DNA from: an uncultured bacterium
GTDB lineage: Bacteria > Chloroflexota > UBA5177 > JANWHV01
Reading direction: 5' to 3'
NCBI GenBank assembly: GCA_963827235.1
Contig: CAWHAE010000012.1
Span: forward strand, 544,001 to 608,000
DNA length: 64,000 nucleotides
In this document: positions 1-64,000 of the stretch, piece by piece
How positions within the stretch are numbered: the stretch's first letter is position 1
Layout: every line of letters begins with the position of its first letter
The notes under the pieces: generated by a model
What the model was told of the DNA's origin: nothing
Seen by the model: the letters and a program-made list of their open reading frames with translations, nothing else
Database searches by the model: none
Position numbers and translations under genes: made by a program

Positions 1-1
1 G

Positions 2-265
2 CGTTCGCTGCTGCCAGGCACCGGCAAGTTGCTCGTCGGGATCGACTGCATCAGCAGCACGACCTGCTTCACGGTGGGCAACTCGGGTATCTTCCTTGCC
101 ACGACTGACGCAGGGAACGTGTGGAGGCCGCTGCGTTCCGGCACGCCGAAGTGGCTTGGAGCGATCGACTGCCCAGCGGCCTCCACCTGCTACATCGCCG
201 GTGAGCACGGGACTATCCTACGGTGGAGCAGGCTCGGCGCACGCGTGAGTGCACGCCCGGGCTGA
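2..265 (+). CDS. C-terminal end of a YCF48/BNR-like beta-propeller protein (5' part outside window)
   Basis: Frame is open from the window edge. Repeated units LVGIDCISSTTCFTVGNSGIFLATTDAG..W and LGAIDCPAASTCYIAGEHGTILR. Confidence 0.7.
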   Translation, partial: RSLLPGTGKLLVGIDCISSTTCFTVGNSGIFLATTDAGNVWRPLRSGTPKWLGAIDCPAASTCYIAGEHGTILRWSRLGARVSARPG

Positions 266-774
266 AGCAGGCGGCGCTTCCGTAAGGCGGTATGGACTCC
301 GTTCGAGGCCGCATGTATTGCCTGCTCGGCTGTACTGCGAGTCGAAGGCAGGAGAGACCTTCGTGTCGGCACGATGGCTAGGCTGGGCCCGGCGCTGGTA
401 CTGCAGTGCCCGGCGGTTTCGCAGGCGTGGCTGCGGGCTCACTGTGGGGACGAGCAGGAGAGCGCCGGATGGGCTCGGCTTCGGAAACGGGGCCGGTATC
501 TCTCTGCACAGGCATCGGCCCACGGCGACCGGTCAAAAATGTGATGGTCGTCCGAACCTGGACCGGGTGCCGGTCGGCGAGGAGAGCGAGGAGCAGCTTA
601 CCTTTCTGCCGCGCGAGATAGCAGCGGTGGGACGCGCAATACTGACCAGTTAAGGGGCTATTGGACCTCGGTTCGTCCGTGCGTGTGCAGGCCCGGCCTG
701 AGTATAGTGGACAGTGCAACTTCCGGTGCGCCCGGACGAAGACTCTTTAGCGGTCATCCCGAGGGAGATGGCTC

Positions 775-2178
775 ATGCAATACTTCAAGCCCAATGGAGA
801 GCATGCGTTTGCCGGCGACTGTATGCCGTTCTGGCATGATGGCATCTTCCACCTGTACTACCTGGCGGACGAGGATCATCATGCTGCTCTTGGCGGGCTA
901 GGCGGCCACCAGTGGGCACACGCCAGCTCTCCCGATCTCGTCCACTGGACTCACCATGAGCTGGCAATTGCCATCACCGAGCCCTGGGAGGGCTCGATCT
1001 GCACCGGTTCCGTGCTCCACGACAACGGCACGTACTACGGCTTCTACGCCACTCGCCTGCGCGACCGGACGCAGCACCTGAGCCTTGCCACCAGCGACGA
1101 CGGAGTGCGATTCAGCAAGACGATGCCCAACCCGCTGGCGTCTCCGCCTTCCGGATACAACGCCTACCACTACCGGGATCCCTTCGTATTCCGCGATACC
1201 GGCAGCGGTCTCTATCACCTCCTGGTCACGGCATGCCTGGACGACTATCCCGTGTACGGCCGTGGCGGCTGCCTGGCTCACCTGACCTCCGCGGACCTGT
1301 CGACCTGGGACGTTCAAGCGCCGTTTCTGCTGCCGGGGCTACCGGATGTGCCCGAGTGCCCCGACTACTTCGCCTGGAACGGCTGGTACTATCTGGTCTT
1401 CAGCGTTGGCGGTGTCGCGCGCTACCGCATGTCCCGCGAACCGTTTGGCCCCTGGCACCGGCCGGCCTCGGACACGTTCGACGGCTCGGCGGCCTGCGTC
1501 ATGAAGACGGCAGCCTTCGGGGATGAGCGGCGCATAGGGGCCGCCTGGGTTGGGACTCGGCTCGGCGGCAGCGACCAGGGTCCGCTGCAATTCGGCGGCC
1601 ACATCGTGTTTCGGGAGATCGTCCAGAACGCGGACGGCAGTCTTGGCACGCAGTTTCCTGCCGAGATGATCCCGGCAACCGGCGACACCCTCTCCCTCAG
1701 GCCCGTCCCTGTGACGGACAGAACCGTGACGGACTGCTCTCGGGTGCAACTGATGGCCGAGGAGGGACTCGAGGTGGCCATGCTGGAGGAAATCCCGGGC
1801 GACATCCGCATGACCATGGTGGTGCGCCCGGCGCCCGGCTCCGCCGTGTTCGGTCTCAGCCTGAGGGCAGCCGGTGATATGAAGAGCGGGTATGACCTGC
1901 GGTTCCTGCCGCTGGAGGGTCGCGTCGAGTTGTTCGACAGGGTATTGACGGGGCTCAAAGAGCTGAGGGGCACGTTCACCCTCGAGATCATGCTCACGGA
2001 CGACCTCATCGACGTGTGCATCGATCAGCGGCACTGCCTCGTCAATCGCTGTCCGGAGCTGCACGGAGAACGGCTGTTCTTCTTTGCGCTCAACGCGGTG
2101 GTGTCGTTCGACGCTCTCGAAGTCAGGCCACTGCTGGCCCCATTCAGTGAGCGAGGGCAGGATACGCCGAGAGGTTGA
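775..2178 (+). CDS. Glycoside hydrolase family 32-like protein (beta-fructofuranosidase/levanase-like), cytoplasmic
   Basis: Motifs GDCMPF..FHLYY, WAHASSPDLVHW, RDP and ECPD. C-terminal beta-sandwich. RBS GGGAGA. No signal peptide. Confidence 0.85.
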   Translation: MQYFKPNGEHAFAGDCMPFWHDGIFHLYYLADEDHHAALGGLGGHQWAHASSPDLVHWTHHELAIAITEPWEGSICTGSVLHDNGTYYGFYATRLRDRTQHLSLATSDDGVRFSKTMPNPLASPPSGYNAYHYRDPFVFRDTGSGLYHLLVTACLDDYPVYGRGGCLAHLTSADLSTWDVQAPFLLPGLPDVPECPDYFAWNGWYYLVFSVGGVARYRMSREPFGPWHRPASDTFDGSAACVMKTAAFGDERRIGAAWVGTRLGGSDQGPLQFGGHIVFREIVQNADGSLGTQFPAEMIPATGDTLSLRPVPVTDRTVTDCSRVQLMAEEGLEVAMLEEIPGDIRMTMVVRPAPGSAVFGLSLRAAGDMKSGYDLRFLPLEGRVELFDRVLTGLKELRGTFTLEIMLTDDLIDVCIDQRHCLVNRCPELHGERLFFFALNAVVSFDALEVRPLLAPFSERGQDTPRG

Positions 2179-3232
2179 TCTCCACGGGATCGGCGTCGCC
2201 CGCGAAGGCAAGGTAACGGCATGGTGCCAGGTGGACGGGCTCTCCGGCCGAGAACGAGTGCTCCTTGGGCACGAAGACCTTGATCAGCGATCCTGTCTCG
2301 AGGCGAACTTCTACCTGCCGGTAGTGCCCCAGGTCCATGACCACATCGACGTGCCCGTCCAGCGTGGCGCCGTTTGCCTGGGCAGTTGGTCGCAAGTCCT
2401 CCGGACGGAAGGCGACGCGAAGCCGCTGTCCGTCCGGCCAGGCCGCCACAGGAGCCGGCAAGCGAGCCGACGCGACTTCTACCGTCCCGTCGCCATGCCG
2501 GTAGAGGCCGTCGAGCGTGCTCATGGTGCCGATGAAGTCGGAGACGAAGAGGGTGCTCGGCTGGGCGTACACGCGGGACGGCGTGTCAAGCTGCTCCAAA
2601 TGCCCGCGGCTCATCACGGCGAGACGATCGGCGATAGACAGCGCTTCCTCCTGATCGTGGGTCACGAAGACCGAGGTGATGCCGGTCCGGCGCTGGATTC
2701 GCTTGATCTCCTCGCGCATGCGCACGCGCAGGCGCGCATCGAGATTGGAGAGCGGCTCGTCCAGAAGCAATACCTTGGGCTCGAGCACCAGAGCCCTGGC
2801 CAGGGCGATGCGTTGCTGTTCGCCACCGGACAGCTGGTTCGGATAGCGCTGAGCGGCGTCCGGCAATCCCACGATCTCCAGCGCCTCGCGTACCTTGGCC
2901 GCCACCGCGCTACTTGGCAGGCGGCGCAGCTTCAAGCCGAAAGCCACGTTATCCCACACACGCATGTGCGGCCACAAGGTGTATTTCTGGAAGACCATCG
3001 CCGTCGGCCGCTTGTTCGGCGGCAGGGTGGTGATGGATATCCCGTCGATCGCGATATCCCCCTGGTCGACGTTCTCGAAGCCTCCAATCATGCGCAACGT
3101 GGTCGATTTGCCGCAGCCCGATGGGCCGAGGATACACAGCAGCTCACCGCTGAAGACGGTGAGGGAGACGCCGGCAACCGCTTGCACGTCGCCGTAGTAC
3201 TTGACCACGTCGTGGAGCACCAGCTCAGCCAT
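2144..3232 (-). CDS. ABC transporter ATP-binding protein, PotA/CysA-like
   Basis: Real start is MAELVLHDVVKYYG at 3232, overlapping the permease stop as TGATG. Walker A GPSGCGKS, LSGGEQQR, LLLDEP, and a TOBE-like C-terminus. Confidence 0.92.
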   Translation of the reverse strand: MAELVLHDVVKYYGDVQAVAGVSLTVFSGELLCILGPSGCGKSTTLRMIGGFENVDQGDIAIDGISITTLPPNKRPTAMVFQKYTLWPHMRVWDNVAFGLKLRRLPSSAVAAKVREALEIVGLPDAAQRYPNQLSGGEQQRIALARALVLEPKVLLLDEPLSNLDARLRVRMREEIKRIQRRTGITSVFVTHDQEEALSIADRLAVMSRGHLEQLDTPSRVYAQPSTLFVSDFIGTMSTLDGLYRHGDGTVEVASARLPAPVAAWPDGQRLRVAFRPEDLRPTAQANGATLDGHVDVVMDLGHYRQVEVRLETGSLIKVFVPKEHSFSAGEPVHLAPCRYLAFAGDADPVEINLSAYPALAH

Positions 3233-4134
3233 CACGCAGCTCCCAGAATACGAATGCCCCGCCCGCGAGCCACGTATTGCGCTACGCCGAGCAGCAGCAG
3301 GGATGGTATGGAGAGAATGAGGGCAAAGACCGCCCCCTCCGGTTGAGCGTACGAGTTCACCGCGTTGTACATGATCAGCGGCATGGTCACGTTGTCCGGC
3401 AGACCGACGATCAGCGTGCCCTGGGATTCGTCGAGGGCCGCTACGAAGGACAGCAGCATGGCGACGGCGATGGCAGGAGCGGCAAGGGGCAGCGTGATGC
3501 GGAAGAAGGTGCCGGTGCGCGAGCAACCGGCATCCATGGCCGCTTCCTCCAGGCTGCGATCGATATTCTGGAATGCGGCGGCCGGAATCCAGATCATGAA
3601 GACCAGGGTCTCGATCATCTGGATCACGACGATGCCCTGCACGGTGTCGTTGAAGCCGATCCTGTAGAAGATGGTGAGAATCGTGACGTAGAGGCCGAAC
3701 TTGGGAAATGCGTTGGCCGCCAGAAAGGCAAGCAAGAGCGGCTGCCGGCCCACGAAGTGGAAGCGGGCGAAGGCGTAGGCGGCGGGGAGGCACAGCACCG
3801 TCGAGCACAACATGACGACGGTGGCGGTCTCCAGGCTCAGCTTGATGGAGTCCGTAATCCCGGTCAGATTGAGCACGTCCGGCCACCATTTCAGCGACCA
3901 CACCTGGGGCAGCAGGCTGTTCCCGGTCCACTGACCGGCAAAGGCCCAGATGGCCATCACGATCAGCGGACCCAGGATGAAGATCGTGAGCGCCGCCAGG
4001 GCAAGCCATTTCAGCCCATTGAGGATCGCGCCGGCCGCCGCCTGCCGGCCGGCATGGATTGTCCAGGCACTGCTCGACGGCCTCGCCGGGGCCTGTCCGC
4101 CGGCGGTGCCGAGGCTGGCGGGAAGCTCTGCCAT
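3232..4134 (-). CDS. ABC transporter permease, PotC-like
   Basis: Multiple TM segments and EAA loop SLEEAAMDAG. Confidence 0.9.
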   Translation of the reverse strand: MAELPASLGTAGGQAPARPSSSAWTIHAGRQAAAGAILNGLKWLALAALTIFILGPLIVMAIWAFAGQWTGNSLLPQVWSLKWWPDVLNLTGITDSIKLSLETATVVMLCSTVLCLPAAYAFARFHFVGRQPLLLAFLAANAFPKFGLYVTILTIFYRIGFNDTVQGIVVIQMIETLVFMIWIPAAAFQNIDRSLEEAAMDAGCSRTGTFFRITLPLAAPAIAVAMLLSFVAALDESQGTLIVGLPDNVTMPLIMYNAVNSYAQPEGAVFALILSIPSLLLLGVAQYVARGRGIRILGAA

Positions 4135-4140
4135 CCCTTT

Positions 4141-5088
4141 TCACCTCCTCCGCTGTCGGGCCACGGCCACGACGTATACAATGCCGACCAGCACGGCGGC
4201 CACGAAGGTCAATACGGCCTCGGCTTGCGCGATCAGGATCCGCTGATTCCCGATGTTGTCGTTCATGGCCGGGCCGAGCATCTGGGGCAGCGTCGGCCCC
4301 AGCAGATCGGGAATGTTGAAGCTGCCCATCACGCCGATGAAGGCGAGGATGAGTGCGATCAGCGCCTGTCTCAGAGTGAGCGGGAAGAGGATGCTGATGA
4401 AGATGCGCACATAGCCTGCACCCACGTCGCGTGCGCTTTCCACCAGCGCGTTGTCGATCTCGCCCAATCCGGCCCCGATCAGCAGGATAGTAATCGGGAT
4501 GTTGTTCCACACCTGGCCCATTACGATGCCGGTGGTGTTGTCGATGAGCTGAGGGTACTTGCCACCCAGCATCGAGGACTCGACGTGCGTGTCTTGCAGC
4601 AGCACGTCGAGGAAGTTGCCCTGCTGGTAGAAGGAGATGAAGGCGTAGGCAGACACGATCGTGGGGATGAACAGCGGGATCAGGCTCAGCGTGCGGAAGA
4701 AGCCGGCAATGCGACTGCTGCTGAAGCGCAAGAACATGGCCAGCGGGTAACACAGCGCGAAGAGCACCACCAGCGTGATCGCCGTCACCTGCAGTGTGTA
4801 GACTATGGCCCGGCGGTCCAGTTTGTAAGCGGGATTCGTGAGCAGTTGGCGGTAGGTGTCGAAGCTGAACGAGCTCGACACCGACAGCACGCCGCGCCCC
4901 GTGACCAGGGGCCGGGTGGTGAGCGTGTCCCACACCGCGTTCAGCGATGGGTAGACGACGAGCAGGGCCAAGAACAGTATTGGTGGGGCAATCAACACGT
5001 AGCCCAGGAGCTGCTCGCGCAGATGGGCGAAGCGGTGGCGACGAATCGCCACCACTCCGCGCCGACCGGAGCCGAGTACAAATGCCAC
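4141..5088 (-). CDS. ABC transporter permease, PotB-like
   Basis: TM segments and EAA-type loop LVESARDVGA. Start codon is uncertain. Confidence 0.88.
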   Translation of the reverse strand: MAFVLGSGRRGVVAIRRHRFAHLREQLLGYVLIAPPILFLALLVVYPSLNAVWDTLTTRPLVTGRGVLSVSSSFSFDTYRQLLTNPAYKLDRRAIVYTLQVTAITLVVLFALCYPLAMFLRFSSSRIAGFFRTLSLIPLFIPTIVSAYAFISFYQQGNFLDVLLQDTHVESSMLGGKYPQLIDNTTGIVMGQVWNNIPITILLIGAGLGEIDNALVESARDVGAGYVRIFISILFPLTLRQALIALILAFIGVMGSFNIPDLLGPTLPQMLGPAMNDNIGNQRILIAQAEAVLTFVAAVLVGIVYVVAVARQRRR

Positions 5089-5094
5089 TGTACT

Positions 5095-6249
5095 TCAGCT
5101 TGCCGGGACGTTAGCTTTCCACTGGTTGACGAGGTCGGTGTCCCACTGGCCGCCGGGCCAGAAGCCGTAGTCCTTGGCCAGCGGACCGAAATGCTGAACA
5201 ACCGAAGCGGGCACGTACTTGAAGTCGATCGCCGGGAAGCCTTCGATGGCGGTGGCGATCTTCGCCTGCTCGGGCACGCTCAGGATGAAGTTGACCAGCG
5301 CCTTGGCGCCGACCGGGTTCTGCGCCAGCTTGGGAATAGATATGAACGAGGGGCCGCCGGCAAACGGCGGGCTGATCTGGGTCAGCTTGATGTACTTGGG
5401 CAGCAGGCCCTTGTCGAGGTATTGCAGGCCCTGATCCGACCATGCGGTACCCATCCAGATGGCGCCCTTGGCGAGAAGGTTCAGCACCGGGATGTTGCCG
5501 TCCGGGTGGAAGCCGCTCTGGTAAAGATCGGGCTCGATCGACTTGAGCAGGGCCCATGCCTTGGGCCAGCTCGATTCGGCGGCGACGTTATAGGGCTTGG
5601 TCAGCAGGTTGTCGTCCATCACCGTTCGAATAGCTTCGGCGACGAAGTAATCCCCCGTGCCGCCCACGTCGGGCCGGCAATAGGTGAACTTGCCCGGGTT
5701 GGCCTTGATCCAGGCAATGAGATCGGCGAACGTCTTGGGCGGATTCGGCACTTCCTGGCTGTTGTAGGCCAGCGTCACCGCCGAGGCGCGATAGGCGGCC
5801 GCGTAGCCCTGTCCCTGGGCCCACACGAACGGGGGCACCTTGGCGCCATTGGGAAGATCCTTGAGCGTCAAGGGCAGAAAGTAGTCTTTTTCGGACTTCC
5901 CGGCCGGGTAGGCGTAGGTGCTCGGGTCGTCCTCCCAGACGTCGTACTTGACGCTCTGCGTTCCGGACTTCATTGCTGCCGTCAGATTGTTGACGATTAG
6001 CGCCGGCGCCCCGATGCCGTGCAAGATGTCGGTGAAATGAACGGTGTACTGTGGGTAGGCTTTCTGGAAATCGGGAACGATCGTGTTGCGGTAGAGGTCC
6101 ACGAGGTTCACGTCGCCGAGAGACGTGAAGTAGATGGTCGACGTGGCATCAGCTCGGGCCTTCGGAAGATGGCCCGCGGAAAAGAGCCCGCTGGCGACAA
6201 GGACAGCTGCCGCCACGCTTCTACCGATTACGCTTGTCCGCACACCCAT
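5095..6249 (-). CDS. Extracellular solute-binding protein (PotD/AfuA-like clan)
   Basis: Signal peptide ending ARA-DA. LAYNS..V..PPKTFADL..W...NPGKFTY. RBS AGGAGG. First gene of the ABC operon. Confidence 0.87.
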   Translation of the reverse strand: MGVRTSVIGRSVAAAVLVASGLFSAGHLPKARADATSTIYFTSLGDVNLVDLYRNTIVPDFQKAYPQYTVHFTDILHGIGAPALIVNNLTAAMKSGTQSVKYDVWEDDPSTYAYPAGKSEKDYFLPLTLKDLPNGAKVPPFVWAQGQGYAAAYRASAVTLAYNSQEVPNPPKTFADLIAWIKANPGKFTYCRPDVGGTGDYFVAEAIRTVMDDNLLTKPYNVAAESSWPKAWALLKSIEPDLYQSGFHPDGNIPVLNLLAKGAIWMGTAWSDQGLQYLDKGLLPKYIKLTQISPPFAGGPSFISIPKLAQNPVGAKALVNFILSVPEQAKIATAIEGFPAIDFKYVPASVVQHFGPLAKDYGFWPGGQWDTDLVNQWKANVPAS

Positions 6250-6386
6250 TGCGGCGAATCCTCCTGACTTGCCATGACCCGTCTCATTCTCAGCGGCTTG
6301 CAGTCAGCACGAGCATGGGCCGGCGCCTGGCCAGGCGTGCTGAAGCGGTCCGCGGCGAACCACCATTGTCCGGTGGTGCTTGGCAC

Positions 6387-6430
6387 AGCATAGCAAGGCA
6401 AGTTTAAGCGCCTGTTAAGGTTTGCTTAAG
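6387..6430 (-). promoter_or_regulatory. Three 11-bp-period direct repeats (CTTAA) upstream of a -10 box TATGCT; OmpR/PhoP-type site
   Basis: TTAAG at 6404, 6415 and 6426 on the + strand. Minus-strand TATGCT at 6387-6392. Confidence 0.55.
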
Positions 6431-6740
6431 CCTTTGGGAAGTAGGCTAAGAATCGCGTTTCCGTTTGATAAGGGTCCGCGGCCCGGGCGAACTCTGCTTT
6501 TGACGCCCAGCGCCCAAGGCTGCGCTTGGGCGCTCAGAATCGTCTGTAGCCCGGACCCTTCGCGACAGCAGCGCGCCGGCGCTCGACCCGGAAGCGCGCG
6601 TCTACCAGCTATCGGGCGCTCCGGCGGCGGCAGAGGAGCAGGAGCGACCAGCCCGCATGCCCGCCGGCGCCGGAATCAGGAGTACGGGCAACCGAAGCCG
6701 CTCAGGCTGCTCGGTGCATCCCGATAACCTGGCCAGTACG

Positions 6741-6815
6741 TGCGCATGGTGCCATGGCGGCCCTGCCGCCATGGCACCATGCGCAAGCTGCATCTGCGTG
6801 CGGCATGCCGCACGC
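6741..6815. repeat. Two adjacent perfect palindromes
   Basis: 21-bp inverted repeat 6741-6761/6765-6785 with a 3-nt loop, and a self-complementary 20-mer GCGTGCGGCATGCCGCACGC at 6796-6815. Confidence 0.85.
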
Positions 6816-6971
6816 GCTTCAGGCTTCTGCACGGCGCAACCGGCTGCAGCGCTTTCCACGCCGTGGCCGCCCCGCACGCGGACGTCGAATCCTTCTGGTG
6901 GGGCGGCCACCGATCGCCCCATAGTTGGCTCCTCTGTGCAACTGAGCAAGCCTAACACGTTGCCCTAGCAG

Positions 6972-7847
6972 CTAGAGCGCAAAGCGATCCTTGAGGAACG
7001 CGCGGCTTCGCTTGGCCGCATAGATGGGATCGGACGGCGCATCCTGTTCTACGATGATCCAACCGTCATAGCTCGCCGCACGCAGCGAGCCAAAGATGCG
7101 GTCCATGTCAACGCAGCCGTCCCCCAGCGGTACAAAGAGCCCGCGCTGGACCGCCGCGGCAAAATCGAGCCGCTCCGCACGCACTATCTCGAGTGCCGCG
7201 GCGTCGACATCCTTCAGGTGCACGTACCAGACGCGCGAGGCATAATCGACAAAGATCGACTCGGGATCGACGCCCGCGTAGGCGAGGTGGCCCGTGTCCG
7301 GGCAAAGTCCAAGCAGCTCAGGATCGGTGAGCGCGCACAGCCGGTCGATCTCATTGCGCGTCTCTACGAACGTGCCTACATGCGGGTGGAAGACGGCCCG
7401 CATTCCGCGATCGCGCAACATCTTCCCGACACGGTTGAGCCCGTCGGCCAGATACCCCCACCGCCTGTCGTCGAGGCCGTCGCTGCCGTCAGGGTTGACC
7501 CGGCCGGCTACTGCCAGACGTTCTGGCGACGTGTGATCGGCGAGGATGAGAATGTCACAACCGAGCGCCTGCAGGCGATCGGCCACGGGAACCACGCGGG
7601 CGACCTCGGCGTCGTGCAATGTGGGGTCCAGGAGTTCGACCTCGTGGAACGTCGCGGCTGCCAGCAGCCCGTGCCTGGCCAGGTCGCCGCGAAGCCCGGG
7701 GATGTCCGTGGGAAAGTGATAGCTGATTTCGGTACCGGCATACCCGCACTCGGACATCTCGCCGAGCATTTGGTCGAAGGATGGCAGAACGCTCCAGTAG
7801 TACAGTGGGTCGAAGCCCCAGTTGACCGACGCCGTGCCGACCTGCAT
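6972..7847 (-). CDS. IolE-like inosose dehydratase / xylose-isomerase-like TIM barrel
   Basis: GYAGTE, FHPHVGTFVET, CPDTGHL, YVHLKDV and YDGWIIVEQD. RBS GGAGG. Confidence 0.82.
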   Translation of the reverse strand: MQVGTASVNWGFDPLYYWSVLPSFDQMLGEMSECGYAGTEISYHFPTDIPGLRGDLARHGLLAAATFHEVELLDPTLHDAEVARVVPVADRLQALGCDILILADHTSPERLAVAGRVNPDGSDGLDDRRWGYLADGLNRVGKMLRDRGMRAVFHPHVGTFVETRNEIDRLCALTDPELLGLCPDTGHLAYAGVDPESIFVDYASRVWYVHLKDVDAAALEIVRAERLDFAAAVQRGLFVPLGDGCVDMDRIFGSLRAASYDGWIIVEQDAPSDPIYAAKRSRAFLKDRFAL

Positions 7848-8033
7848 GGAAGCACCTCCTGCTCACGCGCCAACACGATAATCGCCATCTCGCACCGCAA
7901 AACCGATCGCCGGTGCGACCGAGCGATCACGTCTGTTTACCCTCAGATAGAGTAGCATGGCTATGCAAGTGGGTGCAGTCCCGTGGTCGACGGAACCTAG
8001 GAGACGTATTTGGCGTTCGAAGAGGGCAGGTGC

Positions 8034-8087
8034 TTGACTATTGAGCCTGGTGATGCTAGGATGGCGTCGGTTCTGAGAACGTTTCCA
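8034..8087 (+). promoter_or_regulatory. Sigma70 promoter with a LacI/CcpA-type operator
   Basis: TTGACT(8034)-17 nt-TAGGAT(8057) with a TG extension. Operator TGAGAACGTTTCCA at 8074-8087. Confidence 0.65.
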
Positions 8088-8185
8088 GATCCGCTCTCCC
8101 AGTCCCATCGAGCTTCGCGAGCGTTGCGAGAAAACCGAGTTCGTTGTCCTCTCCTTTCAAGTCGGAGGGGCCTAGGAGGGTAAGC

Positions 8186-9532
8186 ATGTCCACAGGTGCA
8201 GTCCGTCGGATCGTCGTTCGAAGCTGTCTCATTGTCTCACTCCTGTCTTCGGCGCTCACCTTGGGATCCCAGTCCGCCCGATCGGCCAGCAGCGGCCCGG
8301 TCACGCTCACGGTGGCAGGTTGCTGGACCGATGCCGTCCAGGGCCCCGCATTCAAGCGCATCGTCGAGGCATACAACAAGGTGCAGAGCCAGATCCGCAT
8401 CGTCGGCACGTGGAACAACAGCTTCTCCAAGGTGCTGACTCAACAACTGGGTGGCAATCCGCCCGACGTGTACTTCGACTGCTCATCGGGCGAAGTCGGC
8501 ACGTGGGCGAAGAATCACTATATCAAGCCGCTCGAGCCATACATTGCCCAGACCCACTGGAATCCGAACGTGCTCACGCCCTCGGCGCGCGCCTATGTGA
8601 CCTATCAGGGTCAGGTGTGGGCGATGCCGTTCCTCGAGGACACGTTCATGCTTCTCTACAACAAGGCGCTGTTCCGGAAAGCGGGCCTTGACCCCAACAA
8701 TCCGCCCAAGACCTGGGAAGAGATGCGCGCCGACGCAGACAAGTTGACGATCGTCGGTTCCGACGGCCACATAACCCAGGCAGGCATGTTGCCGACCTAT
8801 GCCGGTAACGACTTTGTCGGGACGTGGCTGCCTGTTTACATCACCGGCTTTGGCGGCAAGCTGATCGATGCCAGCGGCACGCACATCACCGCGAACTGCG
8901 CGCAATGCGTCGCTGCCCTGCAGTGGGAGCTGGGCTACTACCAAAAGTGGGGGGCCGACAAGATCGATCGCTTCCAGTCGCGGTACACGGGCGGCCAGCA
9001 GTACTCGGGACCCGGCAACGCCTTCTTCAGCGGCAAGACCGCGATGCTCATCGAGGGCGAGTACTACGTGAAACAGGAGAAGGTGTACAAGGCGAACCTG
9101 GACTACGGCGTGGCACCGCTGCCGTATCCCGCCGGCCACCCTGAGTTGCTGGGCACCGGCATGGCCGGTGGCAACCCCGGCATGATCCTGGCCGGCAGCA
9201 AGCATCCGGACCAGGCCTTCCAGTTCCTGGAGTGGATCGAGACCCTGCAGCCCACCATCGCGTTCGCCAATGCCATCAACAACGTTCCCCAGCTGCGAGC
9301 CGCGGTCACGAGCACCGACCTGGACCCCGACCAGAACTTCCGCACATTCGTTCGCTGGGCTCAGGGATCGAAGATCGCCGTCTTTCCGGTGATTTCGGTG
9401 CAGAATGAGTTCGCCACCGAGATGATTCAGATCGAGGACAAGGTGCTGCACGGTAAGATGGATGCAAAGGCCGGGCTGGATCAGCTGACCAAGGACATCC
9501 AGGCAAGGCTGAGTGGAAACGCAATCCCGTAG
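8186..9532 (+). CDS. Sugar ABC transporter substrate-binding protein (CUT1)
   Basis: RBS AGGAGG, signal peptide, GNPPDV, LLYNKALFRKAG..PPKTWEE and FFSGKTAM. Confidence 0.9.
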   Translation: MSTGAVRRIVVRSCLIVSLLSSALTLGSQSARSASSGPVTLTVAGCWTDAVQGPAFKRIVEAYNKVQSQIRIVGTWNNSFSKVLTQQLGGNPPDVYFDCSSGEVGTWAKNHYIKPLEPYIAQTHWNPNVLTPSARAYVTYQGQVWAMPFLEDTFMLLYNKALFRKAGLDPNNPPKTWEEMRADADKLTIVGSDGHITQAGMLPTYAGNDFVGTWLPVYITGFGGKLIDASGTHITANCAQCVAALQWELGYYQKWGADKIDRFQSRYTGGQQYSGPGNAFFSGKTAMLIEGEYYVKQEKVYKANLDYGVAPLPYPAGHPELLGTGMAGGNPGMILAGSKHPDQAFQFLEWIETLQPTIAFANAINNVPQLRAAVTSTDLDPDQNFRTFVRWAQGSKIAVFPVISVQNEFATEMIQIEDKVLHGKMDAKAGLDQLTKDIQARLSGNAIP

Positions 9533-9768
9533 GTAGATATCCGGGATAGGCCCGGCGTGGGCTAGAGCGGCGAGGCTCGATCAATCCGGCAAGGCGGGGC
9601 CAGCAAGGTTCGCGAACGCTCGCGCGAGCAAGCGTGGCCCCGCCGGCCGATCTCGCGGGCTGAGCCGCGCAATCGCGGATCGCCTGTGAGTGCGGCCGTT
9701 AGTGGGTTCCGTGGCGACCGGCAAGGTGCGGTCTGCCCGAGACAGCGTGACGTGTGCGGAGGTAGTGC

Positions 9769-10710
9769 GTGCCGGCTCTTCGCGGACCTCGAGGCCTCGG
9801 CAAGAATCGCCGGCGCGACCTTTGGGCGGGCCTGATATTCTCGCTGCCGTTCACGATTGGCTTTCTCGCCTTCACCCTGTATCCCATGGTCGCCTCCCTG
9901 ATCTACAGCTTCCAGCACTACAACGGCATGGACGAGCAGTGGTGGGTAGGCTTCCGCAACTACCTGTACCTCATTCAGAGCGACGACGCGTTCCACGGTG
10001 CTGTCTACAACACGCTCTACATGGTGGCAATCGGCGTGCCGCTGAGTCTCGCTTTCGGCTTCGTCACGGCCATCCTGCTGAATCTGCCGGTGCGCGGCCA
10101 GGCGCTCTATCGGAGTGCACTCGTGTTGCCGGCCTTTCTGCCGCTCGTGCCGATCGCCATGCTCTGGAACTGGATGTTCTCGGCAGACAACGGCATCGTC
10201 AACTACATTCTGAGCTGGCTGCAGCTGCCCCAGCCCGGCTGGTTGATCGACCCTAGCTGGTCGCGTCCTACGCTGATCCTGCTCAATCTCTGGACCGGCG
10301 GCACAGTCACTATCATCTACCTGGCCGCCTTGCAGGATGTGCCCGAGAGTCTCTACGAAGCCGCCGCTCTGGACGGAGCCGGGCCTCTCGCGCGACTGCG
10401 GCACGTGACGCTGCCAATGGTCTCTTCGGCCACGTTCTTCAACCTGATCACCGGCATCGTGGCCGCCTTTCAGATCTTTGCACCCGCGTACGTCATCTCG
10501 CTCGACACGAACAACAATGCCGCGGTCGGCGCGCCCCAGGGCTCGCTGGTCTTCTACCTCATCTACCTGTGGCAACAGGCTTTCTCTGATGCACGCATCG
10601 GATACGCGTCGGCGATTGCCTGGCTCCTGTTCCTGGTGATCATGGTGATCACGGCGATACTCTTTGTCGGTGCCAGGCGATGGGTGTACTACGCGGGAGA
10701 TACCGCCTGA
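9769..10710 (+). CDS. Sugar ABC transporter permease
   Basis: TM segments and LYEAAALDGAG. Confidence 0.92.
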   Translation: MPALRGPRGLGKNRRRDLWAGLIFSLPFTIGFLAFTLYPMVASLIYSFQHYNGMDEQWWVGFRNYLYLIQSDDAFHGAVYNTLYMVAIGVPLSLAFGFVTAILLNLPVRGQALYRSALVLPAFLPLVPIAMLWNWMFSADNGIVNYILSWLQLPQPGWLIDPSWSRPTLILLNLWTGGTVTIIYLAALQDVPESLYEAAALDGAGPLARLRHVTLPMVSSATFFNLITGIVAAFQIFAPAYVISLDTNNNAAVGAPQGSLVFYLIYLWQQAFSDARIGYASAIAWLLFLVIMVITAILFVGARRWVYYAGDTA

Positions 10711-11630
10711 TGTCCAGCACGCAAGAAGCCGAGCCTGTGGCTCGCAATGGTCTTCCACTTGCCAAGCGTGGCAGGACTCTCTTGGGCGTCACCCTGCACC
10801 GCTGGCGGAGCCTGGCCATGCACCTGGTGCTGACCATCATGGCCGTGATGTTCGCATTCCCGGTGATATGGATGGTCATCACGTCGTTCAAGGGACCGCA
10901 GGAGGTCGCCACCGTTCCGCCCACCATCTTGCCCAAGACCTGGCTATTCTCCAACTACCCGGATGCGATGCAATACATCGACTACGGGCGCTACATGTTC
11001 AACACGGTTCTGATCAGCCTTCTCGTCGTGGTCGGCACGGTGATGTCCTGCGCCCTATCGGCCTATGCGTTCTCGTGCATTCGCTGGCCCGGTCGCGGAG
11101 CTCTGTTTGCGCTGGCGTTGAGCACCATGTTGTTGCCGTACCCGGTGACCATCGTGCCCCTGTTCGTCACGTTTCGCACGCTCGGCTGGACGAGCGCGCA
11201 CGACTGGCACATCATTCTGCCGCTGGTGGTTCCGGCGTTCTTTGGCAACGCTTTCTACATCTTCTTGCTGCGCCAGTTCTTTCGCACCATTCCGCGCGAT
11301 CTGCTCGAGGCCGCCAGGATGGACGGCTCGTCATATCTGGACACGTTCTTGAACGTGGTGCTGCCGTTGGCTCGCGCCGCCCTGGCCGTCGTGGCGCTTC
11401 TCTCGTTTCTCGGTACCTGGACCGACTTCTTTGCACCGACGATCTATCTCAGCGACGTGCACTGGTACACGCTCTCGGTCGGCCTCGAGGAATACAAGTC
11501 GCAGCACGGCCTGCAAGCCGGCTTCCTGATGGCAGCCTCGGTCATCTTTATCATGCCGATCGTAGTTCTATTCTTCTTCACCCAGAAGACGTTCATTCGA
11601 GGCATTACCATGACCGGGATCAAGGGATAG
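10710..11630 (+). CDS. Sugar ABC transporter permease
   Basis: ATG coupled to the upstream TGA. LLRQFF..IP.DLLEAARMDG. Ends GIKG. Confidence 0.92.
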   Translation: MSSTQEAEPVARNGLPLAKRGRTLLGVTLHRWRSLAMHLVLTIMAVMFAFPVIWMVITSFKGPQEVATVPPTILPKTWLFSNYPDAMQYIDYGRYMFNTVLISLLVVVGTVMSCALSAYAFSCIRWPGRGALFALALSTMLLPYPVTIVPLFVTFRTLGWTSAHDWHIILPLVVPAFFGNAFYIFLLRQFFRTIPRDLLEAARMDGSSYLDTFLNVVLPLARAALAVVALLSFLGTWTDFFAPTIYLSDVHWYTLSVGLEEYKSQHGLQAGFLMAASVIFIMPIVVLFFFTQKTFIRGITMTGIKG

Positions 11631-11810
11631 CGGTGGGCAGCATGTCGCGGCGGCGGCCTGCCGTAGCCGGATGGCAAGCACTCGGGCGTGGTCTGACCTG
11701 CTTCCGGCCCCTGCGCAGGCCTTCTGCCTGCCCTGGACCGCCGCGCTAACCCACGGAGCACGCGGAATCCCACCTTGCGCGGTTGAGGCGCAGGGCTATT
11801 GCCTGAGGTG

Positions 11811-11824
11811 TGGAAACGTTTACA
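11811..11824 (+). promoter_or_regulatory. LacI/CcpA-type operator
   Basis: TGGAAACGTTTACA is near-palindromic with a central CG and lies just upstream of the oxidoreductase RBS. Confidence 0.6.
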
Positions 11825-11842
11825 GATTGCAGTGGAGGGACC

Positions 11843-12919
11843 ATGAAACGGGTAAGAACGGGCGTAATAGGCTGCGGAGGCGTTGCGCAGGTCATGCATC
11901 TTCCCTACCTGCGTGAGTTGGACGACCGCTTCGAGATCGTCGCGCTCTGCGATGTCTCGCCCAGCGTGCTCGATGCGGTTGGCGACCACTACGGTGTCGC
12001 CGCTCGGTACACCGATTATCGCGACCTCGTCGCGCACGACCTCGACGCGGTGCTGGTACTGACACCGGGATCGCATGGTCCCGCCGCGCTCGCCGCCCTC
12101 GAGCACGGCCGGCATGTCCTGGTCGAGAAGCCGATGTGCTTCACGCTGCGCGAGGCCGACGAGCTGATCGGCGCCTCGCGCAAGCGCGGCCGAGTGCTGA
12201 TGGTCGCCTACATGAAGCGCTTTGACTCGGGCTACCGCTTCGCCCAACAGGCCGTCAGGCGGCTCAAGAACTTGCGCGCCGTCGAAGTGCATATCTGGCA
12301 TCCGTCCGAGCCGCAATACCTGAGCCACCATCGCATCGCCCGCGCTCAGGACGTGCAGGCGGCCGTGTTGGCGAGCATGCGCGCGATGAACGATGAGCTT
12401 GTCCGCGAGGCCATCGGCGACGCACCTCCGTGGTTGCGCTACGCCTATGAGGAGGTGCTTCTGGGCAGCATCATCCACGACATCAACGCGCTTCGCGGCC
12501 TTCTCGGTGCTCCAAGGGCAGTGCTTACTACCGACATCTGGGCAGATGGCCTGGCAGTCATGAGCACCTTTGATTACGGCGAGTCCGCACGGGGTGTGCT
12601 CACCTGGGCGTTCCTCGACGACGTGCGACGCTATCGCGAAGATCTGGCCTTCCTGGCTACTGATGGCCGCGTCGAGATCCGGTTCCCCTCCCCATTCCTC
12701 AAGAGCGTGCCGACACCGGTGGTAGTGGAAAGCACGGAAGATGGGGTGTACGCTCTTCATGAGCACCAAGTCGATTTCGAAGAGGCATTCAAGCAGGAGC
12801 TGATCCACTTCCACCATTGCGTCGTCGAAGGCGCAGAGCCCCTGACGACGGCAGAGGAAGCCAAGGCCGACATCGAGCAAGCGATCGAGATGGTCGCCGT
12901 GTACCAACGCACGCACTAG
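11843..12919 (+). CDS. Gfo/Idh/MocA family oxidoreductase
   Basis: GVIGCGGVA Rossmann motif, HVLVEKP and IHDI. RBS GGAGG. Confidence 0.9.
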   Translation: MKRVRTGVIGCGGVAQVMHLPYLRELDDRFEIVALCDVSPSVLDAVGDHYGVAARYTDYRDLVAHDLDAVLVLTPGSHGPAALAALEHGRHVLVEKPMCFTLREADELIGASRKRGRVLMVAYMKRFDSGYRFAQQAVRRLKNLRAVEVHIWHPSEPQYLSHHRIARAQDVQAAVLASMRAMNDELVREAIGDAPPWLRYAYEEVLLGSIIHDINALRGLLGAPRAVLTTDIWADGLAVMSTFDYGESARGVLTWAFLDDVRRYREDLAFLATDGRVEIRFPSPFLKSVPTPVVVESTEDGVYALHEHQVDFEEAFKQELIHFHHCVVEGAEPLTTAEEAKADIEQAIEMVAVYQRTH

Positions 12920-13103
12920 CAGGTCACCTGTCCTGCTCACGGCCCGCCTGGTCGCGGCCTTCAGGCCGCCTCGCCGGAACGGCGTGGAGCAGAGCAAGCG
13001 ACCCACAGGTCGTGGAATGATAGGCAGTCGAAGGTCGCCCGTGCTGGGCAGGCCGCCCGGCGCAAGGCTCGCGCTGGGTTCCGAGGATCGAAGGAGATGA
13101 GGA

Positions 13104-14054
13104 ATGCGTATTGGCGTTTTCACTGACAGCACCCCGCAGCTTCCGCTTGAGACTGCGCTTGACCGGTATGCGGCCTGGGGAATTACCGCAGTGGAGCTTG
13201 GCACGGGCAACTTCTCACCCGCGCCGCATCTCAACCTGGCCGAGCTGTTGAGCGATGGCGGAGCACGCCGCCGGTTGCTCGACGACCTGGCGGCGCGTGG
13301 CCTGGCGCTGTGCGCGCTGAACTGCAGCGGTAATCCGCTTCACCCCGACCACGATGAGGCGAAACATGACGCGAAGGTCATTAACGACACCATCAGCTTG
13401 GCGGCCTTGCTGGGCGTCGATCGTGTCGTGACCATGAGTGGGTGCCCTGGCTCGCCTGACGGCAGCAGACATCCGAATTGGGTCACATTTACCTGGCCGG
13501 ACCATTTTGCCCAGCTGCTGCGCTGGCAGTGGGATGAGGTCATCCTTCCGTTCTGGAGCGAGACGGCCAGTCTGGCGCGCGAGCACGGCATTCTTCTGTG
13601 CTTTGAGATGCATCCGGGCATGAGCGTCTACAACACCGCGTCGTTGCTGCGGCTCCGGTCCGCGATCGGCCAGACCATCGCCGCCAACCTGGATCCAAGT
13701 CACCTCTGGTGGCAGGGCATGGATCCGCTCGAGGTCGTGCGTGCCCTCGGGCCGGCCATTGGCCACGTTCACGCAAAGGACACTCGCGTGGATCCACACG
13801 TGACCTCCATAAACGGCTGCATCGACACGACGGAGATCGCATCCCCGCTCACCAGCCCCTGGGTGTTTCGTGCCGTCGGCTATGGGCACGACGCTGGCTG
13901 GTGGCGCGACTTCATCAGCCTGCTTGCGATGACGGGATACGATGGTGTGCTCAGTATCGAGCATGAGGACCCGCTGATGAATGCCGAAGAAGGTACGCGC
14001 ATGGCAGCCGCGTTTCTTTCGCCGCTCGTGTTTCAGACCATCTCGACCACGTGA
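13104..14054 (+). CDS. Sugar phosphate isomerase/epimerase family TIM barrel
   Basis: GNPLHP, EMHPG, NLDPSHLWWQGMDP, HVHAKD and GYDGVLSIEHED. Confidence 0.88.
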   Translation: MRIGVFTDSTPQLPLETALDRYAAWGITAVELGTGNFSPAPHLNLAELLSDGGARRRLLDDLAARGLALCALNCSGNPLHPDHDEAKHDAKVINDTISLAALLGVDRVVTMSGCPGSPDGSRHPNWVTFTWPDHFAQLLRWQWDEVILPFWSETASLAREHGILLCFEMHPGMSVYNTASLLRLRSAIGQTIAANLDPSHLWWQGMDPLEVVRALGPAIGHVHAKDTRVDPHVTSINGCIDTTEIASPLTSPWVFRAVGYGHDAGWWRDFISLLAMTGYDGVLSIEHEDPLMNAEEGTRMAAAFLSPLVFQTISTT

Positions 14055-14247
14055 TGCTCGAAGCCGGCCGGCGGCGTCGTCGGCTGCGCTGCTCGCCGAC
14101 GAGGGGGCCATGGCGTCGGAACGCACTACGCTATCGGGGAATGGTGGGCGACGGGGGTACAGCAGTATGATGGCAGCAAAAGGGGGCCGGCTCGGTACCG
14201 CGCGGCCGTAATACCACCGCAGGCGGGATCGCAGTCCGGGAGACGGC

Positions 14248-14784
14248 ATGCAGACCACTACCCTGGGCCGCACCCGGGGCCGGCAAGTCCCGTTCACCGT
14301 CGTGCTGGTGGCGCTCGCGGCGTTCGCCGCGCTCATCATAGCGGGATTCGGACCGTCGATGGAGCACCGCCTGGGGTACCTGCGGGCTCCGGCATGCGCT
14401 GCCGGCACACTGCCGACGGTGGCCTGCGTACAATCTGGGCCAGCCTCGGTGGTGAGCACGAGTCCCACGCGGTATGATTCGCAAAAGAAGCGGTATGCCG
14501 CCGAGGTGGTGACGGTGGCACTGGGCGGTACCACCGTGACCGAGACGTTCGCCGGCATGCCAGACAGGGTGCTTCAGCCAGGCGAGTCGGTGCTCGTCCA
14601 TGTCTGGCGGAACCATGTGGTCAGCATGACGGCGGGCGGGAACGCATACGACAGCGATTACCTCGGCAGCTGGATTCCCTTGATCGCGCTGGCCGGGCTA
14701 GCCGGTATCGCGCTGGTCTGGTTTCTGGCGTCGGTGGTGGGTGGTCAGCCGATTGTTGCGCGCCGGCCCCGCGTCATCACCTGA
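14248..14784 (+). CDS. Hypothetical membrane protein (two TM helices flanking a small beta domain)
   Basis: RBS GGGGAG, N- and C-terminal hydrophobic helices, and GC3-biased codons. Confidence 0.7.
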   Translation: MQTTTLGRTRGRQVPFTVVLVALAAFAALIIAGFGPSMEHRLGYLRAPACAAGTLPTVACVQSGPASVVSTSPTRYDSQKKRYAAEVVTVALGGTTVTETFAGMPDRVLQPGESVLVHVWRNHVVSMTAGGNAYDSDYLGSWIPLIALAGLAGIALVWFLASVVGGQPIVARRPRVIT

Positions 14785-14883
14785 GCGCGCAACGATGACG
14801 CCACGTCAGCGTTGTCTGGAGGTGGAGGACTGTTCACCATTTTGCAGCCGGCTCCCGCCGAATCTGGTTTTCGACGCTCGGCT

Positions 14884-15816
14884 TCATGCCGTTGGATCAT
14901 AGTGATGGGTGGTGTCTGGCCGGGCTCGCACGGCCAGATTCCGCGCTCGAAATGCCGTGGCACTCTGGCCGAAGTACGCCCTGAAGCGCCGGGCAAAGTA
15001 GTTCGGATCCGGCCAGCCGATGCTGCGGCCGACCCGGGCCACCGGATAATCGGTGCGCAGCAGCATGGTGGCCGCGTGTTCTGCTCGCCTGGCCGCCAGG
15101 TAGGCCATGGGAGGTAGACCCGTCTGAAGCCGGAAGAGGCGGGCGAGATAGGAGGCGTTGAGGTGAACGCCGGCTGCTAGCTCGGTCAGCGTCCACTCAT
15201 GGGCGAGTTCCGCTTCCAGGAGACCCACGCCTGCGGCCACGGCCTCGTGTACCGGCTGCTTCCGCGCTTCCAGGTCCTCATCGGCATGTGCCACCATCCG
15301 CGCAAGCTCGGACAGAACCAGGAGCAGATGTCCGAGGGTACTTGCCTTGTCGTCCGGCTCCGCCGCCTGCGCGGAGCCGAAGAGTGCAGCAAGTCGCCGG
15401 CGGAAGCGGGCAAGGGCACCGGGAGCCAATCGCGTGATCAGAATTCCCCGCCGATCCACGCTCATCGGACCTGCCTGAAGCAGGTAGTGCAGCCTTGCGT
15501 CGTCGTGCAGCCAGGCCAACTCGTGCTGCAACAGCTCGAGGCCGAAACAGCAGTTGAACACCTCCAGATCACGGCAATCGAGGTAGCCGTGCCAGGCTCC
15601 CGGCCGCAGAATGCACGCGTCGCCTTTCTGAAGAGGCTGGCATCCGTGGATCGTACTGTGCACGCCGTGGCCGGCGCCGATCACCATGATCTCGACGAAG
15701 TCGTGACTGTGCGTCTCGAAGCTGCCGTCCAGAACTGTGCGCGCGGCATAGACCGGCGCTCGCCCGCCGCCGAATACGCGAGCCCGCGGATAGAGCGCCG
15801 GCTTAGCCTGGCTCAA
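14884..15816 (-). CDS. AraC family transcriptional regulator (RhaR/RhaS-like)
   Basis: Cupin HSHDFVEI..G.G.H plus a C-terminal double HTH (SYLARLFR, DPNYFARRFR). Confidence 0.9.
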   Translation of the reverse strand: MSQAKPALYPRARVFGGGRAPVYAARTVLDGSFETHSHDFVEIMVIGAGHGVHSTIHGCQPLQKGDACILRPGAWHGYLDCRDLEVFNCCFGLELLQHELAWLHDDARLHYLLQAGPMSVDRRGILITRLAPGALARFRRRLAALFGSAQAAEPDDKASTLGHLLLVLSELARMVAHADEDLEARKQPVHEAVAAGVGLLEAELAHEWTLTELAAGVHLNASYLARLFRLQTGLPPMAYLAARRAEHAATMLLRTDYPVARVGRSIGWPDPNYFARRFRAYFGQSATAFRARNLAVRARPDTTHHYDPTA

Positions 15817-16331
15817 CGGATGTCCCGCCTCGATTAGTCAAGAACGTGCTAGCAGGAGCCATACGGTAGGCTAACGCCCCGGGGCATAGCTGCCTCATCA
15901 TCATGATAGAGCGATGGGCAGCCGTGCGGTGCGGCTCGGTCGTTCACGGGCCGCAGAGGAGCCATGCCGGCATTGATGCTGTTGGCGACCAGATGCCCCG
16001 CACGAGGACTAGAGGCGCATCGGGACCTCCTTGCTCCCGGGACCACGCGCGTCCCGCTCGCCTCGGTCTGGCGTACGGGGCGGGCACAGTGGCCGCGTTC
16101 CCAGAGTCGGGAGCGTCGGCGCTCTCTCCGCTGCTGCCGGCGGTATCAACATTGTCCTATACGGAGTCGCCAGGCGGGCGTCGATGCCGGACCCGGTCGG
16201 AGAGCCCTGAGTCTGCCCGCCGTGAGCGGCGGGCTTCAACGCGGGTGGGCATGCCGGGCAGCCCATAACGGTGGACCGGACGGCGGTGACGGAAGCTTGT
16301 TCCCCGGCGGCAGCGCCGGATTGAGGTCGAA

Positions 16332-17483
16332 ATGACGGCACAGTGTGACACAGAGAGGCTGATCGACGGGCTGATCGAGAAGGTCCTGGACCGCTATCCG
16401 CCCGAACGCGTGGCCAACATCAAGGAACGTACCGAGTCCGTTTGGCGCGGCAGTCCCCCGGCTGACCGCATGGTGTACGTGGTGGGCGAGGGCGACGAGA
16501 TTCGAGATCTCCCCCAGATCCCGGAGGAAGCGAGCCAGGATCAGACGGACCTGATCATGCAGCTACAGACAATCGCCAACCACGCCGACTGGGACGACGA
16601 CTTCTTCCCGGCTATCGGCTCCGGACTCAGGCAGGTCGCCATCCCCTCCTATTTCGGCTGTCGCGAGGAAGCGGTCTCCGCGTCGAATCGCGTGGGACCA
16701 ATCATCACCGACCCAGCCGACGTCTACTCCCTGCCCGAGATCGGCTTCGTGCCGGGCACTGTGGGCGGAGATATCCTGGCGAAGATGCAGTACTTCCATC
16801 GACGCACGGCCGGCCGCATCCCCGTTTACATGACGGATATGCAGGGGCCGTTCTCGATAGCGGCGCAGCTGTGGGGCGTCGAGCCGTTCCTGCTTGCCGT
16901 GCAGGACTGCCCGGCAGAAGTGCACCATCTGCTGCAGAAATGCACCGACGTGGCGATCGGTTACTACAAGCTGATGCGCGAGGCCGTGGAAGGCGACTGG
17001 GTGCCGCTGCACTGCCACCCCCTGCTCTGGATGCCCGAGAGCCTTGGAGTTGCCGCCAGCGACGACTTCCTGGCCATCGTGTCGCCTCGCTGCCTGCGCG
17101 TGTTCAGTCGCCCTTACCTGGAGCAAATCGCGGCGACGTTTGGCGGTGTCGTCGTGCACTCCTGCGGCAGCATGAACCGGGCGATTGGCGAGCTCAATCA
17201 GGTCCGTGGTCTGATCGGGCTGAATTTCAGCTCCACGGAAACGGATTTGCCGATGCTGGCGGCGGAAGCCGATCCTCGCCTCGTGCTGCTCGTCCACTGC
17301 GCCGGCGTACATCGCAGCGACCTGCCGCAGTTGACTCCATTGGAGCACATCGAGCAGTGCAGGCGCGTCTTCGCGGAGCACCACCGGGCGGGAATGTGCA
17401 TGGCCTTTCCCTGCGCCGGCGTGCAGCCCGATCCGTGGCGGGACGCGCAGGAGTACCGGCAGGCGGCGACCTACCGTCAATAG
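16332..17483 (+). CDS. Uroporphyrinogen decarboxylase/MtaA-like family protein
   Basis: TDMQGPFSIAAQLWG, SDDF..IVSP and VVHSCG. Confidence 0.75.
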   Translation: MTAQCDTERLIDGLIEKVLDRYPPERVANIKERTESVWRGSPPADRMVYVVGEGDEIRDLPQIPEEASQDQTDLIMQLQTIANHADWDDDFFPAIGSGLRQVAIPSYFGCREEAVSASNRVGPIITDPADVYSLPEIGFVPGTVGGDILAKMQYFHRRTAGRIPVYMTDMQGPFSIAAQLWGVEPFLLAVQDCPAEVHHLLQKCTDVAIGYYKLMREAVEGDWVPLHCHPLLWMPESLGVAASDDFLAIVSPRCLRVFSRPYLEQIAATFGGVVVHSCGSMNRAIGELNQVRGLIGLNFSSTETDLPMLAAEADPRLVLLVHCAGVHRSDLPQLTPLEHIEQCRRVFAEHHRAGMCMAFPCAGVQPDPWRDAQEYRQAATYRQ

Positions 17484-17705
17484 CCGGTCAAGAAACCGGT
17501 TCCATAAACGGTTGCCTTGGGACAAACAGTCGTAACCGGCTCCGGCGTACACCGGGCGCGCGTCCGGCGTACGCCGGAGGGGCGTAAGCGACCACCTTCT
17601 CGAGGAAGTAGGTCAGCCGTCCAGAGAAGACCGACCGGAGACGCACGCTCCGGCGCTGTTTGTCGGCTGGCGCTCGCTCGTGATTCGCCAATTTGCGACG
17701 GCACC

Positions 17706-17756
17706 TTGACAACGGCGCCGTCCAGGAATATAGTGACCGCTGTGAAAGAGGTTACA
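17706..17756 (+). promoter_or_regulatory. Consensus sigma70 promoter with an operator overlapping the lacI start
   Basis: TTGACA(17706)-17 nt-TATAGT(17729). TGAAAGAGGTTACA at 17743-17756. Confidence 0.75.
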
Positions 17757-18833
17757 CAGCCGGGGACCGAGTTACAGAGCGCGACGATTTACCAGGTGGC
17801 GGCCCGGGCGGGCGTCTCGGTGGCCACGGTGTCGCGGATGATCAACGCCAGCGGGTACGTAGGGGCGCGGTCACGCGAGCGCATCGAGTCGGCGATGAAG
17901 CAGCTTCACTACGAGCCGAATAGCCTGGCGCGCAGCCTCACCACCAAGCAGACAGAGATGCTGGCGCTGCTGGTGACCGACATCTCCGACCCGTTCTCAG
18001 CGCAGATCGCGCGCGGCGTGCAGGATATAGCGCGCGAGGTAGGATATATCCCGATCATCTGCAGCATCGACGATGATCCGCAGATCGAGATCGAGACCGT
18101 GCGCTCGCTGCGCCGCAAGCGGGTCGATGGCATCATTCTTACCAGTCTGACGCAGACTCACGGCGCCAGCAGCGAAGATCACGTGCGCGTGCTGCACACG
18201 CTGTGCGAACAGGGTCTGGCCGTCGTCTGCATCGGGCGGCCGCCCATGCACCCTCGCGCGGACGTGGTCACGACGGACACCGGCATGGGCGCGCGCTCGG
18301 CAGTGGCGCACCTGGCCGCGCTGGGACACCGGCGAATCGGCTTCATCGGCGGCCAGATCAGACTCGGCGTCGCCCTGGGTCGCCTCACCGGGTATCGCGA
18401 GGGATTGGCCGTTGCCGGGCTCTCCGCCGATGTCCGTCTGGTGCGTGAGGGATACCTGGACGAAGCCAGCGGCGGGCGCGAGACCCGCGCGCTGCTCGCC
18501 CTGCCCGATCCGCCTACGGCCATATTCTGCGTGAACGATCGGACGGCGTTCGGCGTGCTTTCCGCGCTCGACGAAATGGGACTTGCCGTGCCGGACGACA
18601 TCGCCGTGGTCGGCTTCGACGACGTGCCGTTGGCCAGCCTGGTCCATCCCGCGCTGACCACGGTGCGCCAGCCGGCGCAGGAGATCGGCAGGCAGGCGGC
18701 GACGTACCTGCTCGAGCGTATCGCCCATCCAGACACGCCGCATCAGCGGAGCGTGCTCCCATGCGAGCTCGTCGTGCGGCGATCGAGCGGACCGTTCCGC
18801 GCACCGGCGTTCCGAGCGGAGAGCGGCGCGTAA
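17742..18833 (+). CDS. LacI family transcriptional regulator
   Basis: HTH ATIYQVAARAGVSVATVSR, YEPNSLARSL, VGFDD and PALTTV. An in-frame GTG 8 nt after the -10 box was taken as the start. Confidence 0.92.
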   Translation: MKEVTQPGTELQSATIYQVAARAGVSVATVSRMINASGYVGARSRERIESAMKQLHYEPNSLARSLTTKQTEMLALLVTDISDPFSAQIARGVQDIAREVGYIPIICSIDDDPQIEIETVRSLRRKRVDGIILTSLTQTHGASSEDHVRVLHTLCEQGLAVVCIGRPPMHPRADVVTTDTGMGARSAVAHLAALGHRRIGFIGGQIRLGVALGRLTGYREGLAVAGLSADVRLVREGYLDEASGGRETRALLALPDPPTAIFCVNDRTAFGVLSALDEMGLAVPDDIAVVGFDDVPLASLVHPALTTVRQPAQEIGRQAATYLLERIAHPDTPHQRSVLPCELVVRRSSGPFRAPAFRAESGA

Positions 18834-18979
18834 CTCGCGTATACCGCCATGGTTGGCGACAGAAAGGAGGGCCCCAGCGCGCATATCGACTATGAAACCC
18901 ATTCCAGGTGGTGACCTGTAGTGTGTGGAATGCCGGCCAGTTTCCCTGGCTGAAGTTTTCGGGCAAAGGAGCAATCCGG

Positions 18980-20323
18980 ATGGAACTGTCGACGAGGATA
19001 TCCCGGCGGACCATGCTGCAAGGCGCTGTGGCCACGGGCGCGGCACTGGCTGCTGGTAGCGCCTTTCCCCGGTCGTCCCAGGCACGAACCGAGGATGCCG
19101 ATACCGTTACGCTGGACTTCTGGACCAATCACGACGCGGCGACCGACGTGCCGCTGTTCAACAAGGTGATCGCCAACTTCGAGGCCGCCAATCCCGGCAT
19201 CAAGATCCATCTCACCAACTATCCTTCCTCAAGCCCCTTCGATCCGTCCATCATTCCTACACGCGGAATCAGCGGCACCCTGCCCGACGTGTGGTACAAC
19301 CGCACCTACAACACGGCCGACCGCGCCAATCACGGTTGGACCATCTCGCTGGACTCCTATGTGAAGCGCGACAAGATGAGCATGAGCGACTTCTGGCCTG
19401 CCGAGGTCGCCCAGATGCAATGGAAGGGACACCTCTACAGCCTTCCCTACGACTTCTCGGATTTCGGCATCTACTACAACAAAGCCATGTTCGACAAGAA
19501 GGGCATCAAGTACCCGCCGGCGGACGGGAACTGGACCTGGGACGACGTGTTCAAGCTCGCGGCCGAGTTCGTGGAGAAATCGGGCGTGCGCCAGACGACG
19601 TTCGGTATCGATCTCACGCCGCTCACCTATTTCTGGAGCACGGCGGGATTCGTTCTGGCCTGGGGCGGCCAGTGGTATAGCGCCGATCTGCACAGCTTCC
19701 CGATCAACAACGACGGTGCCGCAACGCTGTTCCAGACCGTGGCGGACGCGATCTTCAAGACCAACTCGGCAATCAAAGGCAGCACGTTCCCGGCCGGGAC
19801 CGACTCCCTGGCTACCGGTCAGGTAGCAATGGACCTTGACGGCTCGTGGGCCACGCTCCAGCACCGCAATGACATCGGCAACCGATTTGACTGGGACGTC
19901 GCTCCCATGCCCAAGGGCCCGACAGGCAAGCTGCCGCTCTCTGAGGCCGGAGGCGCCTGGTCGATCGCGACGAACAGCAAGCATCCGGACGAGGCATGGG
20001 CCTGGATCAAGTTCCTGACCAGTACGGCCTCGGATGACATTCTGATCTCGGAGCCCGTGCGCAGCATGCCGGGGCGCAAGTCTGCCGTCCCACTGTGGGT
20101 CAAGACGGCCAAGTCGGCCGGTTTGCCGCCGGCGCACGCATCCGTGTTCGCAGACATCCTGCCCTACTCATTCAACGTGGCCTCCGTGCCCTACTACCAG
20201 GAGTTGCAAACCCTTTCGAGCACCTACATCGGCGATATCATGACGCTCAACAAGCCGGTGAAGGATACCCTGGCAAAGTGGCAGGCTGCCGCCAACGCCG
20301 CGATAAAGAAGTATAAGTTCTAA
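18980..20323 (+). CDS. Sugar ABC transporter substrate-binding protein with Tat signal
   Basis: ISRRTMLQG twin-arginine motif, IYYNKAMFDKKG and WDVAPMPKGP. RBS AAGGAG. Confidence 0.9.
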   Translation: MELSTRISRRTMLQGAVATGAALAAGSAFPRSSQARTEDADTVTLDFWTNHDAATDVPLFNKVIANFEAANPGIKIHLTNYPSSSPFDPSIIPTRGISGTLPDVWYNRTYNTADRANHGWTISLDSYVKRDKMSMSDFWPAEVAQMQWKGHLYSLPYDFSDFGIYYNKAMFDKKGIKYPPADGNWTWDDVFKLAAEFVEKSGVRQTTFGIDLTPLTYFWSTAGFVLAWGGQWYSADLHSFPINNDGAATLFQTVADAIFKTNSAIKGSTFPAGTDSLATGQVAMDLDGSWATLQHRNDIGNRFDWDVAPMPKGPTGKLPLSEAGGAWSIATNSKHPDEAWAWIKFLTSTASDDILISEPVRSMPGRKSAVPLWVKTAKSAGLPPAHASVFADILPYSFNVASVPYYQELQTLSSTYIGDIMTLNKPVKDTLAKWQAAANAAIKKYKF

Positions 20324-20467
20324 CCACCGCGTTCGGCCCACGGGCGTGAGCCGGCTTGCTCTTGTGAACGGTAAGACGATCGGCTGGGTCCGAGTCCCAA
20401 TCGACGGGTCAGCTCTCAGAGGATGAAAAGCCGGCTCCGCCCGCCCTTCGCGGGCAGGAGGCAGAGC

Positions 20468-21427
20468 ATGGCGATCGCAGAGACAGGCGGCGAGGCGCCA
20501 ACCCGGGTCAGACGACCCTACTTCTCCACGCTCGCGGGGCGCGAGGCGATCGTGGGGTACGTTTTCCTGCTCCCGTGGGTTATCGGGTTCCTGTGGTTCG
20601 TGGCGGGCCCGGTCGTCGTCGCGTTGGGAATGAGCTTCACTGACTTCAGCGGCGGCGCATCGTTTCACTGGATAGGCTTTGCGAACTTCCACGACATGTT
20701 CGCCCACGACGCCCTGTTCCCCCAGTCCCTGAAGGTTACCGCGGTCTTCACGGCCTTGACGGTGCCGTTGGGACTATGCCTCTCCCTGACCATCGCCTTG
20801 CTGCTCAATCATAAGGTCCGCTTGCTCCCTATCTGGCGCACGATCTTCTATCTGCCGTCGCTGGTCACCGGCGCGGCCATCGCGCTGCTCTGGCAGTTCA
20901 TGTTCAACGAACAGTTTGGCCTGCTCAACTCAGTGCTCAACATGTTCAACATTCAGTCTGTACCATGGCTCTCCAGCGAGAATTGGGTTATCCCGTCGCT
21001 GGTCATAGCCAGCCTCTGGGGCAGCACCAACGGCATGCTGGTGTTTCTGAGCGGTCTGCAGTCTATTCCCACCGAGTTGTATGAAGCATCCATGCTCGAC
21101 GGGGCCGGCCCGCTGCGCAAATTCAGGCATGTCACGATCCCGTTGCTCACCCCAACGATCTTCTACAACCTCATCCTCGGCATTATCAACAGCTTTCAAG
21201 TATTCACGTTGGTCTACGTGCTCACCCTCGGCGTGAACGGTGGCGCCGTGGGCGGACCCAACTACGCGAGCTATGTCTACTCGATTTATATCTACCAGAC
21301 GGCCTTCCAGTTCAGCCGGCTCGGGTACGCGGCGGCGCTCGGCTGGGTCCTGTTCGCTGTTGTGCTCGGCCTTACCGTTGCCGTGTTTCGCTCCTCCCGT
21401 TATTGGGTGTTCTACTCCGGTGAATAG
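20468..21427 (+). CDS. Sugar ABC transporter permease
   Basis: RBS AGGAGG, TM segments and LYEASMLDGAG. Confidence 0.92.
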   Translation: MAIAETGGEAPTRVRRPYFSTLAGREAIVGYVFLLPWVIGFLWFVAGPVVVALGMSFTDFSGGASFHWIGFANFHDMFAHDALFPQSLKVTAVFTALTVPLGLCLSLTIALLLNHKVRLLPIWRTIFYLPSLVTGAAIALLWQFMFNEQFGLLNSVLNMFNIQSVPWLSSENWVIPSLVIASLWGSTNGMLVFLSGLQSIPTELYEASMLDGAGPLRKFRHVTIPLLTPTIFYNLILGIINSFQVFTLVYVLTLGVNGGAVGGPNYASYVYSIYIYQTAFQFSRLGYAAALGWVLFAVVLGLTVAVFRSSRYWVFYSGE

Positions 21428-21472
21428 CATGGAGGCTCGCATGCCGTCCGCCTGCAGGCGAGGGAGAGAACG

Positions 21473-22357
21473 TTGAACTCGACCGCGATACATGGGATTG
21501 GCCTAAGACGCCGTCGACGCGCTCGCTACCTTGCGGCCGCAGGACTGCGGCGTACGCTGCTGTATTTGCTTCTGGCCGTAGGCGCAGTTGTATTGTTGTT
21601 TCCCCTGTTCTGGATGGTTTCGAGCAGCCTGAAGCCGACCGACGAGTTGAACGCCTATCCCATCATCTGGTGGCCGAGCCATCTGGTTTGGGATAACTAC
21701 AGCACGATGTGGAACACGGTGCCGTTTCTCACTTACTTCAAGAATTCCTGCACGATCGCTGTCATCTCCACTGCAGGCACGACGTTCAGCTCATCGCTGG
21801 TGGGTTTCAGCTTTGCCCGTCTGCGTTTTCCCGGCCGGAACGTTCTGTTCCTACTGGCGGTCAGCACGCTCATAGTTCCCAACTGGCTTACACTCATTCC
21901 CCAGTTCGTGCTGTTCAAGAATTTGGGCTGGCTCGACACGTTTGCGCCGCTCATCGTACCGCAGCTCTTCGCCCAGCCGTTTGCCGTGTTCCTGCTGCGA
22001 CAGTTCTTTCTGACTCTTCCGCGCGAAATAGAGGAGGCGGCGAAAATCGACGGCAGCGGCTACTTCCGCATCTTCTGGAGCATCGGTGTCCCCGCCGTGC
22101 GGCCGGCGCTGATCACAGTCGCCGCGTTCACGTTCCTCTACAACTGGAACGATTACTTCTATCCCCTGGTCTACTTATCGAGCGACACCAATTTCACGCT
22201 TCCCCTCGGGCTGACGACGCTTCAGGGCCAGTACGTCACGCATACCGAATTGCTCATGGCGGGTTTGGTGCTCGCCGTGCTGCCGTGTATCGCGCTGTTC
22301 CTGGTCTGCCAGCGCTGGTTTATCCAGGGCATCGTGGTGACCGGCGTGAAGGGCTAG
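21473..22357 (+). CDS. Sugar ABC transporter permease
   Basis: LLRQFFLTLPREIEEAAKIDG. Ends GVKG. Confidence 0.92.
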   Translation: MNSTAIHGIGLRRRRRARYLAAAGLRRTLLYLLLAVGAVVLLFPLFWMVSSSLKPTDELNAYPIIWWPSHLVWDNYSTMWNTVPFLTYFKNSCTIAVISTAGTTFSSSLVGFSFARLRFPGRNVLFLLAVSTLIVPNWLTLIPQFVLFKNLGWLDTFAPLIVPQLFAQPFAVFLLRQFFLTLPREIEEAAKIDGSGYFRIFWSIGVPAVRPALITVAAFTFLYNWNDYFYPLVYLSSDTNFTLPLGLTTLQGQYVTHTELLMAGLVLAVLPCIALFLVCQRWFIQGIVVTGVKG

Positions 22358-22553
22358 CCGAGAACGGCACGTCGCGGAGGTGGTTGGACGGGAGTCGCCG
22401 CACGGCATGGGTTGAGCGGAGAACGGCGTGTTTTGGGCGACCCGACACCGTCTCCGGTGCACGCCTGGTCGATCGGCAGAGCAGCGAAGCTTGGTGCGAG
22501 CATGTTGCGCGCGAGGCCCCTGGCGGGCCGGTGGTTAGTGGAAAGGTAGGAGC

Positions 22554-24479
22554 ATGGCGACCCTGAGCAGGAGCGAATACTGGGACAAGGTCTTTGGGTG
22601 CTGGTTGGGCAAGAACTGCGGCGGGACGCTGGGCGCCCCGCTGGAAAAGGCCTATTCCGAGCCGGACCCCTACAACATCGACTGGTACCCGGAACTACGG
22701 GAGGGCGGTATTCCCAACGACGACCTCGAGCTGCAGCTCATCTGGCTGAAAGCGGTGGAGGAGCGCGGCTTCGACGTGACCGCGCCGTTGCTCGCCCAGT
22801 ACTGGCTCGATCATGTCGGCTACAACTGGGACGAGTACGGACTGCACAAGACAAACCTGCGTCTTGGCCTCACGCCGCCCGTATCGGGCTTCTACAATAA
22901 CTGGTTCCGCGACTGCATGGGTTCGCCCATTCGATCCGAGATATGGGCGTGCCTGGCCCCGGGCGAGCCTGCCCTCGCCGCGCAGTATGCCTACCATGAC
23001 GCCATCGTCGACCATGCCGGCGGAGAGAGCGTCTGGGGCGAGATGTTCAACGCCGCTCTTCAGTCCTCTGCATTCGTGCTGCAGGATCCGCAGAAGCTGC
23101 TGGACATTGCATTGAGCTATATCCCTGCCACCTCCCTCACGGCCCGCGCCGTGCAGGCGGCACGGGCGGCGCACCGAGACGGCGTTGGATGGAAGGAGGC
23201 GCGCTCCCGGGTGATCGCCACCGCCCCGCATTACGTCGCGCAGTTCTCGCCACCCAACATCGGCTTCCAGGTGTTGGGCTGGCTTTACGGCAGCGATTTC
23301 GGCGACGTGCTCTGCACGACCGTGAACTGCGGCTTCGACACCGATTGCACCGGCGCGACCGTCGGCGCGCTGCTCGGCATCCTGCTGGGACGCCGGGGCC
23401 TGCCGGAACGCTGGACGGCGCCGCTCGGCGAGGCCATCGCCACCAACGAAAGCTGGGGCGGCCTGCGCAACACGTCCACCGGTGCCAATCCGGTACCGGC
23501 AAACCTGACCGACCTAACCGATCGCACGGTTGCCCAGGGTGAGCGCCTGCTCGTGCTGCGTGGCACCTCCCTGCGCATCGGCGAGCACACCGACCTCGCC
23601 GACCTCGACCCCAGCTCACTCTACGCGGCAGCAGGCAAGATTCCGGTCAATCCCGATCCTCTGCGCCTGCCCTACAGCCTCGGCGCGCTCGACGTCGGCG
23701 TGGTGTACGCCGACTCGCCGGCTATCGCCGTAGGCGCCCAGGCTCGAGTGAGCGTGGAGCTGCACAATCCGCACCGCGACCCGGTCCACGCCGTGGTACG
23801 CCTGGCCGCTCCCGATCAGTGGTCGGTGACGCCGGGCGACGCACAGGTGATCGATCTGCCCGCGGGCGAGGCGACCTCGCTGTCGTTCACCGTGCAAGTC
23901 CACGACCCCCAGTGCGTGGCGAACGGCAATCTGGCCCGGCTGGAGATCGTGCCCTCCGACCGGCCGGCGGAAGCGAGCATCCCGGTGGTCTTTGCAGGCG
24001 CGCGTTGCTGGCAGATCTGGGGACCGCACCCTGCCGGTGGCTCAGTGGACGCCGCGCTCGACGCGACGCACGCGCCCGAGCAGGACCCCGCCGGCGGCCA
24101 CGAGTGGCGTACCGTCTATGCTCCTGACAACGCCATGCCGCTGCCCGAAGACTGGACTGGCGTGCTCTACGCCCGTATCTACCTGCACAGCCGGGAGGCG
24201 CGGGAAGTGCGCATCGGCGTGCCGGCGACCTGCCCCCGCAAGCTGTGGCTGAACGGCAAGCCCCTGCACGAGGTGCGCGAGACCAATCTGCTCCGGCCCA
24301 ACTACAACGGCGACGGCATGTCCTACGTCAATACGTCGCTGGACAAGGGCTGGAACACGGTGCTGGTCAAGTACGTCCGCGAGGCGGGGATGCCGCCGTT
24401 CGGCGCGCACTTCATCCTTGCCACCACCGGGCTCTTCCACGGCGTGCACGACGTCGGATGGACGCAACTGCCCGCATAG
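22554..24479 (+). CDS. ADP-ribosylglycohydrolase family protein with C-terminal Ig-like (NEW3-like) and beta-sandwich domains
   Basis: GCWLG...GGTLGAPLE, NDDLELQ and GFDTDCTGATVGA. C-terminal PDQWSVTP and KLWLNGK..LDKGWNTVLVK. Confidence 0.82.
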   Translation: MATLSRSEYWDKVFGCWLGKNCGGTLGAPLEKAYSEPDPYNIDWYPELREGGIPNDDLELQLIWLKAVEERGFDVTAPLLAQYWLDHVGYNWDEYGLHKTNLRLGLTPPVSGFYNNWFRDCMGSPIRSEIWACLAPGEPALAAQYAYHDAIVDHAGGESVWGEMFNAALQSSAFVLQDPQKLLDIALSYIPATSLTARAVQAARAAHRDGVGWKEARSRVIATAPHYVAQFSPPNIGFQVLGWLYGSDFGDVLCTTVNCGFDTDCTGATVGALLGILLGRRGLPERWTAPLGEAIATNESWGGLRNTSTGANPVPANLTDLTDRTVAQGERLLVLRGTSLRIGEHTDLADLDPSSLYAAAGKIPVNPDPLRLPYSLGALDVGVVYADSPAIAVGAQARVSVELHNPHRDPVHAVVRLAAPDQWSVTPGDAQVIDLPAGEATSLSFTVQVHDPQCVANGNLARLEIVPSDRPAEASIPVVFAGARCWQIWGPHPAGGSVDAALDATHAPEQDPAGGHEWRTVYAPDNAMPLPEDWTGVLYARIYLHSREAREVRIGVPATCPRKLWLNGKPLHEVRETNLLRPNYNGDGMSYVNTSLDKGWNTVLVKYVREAGMPPFGAHFILATTGLFHGVHDVGWTQLPA

Positions 24480-24494
24480 AACGCCAGCGAGCGT

Positions 24495-24525
24495 CTGATG
24501 GCCGGCTGCCGCGGCCGGCCATCAG
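24495..24525 (+). terminator. GC-rich hairpin after the ADP-ribosylglycohydrolase gene
   Basis: 12-bp stem CTGATGGCCGGC/GCCGGCCATCAG. No U-tract. Confidence 0.45.
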
Positions 24526-24814
24526 GCTCGTCGGTGGCCGCTAGCTCTGTCCCGGGATGTACAGCTCCGTCCCTTCCCAGTCGCGACCGGAGGCCGCCGT
24601 CACCCACCCAACCCAGGACCGCGGTCCCGCCTTTGGCGCCATGAGCGATCGCGGTCGCGGGTCATCGTCTCGCGTTCATCCGGCCGCAGCCGGACCCGTC
24701 CCTGCCTTCCTGCCGAGGATGGGGGCCGGGTTCCCCTGTCGCCGCCTTCCTGCCGCATACTTACTGGGAGCGGGCAGCCGGGAGTTGCTGCTCGCCGGAC
24801 GGAGGACGACGCCT

Positions 24815-25810
24815 TTGACGCCAAGAGAACGATTCCTGCGCGTGCTGAACTTCGGACGGCCCGACGAGCGGTTGCCCATGGTCGAATGGGCCGCCTGGTG
24901 GGACAAGACGACGGAGCGCTGGCAGGGCGAGGGCCTGCCTGCCGGCCTGGATCTCTGCCAATCGCTCGACTACTTCGGCCTGGATAAACTGCTACTGCTG
25001 ACTGCGGCGGCGGCGTCGCCGGCCTGCCCGCAGCCGGCCTCGAATGGTGCCGGCATCATCACCGACGAGGCCTCGTACGAGGCCATCCGGCCATATCTCT
25101 TTGCCGACGAGATCCTCGAGCAGGTGGTGCGTCAGGCGGAGGTGCTCAAGCCGGCTCACGAGGCGGGCGAGATCATCGTCCGACTCTGGCTGGACGGCTT
25201 CTTCTGGTTCCCCAGAACGCTGCTCGGCATCGAGCCTCACCTCTACGCTTTCTACGATCAGGCGGCGCTGCTGCACCGCATCAACCGCGAGCTTGCCGGG
25301 TTCAATGTCCGCGTCGTCGAGGAGCTCTGCCGGGTCCTGGTGCCCGACATGGTTGGGTTCGCCGAGGACATGTCGTACAACCGCGGGCCGATGCTCTCAT
25401 ACAGGCATTTCCGGGACTTTCTTGCTCCCTACTATGACGAGGTCATTCCCCATATCAGGAAGCAGGGAATCAAGGTGTTCGTCGACAGCGATGGCGACGT
25501 GACCTCGATGATTCCCTGGTTCGTCGAGGCGGGAATCGAAGGCGTCTATCCGCTGGAGCGGCAGGCAGGGGTAGACATCGCCCGCATCCGCGAGGAACAT
25601 TCCCAGTTCCTGATGATGGGCGGCTACGACAAGATGGTGATGCCGTTGGGCGAGGCGGCGATGCGCGCCGAATTCGAGCGGCTGTTGCCGGTGATGCGAC
25701 TGGGCGGTTACGTGCCCTCCGTCGATCACCAGACACCGCCGGGCGTGTCGCTGGAGAACTACTGCACATACGTGAGGCTGTTCCAGGAATACGCACGCAT
25801 GGCCGTGTAA
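24815..25810 (+). CDS. Uroporphyrinogen decarboxylase/MtaA-like family protein
   Basis: TTG start after GGAGGA gives MTPRERF. AEDMSYNRGPMLS, VDSDG, GGYDK and GGYVPSVDH. Confidence 0.82.
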   Translation: MTPRERFLRVLNFGRPDERLPMVEWAAWWDKTTERWQGEGLPAGLDLCQSLDYFGLDKLLLLTAAAASPACPQPASNGAGIITDEASYEAIRPYLFADEILEQVVRQAEVLKPAHEAGEIIVRLWLDGFFWFPRTLLGIEPHLYAFYDQAALLHRINRELAGFNVRVVEELCRVLVPDMVGFAEDMSYNRGPMLSYRHFRDFLAPYYDEVIPHIRKQGIKVFVDSDGDVTSMIPWFVEAGIEGVYPLERQAGVDIARIREEHSQFLMMGGYDKMVMPLGEAAMRAEFERLLPVMRLGGYVPSVDHQTPPGVSLENYCTYVRLFQEYARMAV

Positions 25811-25883
25811 GCGGTGTCTTTCTTGTGGACCACGTCATCAAGGGCCTAACCGAGGCGCCGTGAAGTTGTAGAAGTGAGCCACC

Positions 25884-28601
25884 ATGTCCGGCTTTACCGA
25901 CCTGCGTAGCCAGTTCACCGGCGCCGAGCCGGCCCGCTCACTCACTCCGCTCTTCTGGGTCCGCGGCGAGCCGCCCGAGTTGCTGCTGGCCGAGATCGCG
26001 CGCATGGACGAGGCGGGGATGGCAGGTTTCGTCGTCGAATCGCGCACCCACCCCGAGTTCCTGGGCGATTGGTGGTGGCAAGACCTGGAAGCGATCGTCG
26101 ACGAGGCTTCCCGGCGCGATATGAAGGTGTGGCTGATGGACGACGAACACTATCCGTCGGGCTACGCAGCCGGGGCGGCGACGCGCCACCGGCCCGATCT
26201 GCTCAAGCGCTACCTGGCCGAGCGGCACGTCGATCTCCAGGGCCCGCTTCCCTACGCGAGCTTCGCGGTTGAGGAGATCGGGTCGCTGATCCACTCCGAG
26301 GAGCTGATCGCCGTAGTGGTCGGAAGGTGCCCGGAGCGCGACCGTGCCGCGGGCGAAGCCCGCTACGACGTCGTCGACGGAGAGTCTCTCGTGGACCTCA
26401 CCGAGTCGGTTCGCGACGGTATGCTCCGTTGGGCCGTTCCCGCCGGCGGCTGGCGCCTGTTCGTGATCGTAACAACGCGCGAAGGCGGCGAGCCATGGAC
26501 CCGCGACTTCATCGATCCGCTCAGCGAGGAAGCGGTCGACTTCTACGTCGAGACGGTCCACGCTGCCGTGCTCGCCCACCTGGGCCGGCACGTCGGAGTC
26601 ACTTTCCAGGGTTTCTTCACCGATGAGCCCCGGTTTGGCAACGCGCCGAGCTACGAAAGCATGCCCGGTGAGGAGGGCCAGGTGCTGCCTTTCACGCGCG
26701 GCTTGCTGGAGGCGTTCGCGCAGCGCGCAGGCTACGCTCCCCGACGCTGGCTGCCGGCGCTCTGGTACGACTGCGGCCCGCGAACGGACACGGTGCGCCA
26801 CGACTACATGGATCTGGTGAGCGCGCGTTTCGCGGACGTCTTCACGCGGCGCATCGGCGACTGGTGCCGGGGGCATGGCGTGCGCTTCATCGGTCATCTG
26901 GTCGAGGACAACGGCGCCCACGCGCGGCTCGGCTACGGCGCCGGGCATTTCTTCCGCTGCATGGCCGGGCTGGATATGGGCGGGCTGGACGTGGTGGGTT
27001 ACCAGGTTCGGCCGGGCTTCACCAGCGGGCACATGGCCTCTGCCTTCGGCCGGCTCGACATGAAGTTCTTCAACTGGGCGCTGGCCAAGCTGGCCAGCTC
27101 GGCGGCTCATCACACGCCGCGCATGGGTGGGCTGACCATGGCCGAGTCCTACGGCGCCTTTGGATGGGCCGAGGGACTCAAGATGTTGAAGTGGATCACC
27201 GACTGGATGTGCGTGCGCGGCGTGAACTTCATCGTGCCGCACGCCTTCAGCCCGGCCGCCTTTCCCGATCCGGATTGCCCGCCCCAGTTCTATGCGGGCG
27301 GTCACCATCCGCAATGGCCGTTCTTTCGAGACTGGGCCGACTATGCCAACCGTACCTGCCGGCTGCTCACCGGAGGGCAGCACGTGGCCGAGGTGCTGGT
27401 GCTCTACCCGGCGGAGTCGTCGTGGGCGGGTCCGGCAGACGGCTGCGAACATGCAGTGGCTGCGCTGGCCGAGGCGCACCTGGACTGCGATATCTGCTCC
27501 TACGATGACTTCTGTGACTCCGAAAGAGTGGGTATCTCGGCGGAAGGGCGGCTGATTTGTGCGGGCGAACAGTACAGTGCCGTCGTCCTTCCGGCCATGG
27601 AGCGAATCTCTCCGCCCGTGCTCGAGCGCCTCATCGCCTGCCGCGAGGCCGGGGTGCTGGTGGCCTGCGCCGGCGGCGTGCCTGTGCTCCCGTGCCGGGA
27701 CGACAATCGGGATGCCGTGGCACGGCTCTCCGCGCGGCTCGCCGAGCCGGCCGTGGGTCGGGCGCCGGCGCCATCTCCGCTCCCCGGTTATGCCGGACTG
27801 GGCCGGCTGCTGTGCGACGGCGGCCTGGGCGACGTGTCGCCCGAGGCAGCGGCCTCCGCTCTCCGGCACTATCACTACCGCCGCGATGGCACGGACATCT
27901 ATTTTCTCACCAACGAGAGCGTTGCCGAGACAGTGGACACTTGGGTCGTGTTTCGGGCCGGTGGCGTGGCCGAGCTCTGGGACCCGCTCACTGCTGTCGC
28001 CGGACCCGCCGTTGCCACCGCGACGGCCGGCGGAACTCGCGTGCACGTCCGGCTCGAGCCGTACCAGTCCACGTTCCTGGTCTTTGACACGCAAGGCTTG
28101 CCACGGGCGACGGCATCGGATCCGCGGCCGGCGGCACCGCCCGTGCAGTCACTCCCCGTGGAGGGCCCATGGCAGGTCGACCGGGCAGCAGCGGAGGAGT
28201 ATCCCGCGTTCACTGCCGAGCCACGCGTGCACGGCCTCGGGGACTGGACGGTGCACGACGGGCTGCGGCGCTTTGCCGGCACGCTGCGCTACCGTGCCAC
28301 GATCTCCATTCCCGATGTTTGGCGCGACCGCGCTGTAACGCTGGATCTGGGTGAAGTCTACGAGCTGGCTCGAGTGCGTGTGAACGGATTGCAACGCGGC
28401 GTCTGTCTCTGCCCGCCCTACCGCTGCCTGCTCGGCGCGGTGCCGCCCGGCGTGCATCTGCTGGAGGTCGAGGTCACGAACACGCTGGGCACGCAGGTGC
28501 TCGATCCCTTCTCCCGTGTGGTGGCCGGGGAGCCGTCGGGGTTGCTCGGCCCGGTCGAGCTGCGCCTGGAAGGGCCGGAGATCAGTGCGCGGCGTGCGTA
28601 G
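25884..28601 (+). CDS. Glycoside hydrolase, GH106 (alpha-L-rhamnosidase)-like, with C-terminal sugar-binding jelly-roll
   Basis: PLFW, WLMDDEHYPSG, GFFTDEP, AESYGA.GW and LDLGEV.E.ARVRVNG..PSGLLGPV. Confidence 0.8.
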   Translation: MSGFTDLRSQFTGAEPARSLTPLFWVRGEPPELLLAEIARMDEAGMAGFVVESRTHPEFLGDWWWQDLEAIVDEASRRDMKVWLMDDEHYPSGYAAGAATRHRPDLLKRYLAERHVDLQGPLPYASFAVEEIGSLIHSEELIAVVVGRCPERDRAAGEARYDVVDGESLVDLTESVRDGMLRWAVPAGGWRLFVIVTTREGGEPWTRDFIDPLSEEAVDFYVETVHAAVLAHLGRHVGVTFQGFFTDEPRFGNAPSYESMPGEEGQVLPFTRGLLEAFAQRAGYAPRRWLPALWYDCGPRTDTVRHDYMDLVSARFADVFTRRIGDWCRGHGVRFIGHLVEDNGAHARLGYGAGHFFRCMAGLDMGGLDVVGYQVRPGFTSGHMASAFGRLDMKFFNWALAKLASSAAHHTPRMGGLTMAESYGAFGWAEGLKMLKWITDWMCVRGVNFIVPHAFSPAAFPDPDCPPQFYAGGHHPQWPFFRDWADYANRTCRLLTGGQHVAEVLVLYPAESSWAGPADGCEHAVAALAEAHLDCDICSYDDFCDSERVGISAEGRLICAGEQYSAVVLPAMERISPPVLERLIACREAGVLVACAGGVPVLPCRDDNRDAVARLSARLAEPAVGRAPAPSPLPGYAGLGRLLCDGGLGDVSPEAAASALRHYHYRRDGTDIYFLTNESVAETVDTWVVFRAGGVAELWDPLTAVAGPAVATATAGGTRVHVRLEPYQSTFLVFDTQGLPRATASDPRPAAPPVQSLPVEGPWQVDRAAAEEYPAFTAEPRVHGLGDWTVHDGLRRFAGTLRYRATISIPDVWRDRAVTLDLGEVYELARVRVNGLQRGVCLCPPYRCLLGAVPPGVHLLEVEVTNTLGTQVLDPFSRVVAGEPSGLLGPVELRLEGPEISARRA

Positions 28602-29763
28602 CGCAGGCCAGGCACCTGTCGTTGCCGGTCCGGTCGGCGGCTACGAAGTACTCCCTGCCGAACAGATCGCGCAGCAGCGACGGCGGGAAGACGGAGGGCT
28701 CGATCGGGAACTGGGTGCGATGCGCCGCCAGCGCCATCGTTTTGGCATATGCGTAGGCTGAGACATCGACGCAGGTCGCGCCGGCGTCCCAGCCGTCCTG
28801 ACCTTGACCACCGTCTCCGGGCATCTGAGCAGGGCTAGCCTGGACGCCGCGGCCGGCGATTCGATCGGGCAGTCGAGGCGACAGCACGAGACAGGTGACT
28901 TCAGTTGCCGCCACCACGCGGGCGGCATGGCGCCCGCCTCGGGCCGTGGCGCGGCCGCCGAACACGTAACCCGGGCCTCGCCGGCCGGCGTCACGCGGCG
29001 AGGTTGGGTCGCCCTCTTCCCTGACCTCTACGCAACCCGAGAGAACCAGGTGCAGTGCGGCGCCGCCGTCGCCCGCGCATACGATCGGCATGTTGGGCGG
29101 GAACCAGCGTACCAGGCCATAATCGCCGGTGTAGCGCATGATTGCCAGGTCGTCGGCCAGCAGCGCCAGGACGTGGGCCAGGGCCGGACTCGTCTCGATT
29201 CCCGCCTGGCCCGACGAGAGCTCGCGCGGCAGCCACTCGGACAGCATCAGGCCGGCCTTGGGGAAGACGCTATAGTAGAGCCGGGGCGCGATGCCGCTAC
29301 GGGCTCCGGCTCCGTGAGCCTCGGCGTCCCCGGCCACCTTCCGGCAGGCAGCGGTGACCGCTCGACTGATCACCATGTGATCCGGATGCCCGTAGGCGCC
29401 GTCAGGGCCAAACGTGATTACCGCGCAGGGACGCAGCTCGCAGATCACCGTGGCGAGGTCGTCCACCAGTATGGTCCGTTTCACGGATTGCAGGGTGCCG
29501 TCGAGGTAGTCCATGCAGCTCACGTGCGCGACGCCGAGCAGGGAACAGGCTCGATGAAGCTCCTGTTCTCGCACGTTGCCCAGGGTTTGCGGCGTGGCCA
29601 CCCGTGCGTCCCGGATCTGCCCGGCATCGCCGCGCGTCGCCGAAACGACGGCGGTGACGCACCCGGCGGCCGCGCACCTGGCCAGCGTGCCGCCAGCGCA
29701 GAACACCTCGTCATCCGGATGCGCGAACACCCCGAGCAAGCGGGGGCGGGGCTGCGGTTCCAT
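28582..29763 (-). CDS. PIG-L/LmbE family deacetylase with an inserted cNMP-binding-like domain
   Basis: AHPDDE, ATRGDAG, YGHPDH and C-terminal ALAAHRTQ. Insert IVCAGDGGAALHLVLSGCVEV..GPGYVFG..HAARVVAATEVTCLVL. Confidence 0.8.
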   Translation of the reverse strand: MEPQPRPRLLGVFAHPDDEVFCAGGTLARCAAAGCVTAVVSATRGDAGQIRDARVATPQTLGNVREQELHRACSLLGVAHVSCMDYLDGTLQSVKRTILVDDLATVICELRPCAVITFGPDGAYGHPDHMVISRAVTAACRKVAGDAEAHGAGARSGIAPRLYYSVFPKAGLMLSEWLPRELSSGQAGIETSPALAHVLALLADDLAIMRYTGDYGLVRWFPPNMPIVCAGDGGAALHLVLSGCVEVREEGDPTSPRDAGRRGPGYVFGGRATARGGRHAARVVAATEVTCLVLSPRLPDRIAGRGVQASPAQMPGDGGQGQDGWDAGATCVDVSAYAYAKTMALAAHRTQFPIEPSVFPPSLLRDLFGREYFVAADRTGNDRCLACATHAAH

Positions 29764-29895
29764 AGCGACTACTGCGACCTCCGGTGTACGTGGGGCTCGA
29801 GAGCGTCGTTCTCTGTCGGCCTCGTCTGCCGAAGCCCGGTCCGAAAGAACCGTGGCGAAAGACGACGGCTAGAGCCGGGTTCGATTCAAATCAGA

Positions 29896-31311
29896 CTAGG
29901 TCTGCTGAGGCATGCAACAGGCTTCGCGGGCGGATGCCGGAGGTGCCGAGCAAGGAAAAGGCAGCTCGGGCCAGACACGGGAATCGGGATCGGGCTCGTA
30001 CTCCCCGCTTGCCTCGCTCACGCTGTAGTGCCAGCCGGGTCCGTCGCGACGTACCGACTCCAGGGCGGCTACAAGGTAGTCGATGTCTTCATGAGTCGTG
30101 CCCAGACCAAGGCTCGCTCTGACGGCGCCGGGTACTCTATCCCGGTGGCTGGCCGCGATGTCGGCTCGAATCTGACCGGCATCCGCGTCGCTGATCTTGA
30201 TCAGGCTGGTCATGAGCGGATGAGCGCAGAAGCAGCCGTGCCGCACGCCCACCCCGTACTCGGCGCTGAGGATGGCAGCCAGATGACTGTGCCAGAAGCC
30301 GGCCAGGTTGAACGTGTGGATGCCTAGCGTGGGTACGCCGGCACGCGGCCACATGGCGTACTGCGTGATGCCGGGCACCTCCGAGAGCCTCCGGCGCGCA
30401 TAGGCGGACTGTTCGGCCTCTTCTGCCGCTACGCGGTCCATGCCGTACTCGCTGAGCGCGCGGCAGGCAGCGCCGATCGCCACGGCGCCAAGCACATTCG
30501 GGGATCCGGCCTCTTGCCGATCGGGCAGAGAGGTCCATAGCACGTCGTTCAGGGTGACGAACTCCACGGCACCGCCACCGAACAGGTGCGGCGGAGCTTC
30601 GCGCAGCCAGTCCGCGCGGCCGATCAGTGCCCCGGTACCAAAGGGAGCATAGAGCTTGTGGCCCGAGATCGCCAGGTAGTCCACGTTAAGGCGACGCATG
30701 TCGAGTGGCACGTGTGGAGCGAGCTGCGCGGCATCCACCAACACGCGGGCGCCATGTCTGTGAGCGACAACCGCGATCTGCTCGACCGGCCAGAGCTCCC
30801 CGGTGACGTTGGATGCGCCTGAAACGGCGACCAGCCGCGGGCTGGCCGGGAGGCTCTTCAACGTGTCTTCCAGTACTTGCGGCACGTCGCCCGGATCGCC
30901 CGGTACCGGCAGGTAGTGGACGCCGGCGTTACCCCTGCGCCACGGCAGCAGATTGGCGTGGTGCTCGGCGGCAAACGTCACCACGTGCGTGGAATTCGGT
31001 AGGCTGCTCGAAAGCAGGTTGATTGACTCCGTGGTGTTCCTGGTGAAGATCACGACGTCGTCCGGTCGGGCATTGACGAAGGCGTGCACCGAGTGCCGGC
31101 CCATCTCGTACGCCGCGGTCGATACCTGCGACTTGAAGCCGGCGCCGCGGTGGACGCTGCTGTACCAGGGCAGGAGAGCTTCGACGGCACGCACGACGTC
31201 GAGCAGAGCCGGTGTGCTGGCCGCGTAGTCCAGGTTCACATACCGGCAGGACTGCCCGGTAACCAGAGGTACCTGCTGGTCACTACCGACTAGAATGGGT
31301 CGCTGTCGCAT
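29896..31311 (-). CDS. Class V PLP-dependent aminotransferase / cysteine desulfurase (SufS-like)
   Basis: Start MRQRP at 31311, coupled to the GntR stop. NLDYAAST, EHHANLLPW, DAAQ, SGHKLYAPFG and VRHGCFCAHP. Confidence 0.9.
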   Translation of the reverse strand: MRQRPILVGSDQQVPLVTGQSCRYVNLDYAASTPALLDVVRAVEALLPWYSSVHRGAGFKSQVSTAAYEMGRHSVHAFVNARPDDVVIFTRNTTESINLLSSSLPNSTHVVTFAAEHHANLLPWRRGNAGVHYLPVPGDPGDVPQVLEDTLKSLPASPRLVAVSGASNVTGELWPVEQIAVVAHRHGARVLVDAAQLAPHVPLDMRRLNVDYLAISGHKLYAPFGTGALIGRADWLREAPPHLFGGGAVEFVTLNDVLWTSLPDRQEAGSPNVLGAVAIGAACRALSEYGMDRVAAEEAEQSAYARRRLSEVPGITQYAMWPRAGVPTLGIHTFNLAGFWHSHLAAILSAEYGVGVRHGCFCAHPLMTSLIKISDADAGQIRADIAASHRDRVPGAVRASLGLGTTHEDIDYLVAALESVRRDGPGWHYSVSEASGEYEPDPDSRVWPELPFPCSAPPASAREACCMPQQT

Positions 31312-32057
31312 CACGAGAACGGTCTCCTCCGGTTGGATGCCGGCCGCAGCGGCACAGTGCTCCACGGCGACGTGAGATGTGTCGAGAGGAGCTCCTGGCT
31401 GGAAAGCAGGCTGTCGATCACCATGGTCTGCGAGGCGCGTGCGTGGGCGACCATGACCTCGCGCGCTAAGTCCGCGTCGCCCTGCATGATCGCGCGCACC
31501 AGATCCTGGTGCTCCTGCACGTTGGCATCCGAGCGAGAGGTGCGCGCCAGACCCATGTGGTAGAGCCGTTCCGTCTGGTCGAGCACCTGCTCGAGCGTGG
31601 AAGTAAGCCGCCTGTTGCGGCTCGCGGTGGCGATGATGGCGTGGAATCTGGTATTGGCCTCCACGAATTGGGTAATGCTCTCCCGATCCTTGGGATCGTA
31701 GCCGATCGTGCTCAGCTCCATGAGCGTATGGAGCTGCACGGCGTCGGTGCCCAGGCTGGCGGCGAGGCGCGCCGCCTCGCCTTCCAGAAGGATGCGGAGC
31801 GAGAACCAGTCGCGAACGTCGTTGAGCGTGACGGGCGTCACGCGATAGCGGCGCTGGGTGGGCAGCTCCACGAGCCCTTCCCGTTGCAGCCAGCGCAACG
31901 CCTCGCGCACGGGCGTCTTGCTCAGGGCAAGGTCGTCGGCGAGCTGCGCTTCCGTGAACGGCATTCCGGGAGGCATCTCGAGCCCGATGATGCGGCGCTT
32001 GATCGTGTGGTATGCTTTCTCGTTCAGCGTGCGGCGAACCGCCGTAACAGCACTCAT
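31311..32057 (-). CDS. GntR (FadR/FCD) family regulator
   Basis: LSKTPVREAL HTH. FCD domain N.RFH..I...SRN and EH. Confidence 0.92.
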   Translation of the reverse strand: MSAVTAVRRTLNEKAYHTIKRRIIGLEMPPGMPFTEAQLADDLALSKTPVREALRWLQREGLVELPTQRRYRVTPVTLNDVRDWFSLRILLEGEAARLAASLGTDAVQLHTLMELSTIGYDPKDRESITQFVEANTRFHAIIATASRNRRLTSTLEQVLDQTERLYHMGLARTSRSDANVQEHQDLVRAIMQGDADLAREVMVAHARASQTMVIDSLLSSQELLSTHLTSPWSTVPLRPASNRRRPFS

Positions 32058-32093
32058 CCTGGTCTCCGGGCAGCCAATATACCGTACTCAACT

Positions 32094-32127
32094 TATACTA
32101 TACTATACAGATAGCCTCTGCTATACT
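32094..32127. promoter_or_regulatory. Divergent promoter region with TATAC x3 repeats and an extended -10
   Basis: TATACTATACTATAC at 32094-32108. TGcTATACT at 32119-32127. Confidence 0.45.
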
Positions 32128-32235
32128 CTACTCGTCCGGCAGTATCGCGAGCAGACGCGTATACTACATCGGCCAGGGCGCGGCGGCTTGTGTGGGCTGC
32201 CCAGTTGTCCGAATAGCTTGGGGGTAAGGGAGAAC

Positions 32236-33576
32236 ATGGACCAACGCGACCGCAATTTAGAGACGCTTGCGACGCAGGCAGCCTCCTCGGGAATGAATCG
32301 CGCGACCTTCATCAAACGTGCCTTGGCGCTCGGAGCGTCGATTCCCGCCATAGCTTATGCTCTCGAGGCACTCGAGGGTCCGGCATCGGCGTACGCGGCA
32401 TCCAGCAGCCCGGTGCAGATCACGTTTGGCTCCTGGGGCAGCATCGACGAGCAGATCACCGCCAACGCAATCCTCAAGGTCTTCGAGGCGCGATACCCCA
32501 ACATCCAGGTTCAGCCCCAGTACACAGACTTCACCAGCTACTTCATTCGTCTCAACGCCGACCTGGCCACGAAGAGCATCCCCGACGTGCTGTTCCTGAC
32601 CTACGTCCCCACCTACGCTTCCAAAGGGGCGCTGGCCGACATCCGTTCTCTGGCCGCCAAGCACGGCAAGAACATTGCCGGTTATACGAACGCAGAGCTC
32701 TTCCTGTTTGAGTGGAACGGCGGCCTGTACGGCGTGCCGCGCGACAACGACACGAAGGTAATCTTCTACAATCGCAAGCTGTTCCAAAAGGCGGGCGTCG
32801 CCTATCCCAAGGACGGCTGGAGCTACGATGATTTGCGGGCAACCGCCCTGAAGCTGACGATCGGTAGCGGTGCGCGAGTCAGCCAGTATGGCTACGCCTA
32901 CGAGACCGACTTCTGGCGCCTCTGGCTGTGGCAGAACGGTGTGGAGCTGTTCGACAGCGACGCCACGCCCACCAAGGCCATCTTCAACACCCCGGCAGCC
33001 GCCGAGGCGCTGCAGTTCATCGGTGACCTGACGACCAAAGACGACGTCACTCCGCCTGCCTCGCAGATCGCCAGCTCGGCGACGATCGCCTCGCTGTTCT
33101 CGGGCGGCCAGCTTGCCATGGCCTTCGGCAACCACGCCCTGGTGCCCACGTTCAACAAGACGAAGGGCCTCGACTGGTTCGTAGTCGGCATGCCGCACTT
33201 CACCGGGCACAAGGTGGTAAACGCGACGGGCGGCGCCGGCTACTGCATCTCCAAGTTCGCCTCGAATCCGTCCGCGGCGTACCAGTTATGGGACTTCATG
33301 ACCGGCCCCATCGCCTCGCTCGATTTCGCGGCCGGCGACGACATCGTGCCGCTCAGCCCCGAGGTGCTGAGCTCGTCGACCTGGACCAGCAAGCCGTACA
33401 ACAAAGTATTCACCGCCCAGACCAAGCTCGGGCATGACTTCCCGTCCTTTGCCAACGTCGGGCCTGTCTTCAGCGCCATCGACTCGGCTCTACAGCCGAT
33501 CTGGATTGGCGAGCAGACGGCAGCGGAGGCCCTGCCCAAGGCAGCGGCCGCCGCGCAGAAGCTGCTGCAGGGGTAG
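32236..33576 (+). CDS. Sugar ABC transporter substrate-binding protein
   Basis: RBS AAGGGAG, Tat-like NRATFIK leader, PDV and IFYNRKLFQKAGV. Confidence 0.9.
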   Translation: MDQRDRNLETLATQAASSGMNRATFIKRALALGASIPAIAYALEALEGPASAYAASSSPVQITFGSWGSIDEQITANAILKVFEARYPNIQVQPQYTDFTSYFIRLNADLATKSIPDVLFLTYVPTYASKGALADIRSLAAKHGKNIAGYTNAELFLFEWNGGLYGVPRDNDTKVIFYNRKLFQKAGVAYPKDGWSYDDLRATALKLTIGSGARVSQYGYAYETDFWRLWLWQNGVELFDSDATPTKAIFNTPAAAEALQFIGDLTTKDDVTPPASQIASSATIASLFSGGQLAMAFGNHALVPTFNKTKGLDWFVVGMPHFTGHKVVNATGGAGYCISKFASNPSAAYQLWDFMTGPIASLDFAAGDDIVPLSPEVLSSSTWTSKPYNKVFTAQTKLGHDFPSFANVGPVFSAIDSALQPIWIGEQTAAEALPKAAAAAQKLLQG

Positions 33577-33596
33577 GCCGGCACTCCGGTGAGGAC

Positions 33597-33627
33597 ACGG
33601 TGGGGGCTGCTCTGCAGCCCCCACCGT
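33597..33627 (+). terminator. Intercistronic hairpin after the SBP gene (mRNA stabiliser or attenuator)
   Basis: 14-bp perfect stem ACGGTGGGGGCTGC/GCAGCCCCCACCGT. Confidence 0.6.
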
Positions 33628-33655
33628 CGCCGCCGGTGCGCTGCTTGAGCCGCTG

Positions 33656-34609
33656 ATGCCAACTGATGCGCGATCAACATTTCGCTCGCGCCTGGCGCGC
33701 CGTGCCGGCCACCGGGAGGGAGCGTACCGGCGGGGCGATGGACGGGTAGCGATTCTGTTTCTGCTGCCGGACTTCATCCCGTTCGTCATCTTCACGGTGC
33801 TTGGGGTTCTGGCCACGTTCGGCCTCAGCTTCTCGCACTGGGACCTGATCAACGCACCCAGCTTCGCCGGCCTGGACAACTACAAGTACCTCTGGGACGA
33901 CGACCTGTTCCGCAAGGTATTCTTCAACACGCTCTACTACACGCTGGGCGTGGTGCCGCTTGCCACGGCGCTCGCCCTGCTCGTTGCCGTCGGCCTCAAT
34001 CTCAAGCTGCCGGGATCGCTGGTCCTGCGTACGGCGTACTTTTCGCCCTACATCACCACGCTGGTGGCGGCCGCGCTCGTCTTTCAGTGGATCTACGATC
34101 CCCGCGCGGGGCTGATCGATAGCGTGCTCTACGCTCTTGGCGTTCCCAATCCGCCCGGTTGGCTCAACAGCACGACCTGGGCCATGCCGGCGCTGATCAT
34201 CTTCGGCGTGTGGCGGCAGATCGGCTTCAACATCGTGCTGTTCTTGGCCGGCTTGCAGGGCGTGGATCGCTCACTGATGGAAGCAGCGTCGGTCGATGGC
34301 GCAGGGAAGCTGGGACAGTTCAGACACGTCACCCTGCCGCTGATCAGCCCGACCACATTCTTCGTGGTGGTGGTGACGACGATCGGATCCTTCCAGATCT
34401 TCGACCAGGCCTACGCTATGACAAGCGGCCAGTTCTACCCCGACAACGCCACCAACACGTTGGTGGGGTATTTGTTCCAGCGGGCCTTCGTCTTTGCCGG
34501 CTCGAACATGGGCCTCGCCTCCGCGGTTGCCTGGGTGCTGTTCATGCTGGTGTTCGCGGTGACCATGGTGCAGTTCACGATGCAACGACGCTGGGTGCAC
34601 TATGGTTAG
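33656..34609 (+). CDS. Sugar ABC transporter permease
   Basis: TM segments and LMEAASVDGAG. Confidence 0.92.
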   Translation: MPTDARSTFRSRLARRAGHREGAYRRGDGRVAILFLLPDFIPFVIFTVLGVLATFGLSFSHWDLINAPSFAGLDNYKYLWDDDLFRKVFFNTLYYTLGVVPLATALALLVAVGLNLKLPGSLVLRTAYFSPYITTLVAAALVFQWIYDPRAGLIDSVLYALGVPNPPGWLNSTTWAMPALIIFGVWRQIGFNIVLFLAGLQGVDRSLMEAASVDGAGKLGQFRHVTLPLISPTTFFVVVVTTIGSFQIFDQAYAMTSGQFYPDNATNTLVGYLFQRAFVFAGSNMGLASAVAWVLFMLVFAVTMVQFTMQRRWVHYG

Positions 34610-35486
34610 CCGCACCGGTCTCACGACGACGGCACCGCGCCTGCAGGAGAAACGGCCGCGCGCCCGCACGATCGCGTTTCGCTTACTGATCTGGCTGCTG
34701 CTGGCAGCAGGTGCCGCGATGGTATTGACGCCGTTCGTGTACATGGTGGCCACGTCGCTGGAGACTAACGCGCAGATCGGCTCCCTCACGCCGCAGTTCA
34801 TTCCGCAACCGTTCGAGTGGGGGAACTACCAGAGCGTTTGGGAGCAGTTACCGATCGGCCGCTTCTTCGTCAACAGCCTGATCGTGGCCGGGTCGATCAC
34901 TTGCTGCCAGGTGATTACCGCCTCGTTGGCCGCTTACGCCTTCGCGCGCCTCCGATTTCCCGGACGCAGCGCGCTGTTCGCAGTCTACCTCGCCACTCTG
35001 ATCATTCCGTTTCAGGTAACCCTGATCCCGAACTACATCCTCATTCACTACCTGGGCTGGCATAACACCTACCAGGGCATGATCGCGCCCTTCGTGTCCA
35101 GCGTGTTTAGCACCTTTCTCCTGCGCCAGTTCTTCCTGACCCTGCCCGCGGATCTCGAGGAGGCGGCGCTGCTGGACGGCGCCGGGCACTTCTCGATTTA
35201 CGCGCGGATCGTGATGCCGCTGGCCAAGCCGGCGCTGGCGGCCCTGGTGATCTTCGCCTTCCTCGGCTCCTGGAACAACTTCCTCTGGCCGCTGGTAGTG
35301 GTGGACACGGAATCGCTGAAGACGCTGCCGCTCGGGATTATCGAGTTCCAGAGCCAGTACACCATCCAGTGGAACCTGCTCATGGTCGGCGCGTCGCTGT
35401 CGCTGATACCGGTGCTGATCGTCTACGTGATCGCGCAGCGCTGGATCGTCGAGGGAATCGCCCTGACCGGCCAGGGCGGCCGCTAG
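34602..35486 (+). CDS. Sugar ABC transporter permease
   Basis: LLRQFFLTLPADLEEAALLDGA. Confidence 0.92.
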   Translation: MVSRTGLTTTAPRLQEKRPRARTIAFRLLIWLLLAAGAAMVLTPFVYMVATSLETNAQIGSLTPQFIPQPFEWGNYQSVWEQLPIGRFFVNSLIVAGSITCCQVITASLAAYAFARLRFPGRSALFAVYLATLIIPFQVTLIPNYILIHYLGWHNTYQGMIAPFVSSVFSTFLLRQFFLTLPADLEEAALLDGAGHFSIYARIVMPLAKPALAALVIFAFLGSWNNFLWPLVVVDTESLKTLPLGIIEFQSQYTIQWNLLMVGASLSLIPVLIVYVIAQRWIVEGIALTGQGGR

Positions 35487-35581
35487 CACGGCGCACCGTG
35501 GCCGCGATGCGCGGCGAGCTCCAGACCTGCCGGCCGCTGGTGGCGCCTCGCGTGCCGCTGGGCGCGGTATCCACGCGGTGA

Positions 35582-38212
35582 TCAGCTAAAGCGGCCGAGT
35601 ATCTTGTCCGGGTGGGTGTGACCCAAGTCGTCCATGTGCATGACGAGCAGTGCTTTCTCGACAGGGTCGCCGACCCCCAGGGCATTGGCGTCGGCCGGCG
35701 ACGGTGGTGTCTCGTTGAAATGGACCAGCCCAGACACTCCCTGGTAGGTGATGCTCGCGACGGCACCGCGAAGGCTCGCGCGCGTCACGGACGTGCCAAG
35801 CTGCTCGATTGCCTTCGCCGTCAGCTTCACCGCATCGTAGAAGAGCGCCGCCTCCGACGGCACGCGGGCGTAACCATAGCCGTTCGGCTTGCCGGGGGCG
35901 CGGAAGTTGGTTGCGTATTCGCTCTTCATCGCCGCGCTGATCTGGGCGGCGCTACTGTTGCGCGGCAGCAGGCTGTCCTCATCCGGATAGAAGTAGCCGG
36001 TGAAGCGGTAGCGACCCTTGAACACGTTGCCATAGGCTATGAACTCGGCCGGGTCGTAGAACGCGTCGTCACTCAGCACCGGCGTGGTGCGATTGCCCAT
36101 TGTGTCGAGTGCCTGCCCCATTTGCAATCCGTCGCTGGCATAGCCAGCGAACACAATCAGGTCCGGAGTGCTGCTCAGCTGCTTCAGCATGGCCAGGTAC
36201 TGTTGTGCCGAGGTGCCGGCGGCGGAGCCGCTCTGTGCCGTGTAGTCCTCCTGTACGAGGTTGGCGCTGCCGGCCATGTCGGTGCTAAAGATCGTGGCCA
36301 GGCCGTTGCTGTACGAGTCGTCAGGGTCGCGGAACACGACGATCGTGGGGTGTGCTTTGCCGGTCAGGAAGCTCTTCGCGTAGTTGGCAAGATCTTGCCC
36401 CTGCACGGTGTCGCTGGGGCAGATGCGGAAGAAGTAGGTGCTGCCATTCAGGCTCGGGCTGCTCGACGTGGGCGTGATCGTGGTGATGCCGGCCTCAGCC
36501 AGGTAGGCAAGAGCGGCCTTCGTGCGGCTGCTGGAGGAGTAGCCCAGAAAAGCCAGTACGTTGCTATCAGCCGCCGCTGCTTTCGCGGCTTCCACCGCGC
36601 CGCTGGCCGTGCTGGCGTCATTGGCCAGATCCAGCACGAGCTTGCGGCCGCCGATTCCCCCTTGCAGGTTAATCTCATGCTGAGCCGTGTAGGCACCCTG
36701 CAGCGCGAAGCGGCCCGTCGTGATCTTCGGTCCGCTGAACGAGCTTCCCACGGCTATCGTATAGTACGGCTGCCCGCTCAGGAGGATGCCGGCGTTCTCG
36801 GCGTAGATCTCGCTCTCCGCGTCGGTCTGGTCGTTCGTGCTGGCTTGCTGGTAGAGCGCTTCTGCCCGGCTGATATTGCCGTTCTTCCACTGCACCGAGG
36901 CGTCCTTCTTCGCCTTCGCCCAGGCCGTGGCGTCCGACGCGCTGCCGATATTGTTGTTGGCCGCGGTGGGCAGACGTCCCGTGGTGTCCGTGTCGAACGC
37001 CACCCGGCCGGTGCTCACGGCTCCGGTTGGGGGCAGCGAGGCCTGCTGCTGCTCGTACACGGCCGCACCGCCGCCCACGGCAATCAGCACGAGCACCGCG
37101 GCGACGAGGGCAAACACCTTGCTTCGCGCCGAGGAGAGCAGCCCCTTCGGGGCCAACAGGGCGTCCACGTGTGCCTTCATCTCCGCAGCGGAGCTGTATC
37201 GGTGTGCAGGGTCGTTCTGCAGCGCCTTCTCGACGATATGGATGGTGGCATCGGAGACGCTTGGATTGAGCTGCTTGATGGGCGGGTAGGAAAACAGCGG
37301 TTCCACGCCCTGAGGATTGCGGCCGGTGAGCAGCTGGTGCATGGTCGCGCCGAGCGCATAGAGGTCCGAGAGCGTCGTCTCCTTGGCTTCGAACTGCTCG
37401 CGGGGCGCGTAGCCTGGGGTACCCATTGCCGTGGACGACGTGGCGCTGCCGGCCACGTGCTTACCCACGCGGAATTTGTGCGACGCCACGCCGAAGTCGA
37501 CGACGCGTACGCGGTTATTGGGCTCGACGATGATGTTGGCCGGCTTGATGTCGCGGTGGATCACCTGCGGGTCGAGGCTCTCGAGATAGGCGAGGACGGA
37601 CAGAACCTGCGACACCCAGCCCAGTACCAGTTTCTCCGGCAGGCCCTTGCCGCCGGCCTGATCGAGCCGCTTCTGCAGGTCCTCGCCGTCGATGAATTCC
37701 TGAACGATGAAGTGGTAGCCCTGCTCGGTGAAGAAGTCGCTGATGTTCGGGATGTTGGGATGGCTCATCGAAGCCAGCGTCTTCATCTCTTCCTGAAACG
37801 CTTCTTCGGCTGCGATGCGCTCTTCTTCCGTGGAGTAGTTGGGCAGGAGCTGCTTGATCACCACGGGCTTGTTGTTCACCCTGGTGTCGTGCGCGAGGAA
37901 GATGCTGCCCATTCCGCCCTTGCCCAGCGGCTTGTCGACCACGTAGCGGACGCCATCACCCAGTGCCATGCCCGCTGCGAGCGGCGTGCCCGTCTTGATC
38001 GTCCCGGCCACCTTGCCTTGGCCTGCGGCCGGCGTGGCACCGCCGGTGGCGGCGGGTTGCGCGGCGGGCTGGGCGACAGGCGCGGGCGCCGCCAAGCCGA
38101 GTGTATGCGTCGGTACCTGGAGTCGCTGCGTGAGACTGATGCCGCAGCCGTCGCAGAACTTACTGGCGGCAGGATTCACCATGCCGCACTGGGGGCAAGT
38201 GCGTGTCGCCAT
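35582..38212 (-). CDS. Ser/Thr protein kinase: zinc ribbon + kinase + TM + branched-chain-amino-acid-type binding domain
   Basis: CPQC..CDGC, GKGGMG, VIK, HRDIKPAN, DFG and GTPGYAPRE. One TM helix. LANDAS, GYSSS and YFFRICPSD..QG. Confidence 0.9.
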   Translation of the reverse strand: MATRTCPQCGMVNPAASKFCDGCGISLTQRLQVPTHTLGLAAPAPVAQPAAQPAATGGATPAAGQGKVAGTIKTGTPLAAGMALGDGVRYVVDKPLGKGGMGSIFLAHDTRVNNKPVVIKQLLPNYSTEEERIAAEEAFQEEMKTLASMSHPNIPNISDFFTEQGYHFIVQEFIDGEDLQKRLDQAGGKGLPEKLVLGWVSQVLSVLAYLESLDPQVIHRDIKPANIIVEPNNRVRVVDFGVASHKFRVGKHVAGSATSSTAMGTPGYAPREQFEAKETTLSDLYALGATMHQLLTGRNPQGVEPLFSYPPIKQLNPSVSDATIHIVEKALQNDPAHRYSSAAEMKAHVDALLAPKGLLSSARSKVFALVAAVLVLIAVGGGAAVYEQQQASLPPTGAVSTGRVAFDTDTTGRLPTAANNNIGSASDATAWAKAKKDASVQWKNGNISRAEALYQQASTNDQTDAESEIYAENAGILLSGQPYYTIAVGSSFSGPKITTGRFALQGAYTAQHEINLQGGIGGRKLVLDLANDASTASGAVEAAKAAAADSNVLAFLGYSSSSRTKAALAYLAEAGITTITPTSSSPSLNGSTYFFRICPSDTVQGQDLANYAKSFLTGKAHPTIVVFRDPDDSYSNGLATIFSTDMAGSANLVQEDYTAQSGSAAGTSAQQYLAMLKQLSSTPDLIVFAGYASDGLQMGQALDTMGNRTTPVLSDDAFYDPAEFIAYGNVFKGRYRFTGYFYPDEDSLLPRNSSAAQISAAMKSEYATNFRAPGKPNGYGYARVPSEAALFYDAVKLTAKAIEQLGTSVTRASLRGAVASITYQGVSGLVHFNETPPSPADANALGVGDPVEKALLVMHMDDLGHTHPDKILGRFS

Positions 38213-38558
38213 CACATGCTGCCACTTCCAGCGGCCCATCGACCGCCACTAGGCCTGCCCATAACAGAACGCTCGGTGCACCGGCCGCTCACGAGCTCCG
38301 GCTGCGCGAGCGATCATAGTGCTGTCATTTTACCGTTCCCTGGCCTGTACGCAATCCCGGACCATCGTCGATCGGGCGACGACGCCCGCGGCTTCTCCGG
38401 TCTGGTCGACTCGCGGACGCGGCGCGCGTTCCGGCGACCCGCTCCTAGCGACACCTGGGCGCGCCGGCCCTCGGTCGTAGAGTGTGCTCACCTGCCGGTC
38501 TGCTGCCCGGGACGGGCGCTCCTCGAGCACACGCGGCCAGCCGCGGCAGACGGCCGAG

Positions 38559-39686
38559 TTACTCGATGGGGAGCGCCAGCGACTGCCGCAGCGCGAGGAG
38601 CGGTAACAGCGAGAGCAGCACGAACGAGGCGGTGAGGCCCACGTGGTCGGCCAAGGCGCCGGTTGCCAGCGAGCCGAGCGCGCCGATTCCGGAAGCGAAG
38701 CCGTTGCTCAGACCTGCCGCCATGCCCTGGCGATGACTGATCAGCTGCTGCGCCATCACGACGGTGAGCGCAAAGGTGGAGAGCAGGCAGGCGCCGAATA
38801 CGGCGATCGCCAGCAGAGCCGGGAAACCGCTTAGCAGAAGGAAGAGCATCAGCAGCGGCGTGAGCGGCAGCATGGTCATGACCAGCACCCGGCGGCCACC
38901 AAAGCGATCGGCCAGCGGTCCGACCGCGAGGGTACCTGCTACGCCCGCGAAGAGGAACGCTGAGACGAAGACGCCGGGGCCGATGCCGTGCCCGGTTCTT
39001 TGCGCCCAGTAGGGCAGATAGAGGACCAGCCCGTTCTGAACCCAGGCACGAATGGCCACGATGGCGAGCACGTTGGCAACCACCGTCCAGGCCACGGCCG
39101 CCTCCGCGTCCCGTCCATGGCTCACATGCAGGGCGATACCCCGGCGCAACGGCGCGCAGGCAGTAGCCAGCCAGATCGTGACGACCAGGCCGAACGCGAA
39201 CAGCACTTCCGGCGCCACAGCCTGAACGTGATCGTGCAGCAAGAAGAAGAAGCCCGGGCCACAGGCGTAGCCAATGCTGCCGCCGACCGAAAACAAGGCC
39301 ATCGCGCTGGCCCGGCGGTCCCCGCTGAAGAAGGCGGCGGTCTTGGCAGCCTCCGGGTGGTACAGCGCGGATCCGCAGCCGCAGACACTGATCAGGGCAA
39401 GCAGCGTGAGGAAGTGCGACGCCCGGCTGGCTGCGCACAGGCCAAAGGCACAGAGGACGCAGCCGATGGGCAGCAACTCGGCCATGTGACGTCGATCCGA
39501 GAGATAGCCAAACAGCGGCTGGATGACCGAGGAGGTGATCGTGAAGGCGAGCGAGGCGAGTCCGATCAGGAAGTATGACAGGTGCAGCGCGGGGCGAAGC
39601 ACGAACAGCAGCGCCGGCAGCGCGCCGGAGTATACGTCGACCGTGAGATGGCCGAAACTGAGCATGCCGATTACCCGGCGATTCAC
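38559..39686 (-). CDS. MFS transporter (Fsr-like)
   Basis: GTG start after GGAGG. GH..VD.Y...LPAL, QPLFGYLSDR, YHPEA and GPLADRFGGRR. Confidence 0.88.
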   Translation of the reverse strand: MNRRVIGMLSFGHLTVDVYSGALPALLFVLRPALHLSYFLIGLASLAFTITSSVIQPLFGYLSDRRHMAELLPIGCVLCAFGLCAASRASHFLTLLALISVCGCGSALYHPEAAKTAAFFSGDRRASAMALFSVGGSIGYACGPGFFFLLHDHVQAVAPEVLFAFGLVVTIWLATACAPLRRGIALHVSHGRDAEAAVAWTVVANVLAIVAIRAWVQNGLVLYLPYWAQRTGHGIGPGVFVSAFLFAGVAGTLAVGPLADRFGGRRVLVMTMLPLTPLLMLFLLLSGFPALLAIAVFGACLLSTFALTVVMAQQLISHRQGMAAGLSNGFASGIGALGSLATGALADHVGLTASFVLLSLLPLLALRQSLALPIE

Positions 39687-39940
39687 TCGGTGCTCCCTCC
39701 GGCGGCGGACATGCGGCCCCACCAACTGCCATATCCACGGCCTCTGGCATGCCCGGGCGGCGCCGACAGTCGTGCGCCCACCGCCGCTACCGGCACGCGA
39801 TCAAAGCTGAAGTATACCGGCATCCGTTGAGTCGTAGAGATTGTGGAAGCGTGAGCGAGCCAGTGCGGTGCTGATCCGCCCGTGGCGTCCCCTCGTATTC
39901 CAAAGCCGGTGCGGCCGCGCTCGGTATCCCGCGTAGGAGC

Positions 39941-40393
39941 GTGTTCAGCGGCAGCTTTCGCGCCTGGTTCTCACAGCAGCTATCTGTGTCCGGCGACGGC
40001 GACAGCCTGCAGCTGGGCAACGTCACATTGAGCCGTATGCTCCCTGCGGAGCCGGGCGTGAGACTGGACGGCACGTTCGGCTACGCGACCTTCGTCGACA
40101 CGACCGGCGTGGCTGGGTCGGGTTCCGTCTCGGGTGACCACACCGTCGCCTTCGGCAGCGACGGCAGGCTCAGCCTGAAAGACTTCGTGGACTCGTTGGT
40201 CTCGGGCGATACCGTGGGCGGCACGACCTCCAGCCGCGCCACCGGGTCCGGCGCTTACCGGCTCGAGGGCTACCTTGTGCGATTTGCCATCACCGACGGC
40301 GGGACGGAGCGGCACATCTTCTTCATCTTGCCGAGACGGGGCGAGACGAACGCCGCAGCGATTGACGGTGCCGTCTATCTCAGGCTCGGCTGA
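39941..40393 (+). pseudogene. 5'-truncated fragment of a beta-rich hypothetical protein
   Basis: Coding-like GC3 bias and a protein-like C-terminus (GAYRLEGY..DG..ERHIF..IDG..Y). In-frame TGA at 39872 and no RBS. Confidence 0.45.
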
Positions 40394-40502
40394 CTCCGCG
40401 CGGACCAGTGGGCCGGTGGCCACGGTCACGGCCGGCGCCACGCGGCCGGCCGTGGAAGGAACGCCCTGGCTTTGGCCGCGTATTCGGAGGGAGGCAGCCG
40501 GT

Positions 40503-41189
40503 CTACTTGGTAGGCGTCGTCCTGCCTTCACGGAGTAGGCGGGCGGCCTGGGTCGCGGCACATATCCCCGTTCTGCGCTGGCAAGAGCGTCTTGCGACCC
40601 GCCGGCAGGCTGAGGCACCCGTAAGCAGGACGGCCAGCGCCAGCGGCACTCGCAGTCTCTGAGAAATGCGGACTGGACCGGGAGGAGCTGGAATGCGTGC
40701 CCGCTCAGCTTCCGTATGTGCACGCCTGCGCTGCAGCTCGAGGAGCAGGCTTTGCTCGCCCACGCGCATCGCCCAGCGATGGTTGGCCGCGAACACCGGC
40801 TTGATCAGGAACGAGAGCCTGCGAAGCAAAGGCTTCTCGGCGCTGATCTTCCAGTCGTAGGTTATGTGGACGACCGGCCCGTCCTGCTCGAACGTCCAGA
40901 TGCCGGCACCGACGAAGTCGCCCTCGGCGGCAATAGCATAGCCATATGGCCGGTTCGATTCGGTGACGCGCAACTGCCAGCGCAGCGTGTAGGGTAGCCA
41001 CCCTTTGGTGAACAGACTGTAGCGGGAGCCCACGCCGCTCCTGTCTCCGGGCTCCAGCTCCAGGATGTCGAGGTAGACGGCAGGCCACCAGCGAGCGAGA
41101 TCGCGTGCGTCGCCGAGAATCGCGGAGACCTCCTCCACCATGCCGGTCACATCCCAGTGAGTGACGAAGTGGTACTGGTTGCCGTGCAT
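40503..41189 (-). CDS. SRPBCC/START (polyketide cyclase-like) protein
   Basis: YHFVTHW, LARWWP, GWLPYTL.W, GDFVGAG.WTF and FAANHRWAM. Confidence 0.85.
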   Translation of the reverse strand: MHGNQYHFVTHWDVTGMVEEVSAILGDARDLARWWPAVYLDILELEPGDRSGVGSRYSLFTKGWLPYTLRWQLRVTESNRPYGYAIAAEGDFVGAGIWTFEQDGPVVHITYDWKISAEKPLLRRLSFLIKPVFAANHRWAMRVGEQSLLLELQRRRAHTEAERARIPAPPGPVRISQRLRVPLALAVLLTGASACRRVARRSCQRRTGICAATQAARLLREGRTTPTK

Positions 41190-41190
41190 G

Positions 41191-42591
41191 TCACGATCCC
41201 TCCCCTGCATGCCAGCGAGCCATGTGGTTGCGCTGCGTCTCAGTCAACGCTTCAGGTCGGTAGAAGCGATCGTAGAACCGCACGTCGACGTGTGTGGCCT
41301 GATAGCCCAGGAACGTGCGGTAGGGCGGGGAGTAAGCGGGAAAGCGTCCGTAGCGCTGGTAGACGTAGTCACAATAGGCGACAGTCGCCTCGATCGCCTT
41401 GTCCGATGGGGGCGCCGCGGCGGCTGTGATCGCTTCCGGATTTCGCCACGCGCTGGCTTTGCTTCCTTCCCGGAACGCGCCCTGGGCGCCGAACTTGGCA
41501 TCGACTACAGCCCGCACCGCGGCCTCCATATTGGGATAGTAGGGCGGGCAGTAAGGCTTGAGCAGCGTCTTGCCTTCGCTTTCCAGGCCAAGGACCAGTG
41601 GCACGGTGCCGTCCTTGCGCAGCAGGCGAGCGACGGTCGAATACAGCCGCCCGACGCCGAGGTACCGGCTAGCAGGCATTTCCGCGGTGCGAAATCCGAG
41701 GGCCTTCAACCAGCCGTATTCGTGCGCGGCAAAGTGCACGTAGCCGCCGAGGCCCATCGACTGCGCCATCAGTGCCACGTTCTGTAGCATCATGCCTTGC
41801 TCGCACGTAGTCCCTTCAATCATGGCGCATTCCACGCGCTGGATGGTGCCCGTGCGGTTCATCGCCGCGTCATCGCATAGGTGTCCGCCTCTACTTCGAG
41901 CGAATCGCGCCAGCCCGGCCGCGCGGAAGCCGTTGCGTTCGTCGCGGATGAAGCCGCCGGTATCTTCGTCGAAGAGCTCCAGGAGCGCGTTGATGTAGAA
42001 GAACGTGAGATCGTTGACGGGAAGGAAGTATGTGCTCGCAGGGGCGTAAAGCGCCCACCGATTGATGTTGAAGTTGTACAGCGGCTCGAGGGGAGCGGTC
42101 ACCCGCCGATCGCGAAATTTGACGCGACCGCAGCGATACAGCTCGAGATACTCGCGGCGCTCTCCCAGCCCGATTAGCTCGGCGATCTCGCCCGCCTCGC
42201 AATCATGCGGTCTCTTGAGCAAGTACGTTCCCTGGTCGTTGATCACGACGAGTGCAACCGTCTGTACCGCGTCGCCACTGGCAATGGTGCGGCCGACCCA
42301 GTTCGCCAGCATGGTGCCGCCGCGCCCGCTCGCGTATTCGAGGTCGGCCAGCGCGTACCCGGTAATACCGCAAGCGGCGTATGCCAGCATCGCCTCCTCG
42401 TCCTCGGAAAGCGGTGCGGCCGCATAGCTGCTGGAATAGGCCAGCGGCCCGTGCTCCATGCGCATGCCGCGGCCAAATCGGCGGCAGCGCCGGCCGCGAA
42501 TCGCCTCGAGCAACGGGTAGCTCGCTAGGTTCTGGAGACCGGGATGGGCCCCCTCCGCCGGCACCGCGGCGTCCGCACGGATCGATGTCAT
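41191..42591 (-). CDS. Large nitroreductase-superfamily-like hypothetical protein
   Basis: RBS AAGGAGG. LLEAIRGRRCRRF (IxxRRSxR-like) and EQGMMLQNVALMAQSMGLGG. Confidence 0.7.
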   Translation of the reverse strand: MTSIRADAAVPAEGAHPGLQNLASYPLLEAIRGRRCRRFGRGMRMEHGPLAYSSSYAAAPLSEDEEAMLAYAACGITGYALADLEYASGRGGTMLANWVGRTIASGDAVQTVALVVINDQGTYLLKRPHDCEAGEIAELIGLGERREYLELYRCGRVKFRDRRVTAPLEPLYNFNINRWALYAPASTYFLPVNDLTFFYINALLELFDEDTGGFIRDERNGFRAAGLARFARSRGGHLCDDAAMNRTGTIQRVECAMIEGTTCEQGMMLQNVALMAQSMGLGGYVHFAAHEYGWLKALGFRTAEMPASRYLGVGRLYSTVARLLRKDGTVPLVLGLESEGKTLLKPYCPPYYPNMEAAVRAVVDAKFGAQGAFREGSKASAWRNPEAITAAAAPPSDKAIEATVAYCDYVYQRYGRFPAYSPPYRTFLGYQATHVDVRFYDRFYRPEALTETQRNHMARWHAGEGS

Positions 42592-42753
42592 CGACGTACC
42601 TCCTTCAGGTGTGATAGGCATGGACGGCTTGACTCTGCCGGGCACCACCGGTCGGCCAGGCCGCCGGCGATAGTACGTCCGCCGAATGGGCGCGGATCAC
42701 AGGCTCGGCCGCGCACTCCGGGATGTGTCGTGGTGAGCGTAGCCAGCGGCAGC

Positions 42754-43034
42754 ATGACCCCGGCGGAGCGCTTTCTGACGGCCCTGGACAACAAGGTGCC
42801 GGACCGGGTGCCCGTGACCCCGGATATCTCCAACTACAATCCCTGCAGACGTACTCGCTTCGGGCTATGCGCGATGCGGGCGAACGGGGAGGCTTCATTC
42901 TGAGCACTGGCGACCGGTGCCCGCGCGACACACCGGACGCGAACATCTTCGCCGTGGTAGAGGCTGCCCACGAGCTCGGGCAGTACGACATGGCACCTGG
43001 CAGCTTATCGGCACTCGACGCCCTGCAAGACTGA
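42754..43034 (+). pseudogene. URO-D-like gene remnant with a large internal deletion
   Basis: N-terminus MTPAERFLTALDNKVPDRVPVTP is joined out of frame (about 42855) to C-terminus GGFILSTGD.CPRDTP..NI.A.VEAA..LGQY. Confidence 0.8.
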
Positions 43035-43296
43035 GCGATTGGAGCCGGATCGCGCGCCGGGATGCCACGGAGCATCGCTAGGATACCGGCCGGGTCGGCA
43101 CGTGCTCCGGCAGTTGGGCGCATCCATGTGGAGTCCGGGCGGCACTCGATGTCCATTGTTGTGACAACGGTATCACGTGACGAGACATGGCACGGCGAGC
43201 GGCCGGTCTGCTGACCACCGGATAGGGCCAGGCGAGCCGCGAAGCAGGGGAGTTGTGCCGTGGACAGTCTACGACACAGTGTGCCCACCCTTGGGC

Positions 43297-43326
43297 TTGA
43301 CAGGGCGGCGCCTGGGTTGCTAGCAT
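43297..43326 (+). promoter_or_regulatory. Sigma70 promoter
   Basis: TTGACA(43297)-18 nt-TAGCAT(43321) with a TG extension. Confidence 0.6.
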
Positions 43327-43531
43327 GGCGAGGATGATACCGGTGTCACCCGCGCAGCACCTTGGCTCGGGCCGCAGACAGCTCGCGCGCAGGCGCGGGC
43401 CACGGCCTGAGGTGGGAATTCGAGTGGACGACAGACTGACTGCGCGGCTGTCCTGCGGGTGATTCGATCCACCAGCCGTGACGTCCGTCCAGTCGAGGGA
43501 GTAGGCGTGCTCCTGGAAAGAGCGTGAACAT

Positions 43532-44560
43532 ATGAGTGACTCCATACCAGACACCATGCGTGTGGCCCGGTTCCTCGGTGAGGGTCGAATCGCGCTGGAA
43601 TCGAGGCCCGTTCCGCTGCCGGGGCAAGGCGAGGTGCTGCTCCGCGTGCACGCCTGCGCCACGTGCGGCAGCGACCGGCACGCCTGGGAACACGGATCCG
43701 CCATCACGCCTGGGCACGAGGGATCGGGCACCGTGGTGGCGACGGGGCCGGGAACCACTATCCCGATCGGCACTCGTGGCGCCGTCTATCTCGTCGCCTA
43801 CTGCGGCAGCTGCCGCATGTGCCGGCGAGGCGAGACGGGCGCCTGTCTGCGGAAGGAGCGCATGATCGGCTTCACGCACGATGGTGCCTACGCCGACTGC
43901 ATGGTGGCACCCGAGCGCTGCGTGCTCCCCATCGACAGGGACATGGATCTGGACAACGCCAATATGCTGCTCGACGTGCTGGGCACCACGTTCCACGCCA
44001 TCCGCCGCTCTCGGCTGGCGCCGGAACAGATCGGCGCCGCCTGCATCATGGGCGCCGGACCCATCGGCTTGGGCGCGATCCTCGCTCTGCGCGGTCTGGG
44101 AGTCTCGGCGATCTACGCGGTGGACGTCAATCCGCTCAGGCTGGATATGGCGGCAAAGCTCGGCGCCCACGTTCTGGACGGACGCGATGGTCAGGTGGTG
44201 CAGCGCATCCGAGCGCTGCTGCCGGATGGTCCCGACTTCGTGCTCGAGGCCACGGGGAATCAGGCGGCGCAGCGGCAGGCTATCGACATGGTGGCCGCGG
44301 ACGGGCCGGTCGTGGTGGTAGGGCACTCACCGAATCCGTTCGAAGTACGCTCGAGCGCCGACCTGATTAGCCAGGAGAAAATGCTCATTGGCTCCGAGTA
44401 TTTCGGCGTGGCGGAGTTCGCGGTGAACCTCGCGCTGCTGCGCGCGGGGCGCGTCGATCCCTTGCCCGTGATCACGCATCGTATGCCGCTGGATCAGATC
44501 GAGGATGCCTTCAAGCTGTTCTGGTCCGGGATGACCGGGAAAGTGCTGGTGTGCCCGTGA
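43532..44560 (+). CDS. Zn-dependent alcohol/sugar dehydrogenase (MDR family)
   Basis: CGSD, GHE, CGSCRMC..C and GAGPIG. Confidence 0.92.
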   Translation: MSDSIPDTMRVARFLGEGRIALESRPVPLPGQGEVLLRVHACATCGSDRHAWEHGSAITPGHEGSGTVVATGPGTTIPIGTRGAVYLVAYCGSCRMCRRGETGACLRKERMIGFTHDGAYADCMVAPERCVLPIDRDMDLDNANMLLDVLGTTFHAIRRSRLAPEQIGAACIMGAGPIGLGAILALRGLGVSAIYAVDVNPLRLDMAAKLGAHVLDGRDGQVVQRIRALLPDGPDFVLEATGNQAAQRQAIDMVAADGPVVVVGHSPNPFEVRSSADLISQEKMLIGSEYFGVAEFAVNLALLRAGRVDPLPVITHRMPLDQIEDAFKLFWSGMTGKVLVCP

Positions 44561-45555
44561 ACGCTCGGTTGCGCGTCGCGGTGATCGGCTACGGCGGTTG
44601 GGGCAGGGTGCACCTGGAAGCGTACCGCGGCAATCCACTCACGGAGCTGGTAGCGCTGTGCGGGCGGAATCCACGGCGCGTTACTCAGACGGCGGCGTAT
44701 TACGGCGCCCAACCCTACACCGACGTGGGCCGCATGCTGGCCGAGGAGCGGCCGGACCTCGTGTCGGTCATCCTGCCGGATGCCGAGCATTACGAGCCGA
44801 CACTGCAGGTGCTCGAAGCAGGCGTGTCCTGTTTTGCCGAGAAGCCGCTCACCATGGACCTGGCGGAAGCGGAGCGGTTGCTGGCAGCGGCGAAGCGGCA
44901 CGGCGCCCGCTTCGGCATCAACTTCAACCATCGCTACAGCACACCGTTCCAGCGCACCAAGGCCATCATCGAGAACGGTGTGCTCGGCGCGCCGGCTTAT
45001 TTCCTCTGGAAGTTCACAGGCGGCCACTTTCCCGAGCGCCAGGCTTCGCTGCACCATTTGCTCTACATGCAGAGCCACGGCTTTGACATGCTGCGCTGGC
45101 TGGGCGGGCCGGTGCGCTGGGTCAGCGCCGAGGCAGCCGACCCGCGCGGTGAAGGCCTGCTCACCACGGCCGTCGTCTCGCTCTCGTTCGCCAGCGGCGC
45201 CGTCGGCACGCTGATCGCCAGCATCGACGGCAGCTACGCCGATACGCATAACCACGAGTTTGAATGCCTTGGTCTTGGCGGCCGCGTTCGCGTCACCGAC
45301 GTGCTGCGGCGTTTTGAGTGGTCGCCGCGCTCACAGCGCGACGGTATCACCGTGTGGGAACCGGGATTCTTCGACGACCGGGAGCGCGACTTCGGCGCCA
45401 CCACGGCCACTCACGTCGACCGCTACGTCCGCGCGCAGCTGGCAGGGGATCCGGTGCCGGTGCCGGCAGAGGACGGGTACGAAGCGTTGAGGCTGGGACT
45501 CGCGGCCATCGAGTCCGTGCGTACCGGTGAGCGGGTAGCAGTCGATCCCGCGTAG
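44557..45555 (+). CDS. Gfo/Idh/MocA family oxidoreductase
   Basis: GTGA overlap with the upstream gene. VIGYGGWG, AEKP and HGFD. Confidence 0.9.
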   Translation: MNARLRVAVIGYGGWGRVHLEAYRGNPLTELVALCGRNPRRVTQTAAYYGAQPYTDVGRMLAEERPDLVSVILPDAEHYEPTLQVLEAGVSCFAEKPLTMDLAEAERLLAAAKRHGARFGINFNHRYSTPFQRTKAIIENGVLGAPAYFLWKFTGGHFPERQASLHHLLYMQSHGFDMLRWLGGPVRWVSAEAADPRGEGLLTTAVVSLSFASGAVGTLIASIDGSYADTHNHEFECLGLGGRVRVTDVLRRFEWSPRSQRDGITVWEPGFFDDRERDFGATTATHVDRYVRAQLAGDPVPVPAEDGYEALRLGLAAIESVRTGERVAVDPA

Positions 45556-45559
45556 CAGC

Positions 45560-45626
45560 GCCGGTGCCGGATGAGGGGTGTCAGCCGCTCCATCTGCTCG
45601 TTGGTCAGCTCTCGCCCATGCGCCAA
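45560..45626 (-). mobile_element. Degenerate N-terminus of an IS5-family (DUF4096-type) transposase
   Basis: GRELTNEQMERLTPLI resembles the typical ELTDEQWERLxPLLP start. Nothing recognisable follows. Confidence 0.5.
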
Positions 45627-45850
45627 CGCTCCACGACTGTGGTGCGAGCCGAGGGCGTCTAGCTGCCGGAATCGCGGCGGGCTTCGTGTGTCGGCCGCGC
45701 CGCTGGCTGGTCGAGCGCAGCGTATGCTTGGGTAGCGCGCTGTCGCCGCCTGCCGAGCGTTTGTGAGCGCTTGCCCCCGAGATCCTGGCCGCTAGCGCTT
45801 CGTCGCTGTTGTTTCCCCCATACTCGGCCATGTCGCCGGCATCATGGTTC

Positions 45851-45990
45851 GGCCGCGATGCCAACCTCACTGATGCCAACCTGACCGGTGCCACGATCAC
45901 GGGAGTCGTGTGGAACAGCACGGTGTGCTCCGCCAGCACGAACAGCACCAGCAACGACAGTAGTCCGAAGTCGTGCATCGGGCACGGATG
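45851..45990 (+). pseudogene. C-terminal fragment of a pentapeptide-repeat protein
   Basis: DANLTDANLTGATITGVVWNSTVC...TNS...SCIGHG. Confidence 0.6.
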
Positions 45991-46332
45991 GGGCCTGCAG
46001 GCGCCGATCCCGTTCACTGAAGGAGAGCCGCAAGCATGCGGTCCGGCACCCGCATGGCCCGCGCCGAAGCCGCGTGGCTGGAGCAAGCGCAGGAGCTGAG
46101 CACCTGCATGTACATGCACCCGGTGCATAGCCATGAACTGGCGCGCGGCCAATGAATCGGCTGTAGCTGCGGTGCTCTGTCCGTTGCAGGGACACCGCGC
46201 CGCGATTACGACGCCGATGTCTTACATGGGTCTGCTAGCGCGCAACACGTGATGCCCGTCCTGCCTTGCCGTACCGCGGTCCCTTACGGGATACTTTCCT
46301 GCGGGGAATTCCGTGCATGGAGGGACGCGGTG

Positions 46333-49300
46333 ATGGGACAGGATCGCCACGAGATGCCCTCTCAGGTCACCTACAGCCGGCAGTACCGGCGCTGCGGCAA
46401 GGCGGGTTGCAAGCTGTGCGCAGGGGGAGCGCCGGGACACGGGCCCTACTGGTACGCCTACTGGCGGGAGGACGGCCGCCTGCGGTCCCGCTACCTGGGC
46501 AAACGGCGGCCCGACGGGGCGCCCGAGGAGGATGACGCCGCGATTCTTCCACCGCCGCCCGCTGCGGCGGTGACCGTCCCGCTCGCGCCCGCCGGAGCAG
46601 GGCCGATTCCGCATCCCCATCCTGGCACCCAGGCTTCGGACGCCGCAGCCTCGCGCCTGCGCATCCGCACGCTCGGAGGCTTCGCGGTCTGGCGGGGTGA
46701 AGTACCGGTGCCCGCACGCGTCTGGCAGCAGCGCAGGCTCGCCACCTTGCTCACCTGCCTGCTCAGCGCCCCCGGTCACCAGCTGCATCGAGAGCGTGTG
46801 ATCGCGCTTCTCTGGCCCGACGCGGACGAGGACGCCGGGACCGAGAGCCTGCGGGTGGCCCTGCACCGCCTGCGCGGCGTGCTGGATGGCCCGGACGCGA
46901 CCGCCAGCTGTATCCGCGCCGAAGGCGAACTGCTGCTGTTCCGCCCGCCCACGCCGGAGGAGGCTCCTGCCGACTGGCTCGACGCCGACGCTTTCGAGCA
47001 CGCGGCTCAGCAGGCGCTGGCCTCGAGCGACCCGGCACTCTGCCGGGCGGCGCTGGTGCTCTATACCGGGGAGTATCTCCCGGGTGACCTCTATGCGGAC
47101 TGGGCGGCGTCCCGGCGCGAGACCCTCCGGCTGCACTACCTCGCCGTGTTGCTGCGACTGGCGGAGCTGGCGGGGGTGCGGGGTGAGGTGGACGAGGCGG
47201 AGGAATGTCTGCGGACCGTCCTGACGCTCGACGCCTGCCACGAAGAGGCCGCGGGTCGCCTGATGGGCCTGCTTGCCTCCGGAGACCGACGTGCCGATGC
47301 GCTGCGCGTGTACGACGATCTGGCGGCTGCCCTGAAGCGTGATCTCGGATCTGCGACCCTCCGACGACCTGGCGCTGCTCTATCGCCAGTTGCTGGCGGC
47401 CGGCACCGTGCCCAGCGCCGCCAGCCAGCTCGCTCCGGCGTCGATCCCGATTCGACGCACGAAACTCCCCGTGCCGCTCACCTCGTACGTCGCCCGTCCG
47501 CACGAGGAGCAGCGCCTGCGCGACCGGCTGGCCCAGGCCCGGCTCCTCACGCTCACCGGCACCGGCGGCTGCGGCAAGACACGGCTCGCCCTCCACTGTG
47601 CCGCCGGCCTGCTGGAAACCTACCCCGACGGCGTGTGGCTGGCCGGGCTGGCGGCGCTCCCGGCCGGGCAGGAGGAGAGCACCGTGACCCGCGCCGTGGC
47701 CGGGGCGCTGGGGCTGGTGGAGGAGGCCCAGCGCCCGCTAAACGAAACCCTCACCGCCTTCCTGGCTCCCCGCACCATTCTGCTGGTGCTGGACAACTGC
47801 GAGCACGTCGTGGCGCCCGCGGCCGCGCTCGTCGACGCCCTCCTGACCGCCTGCCCCCGGCTGCAAGTGCTGGCCACGAGCCGCCAGCAGCTGAAGGTGC
47901 CGGGGGAAGTGACCTGCTGCGTGGGCTCGCTGGCGCTGCCGCCACCATCGTCCGGGGCGCAGGCACTGCCGCGCTACGAGGCGGCGGCGCTGTTCCTGGC
48001 GCGGGCGCGAGACACATCGCCGGAGCGGCTGAACAGCACGGAGGCCGCGGCAGCCATCGCCCAGATCTGCATCCGGCTGGACGGCATTCCCCTGGCCATC
48101 GAGCTGGCGGCGGCCCGGGCGCGCCTGTTGCCCCTGGCCACCATTGCCTCTGGACTGGACGACTGCTGTCGCCTGCTCACGGGCGGGCCACGCACGGTTC
48201 TGCCCCGCCAGCGCACCCTGCGGGCCACCCTGGACTGGAGCTACGCACTGCTGGAGGAGCGTGAGCGCGTGCTCCTACGTCGGCTGGCTGGCTTTGCCGG
48301 CGGGTGGACACTGGAGGCGGCGGAGGCCGTGTGCAGCGACACCGCAGTGGCCGGACCGGCTCCGGAGGTGCCTGTGCTGCCGGCGGGCGACGTGCTGGAC
48401 GTGCTGGCGGGCCTGGTGGACAAGTCCCTGGTGCAGGTCCAGCACCGTGACGGGACAACCCGCCACCGATTCCTTGAGCCGGCGCGGCAGTACGCAGCCG
48501 ACATGCTGACCGCCGCCGGCGAGGCAACGACGATCCGGGACCGGCACCTGACATGGGCCGTGACGTTCGCAGAGCGGGCGAGGCCGGCGCTCACTGGATC
48601 GGAGCAACTGATTTGGCTGGAGCGGCTGGAGGCGGAGCACGACAATCTGCGCGCCGCGCTGACCTGGGCGCGGGAGCGGTGCGCGGAGGAGTTCGGGCTG
48701 CGTCTGGCGGGGGCCGTGGGACGTTTCTGGAACATGCGGGGTTACTTCACTGAAGGACGACGCTGGCTGGAGGGAGCGCTGGCCGGAACGGGCCACGACG
48801 CGCGAACACCTCGTGCCCTGGCGCTGACCAGTGCTGGTAATCTGGCCTATTCCCAGGGAGATTTTGGGCAGGCGGCAGCGCTCTACGAGGAAGCTTTGGT
48901 GCTCGAGCGCGAGCTAGGGGACAAGCAACGCATCGCCATCTCGCTCAACAACCTGGGGGTGGTGGCGGACAGCCTGGGTGAGTATAAGCGTGCGGTGGGG
49001 CTCTATGGCGAGAGCTTGGCAGTCTATCGTGAGCTGGGGGACAAGGCTGGCATCGCGGGCGCACTCAACAACCTCGGAAGCTTAGCCGAATGTCATGGAG
49101 ACTGCGGGCGGGCGCTCGCACTGCTTGAAGAGGCTTCGGAGTTGTTCCGTGTCCTCGGAGACATCCGGAGCATGGCCATCTCGCTGAGCAATCTAGCGTA
49201 CGCGGCGGACTACCAGGGCGACCACGCGCGGGCGGTGGCCCTCCAGGAGGACGCCCTGGCGCTCAGTCGGCAGGTTGCGGATCCCAGGAGCGTTGCCAAC

Positions 49301-49813
49301 TCGCTCACCGGCCTCGGCGCTTTTGTGTGTCGGCAGGCTGACTACGGGCGAGCGGTGGCCCACCTCAACGAGAGCCTGACGCTGCAGCGTGCGTTGGGGA
49401 ACAAGGAGGGCATCGCACGGACGCTCGTGGTTCTCGCAGAGGTGGCCCACCGGTTGGGCGACGAGGCCCGGGCAGCCGGTCTGCTGCGTGAGGGCGTCCG
49501 CCTCAGTCGAGACATCGGTGCCAGGGATTGGCTGGCCCGAGGGCTGGAAGCGATGGCCAACGTAGCCGCGGCAGGTGGGGTGCATCGGCGAGCGGCGGTG
49601 CTCGCCGGGGCGGCCGAGTCGTTGCGCTGCGTGATTGGCCTTCACCGGCCGCCATTCCTCGCTGCGGAGCAGGAAGCATTGGTGCAGCGCTTGCACACCG
49701 CCCTGGGCGACGAAGCGGAGGCATCGTGGCATACGGGCCGGGTGCTGTCGCTCGACCAGGCTGTCGACCTGGCGCTGGATGAGCAGGAGCGCCGCACACC
49801 GGTCCTGGCCTGA
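46333..49813 (+). pseudogene. DUF6788 + SARP (wHTH-BTAD) + NB-ARC + TPR regulator, frameshifted at about 47350
   Basis: RRCGKAGCKLC..GHGPYWYAYW, IRTLGGF, BTAD, GTGGCGKTRL, LVLDNCEH, LDGIPLAIELAA and TPRs. One extra base in GAT CTC GGA T CTG CGA. Could be an assembly error. Confidence 0.85.
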
Positions 49814-49890
49814 TTGCCCTGTTACACAAGTTCCCCGTCCTTGTTACACAAGATCCACGCTGCTCTCTCCTGAACGATGCGCTGGAGCGG

Positions 49891-49923
49891 CATAACGCTG
49901 CCGTAACGATCGACCACTAGGAT
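49891..49923 (+). promoter_or_regulatory. SARP-type promoter
   Basis: CATAACG-N4-CGTAACG (11-bp period), then 9 nt, then TAGGAT. Lies directly downstream of the SARP gene. Confidence 0.55.
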
Positions 49924-50029
49924 CGTGACGGCTGAGCTGGTGCGCACTGAACGACAGGGCGACCGGGCGAGTGGCGAGGCGGTGGCCGCCGCGTGCGCGG
50001 ACGGCTGCGGACGAGAGTGAGGTGCAAGC

Positions 50030-51751
50030 ATGAAAACATTGAGGTATCTGGTCCTGGCAGGTCTCCTGGTCGTACCCGGCAGCGTGACGCGCCGCGCGTT
50101 CGGCGCGCCGGACGCCGAAACGGACGATGCCACCGCATCCGGTGGAAACGAAGGTGCCACGGCACGATCGTTGCTCGGGAGCGCCCAGCGGTTGCTGCGG
50201 CTTGCCGGCATTGCTGTGCTAGCGCTCCTGCTCCTCGGGATCGCGGGCTGCAGCAGCTTCGGGACGGGCAGGGCCCATGCAAGTGCTCTCAGGGCCTGTA
50301 CTGACGCCTGGATCGGTCCCTCGACGGGCACCTCCTCCTGGTCGGTCGCCGGCAACTGGTCGCACGGCGTTCCTACCAAAGACGATGTCGCCTGCATCAA
50401 CGACAGCGGCACCTACACGGTCGTCATGGACCATAATGCCGCCTGGCCATGGGAGGTTGGCGCAATCCAGATCGGGGCTCCCGCCGGCAACCCCACCCTC
50501 GAACTGAGCGGGCTCAATCCCCCCGACAATTCCGGAAACGTGAGATTGTGGCTCAACAACGGGACCATTATCGTCGGCGGTAACGGCACACACGGCACCC
50601 TGGCTGTCGTCGCGGACGCCAACGCCTCGGTTAGTATCGAGGATGAAAACCCCAGTAGCACCAACGGCGGCTCGCTCACCATCGCCGCGGGCGGGACGCT
50701 CACCCTGTCCGGACCCAAGGTTGCCGCATGGCAATCCGCACAGGTCCTTGTTCACGTACCGCTGACCATTGAGGCTGGGGGCATGGTCGATGTCGCTGCT
50801 GACACCGGCCTGAACCTGGGACCTCATGGCTCCGTGGGCCTTGGCACCGCCACGGTCAACGCGGGCACTTTTCATATCGAGCACGGTGCCATGGTCACGG
50901 TCATCGGCTCGTTCACACAGTCCGCGGGCAGCCTCCTGGTGGACGGCACGCTCACCGTGATCCCGGACGGCACCTTCACCTTTGCCGGCGGGAAGGAATC
51001 GGGCAGTCCGGTGCTGCTCGCGGGCGCCACCCTGGTCGACGGCCCCTACCCGGGCAGCTTCGATCTCACCTACGCCTGCAAGCTCACGGGGGATATCCCT
51101 GCCGGCCAGACCGTCATGGTCGACGGCCACCCGAACAACACCGCCGTGAGCCTCACTGGACCGACGACGGTCAAAGGCACGCTGGCGCTCGAGGCATTTG
51201 CCACTGGCTGGGCCAAGATCCAGGATGGGAACCCGGGCAGCGCATACAGCGGCTCGCTCACCATCGTCGCAGGCGGGACGCTCACCATGTCCGGGCCTTC
51301 CGGCTCGTCCCCACCGGTCATCATTGGCGTGCCGGTTACCAACCAGACGGGCGGCAGGGTAGACGTCACCGCTAATACCAGCGTTCAACTGGGCCCTGAT
51401 GGCTACGCGGCCACTGCTGCGGTCAACCGGGGCATTTTCCGCATTGGCCGCGGAAGCCAGGTCGTTCTGGGCGGTGCCAGCACCCTGACCAACGACGCGA
51501 AGGGAACCCTGGCAATCACGGTAGACGCGATCAACAAGACGGTGTCGGGCATTTCCGGCGCGGGCGTAACCGCGGGCGGCACACTGGCCATCACGACGCT
51601 GGGCTCACCGGCCTCGGGGTCGTCGTACGTCGTCATTACGGGCCCAGTGAAGGGCAAGTTCGCTACCTGCCGCTCCGGGCCCACGCAGTATGCTGTTCGC
51701 TACGCGGCGGGCACGGCGAGCAACAACGAGGTGCTATTGGTCGTCAGATAA
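50030..51751 (+). CDS. Secreted or surface Gly/Thr-rich beta-helix-like protein with an internal duplication
   Basis: RBS GAGGTG, hydrophobic leader, lipobox-like GIAGC and W.VAGNWS.GVP...D. The segment GSLTI.AGGTLT.SGP occurs twice. Confidence 0.78.
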   Translation: MKTLRYLVLAGLLVVPGSVTRRAFGAPDAETDDATASGGNEGATARSLLGSAQRLLRLAGIAVLALLLLGIAGCSSFGTGRAHASALRACTDAWIGPSTGTSSWSVAGNWSHGVPTKDDVACINDSGTYTVVMDHNAAWPWEVGAIQIGAPAGNPTLELSGLNPPDNSGNVRLWLNNGTIIVGGNGTHGTLAVVADANASVSIEDENPSSTNGGSLTIAAGGTLTLSGPKVAAWQSAQVLVHVPLTIEAGGMVDVAADTGLNLGPHGSVGLGTATVNAGTFHIEHGAMVTVIGSFTQSAGSLLVDGTLTVIPDGTFTFAGGKESGSPVLLAGATLVDGPYPGSFDLTYACKLTGDIPAGQTVMVDGHPNNTAVSLTGPTTVKGTLALEAFATGWAKIQDGNPGSAYSGSLTIVAGGTLTMSGPSGSSPPVIIGVPVTNQTGGRVDVTANTSVQLGPDGYAATAAVNRGIFRIGRGSQVVLGGASTLTNDAKGTLAITVDAINKTVSGISGAGVTAGGTLAITTLGSPASGSSYVVITGPVKGKFATCRSGPTQYAVRYAAGTASNNEVLLVVR

Positions 51752-52388
51752 GGGGCGCACACCGATAGGTGCAGGTTGTCCAGACCGCATCGCATAGCCT
51801 GCAGGTCGCCAGCGCACATCCTGCACTGGCCGAACGCGCCATGCTTATGGCTCAGCATGTGACCTCGGCCCTCTACCTGTGGCAGGTGCGATTCGTTTGC
51901 TCGAAACCAGCTCCGGCTGGGGGATGAGCAGGGCTCCGAGGTCGTGGTGCGTAGCCGCCACCGGGGAGCAACAACTGGTTGTGTGATGTCGGGTGCAATC
52001 CCCGACCCTTCAATTGCAAAGAGGAATGCATCTCCCTCAAAGTAGCGATTGGTCATCAATCCTTGAAGCAGGGAGAAACGCGGCGCAACGCTGAACGCGA
52101 CGGCGTGATGCTGCCGGCAAGTTGCAATGGTCAGCGCAAGCAAATGCCCATCTGAACCGTCGCCAGGAAGGACAGGCCCACGCGAGTTCACGGGCCTGGC
52201 CCAAAAGGGCAGGAATTGGGGCCAGCATCTTTGCCAGTGACTGGTAGGCACTCCCACGAAATCCGGCGGACAGTGTGCACCTACGGCAGCGCCGAACACA
52301 CAATGGGAACGAAGGAACCACTGGCTAGGCTCTCATCGGCGGTCAATACGATGAGCAGGCGACCAGTTTGCATGCCACCAGTGGGGGG

Positions 52389-52887
52389 GGGTGCACCCTA
52401 CTTTTGTGCAGCTGAGCCTGCTCGAGCGGAACGCTGGCGGCAGACAAGGTTGCGCCGCCAGCAGTCTTTCCCCTTGCCCGAGGGCTTGCCGGCGGAGGAG
52501 ATGGGCTCGGCGGCGGCTGGTGGCACAGGGACGGCCGTGCTCGCGGAGAGCGCGGGAGCGTCGAGGGCGGGCGGGGGCGGCGCGGCGCTCGCTCGGTGCG
52601 TCGGATGGGCGGCAGGGGTTGGGGGCGGTGCTGGGCGCCGTAGCAGCCGCCGGAGGGAGCAGGCGCAGGCGAGTCAGCGGTTTGCTGGCCCAGCACACGT
52701 TCCAGCGGTCATGCGCGCTGGAGTAGAGGGCGCGGAGGCTGGCGATGGCCTGGGCGCCCTCCCGCGTCCCGCGCATGTCGGCGCCTTTGTGGCGCTTGCT
52801 GATCAATACCTTGCAGGCACTCTCCACGGCCCCCGAGCCGAACGGGAGGGCACGCGCGACGAAGGTGGGGTACGCCATGCGCGCCAC
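52389..52887 (-). mobile_element. ISKra4/ISLre2-like transposase 3' remnant with probable right end
   Basis: RMAYPTF....LPFGSGAVESACK.LI..R.KGA.MR....GAQAI..LRA. End-like sequence CACAAAAGTAGGGTGCACCC on the minus strand, ending near 52389. Confidence 0.8.
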
Positions 52888-53427
52888 GTTGTCGCGCTCT
52901 GCGACCGACGCAGCGCGATCACTAGGCTGCCCGTCTGACGATCAGCTGTGCCGGCAATGGCACGCTTGTACGTGCCTTGCGCATCGCGCACGTCTCCACT
53001 GACCTACCACGGACGCTTGCTGCAATCACGGTAACGCCACTGGTGCGAGTCGGGGACTGAAGCGCGTCGGCGGCAATTGGGGGAAGCTGGGTCTGTATAG
53101 CCTATACAGTCGCGCTCGGTCGGCCCTTGCAGCGCAAGTCACAATACCGCAATGCCTGGCGCGATCCCGAGGCCGATGGCATGCTGCGCCCGGGGTGCCG
53201 GCAGGAGAGCGTACCGTGATCAATCCCTCCGATAAGCTACGTGCTATGCTTCAGGCGCGGCTTTGGTGCTTGCCTTTGGTGGGGTCGGAGCTGATCGAGC
53301 TAGTGCGGCTCGAAGGAGGCCGTCGCTCGCTAGTCGCCGTTCGGTCTTTGCCAGGAGTTCCTTGCACCATGGTCAATCCTGTTCTCGGCAGGTAGGAAGA
53401 GCGGATGTCTAGATAGGGGGCTATCGT

Positions 53428-54144
53428 ATGAGCAGAAGGTCGATCTCCAGTGGCTTGCTGCGGTTCATCTGGGTAGCGGCCTCTCTGGCGCTGCTCGCGA
53501 TTGTGTATCCCGGCGCTGCCCAGAGAAGTGTGGCAGCGACGGCGCCAGGCGCCGCAGCGGCGAGCCCGGCGTTCAGGGATGGCTTCACTTCGGCCAATTG
53601 GATGACGGAGAAGACCGCAAAGCTTTACCAGGTGGCGGCAACCGCCAGCGTGGTGCGCTTCAGCACGCCGGGCGGAGGGGCGGGCGGTTTTCAATGGGTG
53701 GGACTCCAGTTCAGGCACCAGATCCGCGGGAACTTCGACATCAGCATCCAGTACTCCAAGGCTAGTATTAAGCGGGTTAACGGGAGCCCTGCCAACCAAG
53801 TTCAGCTGAACGCGGTGTTCGGCGGCCAGATATTCTGCGTGGTGCGCGATGATGACGTGGTTGCCGGGAACAACTACCACATCTATACAGGGGGTTGGCA
53901 CGGCACGGTGAAGACCAGTGCGACATCGGGGGTGCTCAGGATTGTGCGTGTGGGCAGCACAGTGAGCGGCTACGCCGACGATACACGGCTCTACCAGGGA
54001 ACGTACAACAGCAGCCCTGTGACACAACTGTGGTTCTCGTTGCAGAACAACGGCACGGTCGATCCGATTTCGGTCACGTTCAGCAAATTCGTGCTCTCCG
54101 CTGGCACGATATCCCAGGCTTTGGGTGTTCCCTTGCTGAAGTAG
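53428..54144 (+). CDS. Secreted hypothetical protein, beta-sandwich (ConA-like) predicted
   Basis: RBS AGGGGG, signal peptide, alternating beta pattern (IRGNFDISIQY, LRIVRVGSTVSGY). Confidence 0.75.
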   Translation: MSRRSISSGLLRFIWVAASLALLAIVYPGAAQRSVAATAPGAAAASPAFRDGFTSANWMTEKTAKLYQVAATASVVRFSTPGGGAGGFQWVGLQFRHQIRGNFDISIQYSKASIKRVNGSPANQVQLNAVFGGQIFCVVRDDDVVAGNNYHIYTGGWHGTVKTSATSGVLRIVRVGSTVSGYADDTRLYQGTYNSSPVTQLWFSLQNNGTVDPISVTFSKFVLSAGTISQALGVPLLK

Positions 54145-54816
54145 GCGAGGCCTGCGGCCAGGACCCCGGCATTGCACACAGTGGGCGACAAGCGTTTGGT
54201 CCGTCTGCAGGATCGTTCCAACGTCGAGACCGGCGGCGGCGACTGCCCAGTCGCCTGCCGTACAGTCTGGCCTGCGTGCAACAAGTGCCGGTCCACTACA
54301 GTCGGAGCGATGGTCGCATCGAGACCCTTCCGCCACACTGAACGCGAGTACGGCGCGGATCGCATGCATAGTAGAGTAGGGTCATCCTTCCCCGGCCACG
54401 AGCACGCATGGACGATTAGCATTAGTCGGGAGTGACCCGACTCAAGGAGGCGGACAGGGCACCCACGTCGCGCTCGAGACGTCCGGCGTTGAGGTAATGC
54501 GGGATCGCCCGTCGAGCCGCGAGGCACAGGGCGACGGAGTCGCCGCCGTACTCCGCGCACGGGAGAGCCGTGTACATGGGGAAGGGCGGCAGGTACCTGC
54601 GGCCTGGGGACATGCCGGTAGGCGAGATGCCACTGCAGTAGGTGCCTCGGCCGGCCTAATTCCTGCCATTCTGCGGCTGGAGGCCACCTCCAGAGCCGTG
54701 GACTGCTCGGGTCATAGCCGCGATCGGACGGATCAGCTAGAGTAGCGCTACGGTCGGGCTCGGTAGGCAGGTCGCTCGGACCCGGCATGGGCGCGTGTAT
54801 ATTTCGACACACTTTC

Positions 54817-54855
54817 ATGTAAGTGCTTGCATGCATTTCTGGCCTGCGCTAGAAT
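54817..54855 (+). promoter_or_regulatory. Promoter with a TetR-type palindromic operator over the -35
   Basis: ATGTAAGTGCTTGCAT at 54817-54832. TTGCAT-17 nt-TAGAAT(54850). Confidence 0.6.
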
Positions 54856-54909
54856 CTTGGCTGGCTCAGCAGTGGGCAGAGCGACCCTCCGTTAGGTGAC
54901 CCGAGAATA

Positions 54910-55501
54910 ATGACCGCCAGACCGAGTACCAAGGACAGGCTCTTGCGTGCCTTTCTCGATCTCGTAGCCGAACACGGGTATGAAGGCTCGACCACGCGCG
55001 CGGTGGCCGACGCCGCCGGGGTGAACGAGGTCACGTTATTCCGGCTCTTCGGGGACAAGGCTTCCCTTGCCCGGGCTGCCATCGGAGCGATCTCGGCGGA
55101 TGCTGCCTTGGCAGCATACGATCCCCCAGATCGATGCCTCCGATCCCGCCAAGGCAGCAGCAGATCTCTGTGCCTGCCTGGTGTTCCTGCGTGATCGGCT
55201 GCGCAGCCAGCCCTTCTTGATCAATCCGGTGCTGCGCGAGCTGGCTCGACGGGTATGCCGCGGCTGCGACACCAACCCTGGTCCGAGCTACGCCTTCGCC
55301 ATTATCCGGAGCGCTCTGACGAAAGCCATGCCGGTTCTACGGCCTGAAGTGGACATCACTGCCGCGACGCTGAGCCTGCTTGGCCTCATGGTGATCTTCC
55401 TTATGGAGGAGCGGTATTCGCAAAGTGTGGACATCGCCAGGGGCGATGCACTGTTCGTCGCAGCCCTTCGTCCATTGATTAGGTGGAATCCCGAAGCCTG
55501 A
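54910..55501 (+). pseudogene. TetR/AcrR family regulator, frameshifted in a C5 run at 55123-55127
   Basis: HTH STTRAVADAAGVNEVTLFRLFGDK. Removing one C restores YDPQIDASDP and the helical C-terminus. Confidence 0.85.
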
Positions 55502-55526
55502 TTCGCCGGCTTCCTCAGGAGGTGTT

Positions 55527-57842
55527 ATGGAGCCCCTTTTCACGGCACTCGCTGGCTTCTGTGTCCGCTTCAAGTACCCGGTGGCAGTGCTCTGGATCGT
55601 CGTGACGATCGCCAGCGTGGCGCTGTGTCCGGGTCTCTCCAGCGTCGCCAAGGATCAAAACAGCAGCTTCCTCCCGTCGAGCGCGCCGAGCATGCAAGCG
55701 GCTGGGCTTGCCTCTCCCTGGCGCGACGTCGACCTCATCACCGGGGCGATCGTCGCCGCTCGCGCCGATGGCATTCTCACGAAATCAGACCAGGCTGCAA
55801 TCGGTCGCCTTGCCGCTGCCATCCGCATGCTGCCTCACGTCAAGACCTTTCAGGATCAAGGCGTGGCGGTAGACGGGAAAGCTCGTCAGTTCAGTATCCA
55901 GGCCGACGTCAACTGGAGCGGCACGGGAACGGCCAAGACGCTCGTGGATACCATCCGTCACGACTTCACCACAGTTGGCGCCCCGCCCGGCCTCGAGATG
56001 CACGTGACCGGCGAGCTGGGCATTCTGGTCGATCAGGCGGTGGCACAGTCGAGCTCGCAGGGCAAGACGACGTATCTCTCCTACCTGTTCATCATCGTGC
56101 TGCTGCTGATCGCTTTCCGCGCCCTGCTTGCGCCGCTCGTCACTCTCCTGCCGGCCGCCCTGGTGCTGGCGCTTTCCGGTCCGGTGATCGCCGCATCCAC
56201 GCACCTGGGCGTGCAGGTGGGCACCATCACCCAGATCATCCTGATCGTGCTTATCCTGGGCGCCGGCACCGACTACGGACTCTTCCTCGTCTTCCGCGTG
56301 CGCGAGGAGCTGCTCCGCGGGCGCACGACCAACGACGCTGTGATCCATTCGCTGACGAACGTTGGCGAGACGATCAGCTTCTCGGCATTCACGGTAATCG
56401 CCGCCATGCTCAGTCTGCTGCTGTCCGAGTTCGGCTTCTACCAGGGGTTGGGACCGGCTCTGGCCATCGGCATCGGCTTGATGCTTCTCGCCGGCCTGAC
56501 CCTGCTGCCAGCCGTCCTCGCCATCTTCGGTCGCGCGGTCTTCTGGCCCTCGAACACGACGGCGAGCGCGGGGGACAAGATCGGCATCTGGGGCGCAACC
56601 GCCGTGCGCGTGGTGCGCCGGCCCGTGGTCACGTTGGTCGCCCTGATCGGGGTATTCGTGCTCCTGGCCTGCGGTCTGATCAACTCCGGTACGACCGGCT
56701 TTGGCGATACCGTGAGCGGGCCGAAAGGCAGCGACTCGGCGGCCGGCCAGGCCCTGATCGCCGTCCACTGGCCGCAGTCGGGGGACAGCATCTACCAGTC
56801 GCTCATTCTCTTCCGCTTCGATCAGCCGGTCTGGAGCCAGCTCGATAAGCTCAACACCATCCAGTCCAACCTGGCGGCCAGCGGTGCCTTCGTCCCGCGC
56901 AGTCTCAGCGGCCCGCTCAACCCGTATGGCGCTCATCTGACCACCGTGCAGCTGGCCGCGCTACACAAGCAGCTCGGTCCGGCGCAAGCCTTGCCGGCGG
57001 TGCAGCCCGCCAGCCTCAAGAAGGTGGCGCCGCTCGCCTACATGGCTTACCGCGCCACGTTCCTTTACATAAGCGCGGACGGCAAGACGGTGCAGTGGAT
57101 CGGCATGACCACGGCCAACAACACTGGCAGCACGCACGATTTGAACCAGATGCCGGTGCTGCGCGATAGCGTCGGCGCGCTTGGGCGGCAAGTGCGGGCC
57201 GCGCAAACCGGCGTCTTCAGCGATATGGCATTCTCGTACGACGTCAGCTCCCTCGCCAACGACGACCTGCACCACATCATTCCTTTCGTGGCGATAGTGA
57301 TTGCCATTCTGCTGGCCATTGTGCTGCGCAGTCTGATGGCGCCGCTTTACCTGGTGGCCAGCGTCGTGCTTTCCTATCTGGCTGCCCTGGGCTTCGCGTC
57401 CTACGTGTTCGTGCACTTCGGTCCCAACTCGGGTCTCAACTTCGTGCTGCCGTTCCTGGTGTTCATCTTCCTCACCGCGCTGGGGTCCGACTACAATATC
57501 CTGGTTATGACCCGCATCCGCGAGGAGGCGAAGAAGCGGCCTCTGCGCCAGGCCGTCTGGTATGCCGTGGGCGTAAGCGGCAGCACGATCACTACGGCGG
57601 GCACTATCCTTGCCGGCACATTCGCCGTGCTCGCCTTTGCTGCCGGCGACCAGAGTGGCGCCGATCAGATGCGCCAGATCGGCTACGGCATCGCCGCCGG
57701 CGTGCTGATGGATACGTTCCTGATCAGGTCGCTGCTCGTGCCCGCCTTCGTGACCTTGCTCGGGCGCTGGAACTGGTGGCCCTCCAAGCTCTTCCGCCAC
57801 CAGATCGATGAGGAGCCGAGCGACGTCGAGGGCGCGGCCTAG
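55527..57842 (+). CDS. MMPL/RND family transporter
   Basis: RBS AGGAGG, GAGTDYGLFLVFR.REE, ALGSDYNILVMTRIREE and LGRWNWWP. Confidence 0.93.
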   Translation: MEPLFTALAGFCVRFKYPVAVLWIVVTIASVALCPGLSSVAKDQNSSFLPSSAPSMQAAGLASPWRDVDLITGAIVAARADGILTKSDQAAIGRLAAAIRMLPHVKTFQDQGVAVDGKARQFSIQADVNWSGTGTAKTLVDTIRHDFTTVGAPPGLEMHVTGELGILVDQAVAQSSSQGKTTYLSYLFIIVLLLIAFRALLAPLVTLLPAALVLALSGPVIAASTHLGVQVGTITQIILIVLILGAGTDYGLFLVFRVREELLRGRTTNDAVIHSLTNVGETISFSAFTVIAAMLSLLLSEFGFYQGLGPALAIGIGLMLLAGLTLLPAVLAIFGRAVFWPSNTTASAGDKIGIWGATAVRVVRRPVVTLVALIGVFVLLACGLINSGTTGFGDTVSGPKGSDSAAGQALIAVHWPQSGDSIYQSLILFRFDQPVWSQLDKLNTIQSNLAASGAFVPRSLSGPLNPYGAHLTTVQLAALHKQLGPAQALPAVQPASLKKVAPLAYMAYRATFLYISADGKTVQWIGMTTANNTGSTHDLNQMPVLRDSVGALGRQVRAAQTGVFSDMAFSYDVSSLANDDLHHIIPFVAIVIAILLAIVLRSLMAPLYLVASVVLSYLAALGFASYVFVHFGPNSGLNFVLPFLVFIFLTALGSDYNILVMTRIREEAKKRPLRQAVWYAVGVSGSTITTAGTILAGTFAVLAFAAGDQSGADQMRQIGYGIAAGVLMDTFLIRSLLVPAFVTLLGRWNWWPSKLFRHQIDEEPSDVEGAA

Positions 57843-57878
57843 CGCCGACCGGTTCGTCGCCTCTTCTGCGTGCAAACA

Positions 57879-57910
57879 GAGGCGGACCCGCCCAACGGCG
57901 GGTCCGCCTC
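57879..57910. terminator. Hairpin between the convergent MMPL and clpB genes
   Basis: 14-bp perfect stem GAGGCGGACCCGCC-caac-GGCGGGTCCGCCTC. Confidence 0.7.
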
Positions 57911-58087
57911 CTCGTTCCCGGCGGGCCGTTGCAGGACAAGCCGGTGTGCGTGTATTGCCCCAAGTATTCGGCTAAGTGGCAGGATCCGGATCGAGCGTGA
58001 GGCCCTCGTAGAGGCGGACGACGGGGAGCAGCATGTCGACGCTCTCGAGGGGAACAGTGGTCCCTTCGACGAAGGTGAACATGTGTG

Positions 58088-60709
58088 CTACTTCACAGCC
58101 GCTCCGGCGGTTGCTGCCTCCATCTCGCCGTGCTTGAACACAAGCCGGCCACCCTCCACGTCGACGAGCACCGTGTCGCCTCCGGCGAAGTCGCCGGCGA
58201 GCAAGGCCGAGGCCAGCGGATCCATGATGCGCCGCTGCAGCACCCGCTTGAGAGGACGGGCACCGTACACGGGATCGTAGCCTTCCTCGGCGATCATGTC
58301 CTTAGCTTCCGGCGACAGCTCCAGATCCACATGGCGGTCGGCCAGGCGCCCGCGCAGAGCCCTGAGTTGAATGTCGACGATCTCGCCGATCTGGCCGCGC
58401 GTCAGCGTGGCGAAGGTGACGACGTCGTCCACGCGATTGAGGAACTCCGGTCGGAAGTGTGACCGCAGCGCCTCGTTCACCCGCCGCCGCATCTCTTCCT
58501 GGTCCGACGGTCCCAGCTCGGCGATGTACTGGCTGCCGATGTTGCTCGTCATCACGATGATGGTGTTCGTGAAGTCAACCGTTCTGCCCTGTCCGTCGGT
58601 GAGCCGGCCGTCGTCCAGCACCTGCAGCAGGATGTTGAAGACGTCCGCGTGCGCCTTCTCAATCTCGTCGAGCAGCAACACGCAGTAGGGCCGGCGACGA
58701 ACCGCCTCGGTCAGCTGGCCGCCTTCGTCGTATCCTATGTATCCCGGCGGGGCACCCACCAGGCGGGACACGCTGTGTCGCTCCATGTACTCGCTCATGT
58801 CGAGGCGGATCATGGCGCGCTCGTCGTCGAACAGGAATTCGGCCAGCGCCCGGGCCAGCTCGGTCTTGCCCACGCCGGTCGGTCCGAGGAAAATGAACGA
58901 GCCCAGCGGGCGGTTGGGATCCTGCAGGCCGGCGCGGGCCCGGCGAAGGGCGTTGGCGACGGCGCCGATTGCCTCGTCCTGGCCCACTACCCGGAGATGC
59001 AGGCTCTCTTCCATGCGCAGAAGCTTGCGCATCTCGGCCTCCATTAGCCGGTTGACCGGGATGCCGGTCCAACGGCTGACGACGGTGGCGATGTCCTCTT
59101 CGCCCACTTCCTCTTTCAGCAGACGCCGTTCCCCTTCACCCGCGTCCAGCGCCGCCTGCTTCTCGCGCAGCTCACGCTCGAGGGCCGGGAGGGTGCCGTA
59201 GCGCAGCTCGGCGGCCCGGTTGAGATCGTAGGCGCGCTCGGCCTGCTCCATTTGCAGCTTTGCCGTCTCGATTCTCTCGCGCAGGTTGCGCACCGCGGTG
59301 ATCGCAGCTTTCTCCTGCTGCCATCGCGCCTTCAGCGCTCCGCCTTCTTCGCCCAGCTCGGCGATCTCGGCTTCCAGGCGCTGCAGGCGGTCGCGCGAGC
59401 CGGCATCGGTCTCCTTTTGCAGGGCCTGGCGCTCGACTTCGAGCTGCATGCGCCGCCGTTCAATCTCGTCGAGCTCCGCCGGCATGGAATCTATCTCCAT
59501 GCGCAGGGTGGCCGCGGCCTCGTCGATCAGGTCGATCGCCTTGTCCGGCAGGAACCTATCCGCTATGTAGCGGTTGGAGAGCACGGCGGCGGCCACCAGC
59601 GCCGCGTCCTTGATCTGTACGCCGTGATGGACTTCATAGCGCTCGCGCAGTCCGCGCAGGATGCTGATCGTGTCCTCCACCGTGGGCTCGCTGACCAGCA
59701 CCTGCTGGAACCGGCGCTCCAGGGCGGCATCCTTCTCTATGTTCTTGCGGTATTCGTCCAGCGTGGTGGCGCCTATGCAGTGCAGCTCGCCCCGGGCCAG
59801 CATCGGCTTGAGCAGGTTGCTTGCATCCATGGCGCCTTCGACCTTGCCCGCGCCGACCACGGTATGGATCTCATCGATGAACAGGATGACGCCTCCCGCG
59901 GCCTTCTGCACATCCTGCAGCACCGCCTTGAGCCGTTCCTCGAACTCGCCGCGATACTTGGCGCCGGCGATCAGCGCACCCATGTCGAGGGCGATCAAGC
60001 GCCGGTCTTTCAGGCCCTCGGGCACGTCGCCGCGGACGATGCGAGTGGCCAGCCCTTCGGCGATGGCGGTCTTGCCCACGCCAGGCTCGCCGATCAGCAC
60101 CGGGTTGTTCTTCGTGCGCCTGGAGAGGATCTGCATCACACGCCTGATCTCGTCGTCGCGTCCGATCACGGGATCGAGCTTGCCCGCGCGGGCAAGCTCG
60201 GTGAGGTCGCGCCCGTAGCGCTCGAGGGCCCGGTACGTCTCCTCCGAGCTTGCCGACGTGGCGCGCTTGCCGCCTCGAACGCTCTCCACGGCGGCGCGGA
60301 TGCGACTCGTCTCACCGCCGGCCTGCCGCAGCAGGTCGCCTGCACGGTCGCCGCGCGGCGACGACGCCAGGGCCAGCAGCAGATGTTCGACCGCGAGGTA
60401 GGCGTCACCCATGCCCACTGCTTCTCCGTGAGCGCGCGTCACGGCGCCGCGAAAGCCGGAGGAGTAGCCGATCTGCGCGTCGCCGCCCACGCGCGGCAAC
60501 CTGGCGATCTCCTGGTCGGCGCGTCGCTTTAGCCCTGCCGGCTCGACCTGAGCCTGGCGCAACACCGCCGTGACCAGGCCTTCCGGGTGCGCGAGCATGG
60601 CGCTCAACAGGTGGAGCGTCTCGACCTCCGGATTGCCATTCGCAGTCGCCTGATTCTGAGCATCCAGGATCGCCTCCTGGGCTTTCTCGGTCAACTGGTA
60701 CTCATTCAT
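58088..60709 (-). CDS. clpB: ATP-dependent chaperone ClpB
   Basis: [18 protein letters not shown], long coiled-coil M domain, GPTGVGKT and YGARPLKR. 873 aa. Confidence 0.97.
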
Positions 60710-60749
60710 GATTCAACACCCATGCCACGTTTCTTGTACGCTGGACGCA

Positions 60750-60784
60750 TAGAATACTTGATAGTCATTCTATCAAGTATTCTA
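60750..60784. promoter_or_regulatory. HAIR-like (HspR-type) operator upstream of clpB
   Basis: Perfect 15-bp inverted repeat with core CTTGATA-N7-TATCAAG. Confidence 0.75.
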
Positions 60785-60815
60785 CATCGTGGCGGGGCAG
60801 GAATCAAGTCTCGAT

Positions 60816-61406
60816 TCAGGCCATGCACAACTCCTCCTGCTGCATCTCGGGTACCGCTGTGTGCAGGAACGTCTCCACGAAGCTGCCGTCCCACTGCTGC
60901 CCGGCGCCTTCCGCGAGCGCTTCGATCGCTGCGCGTACCGGCAACGCGGGGTGAAACGGGCTTTCGTGGGTCAAAGCGTCGAAGCATTCGGCGATGGCGA
61001 TAATCCGCGATCCGAGCGGAATGCGCTCCCCGCACATGTGGCCTGGATAGCCGTCGCCGTCGAAGCGTTCGTGGTGGTGGAGGACGATTTCCGCCGTGCG
61101 CTGAGCCCCGGGTTGCGCGCGCAGATAAGCGGCGCCACGATCCGTGTGATGGCGCACCCAGCTCCACTCCAGCGGCGTGAGGCGGCGAGACCGCACAAGG
61201 GCCGCTTCCGGCACCGCCAGCTTGCCGATATCGTGCAGCCGCGCCGCGTCGAGAATCAGCTGCGCATCCTTCCCCGTCACGCCCAACGCCTTGAGCGTCG
61301 GCGCCACGAGAGCCGCCACGCGCTTACAGTGCCCCGGCATGCCGGAGCGCACGTCGGCGGCATCGGTAAGGCTGCCCAGTACGGTCATCGCAGTCTCTGT
61401 AATCAT
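60816..61406 (-). CDS. Stand-alone HD-GYP domain phosphodiesterase
   Basis: HCKRV, LHDIGK, HHHERFDGDGYP and RIIAIAECFDALT. Alternative start at 61517. Confidence 0.88.
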   Translation of the reverse strand: MITETAMTVLGSLTDAADVRSGMPGHCKRVAALVAPTLKALGVTGKDAQLILDAARLHDIGKLAVPEAALVRSRRLTPLEWSWVRHHTDRGAAYLRAQPGAQRTAEIVLHHHERFDGDGYPGHMCGERIPLGSRIIAIAECFDALTHESPFHPALPVRAAIEALAEGAGQQWDGSFVETFLHTAVPEMQQEELCMA

Positions 61407-61431
61407 GTTCTCGTCTGGTCGCAGGCACCGA

Positions 61432-61836
61432 TCACCGCCGGATCGGAACCGTGCGACTCGCCCTTTCTGCGCCCTGACTCCGGCCGCTCGGCCAGGTTGT
61501 TGCTGAGGTCGATCCATGATGGAGTGCGCCCACGTACTCGCCGCTGCGCCAAGCACAGACGGGGCGTGTGCCGACCAATCGAATGGGCTCCGTGCCCGCT
61601 TCATACTCCGCCGCACCCCAGGAGCCGTCCTGCGGCGGACGCCCGCAGGCGCGACGACTCACGGCGTCCGCGAACTGCTCCAGCGTCTGCGCCTGAATGC
61701 CGACCAGGGATTCGGCGAGCAACTTGTCGTAGCCGGCGTCGATGGCGGCACACCGCGGGTTTGCCAGCAGGCGCCCGGCAAAGGTGCCGTCCACCGAGGC
61801 CTCGGCGAGTAGCCGTTCGTAGGTGCGAAACCGCAC
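61432..61836 (-). CDS. Small NHLP-clan-like (Os1348-like) protein
   Basis: GTG after AGGAG..GGGAG. ERLLAEASVDGTFAGRLLANP..A...GY....L.GIQAQTLEQFA. Confidence 0.65.
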   Translation of the reverse strand: MRFRTYERLLAEASVDGTFAGRLLANPRCAAIDAGYDKLLAESLVGIQAQTLEQFADAVSRRACGRPPQDGSWGAAEYEAGTEPIRLVGTRPVCAWRSGEYVGALHHGSTSATTWPSGRSQGAERASRTVPIRR

Positions 61837-61958
61837 AGCTCCCTGCTCCTATTCCTGACATAACGCGTCGATGGTAGGATATGTATCGTCCCGGTCACGG
61901 CCATCGACGCCGTGTGCACATGGCAACCGCAATGCTCGGCTCTGAGCCTAGGTGGGGG

Positions 61959-62228
61959 CTATGCGTTGAGCGACTCACTATCGGCAGCGGCTACAGGCGC
62001 CTGCTGCGCGAAGGGCTGCGCGCCAAGCCCGTCGGCTAGCAGCGACGTGGCGGCAAACGGCTGCGCGCCGAGACCATCCGCGATCTTCGAAACGTGGGCG
62101 AACGGCTGCGCACCCAGCCCGTCGGCCGTGGAACGGCCCGTGTTGTGCGTGGGTGAGATGCTTGCGGACGATAGCAGGGAACCGGCAACGAGGCTGCTGA
62201 CCGTGATGGCGGCGACAAGCTTGCGCAT
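61959..62228 (-). CDS. Secreted multi-core peptide precursor (3 x ADGLGAQPFA), putative signalling propeptide
   Basis: RBS AAGGAAAGG, Sec-type leader MRKLVAAITVSSLVAGSLLSSASI, and three identical 10-aa cores with synonymous-only divergence. Confidence 0.85.
   Translation of the reverse strand: MRKLVAAITVSSLVAGSLLSSASISPTHNTGRSTADGLGAQPFAHVSKIADGLGAQPFAATSLLADGLGAQPFAQQAPVAAADSESLNA
62007..62126 (-). repeat. Three 30-bp coding repeats at a 45-bp period
   Basis: Copies at 62097-62126, 62052-62081 and 62007-62036. Confidence 0.95.
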
Positions 62229-62372
62229 GGGACTGCCTTTCCTTCGGCTCGATGTGCTCGAGGCCACCTCGAGCTGCCGCCAGACTAGGCTTCGTCCCGT
62301 TCCCACACCGTTCCACGGTTTTTGCCCCCTTGAGCTCGCGGACATCCCTCCGCGCCGCACTGGAGGCTCCTG

Positions 62373-64000
62373 ATGGAGACGCCGGATCTGCTCCCATTCC
62401 CGCTCAGCAAGCTGGCGCCGCCGGTAGCCCGGCGGCCGCCGATCGCGCGACCGCGCCTCTTCGCCCAGCTTGGAAGCGGGAGCCGCCTGCTCCTGGTCAC
62501 CGCTCCTGCCGGGTTCGGCAAGTCGTCCCTACTTGCCTCCTCGATCGCCGAGACCGACCGATCGCCCGACCTCTGGCGGCCTGCGCATGCCGCCGACCAT
62601 CGTTTCGTCTGGTACAGTCTCGACGAGGCCGACGCGGATCCCGGAAGGCTGGTCGACGGCCTGGCTGCGGCCTACGAGCGAGTGGCACCAGGCACAGGCG
62701 GACCGTCCCGGGAGATGCTGGCTGCCGGCGCAAATGTCTATGCCGCTCTGGCCTCGCTAGTGGCGCGGGCCGAGCAGGCTCCCACGACACTGGTCCTGGA
62801 CAATTGCCACAACCTCGAGGGGGCGGGTGAGGCGGAGCGCGCCCTCAGCTACCTGCTCGCGAACTGCCCTTCGGCGCACCGCATCGTGATCGCCGGTCGC
62901 GGTACGCCGGCCACTCCTGTTGTTGCCGCCCTGGCAGCCGGCGCCGTGCGCTCCCTTGGCCCGGACGATTTGCAGTTCGGCGACGACGAAGCGGCTGCGC
63001 TGGCCGCGTTGTACGGCGTGTCCGAGGACCGGGCTGCCGCCGTGGTGCAGCCGGCGGCAGGTTGGGCCATCGGCATTGTGCTGCTGGCACATGCCGGCGG
63101 TCGGGATGCCGCCATCCTGCAGCGCCCGATTGACGCGCTGGCCGACTACTTGATGAGCGAGATCGTCGACCGGCTGCCCGAGGCGTCACGCAGGTTCGTT
63201 CTGGAGAGCGCGCTGCTCGGAACATTCGATGCTGCGGCAGCCGACGCGATCCTGGAGCGCACGGACAGCGCACTCGTGATCGACGGCCTCCTCCGACGTG
63301 GCATCTTTCTGGACTGCTTCCCTTCGCAGGACGGATTCCTCACCCGCTATCACGATCTGTTTGCCGCAGCCATGGCCGGCCGCTTGCAGCGCCAGGAGCC
63401 CCGGCGATGCCGCGAGATTCACCGCCGTGCCTCCGACTACTATGCGGACGATCCTCATCGGGCCCTGGCACACGGCGCGCGCATGCACGACCCGGACTAC
63501 CTGGCGCAGCAGCTCGATCGCTACCTGCCCATGCTGCGCCGGGCCGGGCACTGGGAAGCTCTGGTCCGCTACGGGGAACAGCTCCCGGTCCGATTGCAGT
63601 CCCTGTTTCTCCAACGCGTGCTGTCGTTCGCTCATTACACTCGCGGCGACGATCGGGCCGCGCTGGCAGCTGCCGACCGCGTGTACGAGGCCGCGGTGGC
63701 CCAGGGAGATCGGGAAGCACGCTACTCGGCCCTCGTGTTGCGGGCGAACACGCACTTCAGACAGGAACGGTATGCCGAGCTCCTGCAGTACTGCCTACCT
63801 GCCCTCAGCGAGGCGCGCGCGGCCGGCTTTGCGCTGGGCGAATGCTGGCTGGCATGGAACGTTTCCAAGGCGCTCCTGCGTGAGGGCCGTGTGCGGGAAG
63901 GCCTGGCCATGGTGAGCCGCACGCTCGAGCTGTATCGCTCGCTACCCGGGCCATCGACACCGCTCTCCATGGCCTTCTACGAGCAGGACGTTGTCCCGAT
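62373..64000 (+). CDS. MalT-like STAND ATPase/TPR transcriptional regulator (3' part outside window)
   Basis: RBS GGAGG. SKLAPP...IARPRL, APAGFGKS, WYSLDEADADP, LVLDNCH, AGW, DYL..EI, RYHDLF, then helical repeats. The frame is open to the window edge. Confidence 0.9.
   Translation, partial: METPDLLPFPLSKLAPPVARRPPIARPRLFAQLGSGSRLLLVTAPAGFGKSSLLASSIAETDRSPDLWRPAHAADHRFVWYSLDEADADPGRLVDGLAAAYERVAPGTGGPSREMLAAGANVYAALASLVARAEQAPTTLVLDNCHNLEGAGEAERALSYLLANCPSAHRIVIAGRGTPATPVVAALAAGAVRSLGPDDLQFGDDEAAALAALYGVSEDRAAAVVQPAAGWAIGIVLLAHAGGRDAAILQRPIDALADYLMSEIVDRLPEASRRFVLESALLGTFDAAAADAILERTDSALVIDGLLRRGIFLDCFPSQDGFLTRYHDLFAAAMAGRLQRQEPRRCREIHRRASDYYADDPHRALAHGARMHDPDYLAQQLDRYLPMLRRAGHWEALVRYGEQLPVRLQSLFLQRVLSFAHYTRGDDRAALAAADRVYEAAVAQGDREARYSALVLRANTHFRQERYAELLQYCLPALSEARAAGFALGECWLAWNVSKALLREGRVREGLAMVSRTLELYRSLPGPSTPLSMAFYEQDVVP

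Follow-up and report, generated by a model that had tools for sequence, protein, structure and literature searches.

A four-gene cassette of a soil Chloroflexota bacterium, encoding a STAND-SARP regulator, a peptide precursor, an NHLP-clan protein, and an HD-GYP protein, forms a conserved module, which we read, with a probability of roughly 0.4, as an undescribed Chloroflexota system of peptide cell-cell signaling. An NLR-like STAND NTPase-SARP would sense a self-made, Sec-exported, multicopy peptide, with positive feedback and cyclic-dinucleotide hydrolysis as the response and with paralogous cassettes serving as private peptide/operator channels. Coordinates refer to the window, i.e., the whole stretch of 64,000 nucleotides that was analyzed. 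The precursor gene (61959..62228, minus strand) encodes an 89-aa protein with a Sec-like leader followed by three exact copies of ADGLGAQPF(A); the ADGLGAQPF cores lie at 62100..62126, 62055..62081, and 62010..62036 (minus strand). The next two genes on this strand encode a 134-aa NHLP-clan (Os1348/Frankia_peptide-like) small protein (61432..61836) and a stand-alone HD-GYP protein of ∼197 aa (60816..61409). Across an intergenic gap of 144 bp (62229-62372), the divergent regulator gene starts at 62373 on the plus strand and runs off the window, so that 62373..64000 covers the N-terminal 542 of its 1,070 residues and the gene ends at window-equivalent position 65585. These ORFs and their profile matches bear out the gene content described in the first-pass annotation, namely, a Sec-leader propeptide with three identical cores, a STAND ATPase gene 144 bp away, and NHLP-clan-like and HD-GYP genes 3′ of the peptide gene.

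The three core copies in the window differ from one another by at least 8 substitutions, every one of them synonymous and at a third codon position (chance, ∼3e-5), which indicates a genuine peptide reading frame and a repeat beyond chance. The ADGLGAQPF motif has a single occurrence in the 8-Mb genome. The three cores recur unchanged in the relative P0016, whose spacers differ, and the orthologous precursor of genome G002 contains three copies of ADGSGTQPF, i.e., the core has been switched in all three copies between species. Among 16 multicore precursors, 89 varying codon columns were synonymous only and 11 included an amino acid change. The core copies of 12 of these 16 are identical in protein, with synonymous differences only, and the chance of a synonymous-only outcome ranged from 8e-2 to 2e-5 per precursor. 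Selection thus acts on the peptide sequence itself. Judged from these codon patterns, the peptide frame is translated, with strong purifying selection evidently holding all core copies identical. The peptide gene further has a conserved start codon, an in-frame Sec-like leader, and a ribosome-binding-like GGAAAGG sequence. With simple rules of our own for signal peptides, a Sec-like leader was called in all 16 multicore precursors; by the same heuristic, the window leader has an n-region charge of +2 and a hydrophobic window with a mean Kyte-Doolittle value of 2.32. The loci examined contain at least 16 distinct cores, present in one to at least seven copies per cassette. Multicore forms have at least three separate origins, and single-core forms are common inside the same clades. 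Some related cassettes encode peptides that lack a signal peptide (L242, 19 aa; L061 and L236, four cores; L254, at least seven cores); therefore, export is not general or proceeds by another route.

The regulator combines a MalT-like NTPase, a TPR region, and a C-terminal SARP domain (wHTH plus BTAD). Its N-terminal Walker NTPase corresponds to AAA_16/AAA_22, and Walker A residues G47, G49, and K50, together with D143, are invariant in the regulator alignment (A2). The MalT equivalog model NF003420 aligned to residues 12 to 481 over model positions 5 to 482 only, with 146.8 bits versus a cut-off of 537, and the domain search returned no GerE/LuxR match, placing the protein outside the MalT equivalog family. 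The SARP domain occupies approximately residues 810 to 1070, i.e., the C-terminal rather than the N-terminal end, and shows the OmpR-type winged helix followed by BTAD (44.8 bits versus a cut-off of 22.1) that characterizes SARP proteins. A C-terminal profile (alignment A4) matched AfsR (8hvr, 8jke, and 8k60) with E values of 8e-24 to 4e-23 over AfsR residues 25 to 284 and EmbR with an E value of 1e-9; the match of the window regulator alone to the AfsR model was weak (E, 0.0094). The six top Foldseek matches of an AF2 model (pLDDT, 75.9) were AfsR and EmbR (E, 2e-6 to 2e-5; TM, 0.46 to 0.53). The first-pass annotation missed this domain because the SARP end of the regulator lies outside the window. 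The protein thereby resembles AfsR and other large SARPs of Streptomyces (SARP-NOD-TPR) in having a SARP (wHTH plus BTAD), a nucleotide-binding oligomerization domain, and a TPR arm, whereas its order is reversed (NTPase-TPR-SARP) and its NTPase is nearer to that of MalT. With MalT and the LAL STAND activators it shares a Walker NTPase at the N terminus and a TPR region of the MalT-like type, but its DNA-binding end is a SARP instead of a LuxR-type HTH and its equivalog score falls far under the cut-off.

The target promoters of large SARPs, with two direct repeats of 11-bp period near the −10 element, also have a counterpart here. A self-match search delimited a candidate SARP operator of the peptide operon (62298..62315, minus strand), in which TGGAACG and GGGAACG form a direct repeat with an 11-nt spacing. 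Ten nucleotides 3′ of the second repeat is a −10-like hexamer, TAGTCT (62282..62287, minus strand), which, as all −10 elements in this work, was picked by eye and was not reported by a consensus promoter scan. The window pair matches at 7 of 8 bases and is weak alone (equalled in 91 of 500 shuffles). The corresponding G002 region conserves the arrangement, with GGAACGTT occurring twice as a direct repeat (equalled in 3 of 500 shuffles) and a TATTGT hexamer at the same distance as TAGTCT. In six of seven genus loci, the best 8-mer self-match had a spacing of exactly 11 nt and was located 5′ of a TAnnnT hexamer, at a repeat-to-hexamer distance of 8 to 10 nt by eye. The repeat sequence varies by paralogue group (GGAACG, AACACAGG, and CTCAGGGT), and no 11-nt direct repeat was found in the C10 cassette. 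Eleven of 13 distant loci have a tandem 12-nt unit, TTTTGnnnCCTG, 5′ of the peptide gene, exact over 11 to 13 nt with a 12-nt period. PMC10936776 describes SARP sites as 11-bp direct repeats, of which 8 bp are contacted, near the −10 element. The cassettes fit the 11- or 22-bp period near a −10 element expected of SARP targets, with 11 nt in the genus and 12 nt in the distant loci. The predicted regulator-to-operon link is thus supported by the C-terminal SARP domain and the 11-nt repeats 5′ of a −10-like hexamer. A motif common to both minus-strand promoters, as described in the first-pass annotation, did not hold up: the best common word, the 8-mer CGGGACGA, was equalled in 291 of 1,000 shuffles and is not common to the promoters of the orthologous G002 locus. 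Of that earlier reading, the conserved four-gene module is supported, and the link between regulator and operon gains support.

Three such cassettes occur in this genome. Homologous regulators without peptide neighbors had been named beforehand as evidence against the proposal, but this objection was not borne out; the STAND gene, a small signal-peptide ORF, and the NHLP-like gene were found together in 9/9 genus loci in which the upstream region is present (HD-GYP then follows in 7/9), and 17 of 18 examined metagenome loci show this arrangement too, with a small peptide gene at the same place, although many loci are close kin and these counts are not independent. Among 25 NHLP-like-centered loci of distant Chloroflexota, the STAND C terminus adjoins in 18 and HD-GYP in 19, and a small peptide ORF was recovered by tblastn in 9 loci and by inspection of the sequence in another 7. 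The genes for the regulator, the small peptide, the NHLP-like protein, and the HD-GYP protein thus remain together in distant Chloroflexota as well.

HD-GYP phosphodiesterases are recognized by an HD_5 domain with HD and HHExxDGxGYP motifs. The ORF at 60816-61616 (minus strand), open up to a GTG at 61616, matched HD_5 with 108.9 bits versus a cut-off of 27.2 (E, 2.9e-31); its likely start, the ATG at 61409, was picked from an alignment to the orthologue in G002 (209 aa). LHDIGK and HHERFDGDGYP, both seen in alignment A1, assign the predicted protein to this family. The genome contains 27 GGDEF matches, indicating that a c-di-GMP network exists. In one subfamily, a receiver-only gene takes the place of the HD-GYP gene; hence, the cassette output is not fixed.

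We propose that the STAND protein is cytoplasmic, with its TPR arm as sensor and its SARP domain for DNA binding in addition to the MalT-like NTPase, and is encoded next to a divergent operon led by the peptide gene. The precursor would leave the cell through Sec and be processed to several identical 9- to 13-aa peptides ending in G-x-x-P-[LF]. This putative ligand would build up outside, reenter the cell, and bind the TPR arm, upon which the NTPase would switch on and oligomerize. RNA polymerase could next be brought to the operon by SARP domains bound at both direct repeats, resulting in positive feedback on the peptide and in induction of HD-GYP, which would lower c-di-GMP or a related cyclic dinucleotide. 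Several cores may yield more signal per transcript, and the three cassettes of this genome may be separate channels that differ in core and operator. The predicted target is thus a peptide/HD-GYP operon and not an antibiotic regulator gene as for AfsR. That the cassette is a peptide autoinduction circuit of RRNPP-like type, with a STAND-SARP protein as receptor and a cyclic-dinucleotide output, falls a little short of even odds in our judgment. As in Rap-Phr, PlcR-PapR, NprR-NprX, AimR-AimP, and Rgg-SHP, a small gene for a predicted exported propeptide adjoins that of a predicted cytoplasmic receptor with a TPR arm, several paralogous pairs coexist in one genome, and an autoinduction logic is likely. 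RRNPP receptors are TPR proteins with an N-terminal XRE-type HTH; to our knowledge, the HTH can be absent from these proteins of TPR-type repeats, and an NTPase module is not known in them. The 1,070-aa STAND NTPase with a C-terminal SARP falls outside this receptor type. The cassette differs as well in its precursors of up to seven identical cores and in the NHLP-clan gene that is always there. PMC10075063 assigns genetically encoded peptide signaling with cytoplasmic receptors, as in RRNPP systems, to Bacillota and the mobile elements of this phylum; the present cassettes belong to Chloroflexota.

A serious though rather unlikely alternative is that the peptide is an output and not the ligand. 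The regulator would sense another cue, for instance a metabolite, a nucleotide, or the NHLP-like protein, and activate the operon, the exported peptide would act outside on surfaces, on other organisms, or on a membrane sensor, and HD-GYP would tune the producer. MalT, AfsR, and other STAND regulators of this kind answer to small molecules or phosphorylation, which speaks for this alternative, as does the modulation of AfsR described in PMC10936776. Per-domain identity between pairs with different cores points the same way, in that the TPR arm was not faster changing; the fastest-changing domain was the SARP. A DUF5317 membrane protein, encoded after the peptide gene in 13 of the 25 distant loci, would be a candidate sensor, and the ever-present NHLP-like protein could be an intracellular partner. 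However, three cassettes in one genome, each with a distinct core, operator, and regulator, make up the pattern expected of matched signal-receptor channels, and a specific receptor would be consistent with both the strict core identity within each precursor and the coordinated core changes between species. Peptide genes adjoining TPR regulators are, moreover, the RRNPP hallmark according to PMC10075063.

The most constant partner in the cassette is the NHLP-like gene rather than the HD-GYP gene, yet the circuit model gives its product no role. The window protein scored 26 bits with PF14407 (cut-off, 48) and 27.3 bits with NF038399 (cut-off, 40), below both thresholds; its paralogue in the C16 cassette passes the cut-off of 40 with 41.7 bits, and the partner in L058 exceeds both cut-offs (54.4 and 51.9 bits). 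Since it aligns with such cassette partners (A6), the window protein is a divergent member of the group. It consists of a 65-aa helical head (AF2 residues 1 to 65, pLDDT >90) and an unconserved, disordered tail, and its fold matches were weak (Z, 3.6 to 6lk7 and 4.0 to 4.5 to RiPP precursors).

Membership of this partner in the clan of the NHLP/Frankia_peptide precursors raises a second alternative, which we regard as improbable: the small peptide, the NHLP-clan protein, or both would be precursors modified and exported by enzymes encoded elsewhere, with the STAND-SARP as a cluster-situated activator, in the manner of SARPs in antibiotic clusters. Such clusters are what SARPs typically switch on. 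Cyanobactins and graspetides also have multicore precursors, and these, like yeast alpha-factor and animal prohormones, have identical or near-identical cores with variable spacers, as does the cassette precursor. The latter differs in being bacterial with a Sec-type leader, a feature uncommon among RiPP precursors, and in having a paired STAND regulator but neither a maturase nor a dedicated protease encoded next to it. In Pseudomonas sp. Os17, according to PMC7726476, Os1348 is a precursor with a role in antibiotic activity, located 5′ of modification genes with efflux transporters beyond. The operon's second gene matches the same models, but neighbors of the kind found in the Os17 OS3 cluster are not conserved here: the flanks of 12 loci (27 ORFs) and further flanks revealed no maturase, peptidase, or transporter conserved beside the cassette, nor an adjacent protease, ATP-grasp, or cyclodehydratase gene as in RiPP multicore systems. 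Conserved modification enzymes beyond the window, which the first-pass annotation had flagged as a possible counterindication, thus did not turn up in these flanks. An ATP-grasp_5 match in L051 and L052 was rejected as a maturase, being part of a GNAT/CoA-ligase protein confined to these 2 loci, and an oligopeptide permease was nearby in only 1 locus. Also against modification, most NHLP-like partners extend past the helical head by a short tail at most and so have no obvious core, and the last gene of the operon encodes a signaling enzyme.

STAND proteins work by ligand-driven oligomerization, and it is conceivable, if still more improbable, that an uncleaved multicore product acts as a multivalent ligand whose two to seven identical motifs bind several protomers and drive oligomerization. 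The side-by-side binding of SARP domains as dimers on two repeats, reported in PMC10936776, would suit this idea, as would the core number (1 to at least 7) and the leaderless multicore forms, which would remain cytoplasmic. The common single-core forms in the same clades argue against it, and the Sec leader of the genus would put the cores outside, with no membrane domain among the domain-search matches of the regulator. Finally, that the peptide is no gene and the repeats are DNA-level elements, e.g., operator sites, with an ORF by chance, can practically be dismissed: some loci do have tandem repeats with near-identical nucleotide copies (e.g., L061) or 21-nt repeats in no clear frame (L164 and L165), but the codon-position pattern contradicts it (8 differing sites in the window copies, all at third positions of one frame, and the same in 11 other precursors), as do the start codon, leader, and GGAAAGG described above, and the operator-like repeats sit elsewhere.

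Our literature search retrieved no account of such a peptide system in Chloroflexota, of DUF5317, or of the cassette. If the signaling reading is true, it would extend peptide signaling to a deep-branching, soil-abundant phylum, provide a peptide ligand for a bacterial STAND/NLR-like switch, tie peptide sensing to second-messenger turnover, and offer at least 16 natural peptide/regulator/operator triplets for orthogonality work. The identical multicore precursors kept by selection are a clean natural example of dosage through repetition. Even if the peptide were only an output, the reversed AfsR-like architecture and the operator rule (two repeats with a variable center, followed by the −10 element) would still be new.

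Four genes fill the interval between a ClpB-type gene (58088 to 60709, minus strand) and the end of the window (G000:C12:544001-608000; the source genome, G000, spans 8.0 Mb in 21 contigs). As the first-pass annotation had proposed, an 89-amino-acid (aa) precursor ORF (61959 to 62228, minus strand) combines a basic n-region and a hydrophobic stretch, resembling a Sec leader, with three exact ADGLGAQPF cores, and an ORF for a MalT-like NTPase/TPR protein starts 144 bp away on the opposite strand (from 62373, plus strand, continuing past the window end). The genes that it had placed downstream of the peptide were also recovered: a 134-aa NHLP-clan ORF (61432 to 61836, minus strand), although its PF14407 (26 bits) and NF038399 (27.3 bits) scores are each below the respective cut-off, and an HD-GYP gene (ORF 60816 to 61616, minus strand; likely start at ATG 61409, from the G002 orthologue) scoring 108.9 bits with HD_5 against a cut-off of 27.2. 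G002, a genome of the same genus, has the identical four genes and order, with a 76-aa precursor carrying three ADGSGTQPF cores. Its HD-GYP gene adjoins a histidine phosphatase gene, not a ClpB-type chaperone gene, which places the module border at HD-GYP. In the window, an MMPL-family membrane protein gene (55527 to 57842, plus strand; 307.9 bits) and the chaperone gene flank the cassette. The spacer between the peptide and NHLP-like genes contains a perfect 9-bp inverted repeat (CGTCGATGG at 61866 to 61874 and CCATCGACG at 61901 to 61909); its predicted fold was no better than that of shuffled sequence (z 0.60), and a terminator scan of 60600 to 62500 returned no intrinsic terminators.

The four-gene module is conserved. 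Full-length relatives of the regulator (∼30% identity) were surveyed in five genomes of the genus, and in 9/9 places with upstream DNA on the contig a small, divergently oriented ORF with a Sec-like leader precedes an NHLP-like gene; an HD_5 gene comes next in seven of the nine. Six of these peptide loci are multicore, among them G000:C16 (seven copies of AGGANGGPL), G001 (five copies of an ASGITSGPL-like core), G003:C203 (three of NTSGGPL), and G004:C109 (four of SVNTGSGPL). The other three carry a single core (GGAGSPPIF in G000:C10, ATTIQPGPL in G003:C160, and AAPIQPGPL in G004:C267). With the window, C16, and C10 loci, the source genome thus holds three cassettes. In the PGPL single-core subfamily, a receiver-only response regulator replaces HD-GYP after the NHLP-like gene, as identified with Pfam at L161 (2240 to 2779, minus strand) and read from the translation at L067 (G004:C267). 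A metagenome scan retained 80 loci, and the 18 with the longest matches, several of them near-duplicates of one another or of G003, were examined: a peptide ORF and an NHLP-like match were each found in 17 and an HD-GYP match in 15. The locus devoid of all three was L220, and at L160 the best NHLP-like match is on the opposite side of the regulator. The suggested check that homologous regulators adjoin a small peptide gene therefore came out positive in both surveys. Among sequencing runs, one DNA run contained 0.13 of the sampled words, and no RNA run came up.

Inclusion of the contig beyond the window extended the regulator to 1,070 aa, with Pfam matches to AAA_16/AAA_22, TPR_MalT, and a C-terminal BTAD. 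The MalT model covers residues 12 to 481 at 146.8 bits, far under its cut-off of 537, and the protein falls outside the MalT equivalog; its receptor architecture likewise sets it apart from the RRNPP family. The regulator alignment shows no variation at the Walker A residues or the Walker B aspartate. A profile built from the C-terminal 270 residues of 14 regulators matched the AfsR SARP domain (8hvr, 8jke, and 8k60; residues 25 to 284) at E values of 8e-24 to 4e-23 and EmbR at 1e-9. Consistently, the six top Foldseek matches of an AF2 model of the window regulator's C terminus (mean pLDDT, 75.9) were AfsR and EmbR (E, 2e-6 to 2e-5; TM, 0.46 to 0.53). The STAND regulator thus carries a SARP domain, and these profile and fold matches, together with the MalT-like and TPR matches, identify an NTPase-TPR-SARP activator. 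AfsR has the same modules but in the reverse order.

According to PMC10936776, SARPs recognise direct repeats of 11 bp and contact 8 bp of them; the 3′ repeat is separated from the −10 element by 8 bp. We scanned seven genus loci for the best 8-mer self-match at spacings of 10 to 12 nt. In six of them it occurred at exactly 11 nt, upstream of a TAnnnT hexamer; the −10 assignments were made by eye, and a consensus scan reported none of them. The window and G002 share the repeat GGAACG(T/G), whereas G003 and G004 have AACACAGG and the G001 and C16 loci have CTCAGGGT. Perfect 8-mer repeats were matched by 3 to 7 of 500 shuffles; two 7-of-8 repeats, the window's included, were reached in 91/500 and 111/500. 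No direct repeat appeared at the C10 locus at these spacings. Before the peptide gene of 11 of 13 distant loci, a 12-nt unit (TTTTGnnnCCTG) is found in tandem (exact over 11 to 13 nt, period of 12 nt), and its centre is lineage specific. These patterns show candidate SARP-type repeats preceding the predicted peptide operon; by fold and operator, the protein is a SARP regulator of unusual domain order. The three cassettes of the source genome each have their own core, the operators of the window and C16 are distinct, and C10 is without detectable repeats. A motif previously claimed to be common to the peptide and NHLP promoters did not hold up: it reduces to one 8-mer, obtained in 291/1,000 shuffles and not shared in G002. 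In the G003/G004 and G001/C16 cassettes (L049, L050, L051, and L052), the direct repeats precede the start codon of the peptide gene by ∼250 nt, implying long leaders that are kept between orthologues; Rfam returned no matches at an E value of ≤1 on six loci, the long-leader loci among them.

The peptide could be only an output of this regulator and not its ligand, which we regard as unlikely yet deserving real weight. A RiPP-type system is improbable, and a multicore product acting uncleaved as a multivalent ligand is a still fainter prospect. Domain identities gave no indication that the TPR arm changes faster across the pairs tested for core covariation; a midpoint-rooted FastTree of 26 regulators, printed without support values, groups them by core type.

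Of the partners of the regulator and peptide, the NHLP-like protein is the one most consistently present. In the predicted structure, its residues 1 to 65 form short helices (pLDDT, >90) and the tail is disordered. Foldseek found nothing at an E value of ≤0.001 with this head, and a homologous-protein search returned two proteins; VIA-align gave a best Z of 4.6, with the SonA RiPP precursor at 4.5, a proteusin precursor at 4.0, and Os1348 (6lk7) at 3.6. Os1348 is, according to PMC7726476, an 85-aa dimeric protein from a Pseudomonas cluster with modification and efflux genes; such neighbours are absent from the cassette. Peptide-linked modification enzymes beyond the window had been named as a possible objection, but no maturase or dedicated transporter was conserved in the flanks scanned. 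The genes flanking the module vary by locus. Some loci are bordered by a two-component pair or a neighbouring cassette, two have an M20 peptidase gene convergent to the regulator (L050, 5039 to 6289, and L155, 5790 to 6764; both minus strand), and in G003:C203 that place is taken instead by genes for an Opp-type permease and a solute-binding protein, controlled by a GntR regulator; neither the peptidase nor the permease set is kept across loci. Most genus copies of the NHLP-like protein end in LYG, ∼12 variable residues, and a conserved AVAG, SIAG, or RLAG at the C terminus, an ending missing from the copies of the window and G002. Its equivalence to the N-terminal extension of paralogous HD-GYP proteins was considered and rejected for lack of similarity.

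No fewer than 16 distinct cores were observed, the majority ending in G-x-G-P-L or Q-P-F, and the cores within a precursor are identical in 12 of 16 multicore precursors. By a heuristic of our own, the n-region of all 16 is charged +2 to +4 and free of acidic residues, and each precursor has a 12-residue hydrophobic window (mean Kyte-Doolittle value, 2.15 to 2.82) followed by small residues at −3/−1; in five, a Cys closes the hydrophobic stretch, as in lipoprotein signals. That the peptide ORF is a noncoding artefact has a negligible chance, since the core copies differ at synonymous sites only: the window's three copies are separated by at least eight substitutions, all synonymous (chance, ∼3e-5, with 27% of single-base changes in these codons being silent). 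Across the 16 precursors, 89 varying codon columns are synonymous only versus 11 with an amino acid change, and in L158 all nine core codons differ while the peptide is unchanged. The comparison shows a gene that is, by its substitution pattern, translated and under selection for identical cores; because cores were defined from the repeated amino acid stretch of each precursor, selection is seen on that stretch and its exact borders stay unfixed. Public data contain few members of this family: a profile of the 16 precursors retrieved only 16 proteins at an E value of ≤0.001 from 1.84 billion representatives, 10 of them short family members and 6 long proteins (488 to 1,889 aa) with multistretch matches. 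P0016, a short member, has the window's core ADGLGAQPF three times with different spacers. The core motif has no further occurrence in the source genome, and a protein atlas search with the peptide gave a best score of 0.81, a lead only.

More distant relatives of the regulator also belong to Chloroflexota. Nine such loci encode, on one strand, the regulator, a 44- to 50-aa peptide, DUF5317, an NHLP-like protein, and a PAS-GAF-HD-GYP protein; the peptide has a basic head, a hydrophobic stretch, and a tail such as APSDGGGISR. The NHLP-like head was detected by profile (E, ≤1e-6) in 80/401 Chloroflexota genomes, clustered in a few families (f8, 16/24; f13, 24/25). Among 25 loci centred on these matches with 1.5-kb flanks, 3 of which were places already seen, the regulator C terminus was adjacent in 18, HD-GYP in 19, DUF5317 in 13, and, by tblastn, a small peptide in 9. 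Reading the gaps in seven more of those loci revealed additional forms: a 19-aa leaderless peptide (L242), a leaderless four-core precursor, SPLDVCSGGR(R) (L236, the same as L061), IDRR(H/Y)-type peptides (L247, L249, L252, and L253), and, at L254 (G076:C95; 1680 to 2700, minus strand), two tandem leaderless precursor genes with at least seven NPESFGS cores that differ only synonymously and are split by VKS/MKR, part of the first gene being masked (N). Multicore precursors thus arose at least three times in the cassette family. At L164 (1 to 1175) and L165 (1 to 670), a second STAND gene adjoins the cassette, accompanied by a separate NHLP-like gene and by a series of 21-nt tandem repeats; one frame of the repeats reads SLPKRAG-like units, with no recognisable signal peptide and no clear frame. 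DUF5317 lies inside the distant cassettes, between the peptide and NHLP-like genes, and in the source genome (C10, 735194 to 737013; C12, 680001 to 683639) next to GGDEF/HD-GYP genes at a distance from the three cassettes, which suggests a wider DUF5317-HD-GYP link. GGDEF matches in that genome number 27, alongside many HD-GYP paralogues.

No account of this cassette turned up in the literature searched, which takes in few subscription journals. We tentatively favour, at a probability of about 45%, an RRNPP-like autoinducing peptide circuit with a STAND-SARP receptor; it would work like RRNPP circuits in its proposed logic, yet its receptor architecture makes it no member of that family. In such a circuit, the precursor would be exported via Sec and cleaved into single cores, and the re-imported peptide would bind the TPR arm of the regulator. 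NTP-dependent activation of the regulator may then establish positive feedback, and the HD-GYP enzyme would lower c-di-GMP.

Follow-up and report, generated by a model that had tools for sequence, protein, structure and literature searches.

According to the available part of PMC10075063, signaling by genetically encoded peptides with an intracellular receptor has been described almost exclusively in the Bacillota and their mobile elements. The same text characterizes these RRNPPA systems by a propeptide of 10 to 100 aa that is secreted through Sec and encoded beside a receptor of 250 to 500 aa, which is made of peptide-binding TPRs, is related to Rap, NprR, PlcR, PrgX or AimR and binds the mature peptide after its re-import. 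A single RRNPPA propeptide can carry several identical or near-identical copies of the pheromone, as documented in the accessible portions of two further reports (PMC9765709; PMC11343458). For SARP regulators, the available sections of PMC10936776 describe promoters in which direct repeats are spaced by 11 or 22 bp and the one on the 3' side lies 8 bp from the −10 element.

The literature that we searched contained no Chloroflexota peptide-pheromone system of this kind and did not link NHLP-like proteins to HD-GYP or STAND-SARP regulators. To our knowledge, no known ligand of a SARP or of MalT is a ribosomal peptide, and our literature search for such a ligand found none. In the DSF-RpfG system of Xanthomonas, a fatty-acid signal acts through two-component sensing and an HD-GYP phosphodiesterase.

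Here we analyze a 64,000-nucleotide stretch of DNA from an uncultured Chloroflexota bacterium (the window), in which a gene for a small repeat peptide lies divergently to a gene for a large STAND regulator.

RESULTS

A multi-core precursor under purifying selection at the peptide level

The preliminary description of this DNA had proposed an 89-aa precursor with three ADGLGAQPF(A) units, and we found the ORF exactly as quoted, on the minus strand (Table 1). The cores recur with a 45-nt period. It had further been claimed that 8 of the 10 core codons vary and that all of the variation is synonymous; this was borne out, with codons 1 to 5 and 8 to 10 variable (CTG/CTC/CTT and GGG/GGT among the alternatives) and codons 6 and 7 constant. 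Across the 9-codon core, which has 7.3 synonymous and 19.7 non-synonymous sites, we counted no fewer than 8 changes that are synonymous and none that is non-synonymous, and the chance that randomly placed changes would all be synonymous is ~3e-5 under a simple site-count model without mutation bias. The DNA copies are 72 to 88% alike, whereas the peptide copies are identical. On the antisense strand the repeats read (K/N)GCAP(S/R)PSA, with non-synonymous differences, so that the minus frame is the selected one; the antisense ORF at 61912..62373 was rejected on the same ground.

Table 1. Features of the precursor locus, in window coordinates
Feature	Position	Strand	Remarks
HD-GYP domain protein, c-di-GMP phosphodiesterase type	60816..61406	−	HD_5, E 2.9e-31
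Os1348/NHLP-clan small protein	61432..61836	−	First ~70 residues conserved
Precursor gene, 89 aa	61959..62228	−	ATG at 62228, TAG stop at 61959-61961; signal-peptide-like N terminus, three copies of ADGLGAQPF, dispensable tail
Core copy 3, ADGLGAQPF	62010..62036	−	
Core copy 2, ADGLGAQPF	62055..62081	−	
Core copy 1, ADGLGAQPF	62100..62126	−	
Approximate signal peptide	62154..62228	−	Residues 1 to about 25, judged by eye
Shine-Dalgarno-like stretch AAGGAAAGG	62236..62244	−	7 nt before ATG
Putative −10-like hexamer TAGTCT	62282..62287	−	7 bp after 3' repeat
Two 11-bp direct repeats, GTGGAACGGTG and TGGGAACGGGA	62295..62316	−	Putative SARP operator
Regulator, N-terminal 542 of 1070 aa	62373..64000	+	Continues 1585 nt beyond window end

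The GC content of the precursor by codon position is 0.68/0.57/0.78, the third position being the highest, as in ClpB (0.85). The ortholog from the same genus (G002) has AGGAGG at a similar distance from its start. By inspection, the putative signal peptide comprises an MRK n-region, about 16 hydrophobic residues and a c-region of small residues (SSASIS); the paralogous precursors have clearer (A/V)HA sites, which directly abut the first core in two cases. Orthologs and relatives of the precursor begin in common with MRK(L/F)(V/I)A, and the start, the Shine-Dalgarno stretch and the signal-peptide-like region are kept in 12 proteins. A lipoprotein reading was rejected by eye: no Cys is conserved within the hydrophobic stretch, and the window precursor has none. 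Searches of Pfam and NCBIfam gave no credible family for 11 precursors, the ESM Atlas returned just sub-threshold, unnamed clusters (score, 0.81), and Rfam gave a sub-threshold sRNA match only. The ORF is confirmed as a real multi-core precursor under purifying selection at the peptide level.

Core copies change together in relatives

The G002 ortholog carries three copies of ADGSGTQPF, and metagenome relatives carry ADGIGVQPY, ADGGTQPF or AEGGGVQPF; ADTVGNNPL and ADGSGPIPQPP are further variants. Core identity averages 0.97 within proteins (31 pairs) versus 0.62 between proteins (434 pairs). The earlier proposal that the peptide, not the DNA, is what is conserved thus extends beyond the window: the copies change together between relatives, and variation among copies is entirely synonymous in 6 of 10 multi-core relatives (synonymous/non-synonymous counts, 8/0 in the window, 7/0 in the G002 ortholog, 6/0 in G004, 8/0 in G058, 9/0 in L060 and 4/0 in L062). 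Non-synonymous copy differences occur in three multi-core relatives (4/3, 2/2 and 7/2), and the sum over the 10 multi-core genes with DNA is 64/8.

The number of cores ranges from one to seven among relatives. Spacers had been described as unrelated in sequence and constant in length; HVSKI and ATSLL indeed share one of five residues and have the same length here, but spacers in the family range from 0 to 10 aa, even inside one protein, and in L060 three core units abut. Spacers are alike by position across relatives, the second, for example, ending in LL. In a second Chloroflexota family (f26) a single core stands at the C terminus in 4 of 6 loci, and the tail after the last core is missing from the G002 ortholog. 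The core units behave as independent modules.

Of the alanines said to flank each core, the N-terminal one stands, but the tenth residue varies in relatives (A/S/P/V/G/H/Q), so we take the conserved unit to be the 9-mer ADGLGAQPF; the product is probably (A)DGLGAQPF, without the trailing Ala. The core flanks consist merely of an aliphatic residue before Ala-Asp and a small residue after Pro-Phe, and comparison of the variant precursors revealed no dibasic site or other cleavage motif at the cores. Cores are Gly/Pro rich, and their last two residues are Pro-Phe, Pro-Leu or Pro-Tyr; the variant core types have no fixed chemistry of Cys, Ser, Thr or Lys in common.

These relatives came from several searches. 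Scanning metagenomes with alignment A2 yielded 3 loci, and a scan of genome contigs found only a G002-like record. The ADG-type profile A4 matched only G000 and G002 among 401 Chloroflexota genomes, three other matches (E about 7e-4) inside frames of 695 to 1268 aa being set aside. From 21 protein matches, 9 long proteins were left out and 12 were examined, of which 9 were accepted by their signal-peptide and repeat layout; P0015, P0019 and P0020 look unrelated. Contigs of equal length suggest that P0030 lies with P0004 and P0023 with P0006.

The precursor belongs to a conserved cassette

The precursor is part of a cassette made up of the divergent regulator, the precursor, an Os1348/NHLP-like small protein and an HD-GYP phosphodiesterase, and the host genome has three paralogous cassettes. 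A small, putatively secreted ORF lies upstream at all 10 of the strong NHLP-like loci of the genus, and a divergent TPR-containing regulator lies at all 9 loci that could be assessed. The pair of precursor and NHLP-like gene recurs at 3/3 metagenome loci and at 6/6 loci of the second family. Full-length regulators with these domains in this order number exactly three in the host genome, one beside each cassette. In the window, 144 nt separate the 89-aa ORF from the start of the divergent regulator, so that the ORF has the size and the position directly beside a receptor gene that are expected of an RRNPPA propeptide. A hairpin that separates the precursor from the NHLP-like gene is unexceptional (z −1.25). 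The cassette encodes no transporter or protease, an absence that weighs against the signaling model discussed below; the 32 SBP_bac_5 matches in the host genome make peptide uptake possible, in a permissive sense only.

The window NHLP-like protein matches PF14407 (E 1.1e-5) and NF038399 (E 2.8e-6; 27.3 bits), both below cut-off, and its paralog on contig C16 scores 42 bits with NF038399 against a cut-off of 40. The leader_NHLP model TIGR03793 gave 18.3 bits versus a cut-off of 50.9, with one paralog. The protein is also similar to the N terminus of nitrile hydratase alpha (E 1.4e-5) and to the 85-aa chain 6lk7 (E 6.3e-5). The C terminus of most NHLP-like proteins is AVAG, RLAG or VAGS; among 11 that were aligned, 7 end at AG and one at AGS, the exceptions being the window copy, the G002 ortholog and G058, and none has a core peptide after the AG or Gly-Gly-type motif. 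The window copy has a 62-codon tail that is non-conserved and not coding-like (GC by codon position, 0.63/0.71/0.67), and no frameshift into the other frames restores an AVAG-type C terminus. This linked gene has no role in the signaling model, and its one studied relative sits in a bacteriocin-like cluster, according to the available part of PMC7726476; both points count against that model.

The HD-GYP protein contains the motif HHHERFDGDGYP; its probable start, the ATG at 61406, was assigned by reference to the G002 ortholog. The ORFs that we scanned, which reach to 16 kb beyond the cassette and include the two genes that precede it, contained no radical SAM, YcaO, LanM, ATP-grasp, GNAT, HEXXH or SagB gene. 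Nor is any maturation enzyme common to the three paralogous cassettes, an absence that favors the signaling model. The host genome, which is 95.9% complete, has no match to Peptidase_C39 or mod_HExxH, and its one SagB-type gene (C16:231640) is about 400 kb from the nearest cassette.

The divergent gene encodes a STAND-TPR-SARP regulator

The full-length regulator sequence was taken from L018. Its domains run in the order NOD (residues 12 to 393), TPR (about 400 to 830) and a C-terminal SARP winged helix-turn-helix plus BTAD (about 830 to 1057). Pfam matches were to AAA_16, TPR_MalT and BTAD (E 2.1e-11), and the match to Trans_reg_C was weak (E 0.19 for the window regulator and 6.7e-4 for the C10 paralog). 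Its relatives in the PDB are the MalT NOD (1.9e-62), the AfsR TPR (1.6e-24) and the AfsR SARP (5.2e-14); profile positions 828 to 1043 match the AfsR SARP and 813 to 1043 match EmbR. The regulator thus has the OmpR-type winged helix and the BTAD that define a SARP domain. It joins a TPR domain of the peptide-binding type to a SARP DNA-binding domain, which favors a signaling role. Against such a role is that MalT and other STAND regulators respond to small molecules.

As an RRNPPA receptor the protein does not qualify, being 1070 aa long versus 250 to 500 aa and having MalT and AfsR as its best solved relatives; matches to RRNPPA receptors were of the generic TPR kind only (NprR, E 0.0059; RapJ, E 0.0069). 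Compared with P0004, identity was 0.65 in the NOD, 0.65 in the TPR and 0.73 in the SARP domain, and so no TPR-specific acceleration was seen between these regulators, which probably pair with different peptides. Two ortholog pairs showed no more than modest dips. The lack of such acceleration, the generic nature of the RRNPPA likeness and the three relatives with non-synonymous copies all speak against the signaling model.

We rejected a reading of the locus as an Avs-like anti-phage STAND system: PADLOC had no match for the regulator, the NHLP-like protein or the precursor, and gave only weak, generic Cas3 HD-domain matches for the HD protein.

The upstream region contains a candidate SARP operator

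The direct repeats are the sole conserved island in an upstream region that has otherwise diverged between the window and G002. GGAACG repeats stand 11 bp apart in both, and G002 has the −10-like hexamer TATTGT at the same 7-bp distance. The full TGGAACG-N4-GGGAACG arrangement occurs once in the 7.98-Mb genome. Repeat and hexamer match the layout of a SARP operator and are a candidate for one. A scan for promoters and terminators of the E. coli-type consensus returned 0 sites.

DISCUSSION

We suggest, with a confidence just short of even, that the ORF encodes the multi-copy propeptide of a peptide signal that is sensed by the adjacent regulator. The propeptide would be exported via Sec and its signal peptide removed. 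Extracellular proteases would then act at two places around each core, behind the aliphatic residue that precedes Ala-Asp and behind Pro-Phe, and so free three copies of the nonapeptide (A)DGLGAQPF. This peptide would act as a cell-to-cell signal that is imported by one of many oligopeptide transporters and binds the divergent STAND regulator at its TPR sensor. The SARP domain of the regulator would bind the 11-bp direct repeats by the −10 element and activate an operon of the precursor, the Os1348/NHLP-like protein and the HD-GYP gene, the outcome being autoinduction, with c-di-GMP breakdown as output.

Phr/PapR-style signaling had already been suggested for the cores. Context makes that idea more plausible because a TPR regulator adjoins every assessable cassette and the promoter has a SARP-type repeat, and because multi-copy propeptides are documented in RRNPPA systems (available parts of PMC9765709 and PMC11343458); the receptor, on the other hand, would not be an RRNPPA protein.

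Two alternatives appear unlikely, and a third much more so. Several RiPP classes typically have multi-core precursors, and the cores, or the Os1348/NHLP-like partner, might be modified by enzymes encoded elsewhere to give an antibiotic or another bioactive peptide, with the SARP-type protein as a cluster-situated activator of the sort found in actinomycete secondary metabolism. The partner does belong to the NHLP clan and Os1348 family, and the AVAG, RLAG or VAGS ends of most such proteins resemble a leader cut site. Os1348 is itself tied to antibiotic activity within a bacteriocin-like cluster (available part of PMC7726476), and SARPs are classically activators of antibiotic clusters (available sections of PMC10936776). 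We nevertheless consider this RiPP-like scheme improbable. The scanned ORFs include no modifying enzyme, the three paralogous cassettes have none in common, and the 95.9%-complete genome is without a match to mod_HExxH or to a Peptidase_C39 exporter, its lone SagB-type gene being far away. A Sec-type signal peptide is unusual for RiPPs modified in the cytoplasm, the variant cores lack a common Cys, Ser, Thr or Lys chemistry, and no core follows the AG of the NHLP-like proteins.

We hold it equally doubtful that the product is an unprocessed secreted repeat protein, its Gly/Pro-rich units forming a multivalent ligand, a decoy or an envelope-associated protein in which each unit binds the same partner. 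Conservation of the repeats as peptides would suit such a protein, as would the lack of a nearby protease gene and of a dibasic-type cleavage motif. Spacers of 0 to 10 aa within one protein, one to seven copies among close relatives and single-core members that end right at the core argue against a periodic fold or a required valency. The protein has, moreover, no anchor, no Cys and no known domain, and the G002 ortholog dispenses with the tail. That the ORF is a chance, non-translated frame whose repeat is a DNA-level tandem repeat is scarcely credible: spurious ORFs are common in GC-rich genomes (7 kb of this DNA has 59 that reach 40 aa or more) and the 45-nt tandem repeat is detectable at the DNA level, but the peptides are identical where the DNA copies are not, the frame-specific synonymous pattern recurs in independent relatives, 12 proteins share the start, the Shine-Dalgarno stretch and the signal-peptide-like region, and GC3 is highest in this frame.

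Returning to the signaling model, the locus may represent a new family of peptide quorum-sensing systems outside the Bacillota, in which a Sec-exported Chloroflexota propeptide would carry one to seven copies of a Gly/Pro-rich pheromone of 8 to 11 residues that diversifies by lineage, the copies of one precursor changing in concert, and a STAND-TPR-SARP receptor would sense it and autoinduce the operon. This is a tentative proposal, to which we give a chance clearly below even. If it is true, peptide quorum sensing would reach a large, mostly uncultured soil and sediment phylum, and STAND/SARP activators, few of whose natural ligands are known, would prove to respond to a ribosomal peptide. 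For the Os1348/NHLP-like small proteins it would mean a first functional context outside RiPP clusters, and the three cassettes of one genome would constitute natural, non-cross-talking peptide-regulator-operator triplets. The cores are short, predicted to be unmodified and easily synthesized, which makes the hypothesis testable without culturing the organism.

The window locus resembles the RRNPPA systems of Bacillota and phages (Rap-Phr, NprR-NprX, PlcR-PapR and AimR-AimP) in that the gene for a putatively secreted propeptide adjoins that for a cytoplasmic TPR-containing regulator, the predicted product is of pheromone size and the peptide variants diversify between relatives. It differs from them in its phylum, the Chloroflexota, in its Gly/Pro-rich cores, in its putative receptor, a 1070-aa STAND protein with a MalT-like NOD, an AfsR-like TPR and a C-terminal SARP domain, and in having an Os1348/NHLP-like gene, and usually an HD-GYP gene, as extra obligate partners. 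With the large SARPs of the AfsR type and with MalT, the regulator shares homologous domains (the NOD with MalT, the TPR and SARP with AfsR), and the locus has target-like direct repeats 11 bp apart by a −10-like element, as described for SARPs. Unlike AfsR, in which the order is SARP-NOD-TPR, the window regulator is arranged NOD-TPR-SARP, and unlike the AfsR-type proteins or MalT it is paired with a gene for a putatively secreted peptide. Its NHLP-like partner is, like Os1348 of Pseudomonas sp. Os17, of the NF038399/6lk7 kind and of similar length (about 84 aa). The Os1348 cluster contains GNAT, HEXXH-peptidase-like and SagB-type genes, according to the available part of PMC7726476, whereas the window neighbors are the repeat peptide, the HD-GYP protein and the STAND regulator.

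Like the fungal repeat precursors of the Kex2/alpha-factor type, in which a signal peptide is followed by several short cores (PMC7329392, available part), the window precursor would supply several peptides from one chain, but its host is bacterial, it has no dibasic sites and no dedicated enzyme, and it is linked to a cytoplasmic regulator. Finally, as in DSF-RpfG, a cell-cell signal would be coupled to c-di-GMP turnover by an HD-GYP protein; here, however, the HD-GYP gene would be a transcriptional target and not a response regulator.

Identical cores are maintained at the level of the peptide

The precursor begins with MRK, followed by about 16 hydrophobic residues, a small-residue stretch and three ADGLGAQPFA units that recur with a period of 15 aa (45 nt); signal peptides were assessed by eye. 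A Shine-Dalgarno-like stretch lies ahead of its ATG, and its GC content peaks at codon position 3 (0.78, compared with 0.85 for ClpB). Codon comparison bore out the preliminary description of an 89-aa ORF with three identical cores, in that 8 of the 10 unit codons vary among the copies and every difference is synonymous. Within the 9-codon core there are at least 8 synonymous changes and no nonsynonymous ones, over 7.3 synonymous and 19.7 nonsynonymous sites, and under a simple model that ignores mutation bias, the probability that randomly placed changes would all be synonymous is ~3e-5. In the antisense frame, the copies differ in amino acids. The gene is real, and the peptide is the level at which selection acts.

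Locations of the precursor, neighboring genes and related cassettes
Feature	Location	Strand	Description
Precursor ORF	window 61959..62228	minus	89 aa; ORF reading
MMPL-family transporter	window 55527-57842	+	E 9.7e-92; one side of the cassette
ClpB	window 58088-60709	minus	Same side of the cassette as MMPL
Paralogous cassette C16	G000:C16:635937-639146 (L020)		Precursor with 7x SAGGA(N/S)GGPL, 15-aa period; ~1060-aa regulator, NHLP-like protein, HD-GYP protein
Paralogous cassette C10	G000:C10:959000-967000 (L058)		Single Gly/Pro-rich GGGAGSPPIF-like unit; ~1060-aa regulator, NHLP-like protein, HD-GYP protein
Receiver-domain cassette	L053 2559-3098 (G003:C160) and orthologous L054 (G004:C267)		Response_reg E 6.4e-23, stand-alone (scanned in L053 only)

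A word-indexed search returned one relative, P0002, with 75% identity and the same three cores. When all 1.84 billion representatives were scanned with an HMM, 21 matched at E <= 1e-3; 12 of these were fetched and 9 accepted as family, all from metagenome sources and annotated as unnamed or "hypothetical." Their cores, several of them variants, are ADGLGAQPF (x3 and x2), ADGIGVQPY x3, ADGGTQPF x3, AEGGGVQPF x2, ADGSGTQPF with ADGSGTLPL, ADSGGTTPL with ADGAGTGPL, ADGSGPIPQPP x4 and ADTVGNNPL x4-5. A same-genus ortholog (genome G002) keeps the gene order and carries three ADGSGTQPF cores, so that Leu has become Ser and Ala has become Thr in every copy, while the copies differ among themselves synonymously only (7 changes to 0). 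This co-change of copies agrees with the earlier claim that the peptide rather than the DNA is conserved. Cores of one protein had a mean identity of 0.97 (31 pairs), and cores of different proteins had 0.62 (434 pairs), with P0002 left out as redundant with P0008. Among the copies in 10 multicore genes with DNA, we counted 64 synonymous and 8 nonsynonymous changes, and six of these genes had no nonsynonymous change at all.

The ends of the core are nearly constant (initial Ala-Asp, final Pro plus Phe, Tyr or Leu) and the middle is variable. An aliphatic residue precedes each Ala-Asp, some first copies excepted. Because the residue following the core varies (A/S/V/G/P/H/Q), the conserved unit is a 9-mer and not the 10-mer originally described, although the repetition itself is real. 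Likewise, the spacers of the window precursor are dissimilar (one of five residues in common) and constant at 5 aa, but across the family their length ranges from 0 to 10 aa. One 178-aa protein, P0015, carries MDTLGTQPF four times, in a repeat of 17 aa, and lacks a signal peptide; it matched the profile via its TQPF motif and looks unrelated.

A conserved four-gene cassette

Two genes lie downstream of the precursor on the same strand. The first ~70 residues of the nearer product resemble the NHLP clan (PF14407, E 1.1e-5; NF038399, E 2.8e-6), both under the cut-off in the window copy, and it also resembles a stand-alone 85-aa chain, 6lk7 (E 6.3e-5). Most relatives end ~84 aa in; of 11 aligned partners, 7 end at AG and 1 at AGS. 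The window ORF runs on for 62 codons (61432-61620, minus strand), a tail conserved in no relative and without coding-like GC3 (0.63/0.71/0.67 by codon position), which may reflect a lost stop codon or read-through; a check of its other frames found no better one. Within the 122 nt that separate the precursor from this gene lies a 10-bp inverted repeat, GCGTCGATGG / CCATCGACGC (61865-61874 and 61901-61910), that could form a transcript-processing or attenuation hairpin; the whole gap folded no better than shuffles (z -1.25). The second product is an HD-GYP protein that matches HD_5 (E 2.9e-31) and has the HHExxDGxGYP motif.

The 1070-aa regulator starts divergently 144 nt upstream of the precursor. 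Its profile positions 12-393 resemble the MalT NOD (E 1.9e-62), its TPR region resembles AfsR (E 1.6e-24), and its last ~215 positions resemble the SARP domain (winged helix plus BTAD) of AfsR and EmbR (5.2e-14; BTAD Pfam 2.1e-11).

Searching the host genome, a MAG-like assembly whose contamination is estimated at 9% and in which the window cassette sits on a 1.63-Mb contig, with the NHLP-like protein revealed two more cassettes of the same four genes. In C10, the unit comes directly after a signal-peptidase-like VHA site. Full-length regulators of NOD-TPR-SARP architecture number exactly three in this genome, each adjoining one cassette; they are only 27-28% identical to one another, so the paralogy of the cassettes is old. 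Across 5 genomes of the genus, a small secreted Gly/Pro-rich ORF lies directly upstream of each of the 10 strong NHLP-like loci (E <= 4e-14), with cores such as 5x ASGITSGPL-like, 3x ASGNTSGGPL, 4x SVNTGSGPL, 2x GGVPAxxGPL or a single IQPGPL, and the divergent regulator is present at 9 of 9 loci with enough flanking DNA. HD-GYP assignments were Pfam tested in three cassettes, the remaining ones being alike by eye; one cassette type, whose precursor has a single IQPGPL-type core, encodes a receiver-domain protein instead. Three metagenome loci keep the cassette order, with cores 4x TVVGPGPL (three abutting, with zero spacer) and 2x TIVGPDPL. Genomes G018 and G055, flagged as unpublished, figure in the tallies solely among those lacking a credible match, and none of the conclusions depends on them.

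A second Chloroflexota family, f26, has a precursor-type ORF upstream at 6 of 6 NHLP-like loci. In four, a single core stands at the extreme C terminus; a fifth carries 3x SASGGPGTV, and the sixth is a frameshifted form of the fifth. At this last type of locus (L044, G264:C7), ~700 nt upstream of the NHLP-like match, one DSASGGPGTV unit is followed in another frame by two more and a stop, which points to a frameshift in the assembly or to a broken gene. In another f26 cassette (L048, 294-1250; G058:C1), an S33-type alpha/beta hydrolase (Hydrolase_4, E 5.8e-54) replaces HD-GYP after the NHLP-like gene, and a BTAD-ending regulator lies upstream on the same strand, not divergently. With the filter used, 19 NHLP-like loci fetched from other families of the phylum gave no convincing precursor; one is a true nitrile hydratase. 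Two further ~72-aa NHLP-like subfamilies (L028, L030, L033-L036, L038, L041 and L046; L031, L032, L039 and L043; mostly family f13) occur widely in another Chloroflexota family, in 18 of 25 genomes and frequently with two in one genome, and none was found to have a secreted peptide gene next to it. The precursors described here form a real, previously unannotated family of secreted multicopy peptide precursors in a conserved Chloroflexota cassette of regulator, precursor, NHLP-like and HD-GYP genes.

The precursor promoter

The regions upstream of the window and G002 precursors have diverged save for one island, in which GGAACG occurs twice, 11 bp apart, 7 bp ahead of a -10-like hexamer (TAGTCT in the window, TATTGT in G002). 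SARPs are described as targeting direct repeats with a spacing of 11 or 22 bp, the 3' copy lying 8 bp from the -10 element (PMC10936776), and judged from its sequence, the precursor promoter has a putative SARP-type layout. The 7.98-Mb genome contains the full repeat motif once and a looser version 3 times (1.8 expected for the latter). Other cassette types have different repeats (GTCACAG, CCCAAC) at 10-11-bp spacing, single 6-mer repeats alone being not significant.

Processing and function of the precursor

A RiPP-like origin of the product seems unlikely to us, yet it gains some ground from a partner that the signaling model below leaves without a role: the NHLP-like gene is linked to the precursor as tightly as the regulator is, its C16 paralog passes NF038399 (42 bits against a cut-off of 40), and partners stopping at AG resemble a leader with nothing past the cut site. 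The one studied member of the partner's family (Os1348) is an 85-aa dimeric protein linked to antibiotic activity, and its cluster holds GNAT, HEXXH and SagB-type genes (PMC7726476). Against this reading, the ORFs scanned, which extended up to 16 kb beyond the window cassette and included the two genes before it (ClpB and MMPL), yielded no RiPP-type enzyme or transporter, and the three paralogous cassettes have nothing in common beyond the four genes. Downstream of the window cassette are lectin/hydrolase-like, GDSL, ABC, NMT1 and AIR-synthase-like genes; MMPL and ClpB are probably unrelated to it because the paralogous cassettes do not share them. Peptidase_C39 and mod_HExxH had zero matches in the 95.9%-complete genome, and its one SagB-type gene lies ~400 kb from the nearest cassette. 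PADLOC and Rfam gave no matches of note.

That the precursor stays whole, as a multivalent repeat protein, is also improbable in our view. We favor a cut propeptide because identical cores drift freely at synonymous sites and co-change between lineages, because copy number (1-7) and spacer length vary, and because single-core members carry the core C-terminally and the cores of two paralogs abut a signal-peptidase-like site. A chance ORF is scarcely credible beside the synonymous pattern.

We tentatively propose, as a possibility, that the precursor is the secreted multicopy propeptide of a peptide signal sensed by the adjoining regulator, inferring secretion, cleavage, uptake, binding and autoinduction alike. 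After secretion, the propeptide would be cleaved into short peptides of identical sequence that fit one specific partner, which may be the TPR domain of the peptide gene's constant companion, the regulator. The SARP domain, acting at the conserved repeat, would then activate the peptide operon itself, and the HD-GYP gene might provide c-di-GMP turnover as output. With Pro at P2 and Phe, Leu or Tyr at P1, the core ends suit proteases of the subtilisin or chymotrypsin type, the kind responsible for Phr maturation in Bacillus. Chloroflexota are usually regarded as monoderm, so a Sec-exported peptide could reach the medium, and 32 oligopeptide-type binding-protein matches in the host genome make uptake possible. 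We found no TPR-specific acceleration among regulators probably paired with different peptides, the pairing of P0004 with the ADGIGVQPY precursor being presumed from contigs of equal length.

Propeptides with several pheromone copies are known from RRNPPA systems (PMC9765709), and PMC11343458 concerns the extracellular processing of such propeptides. The suggested likeness to Phr/PapR signaling holds in part: by analogy, the cassette, with its ever-adjoining regulator, would work most like peptide quorum-sensing modules, but it falls outside the RRNPPA family.
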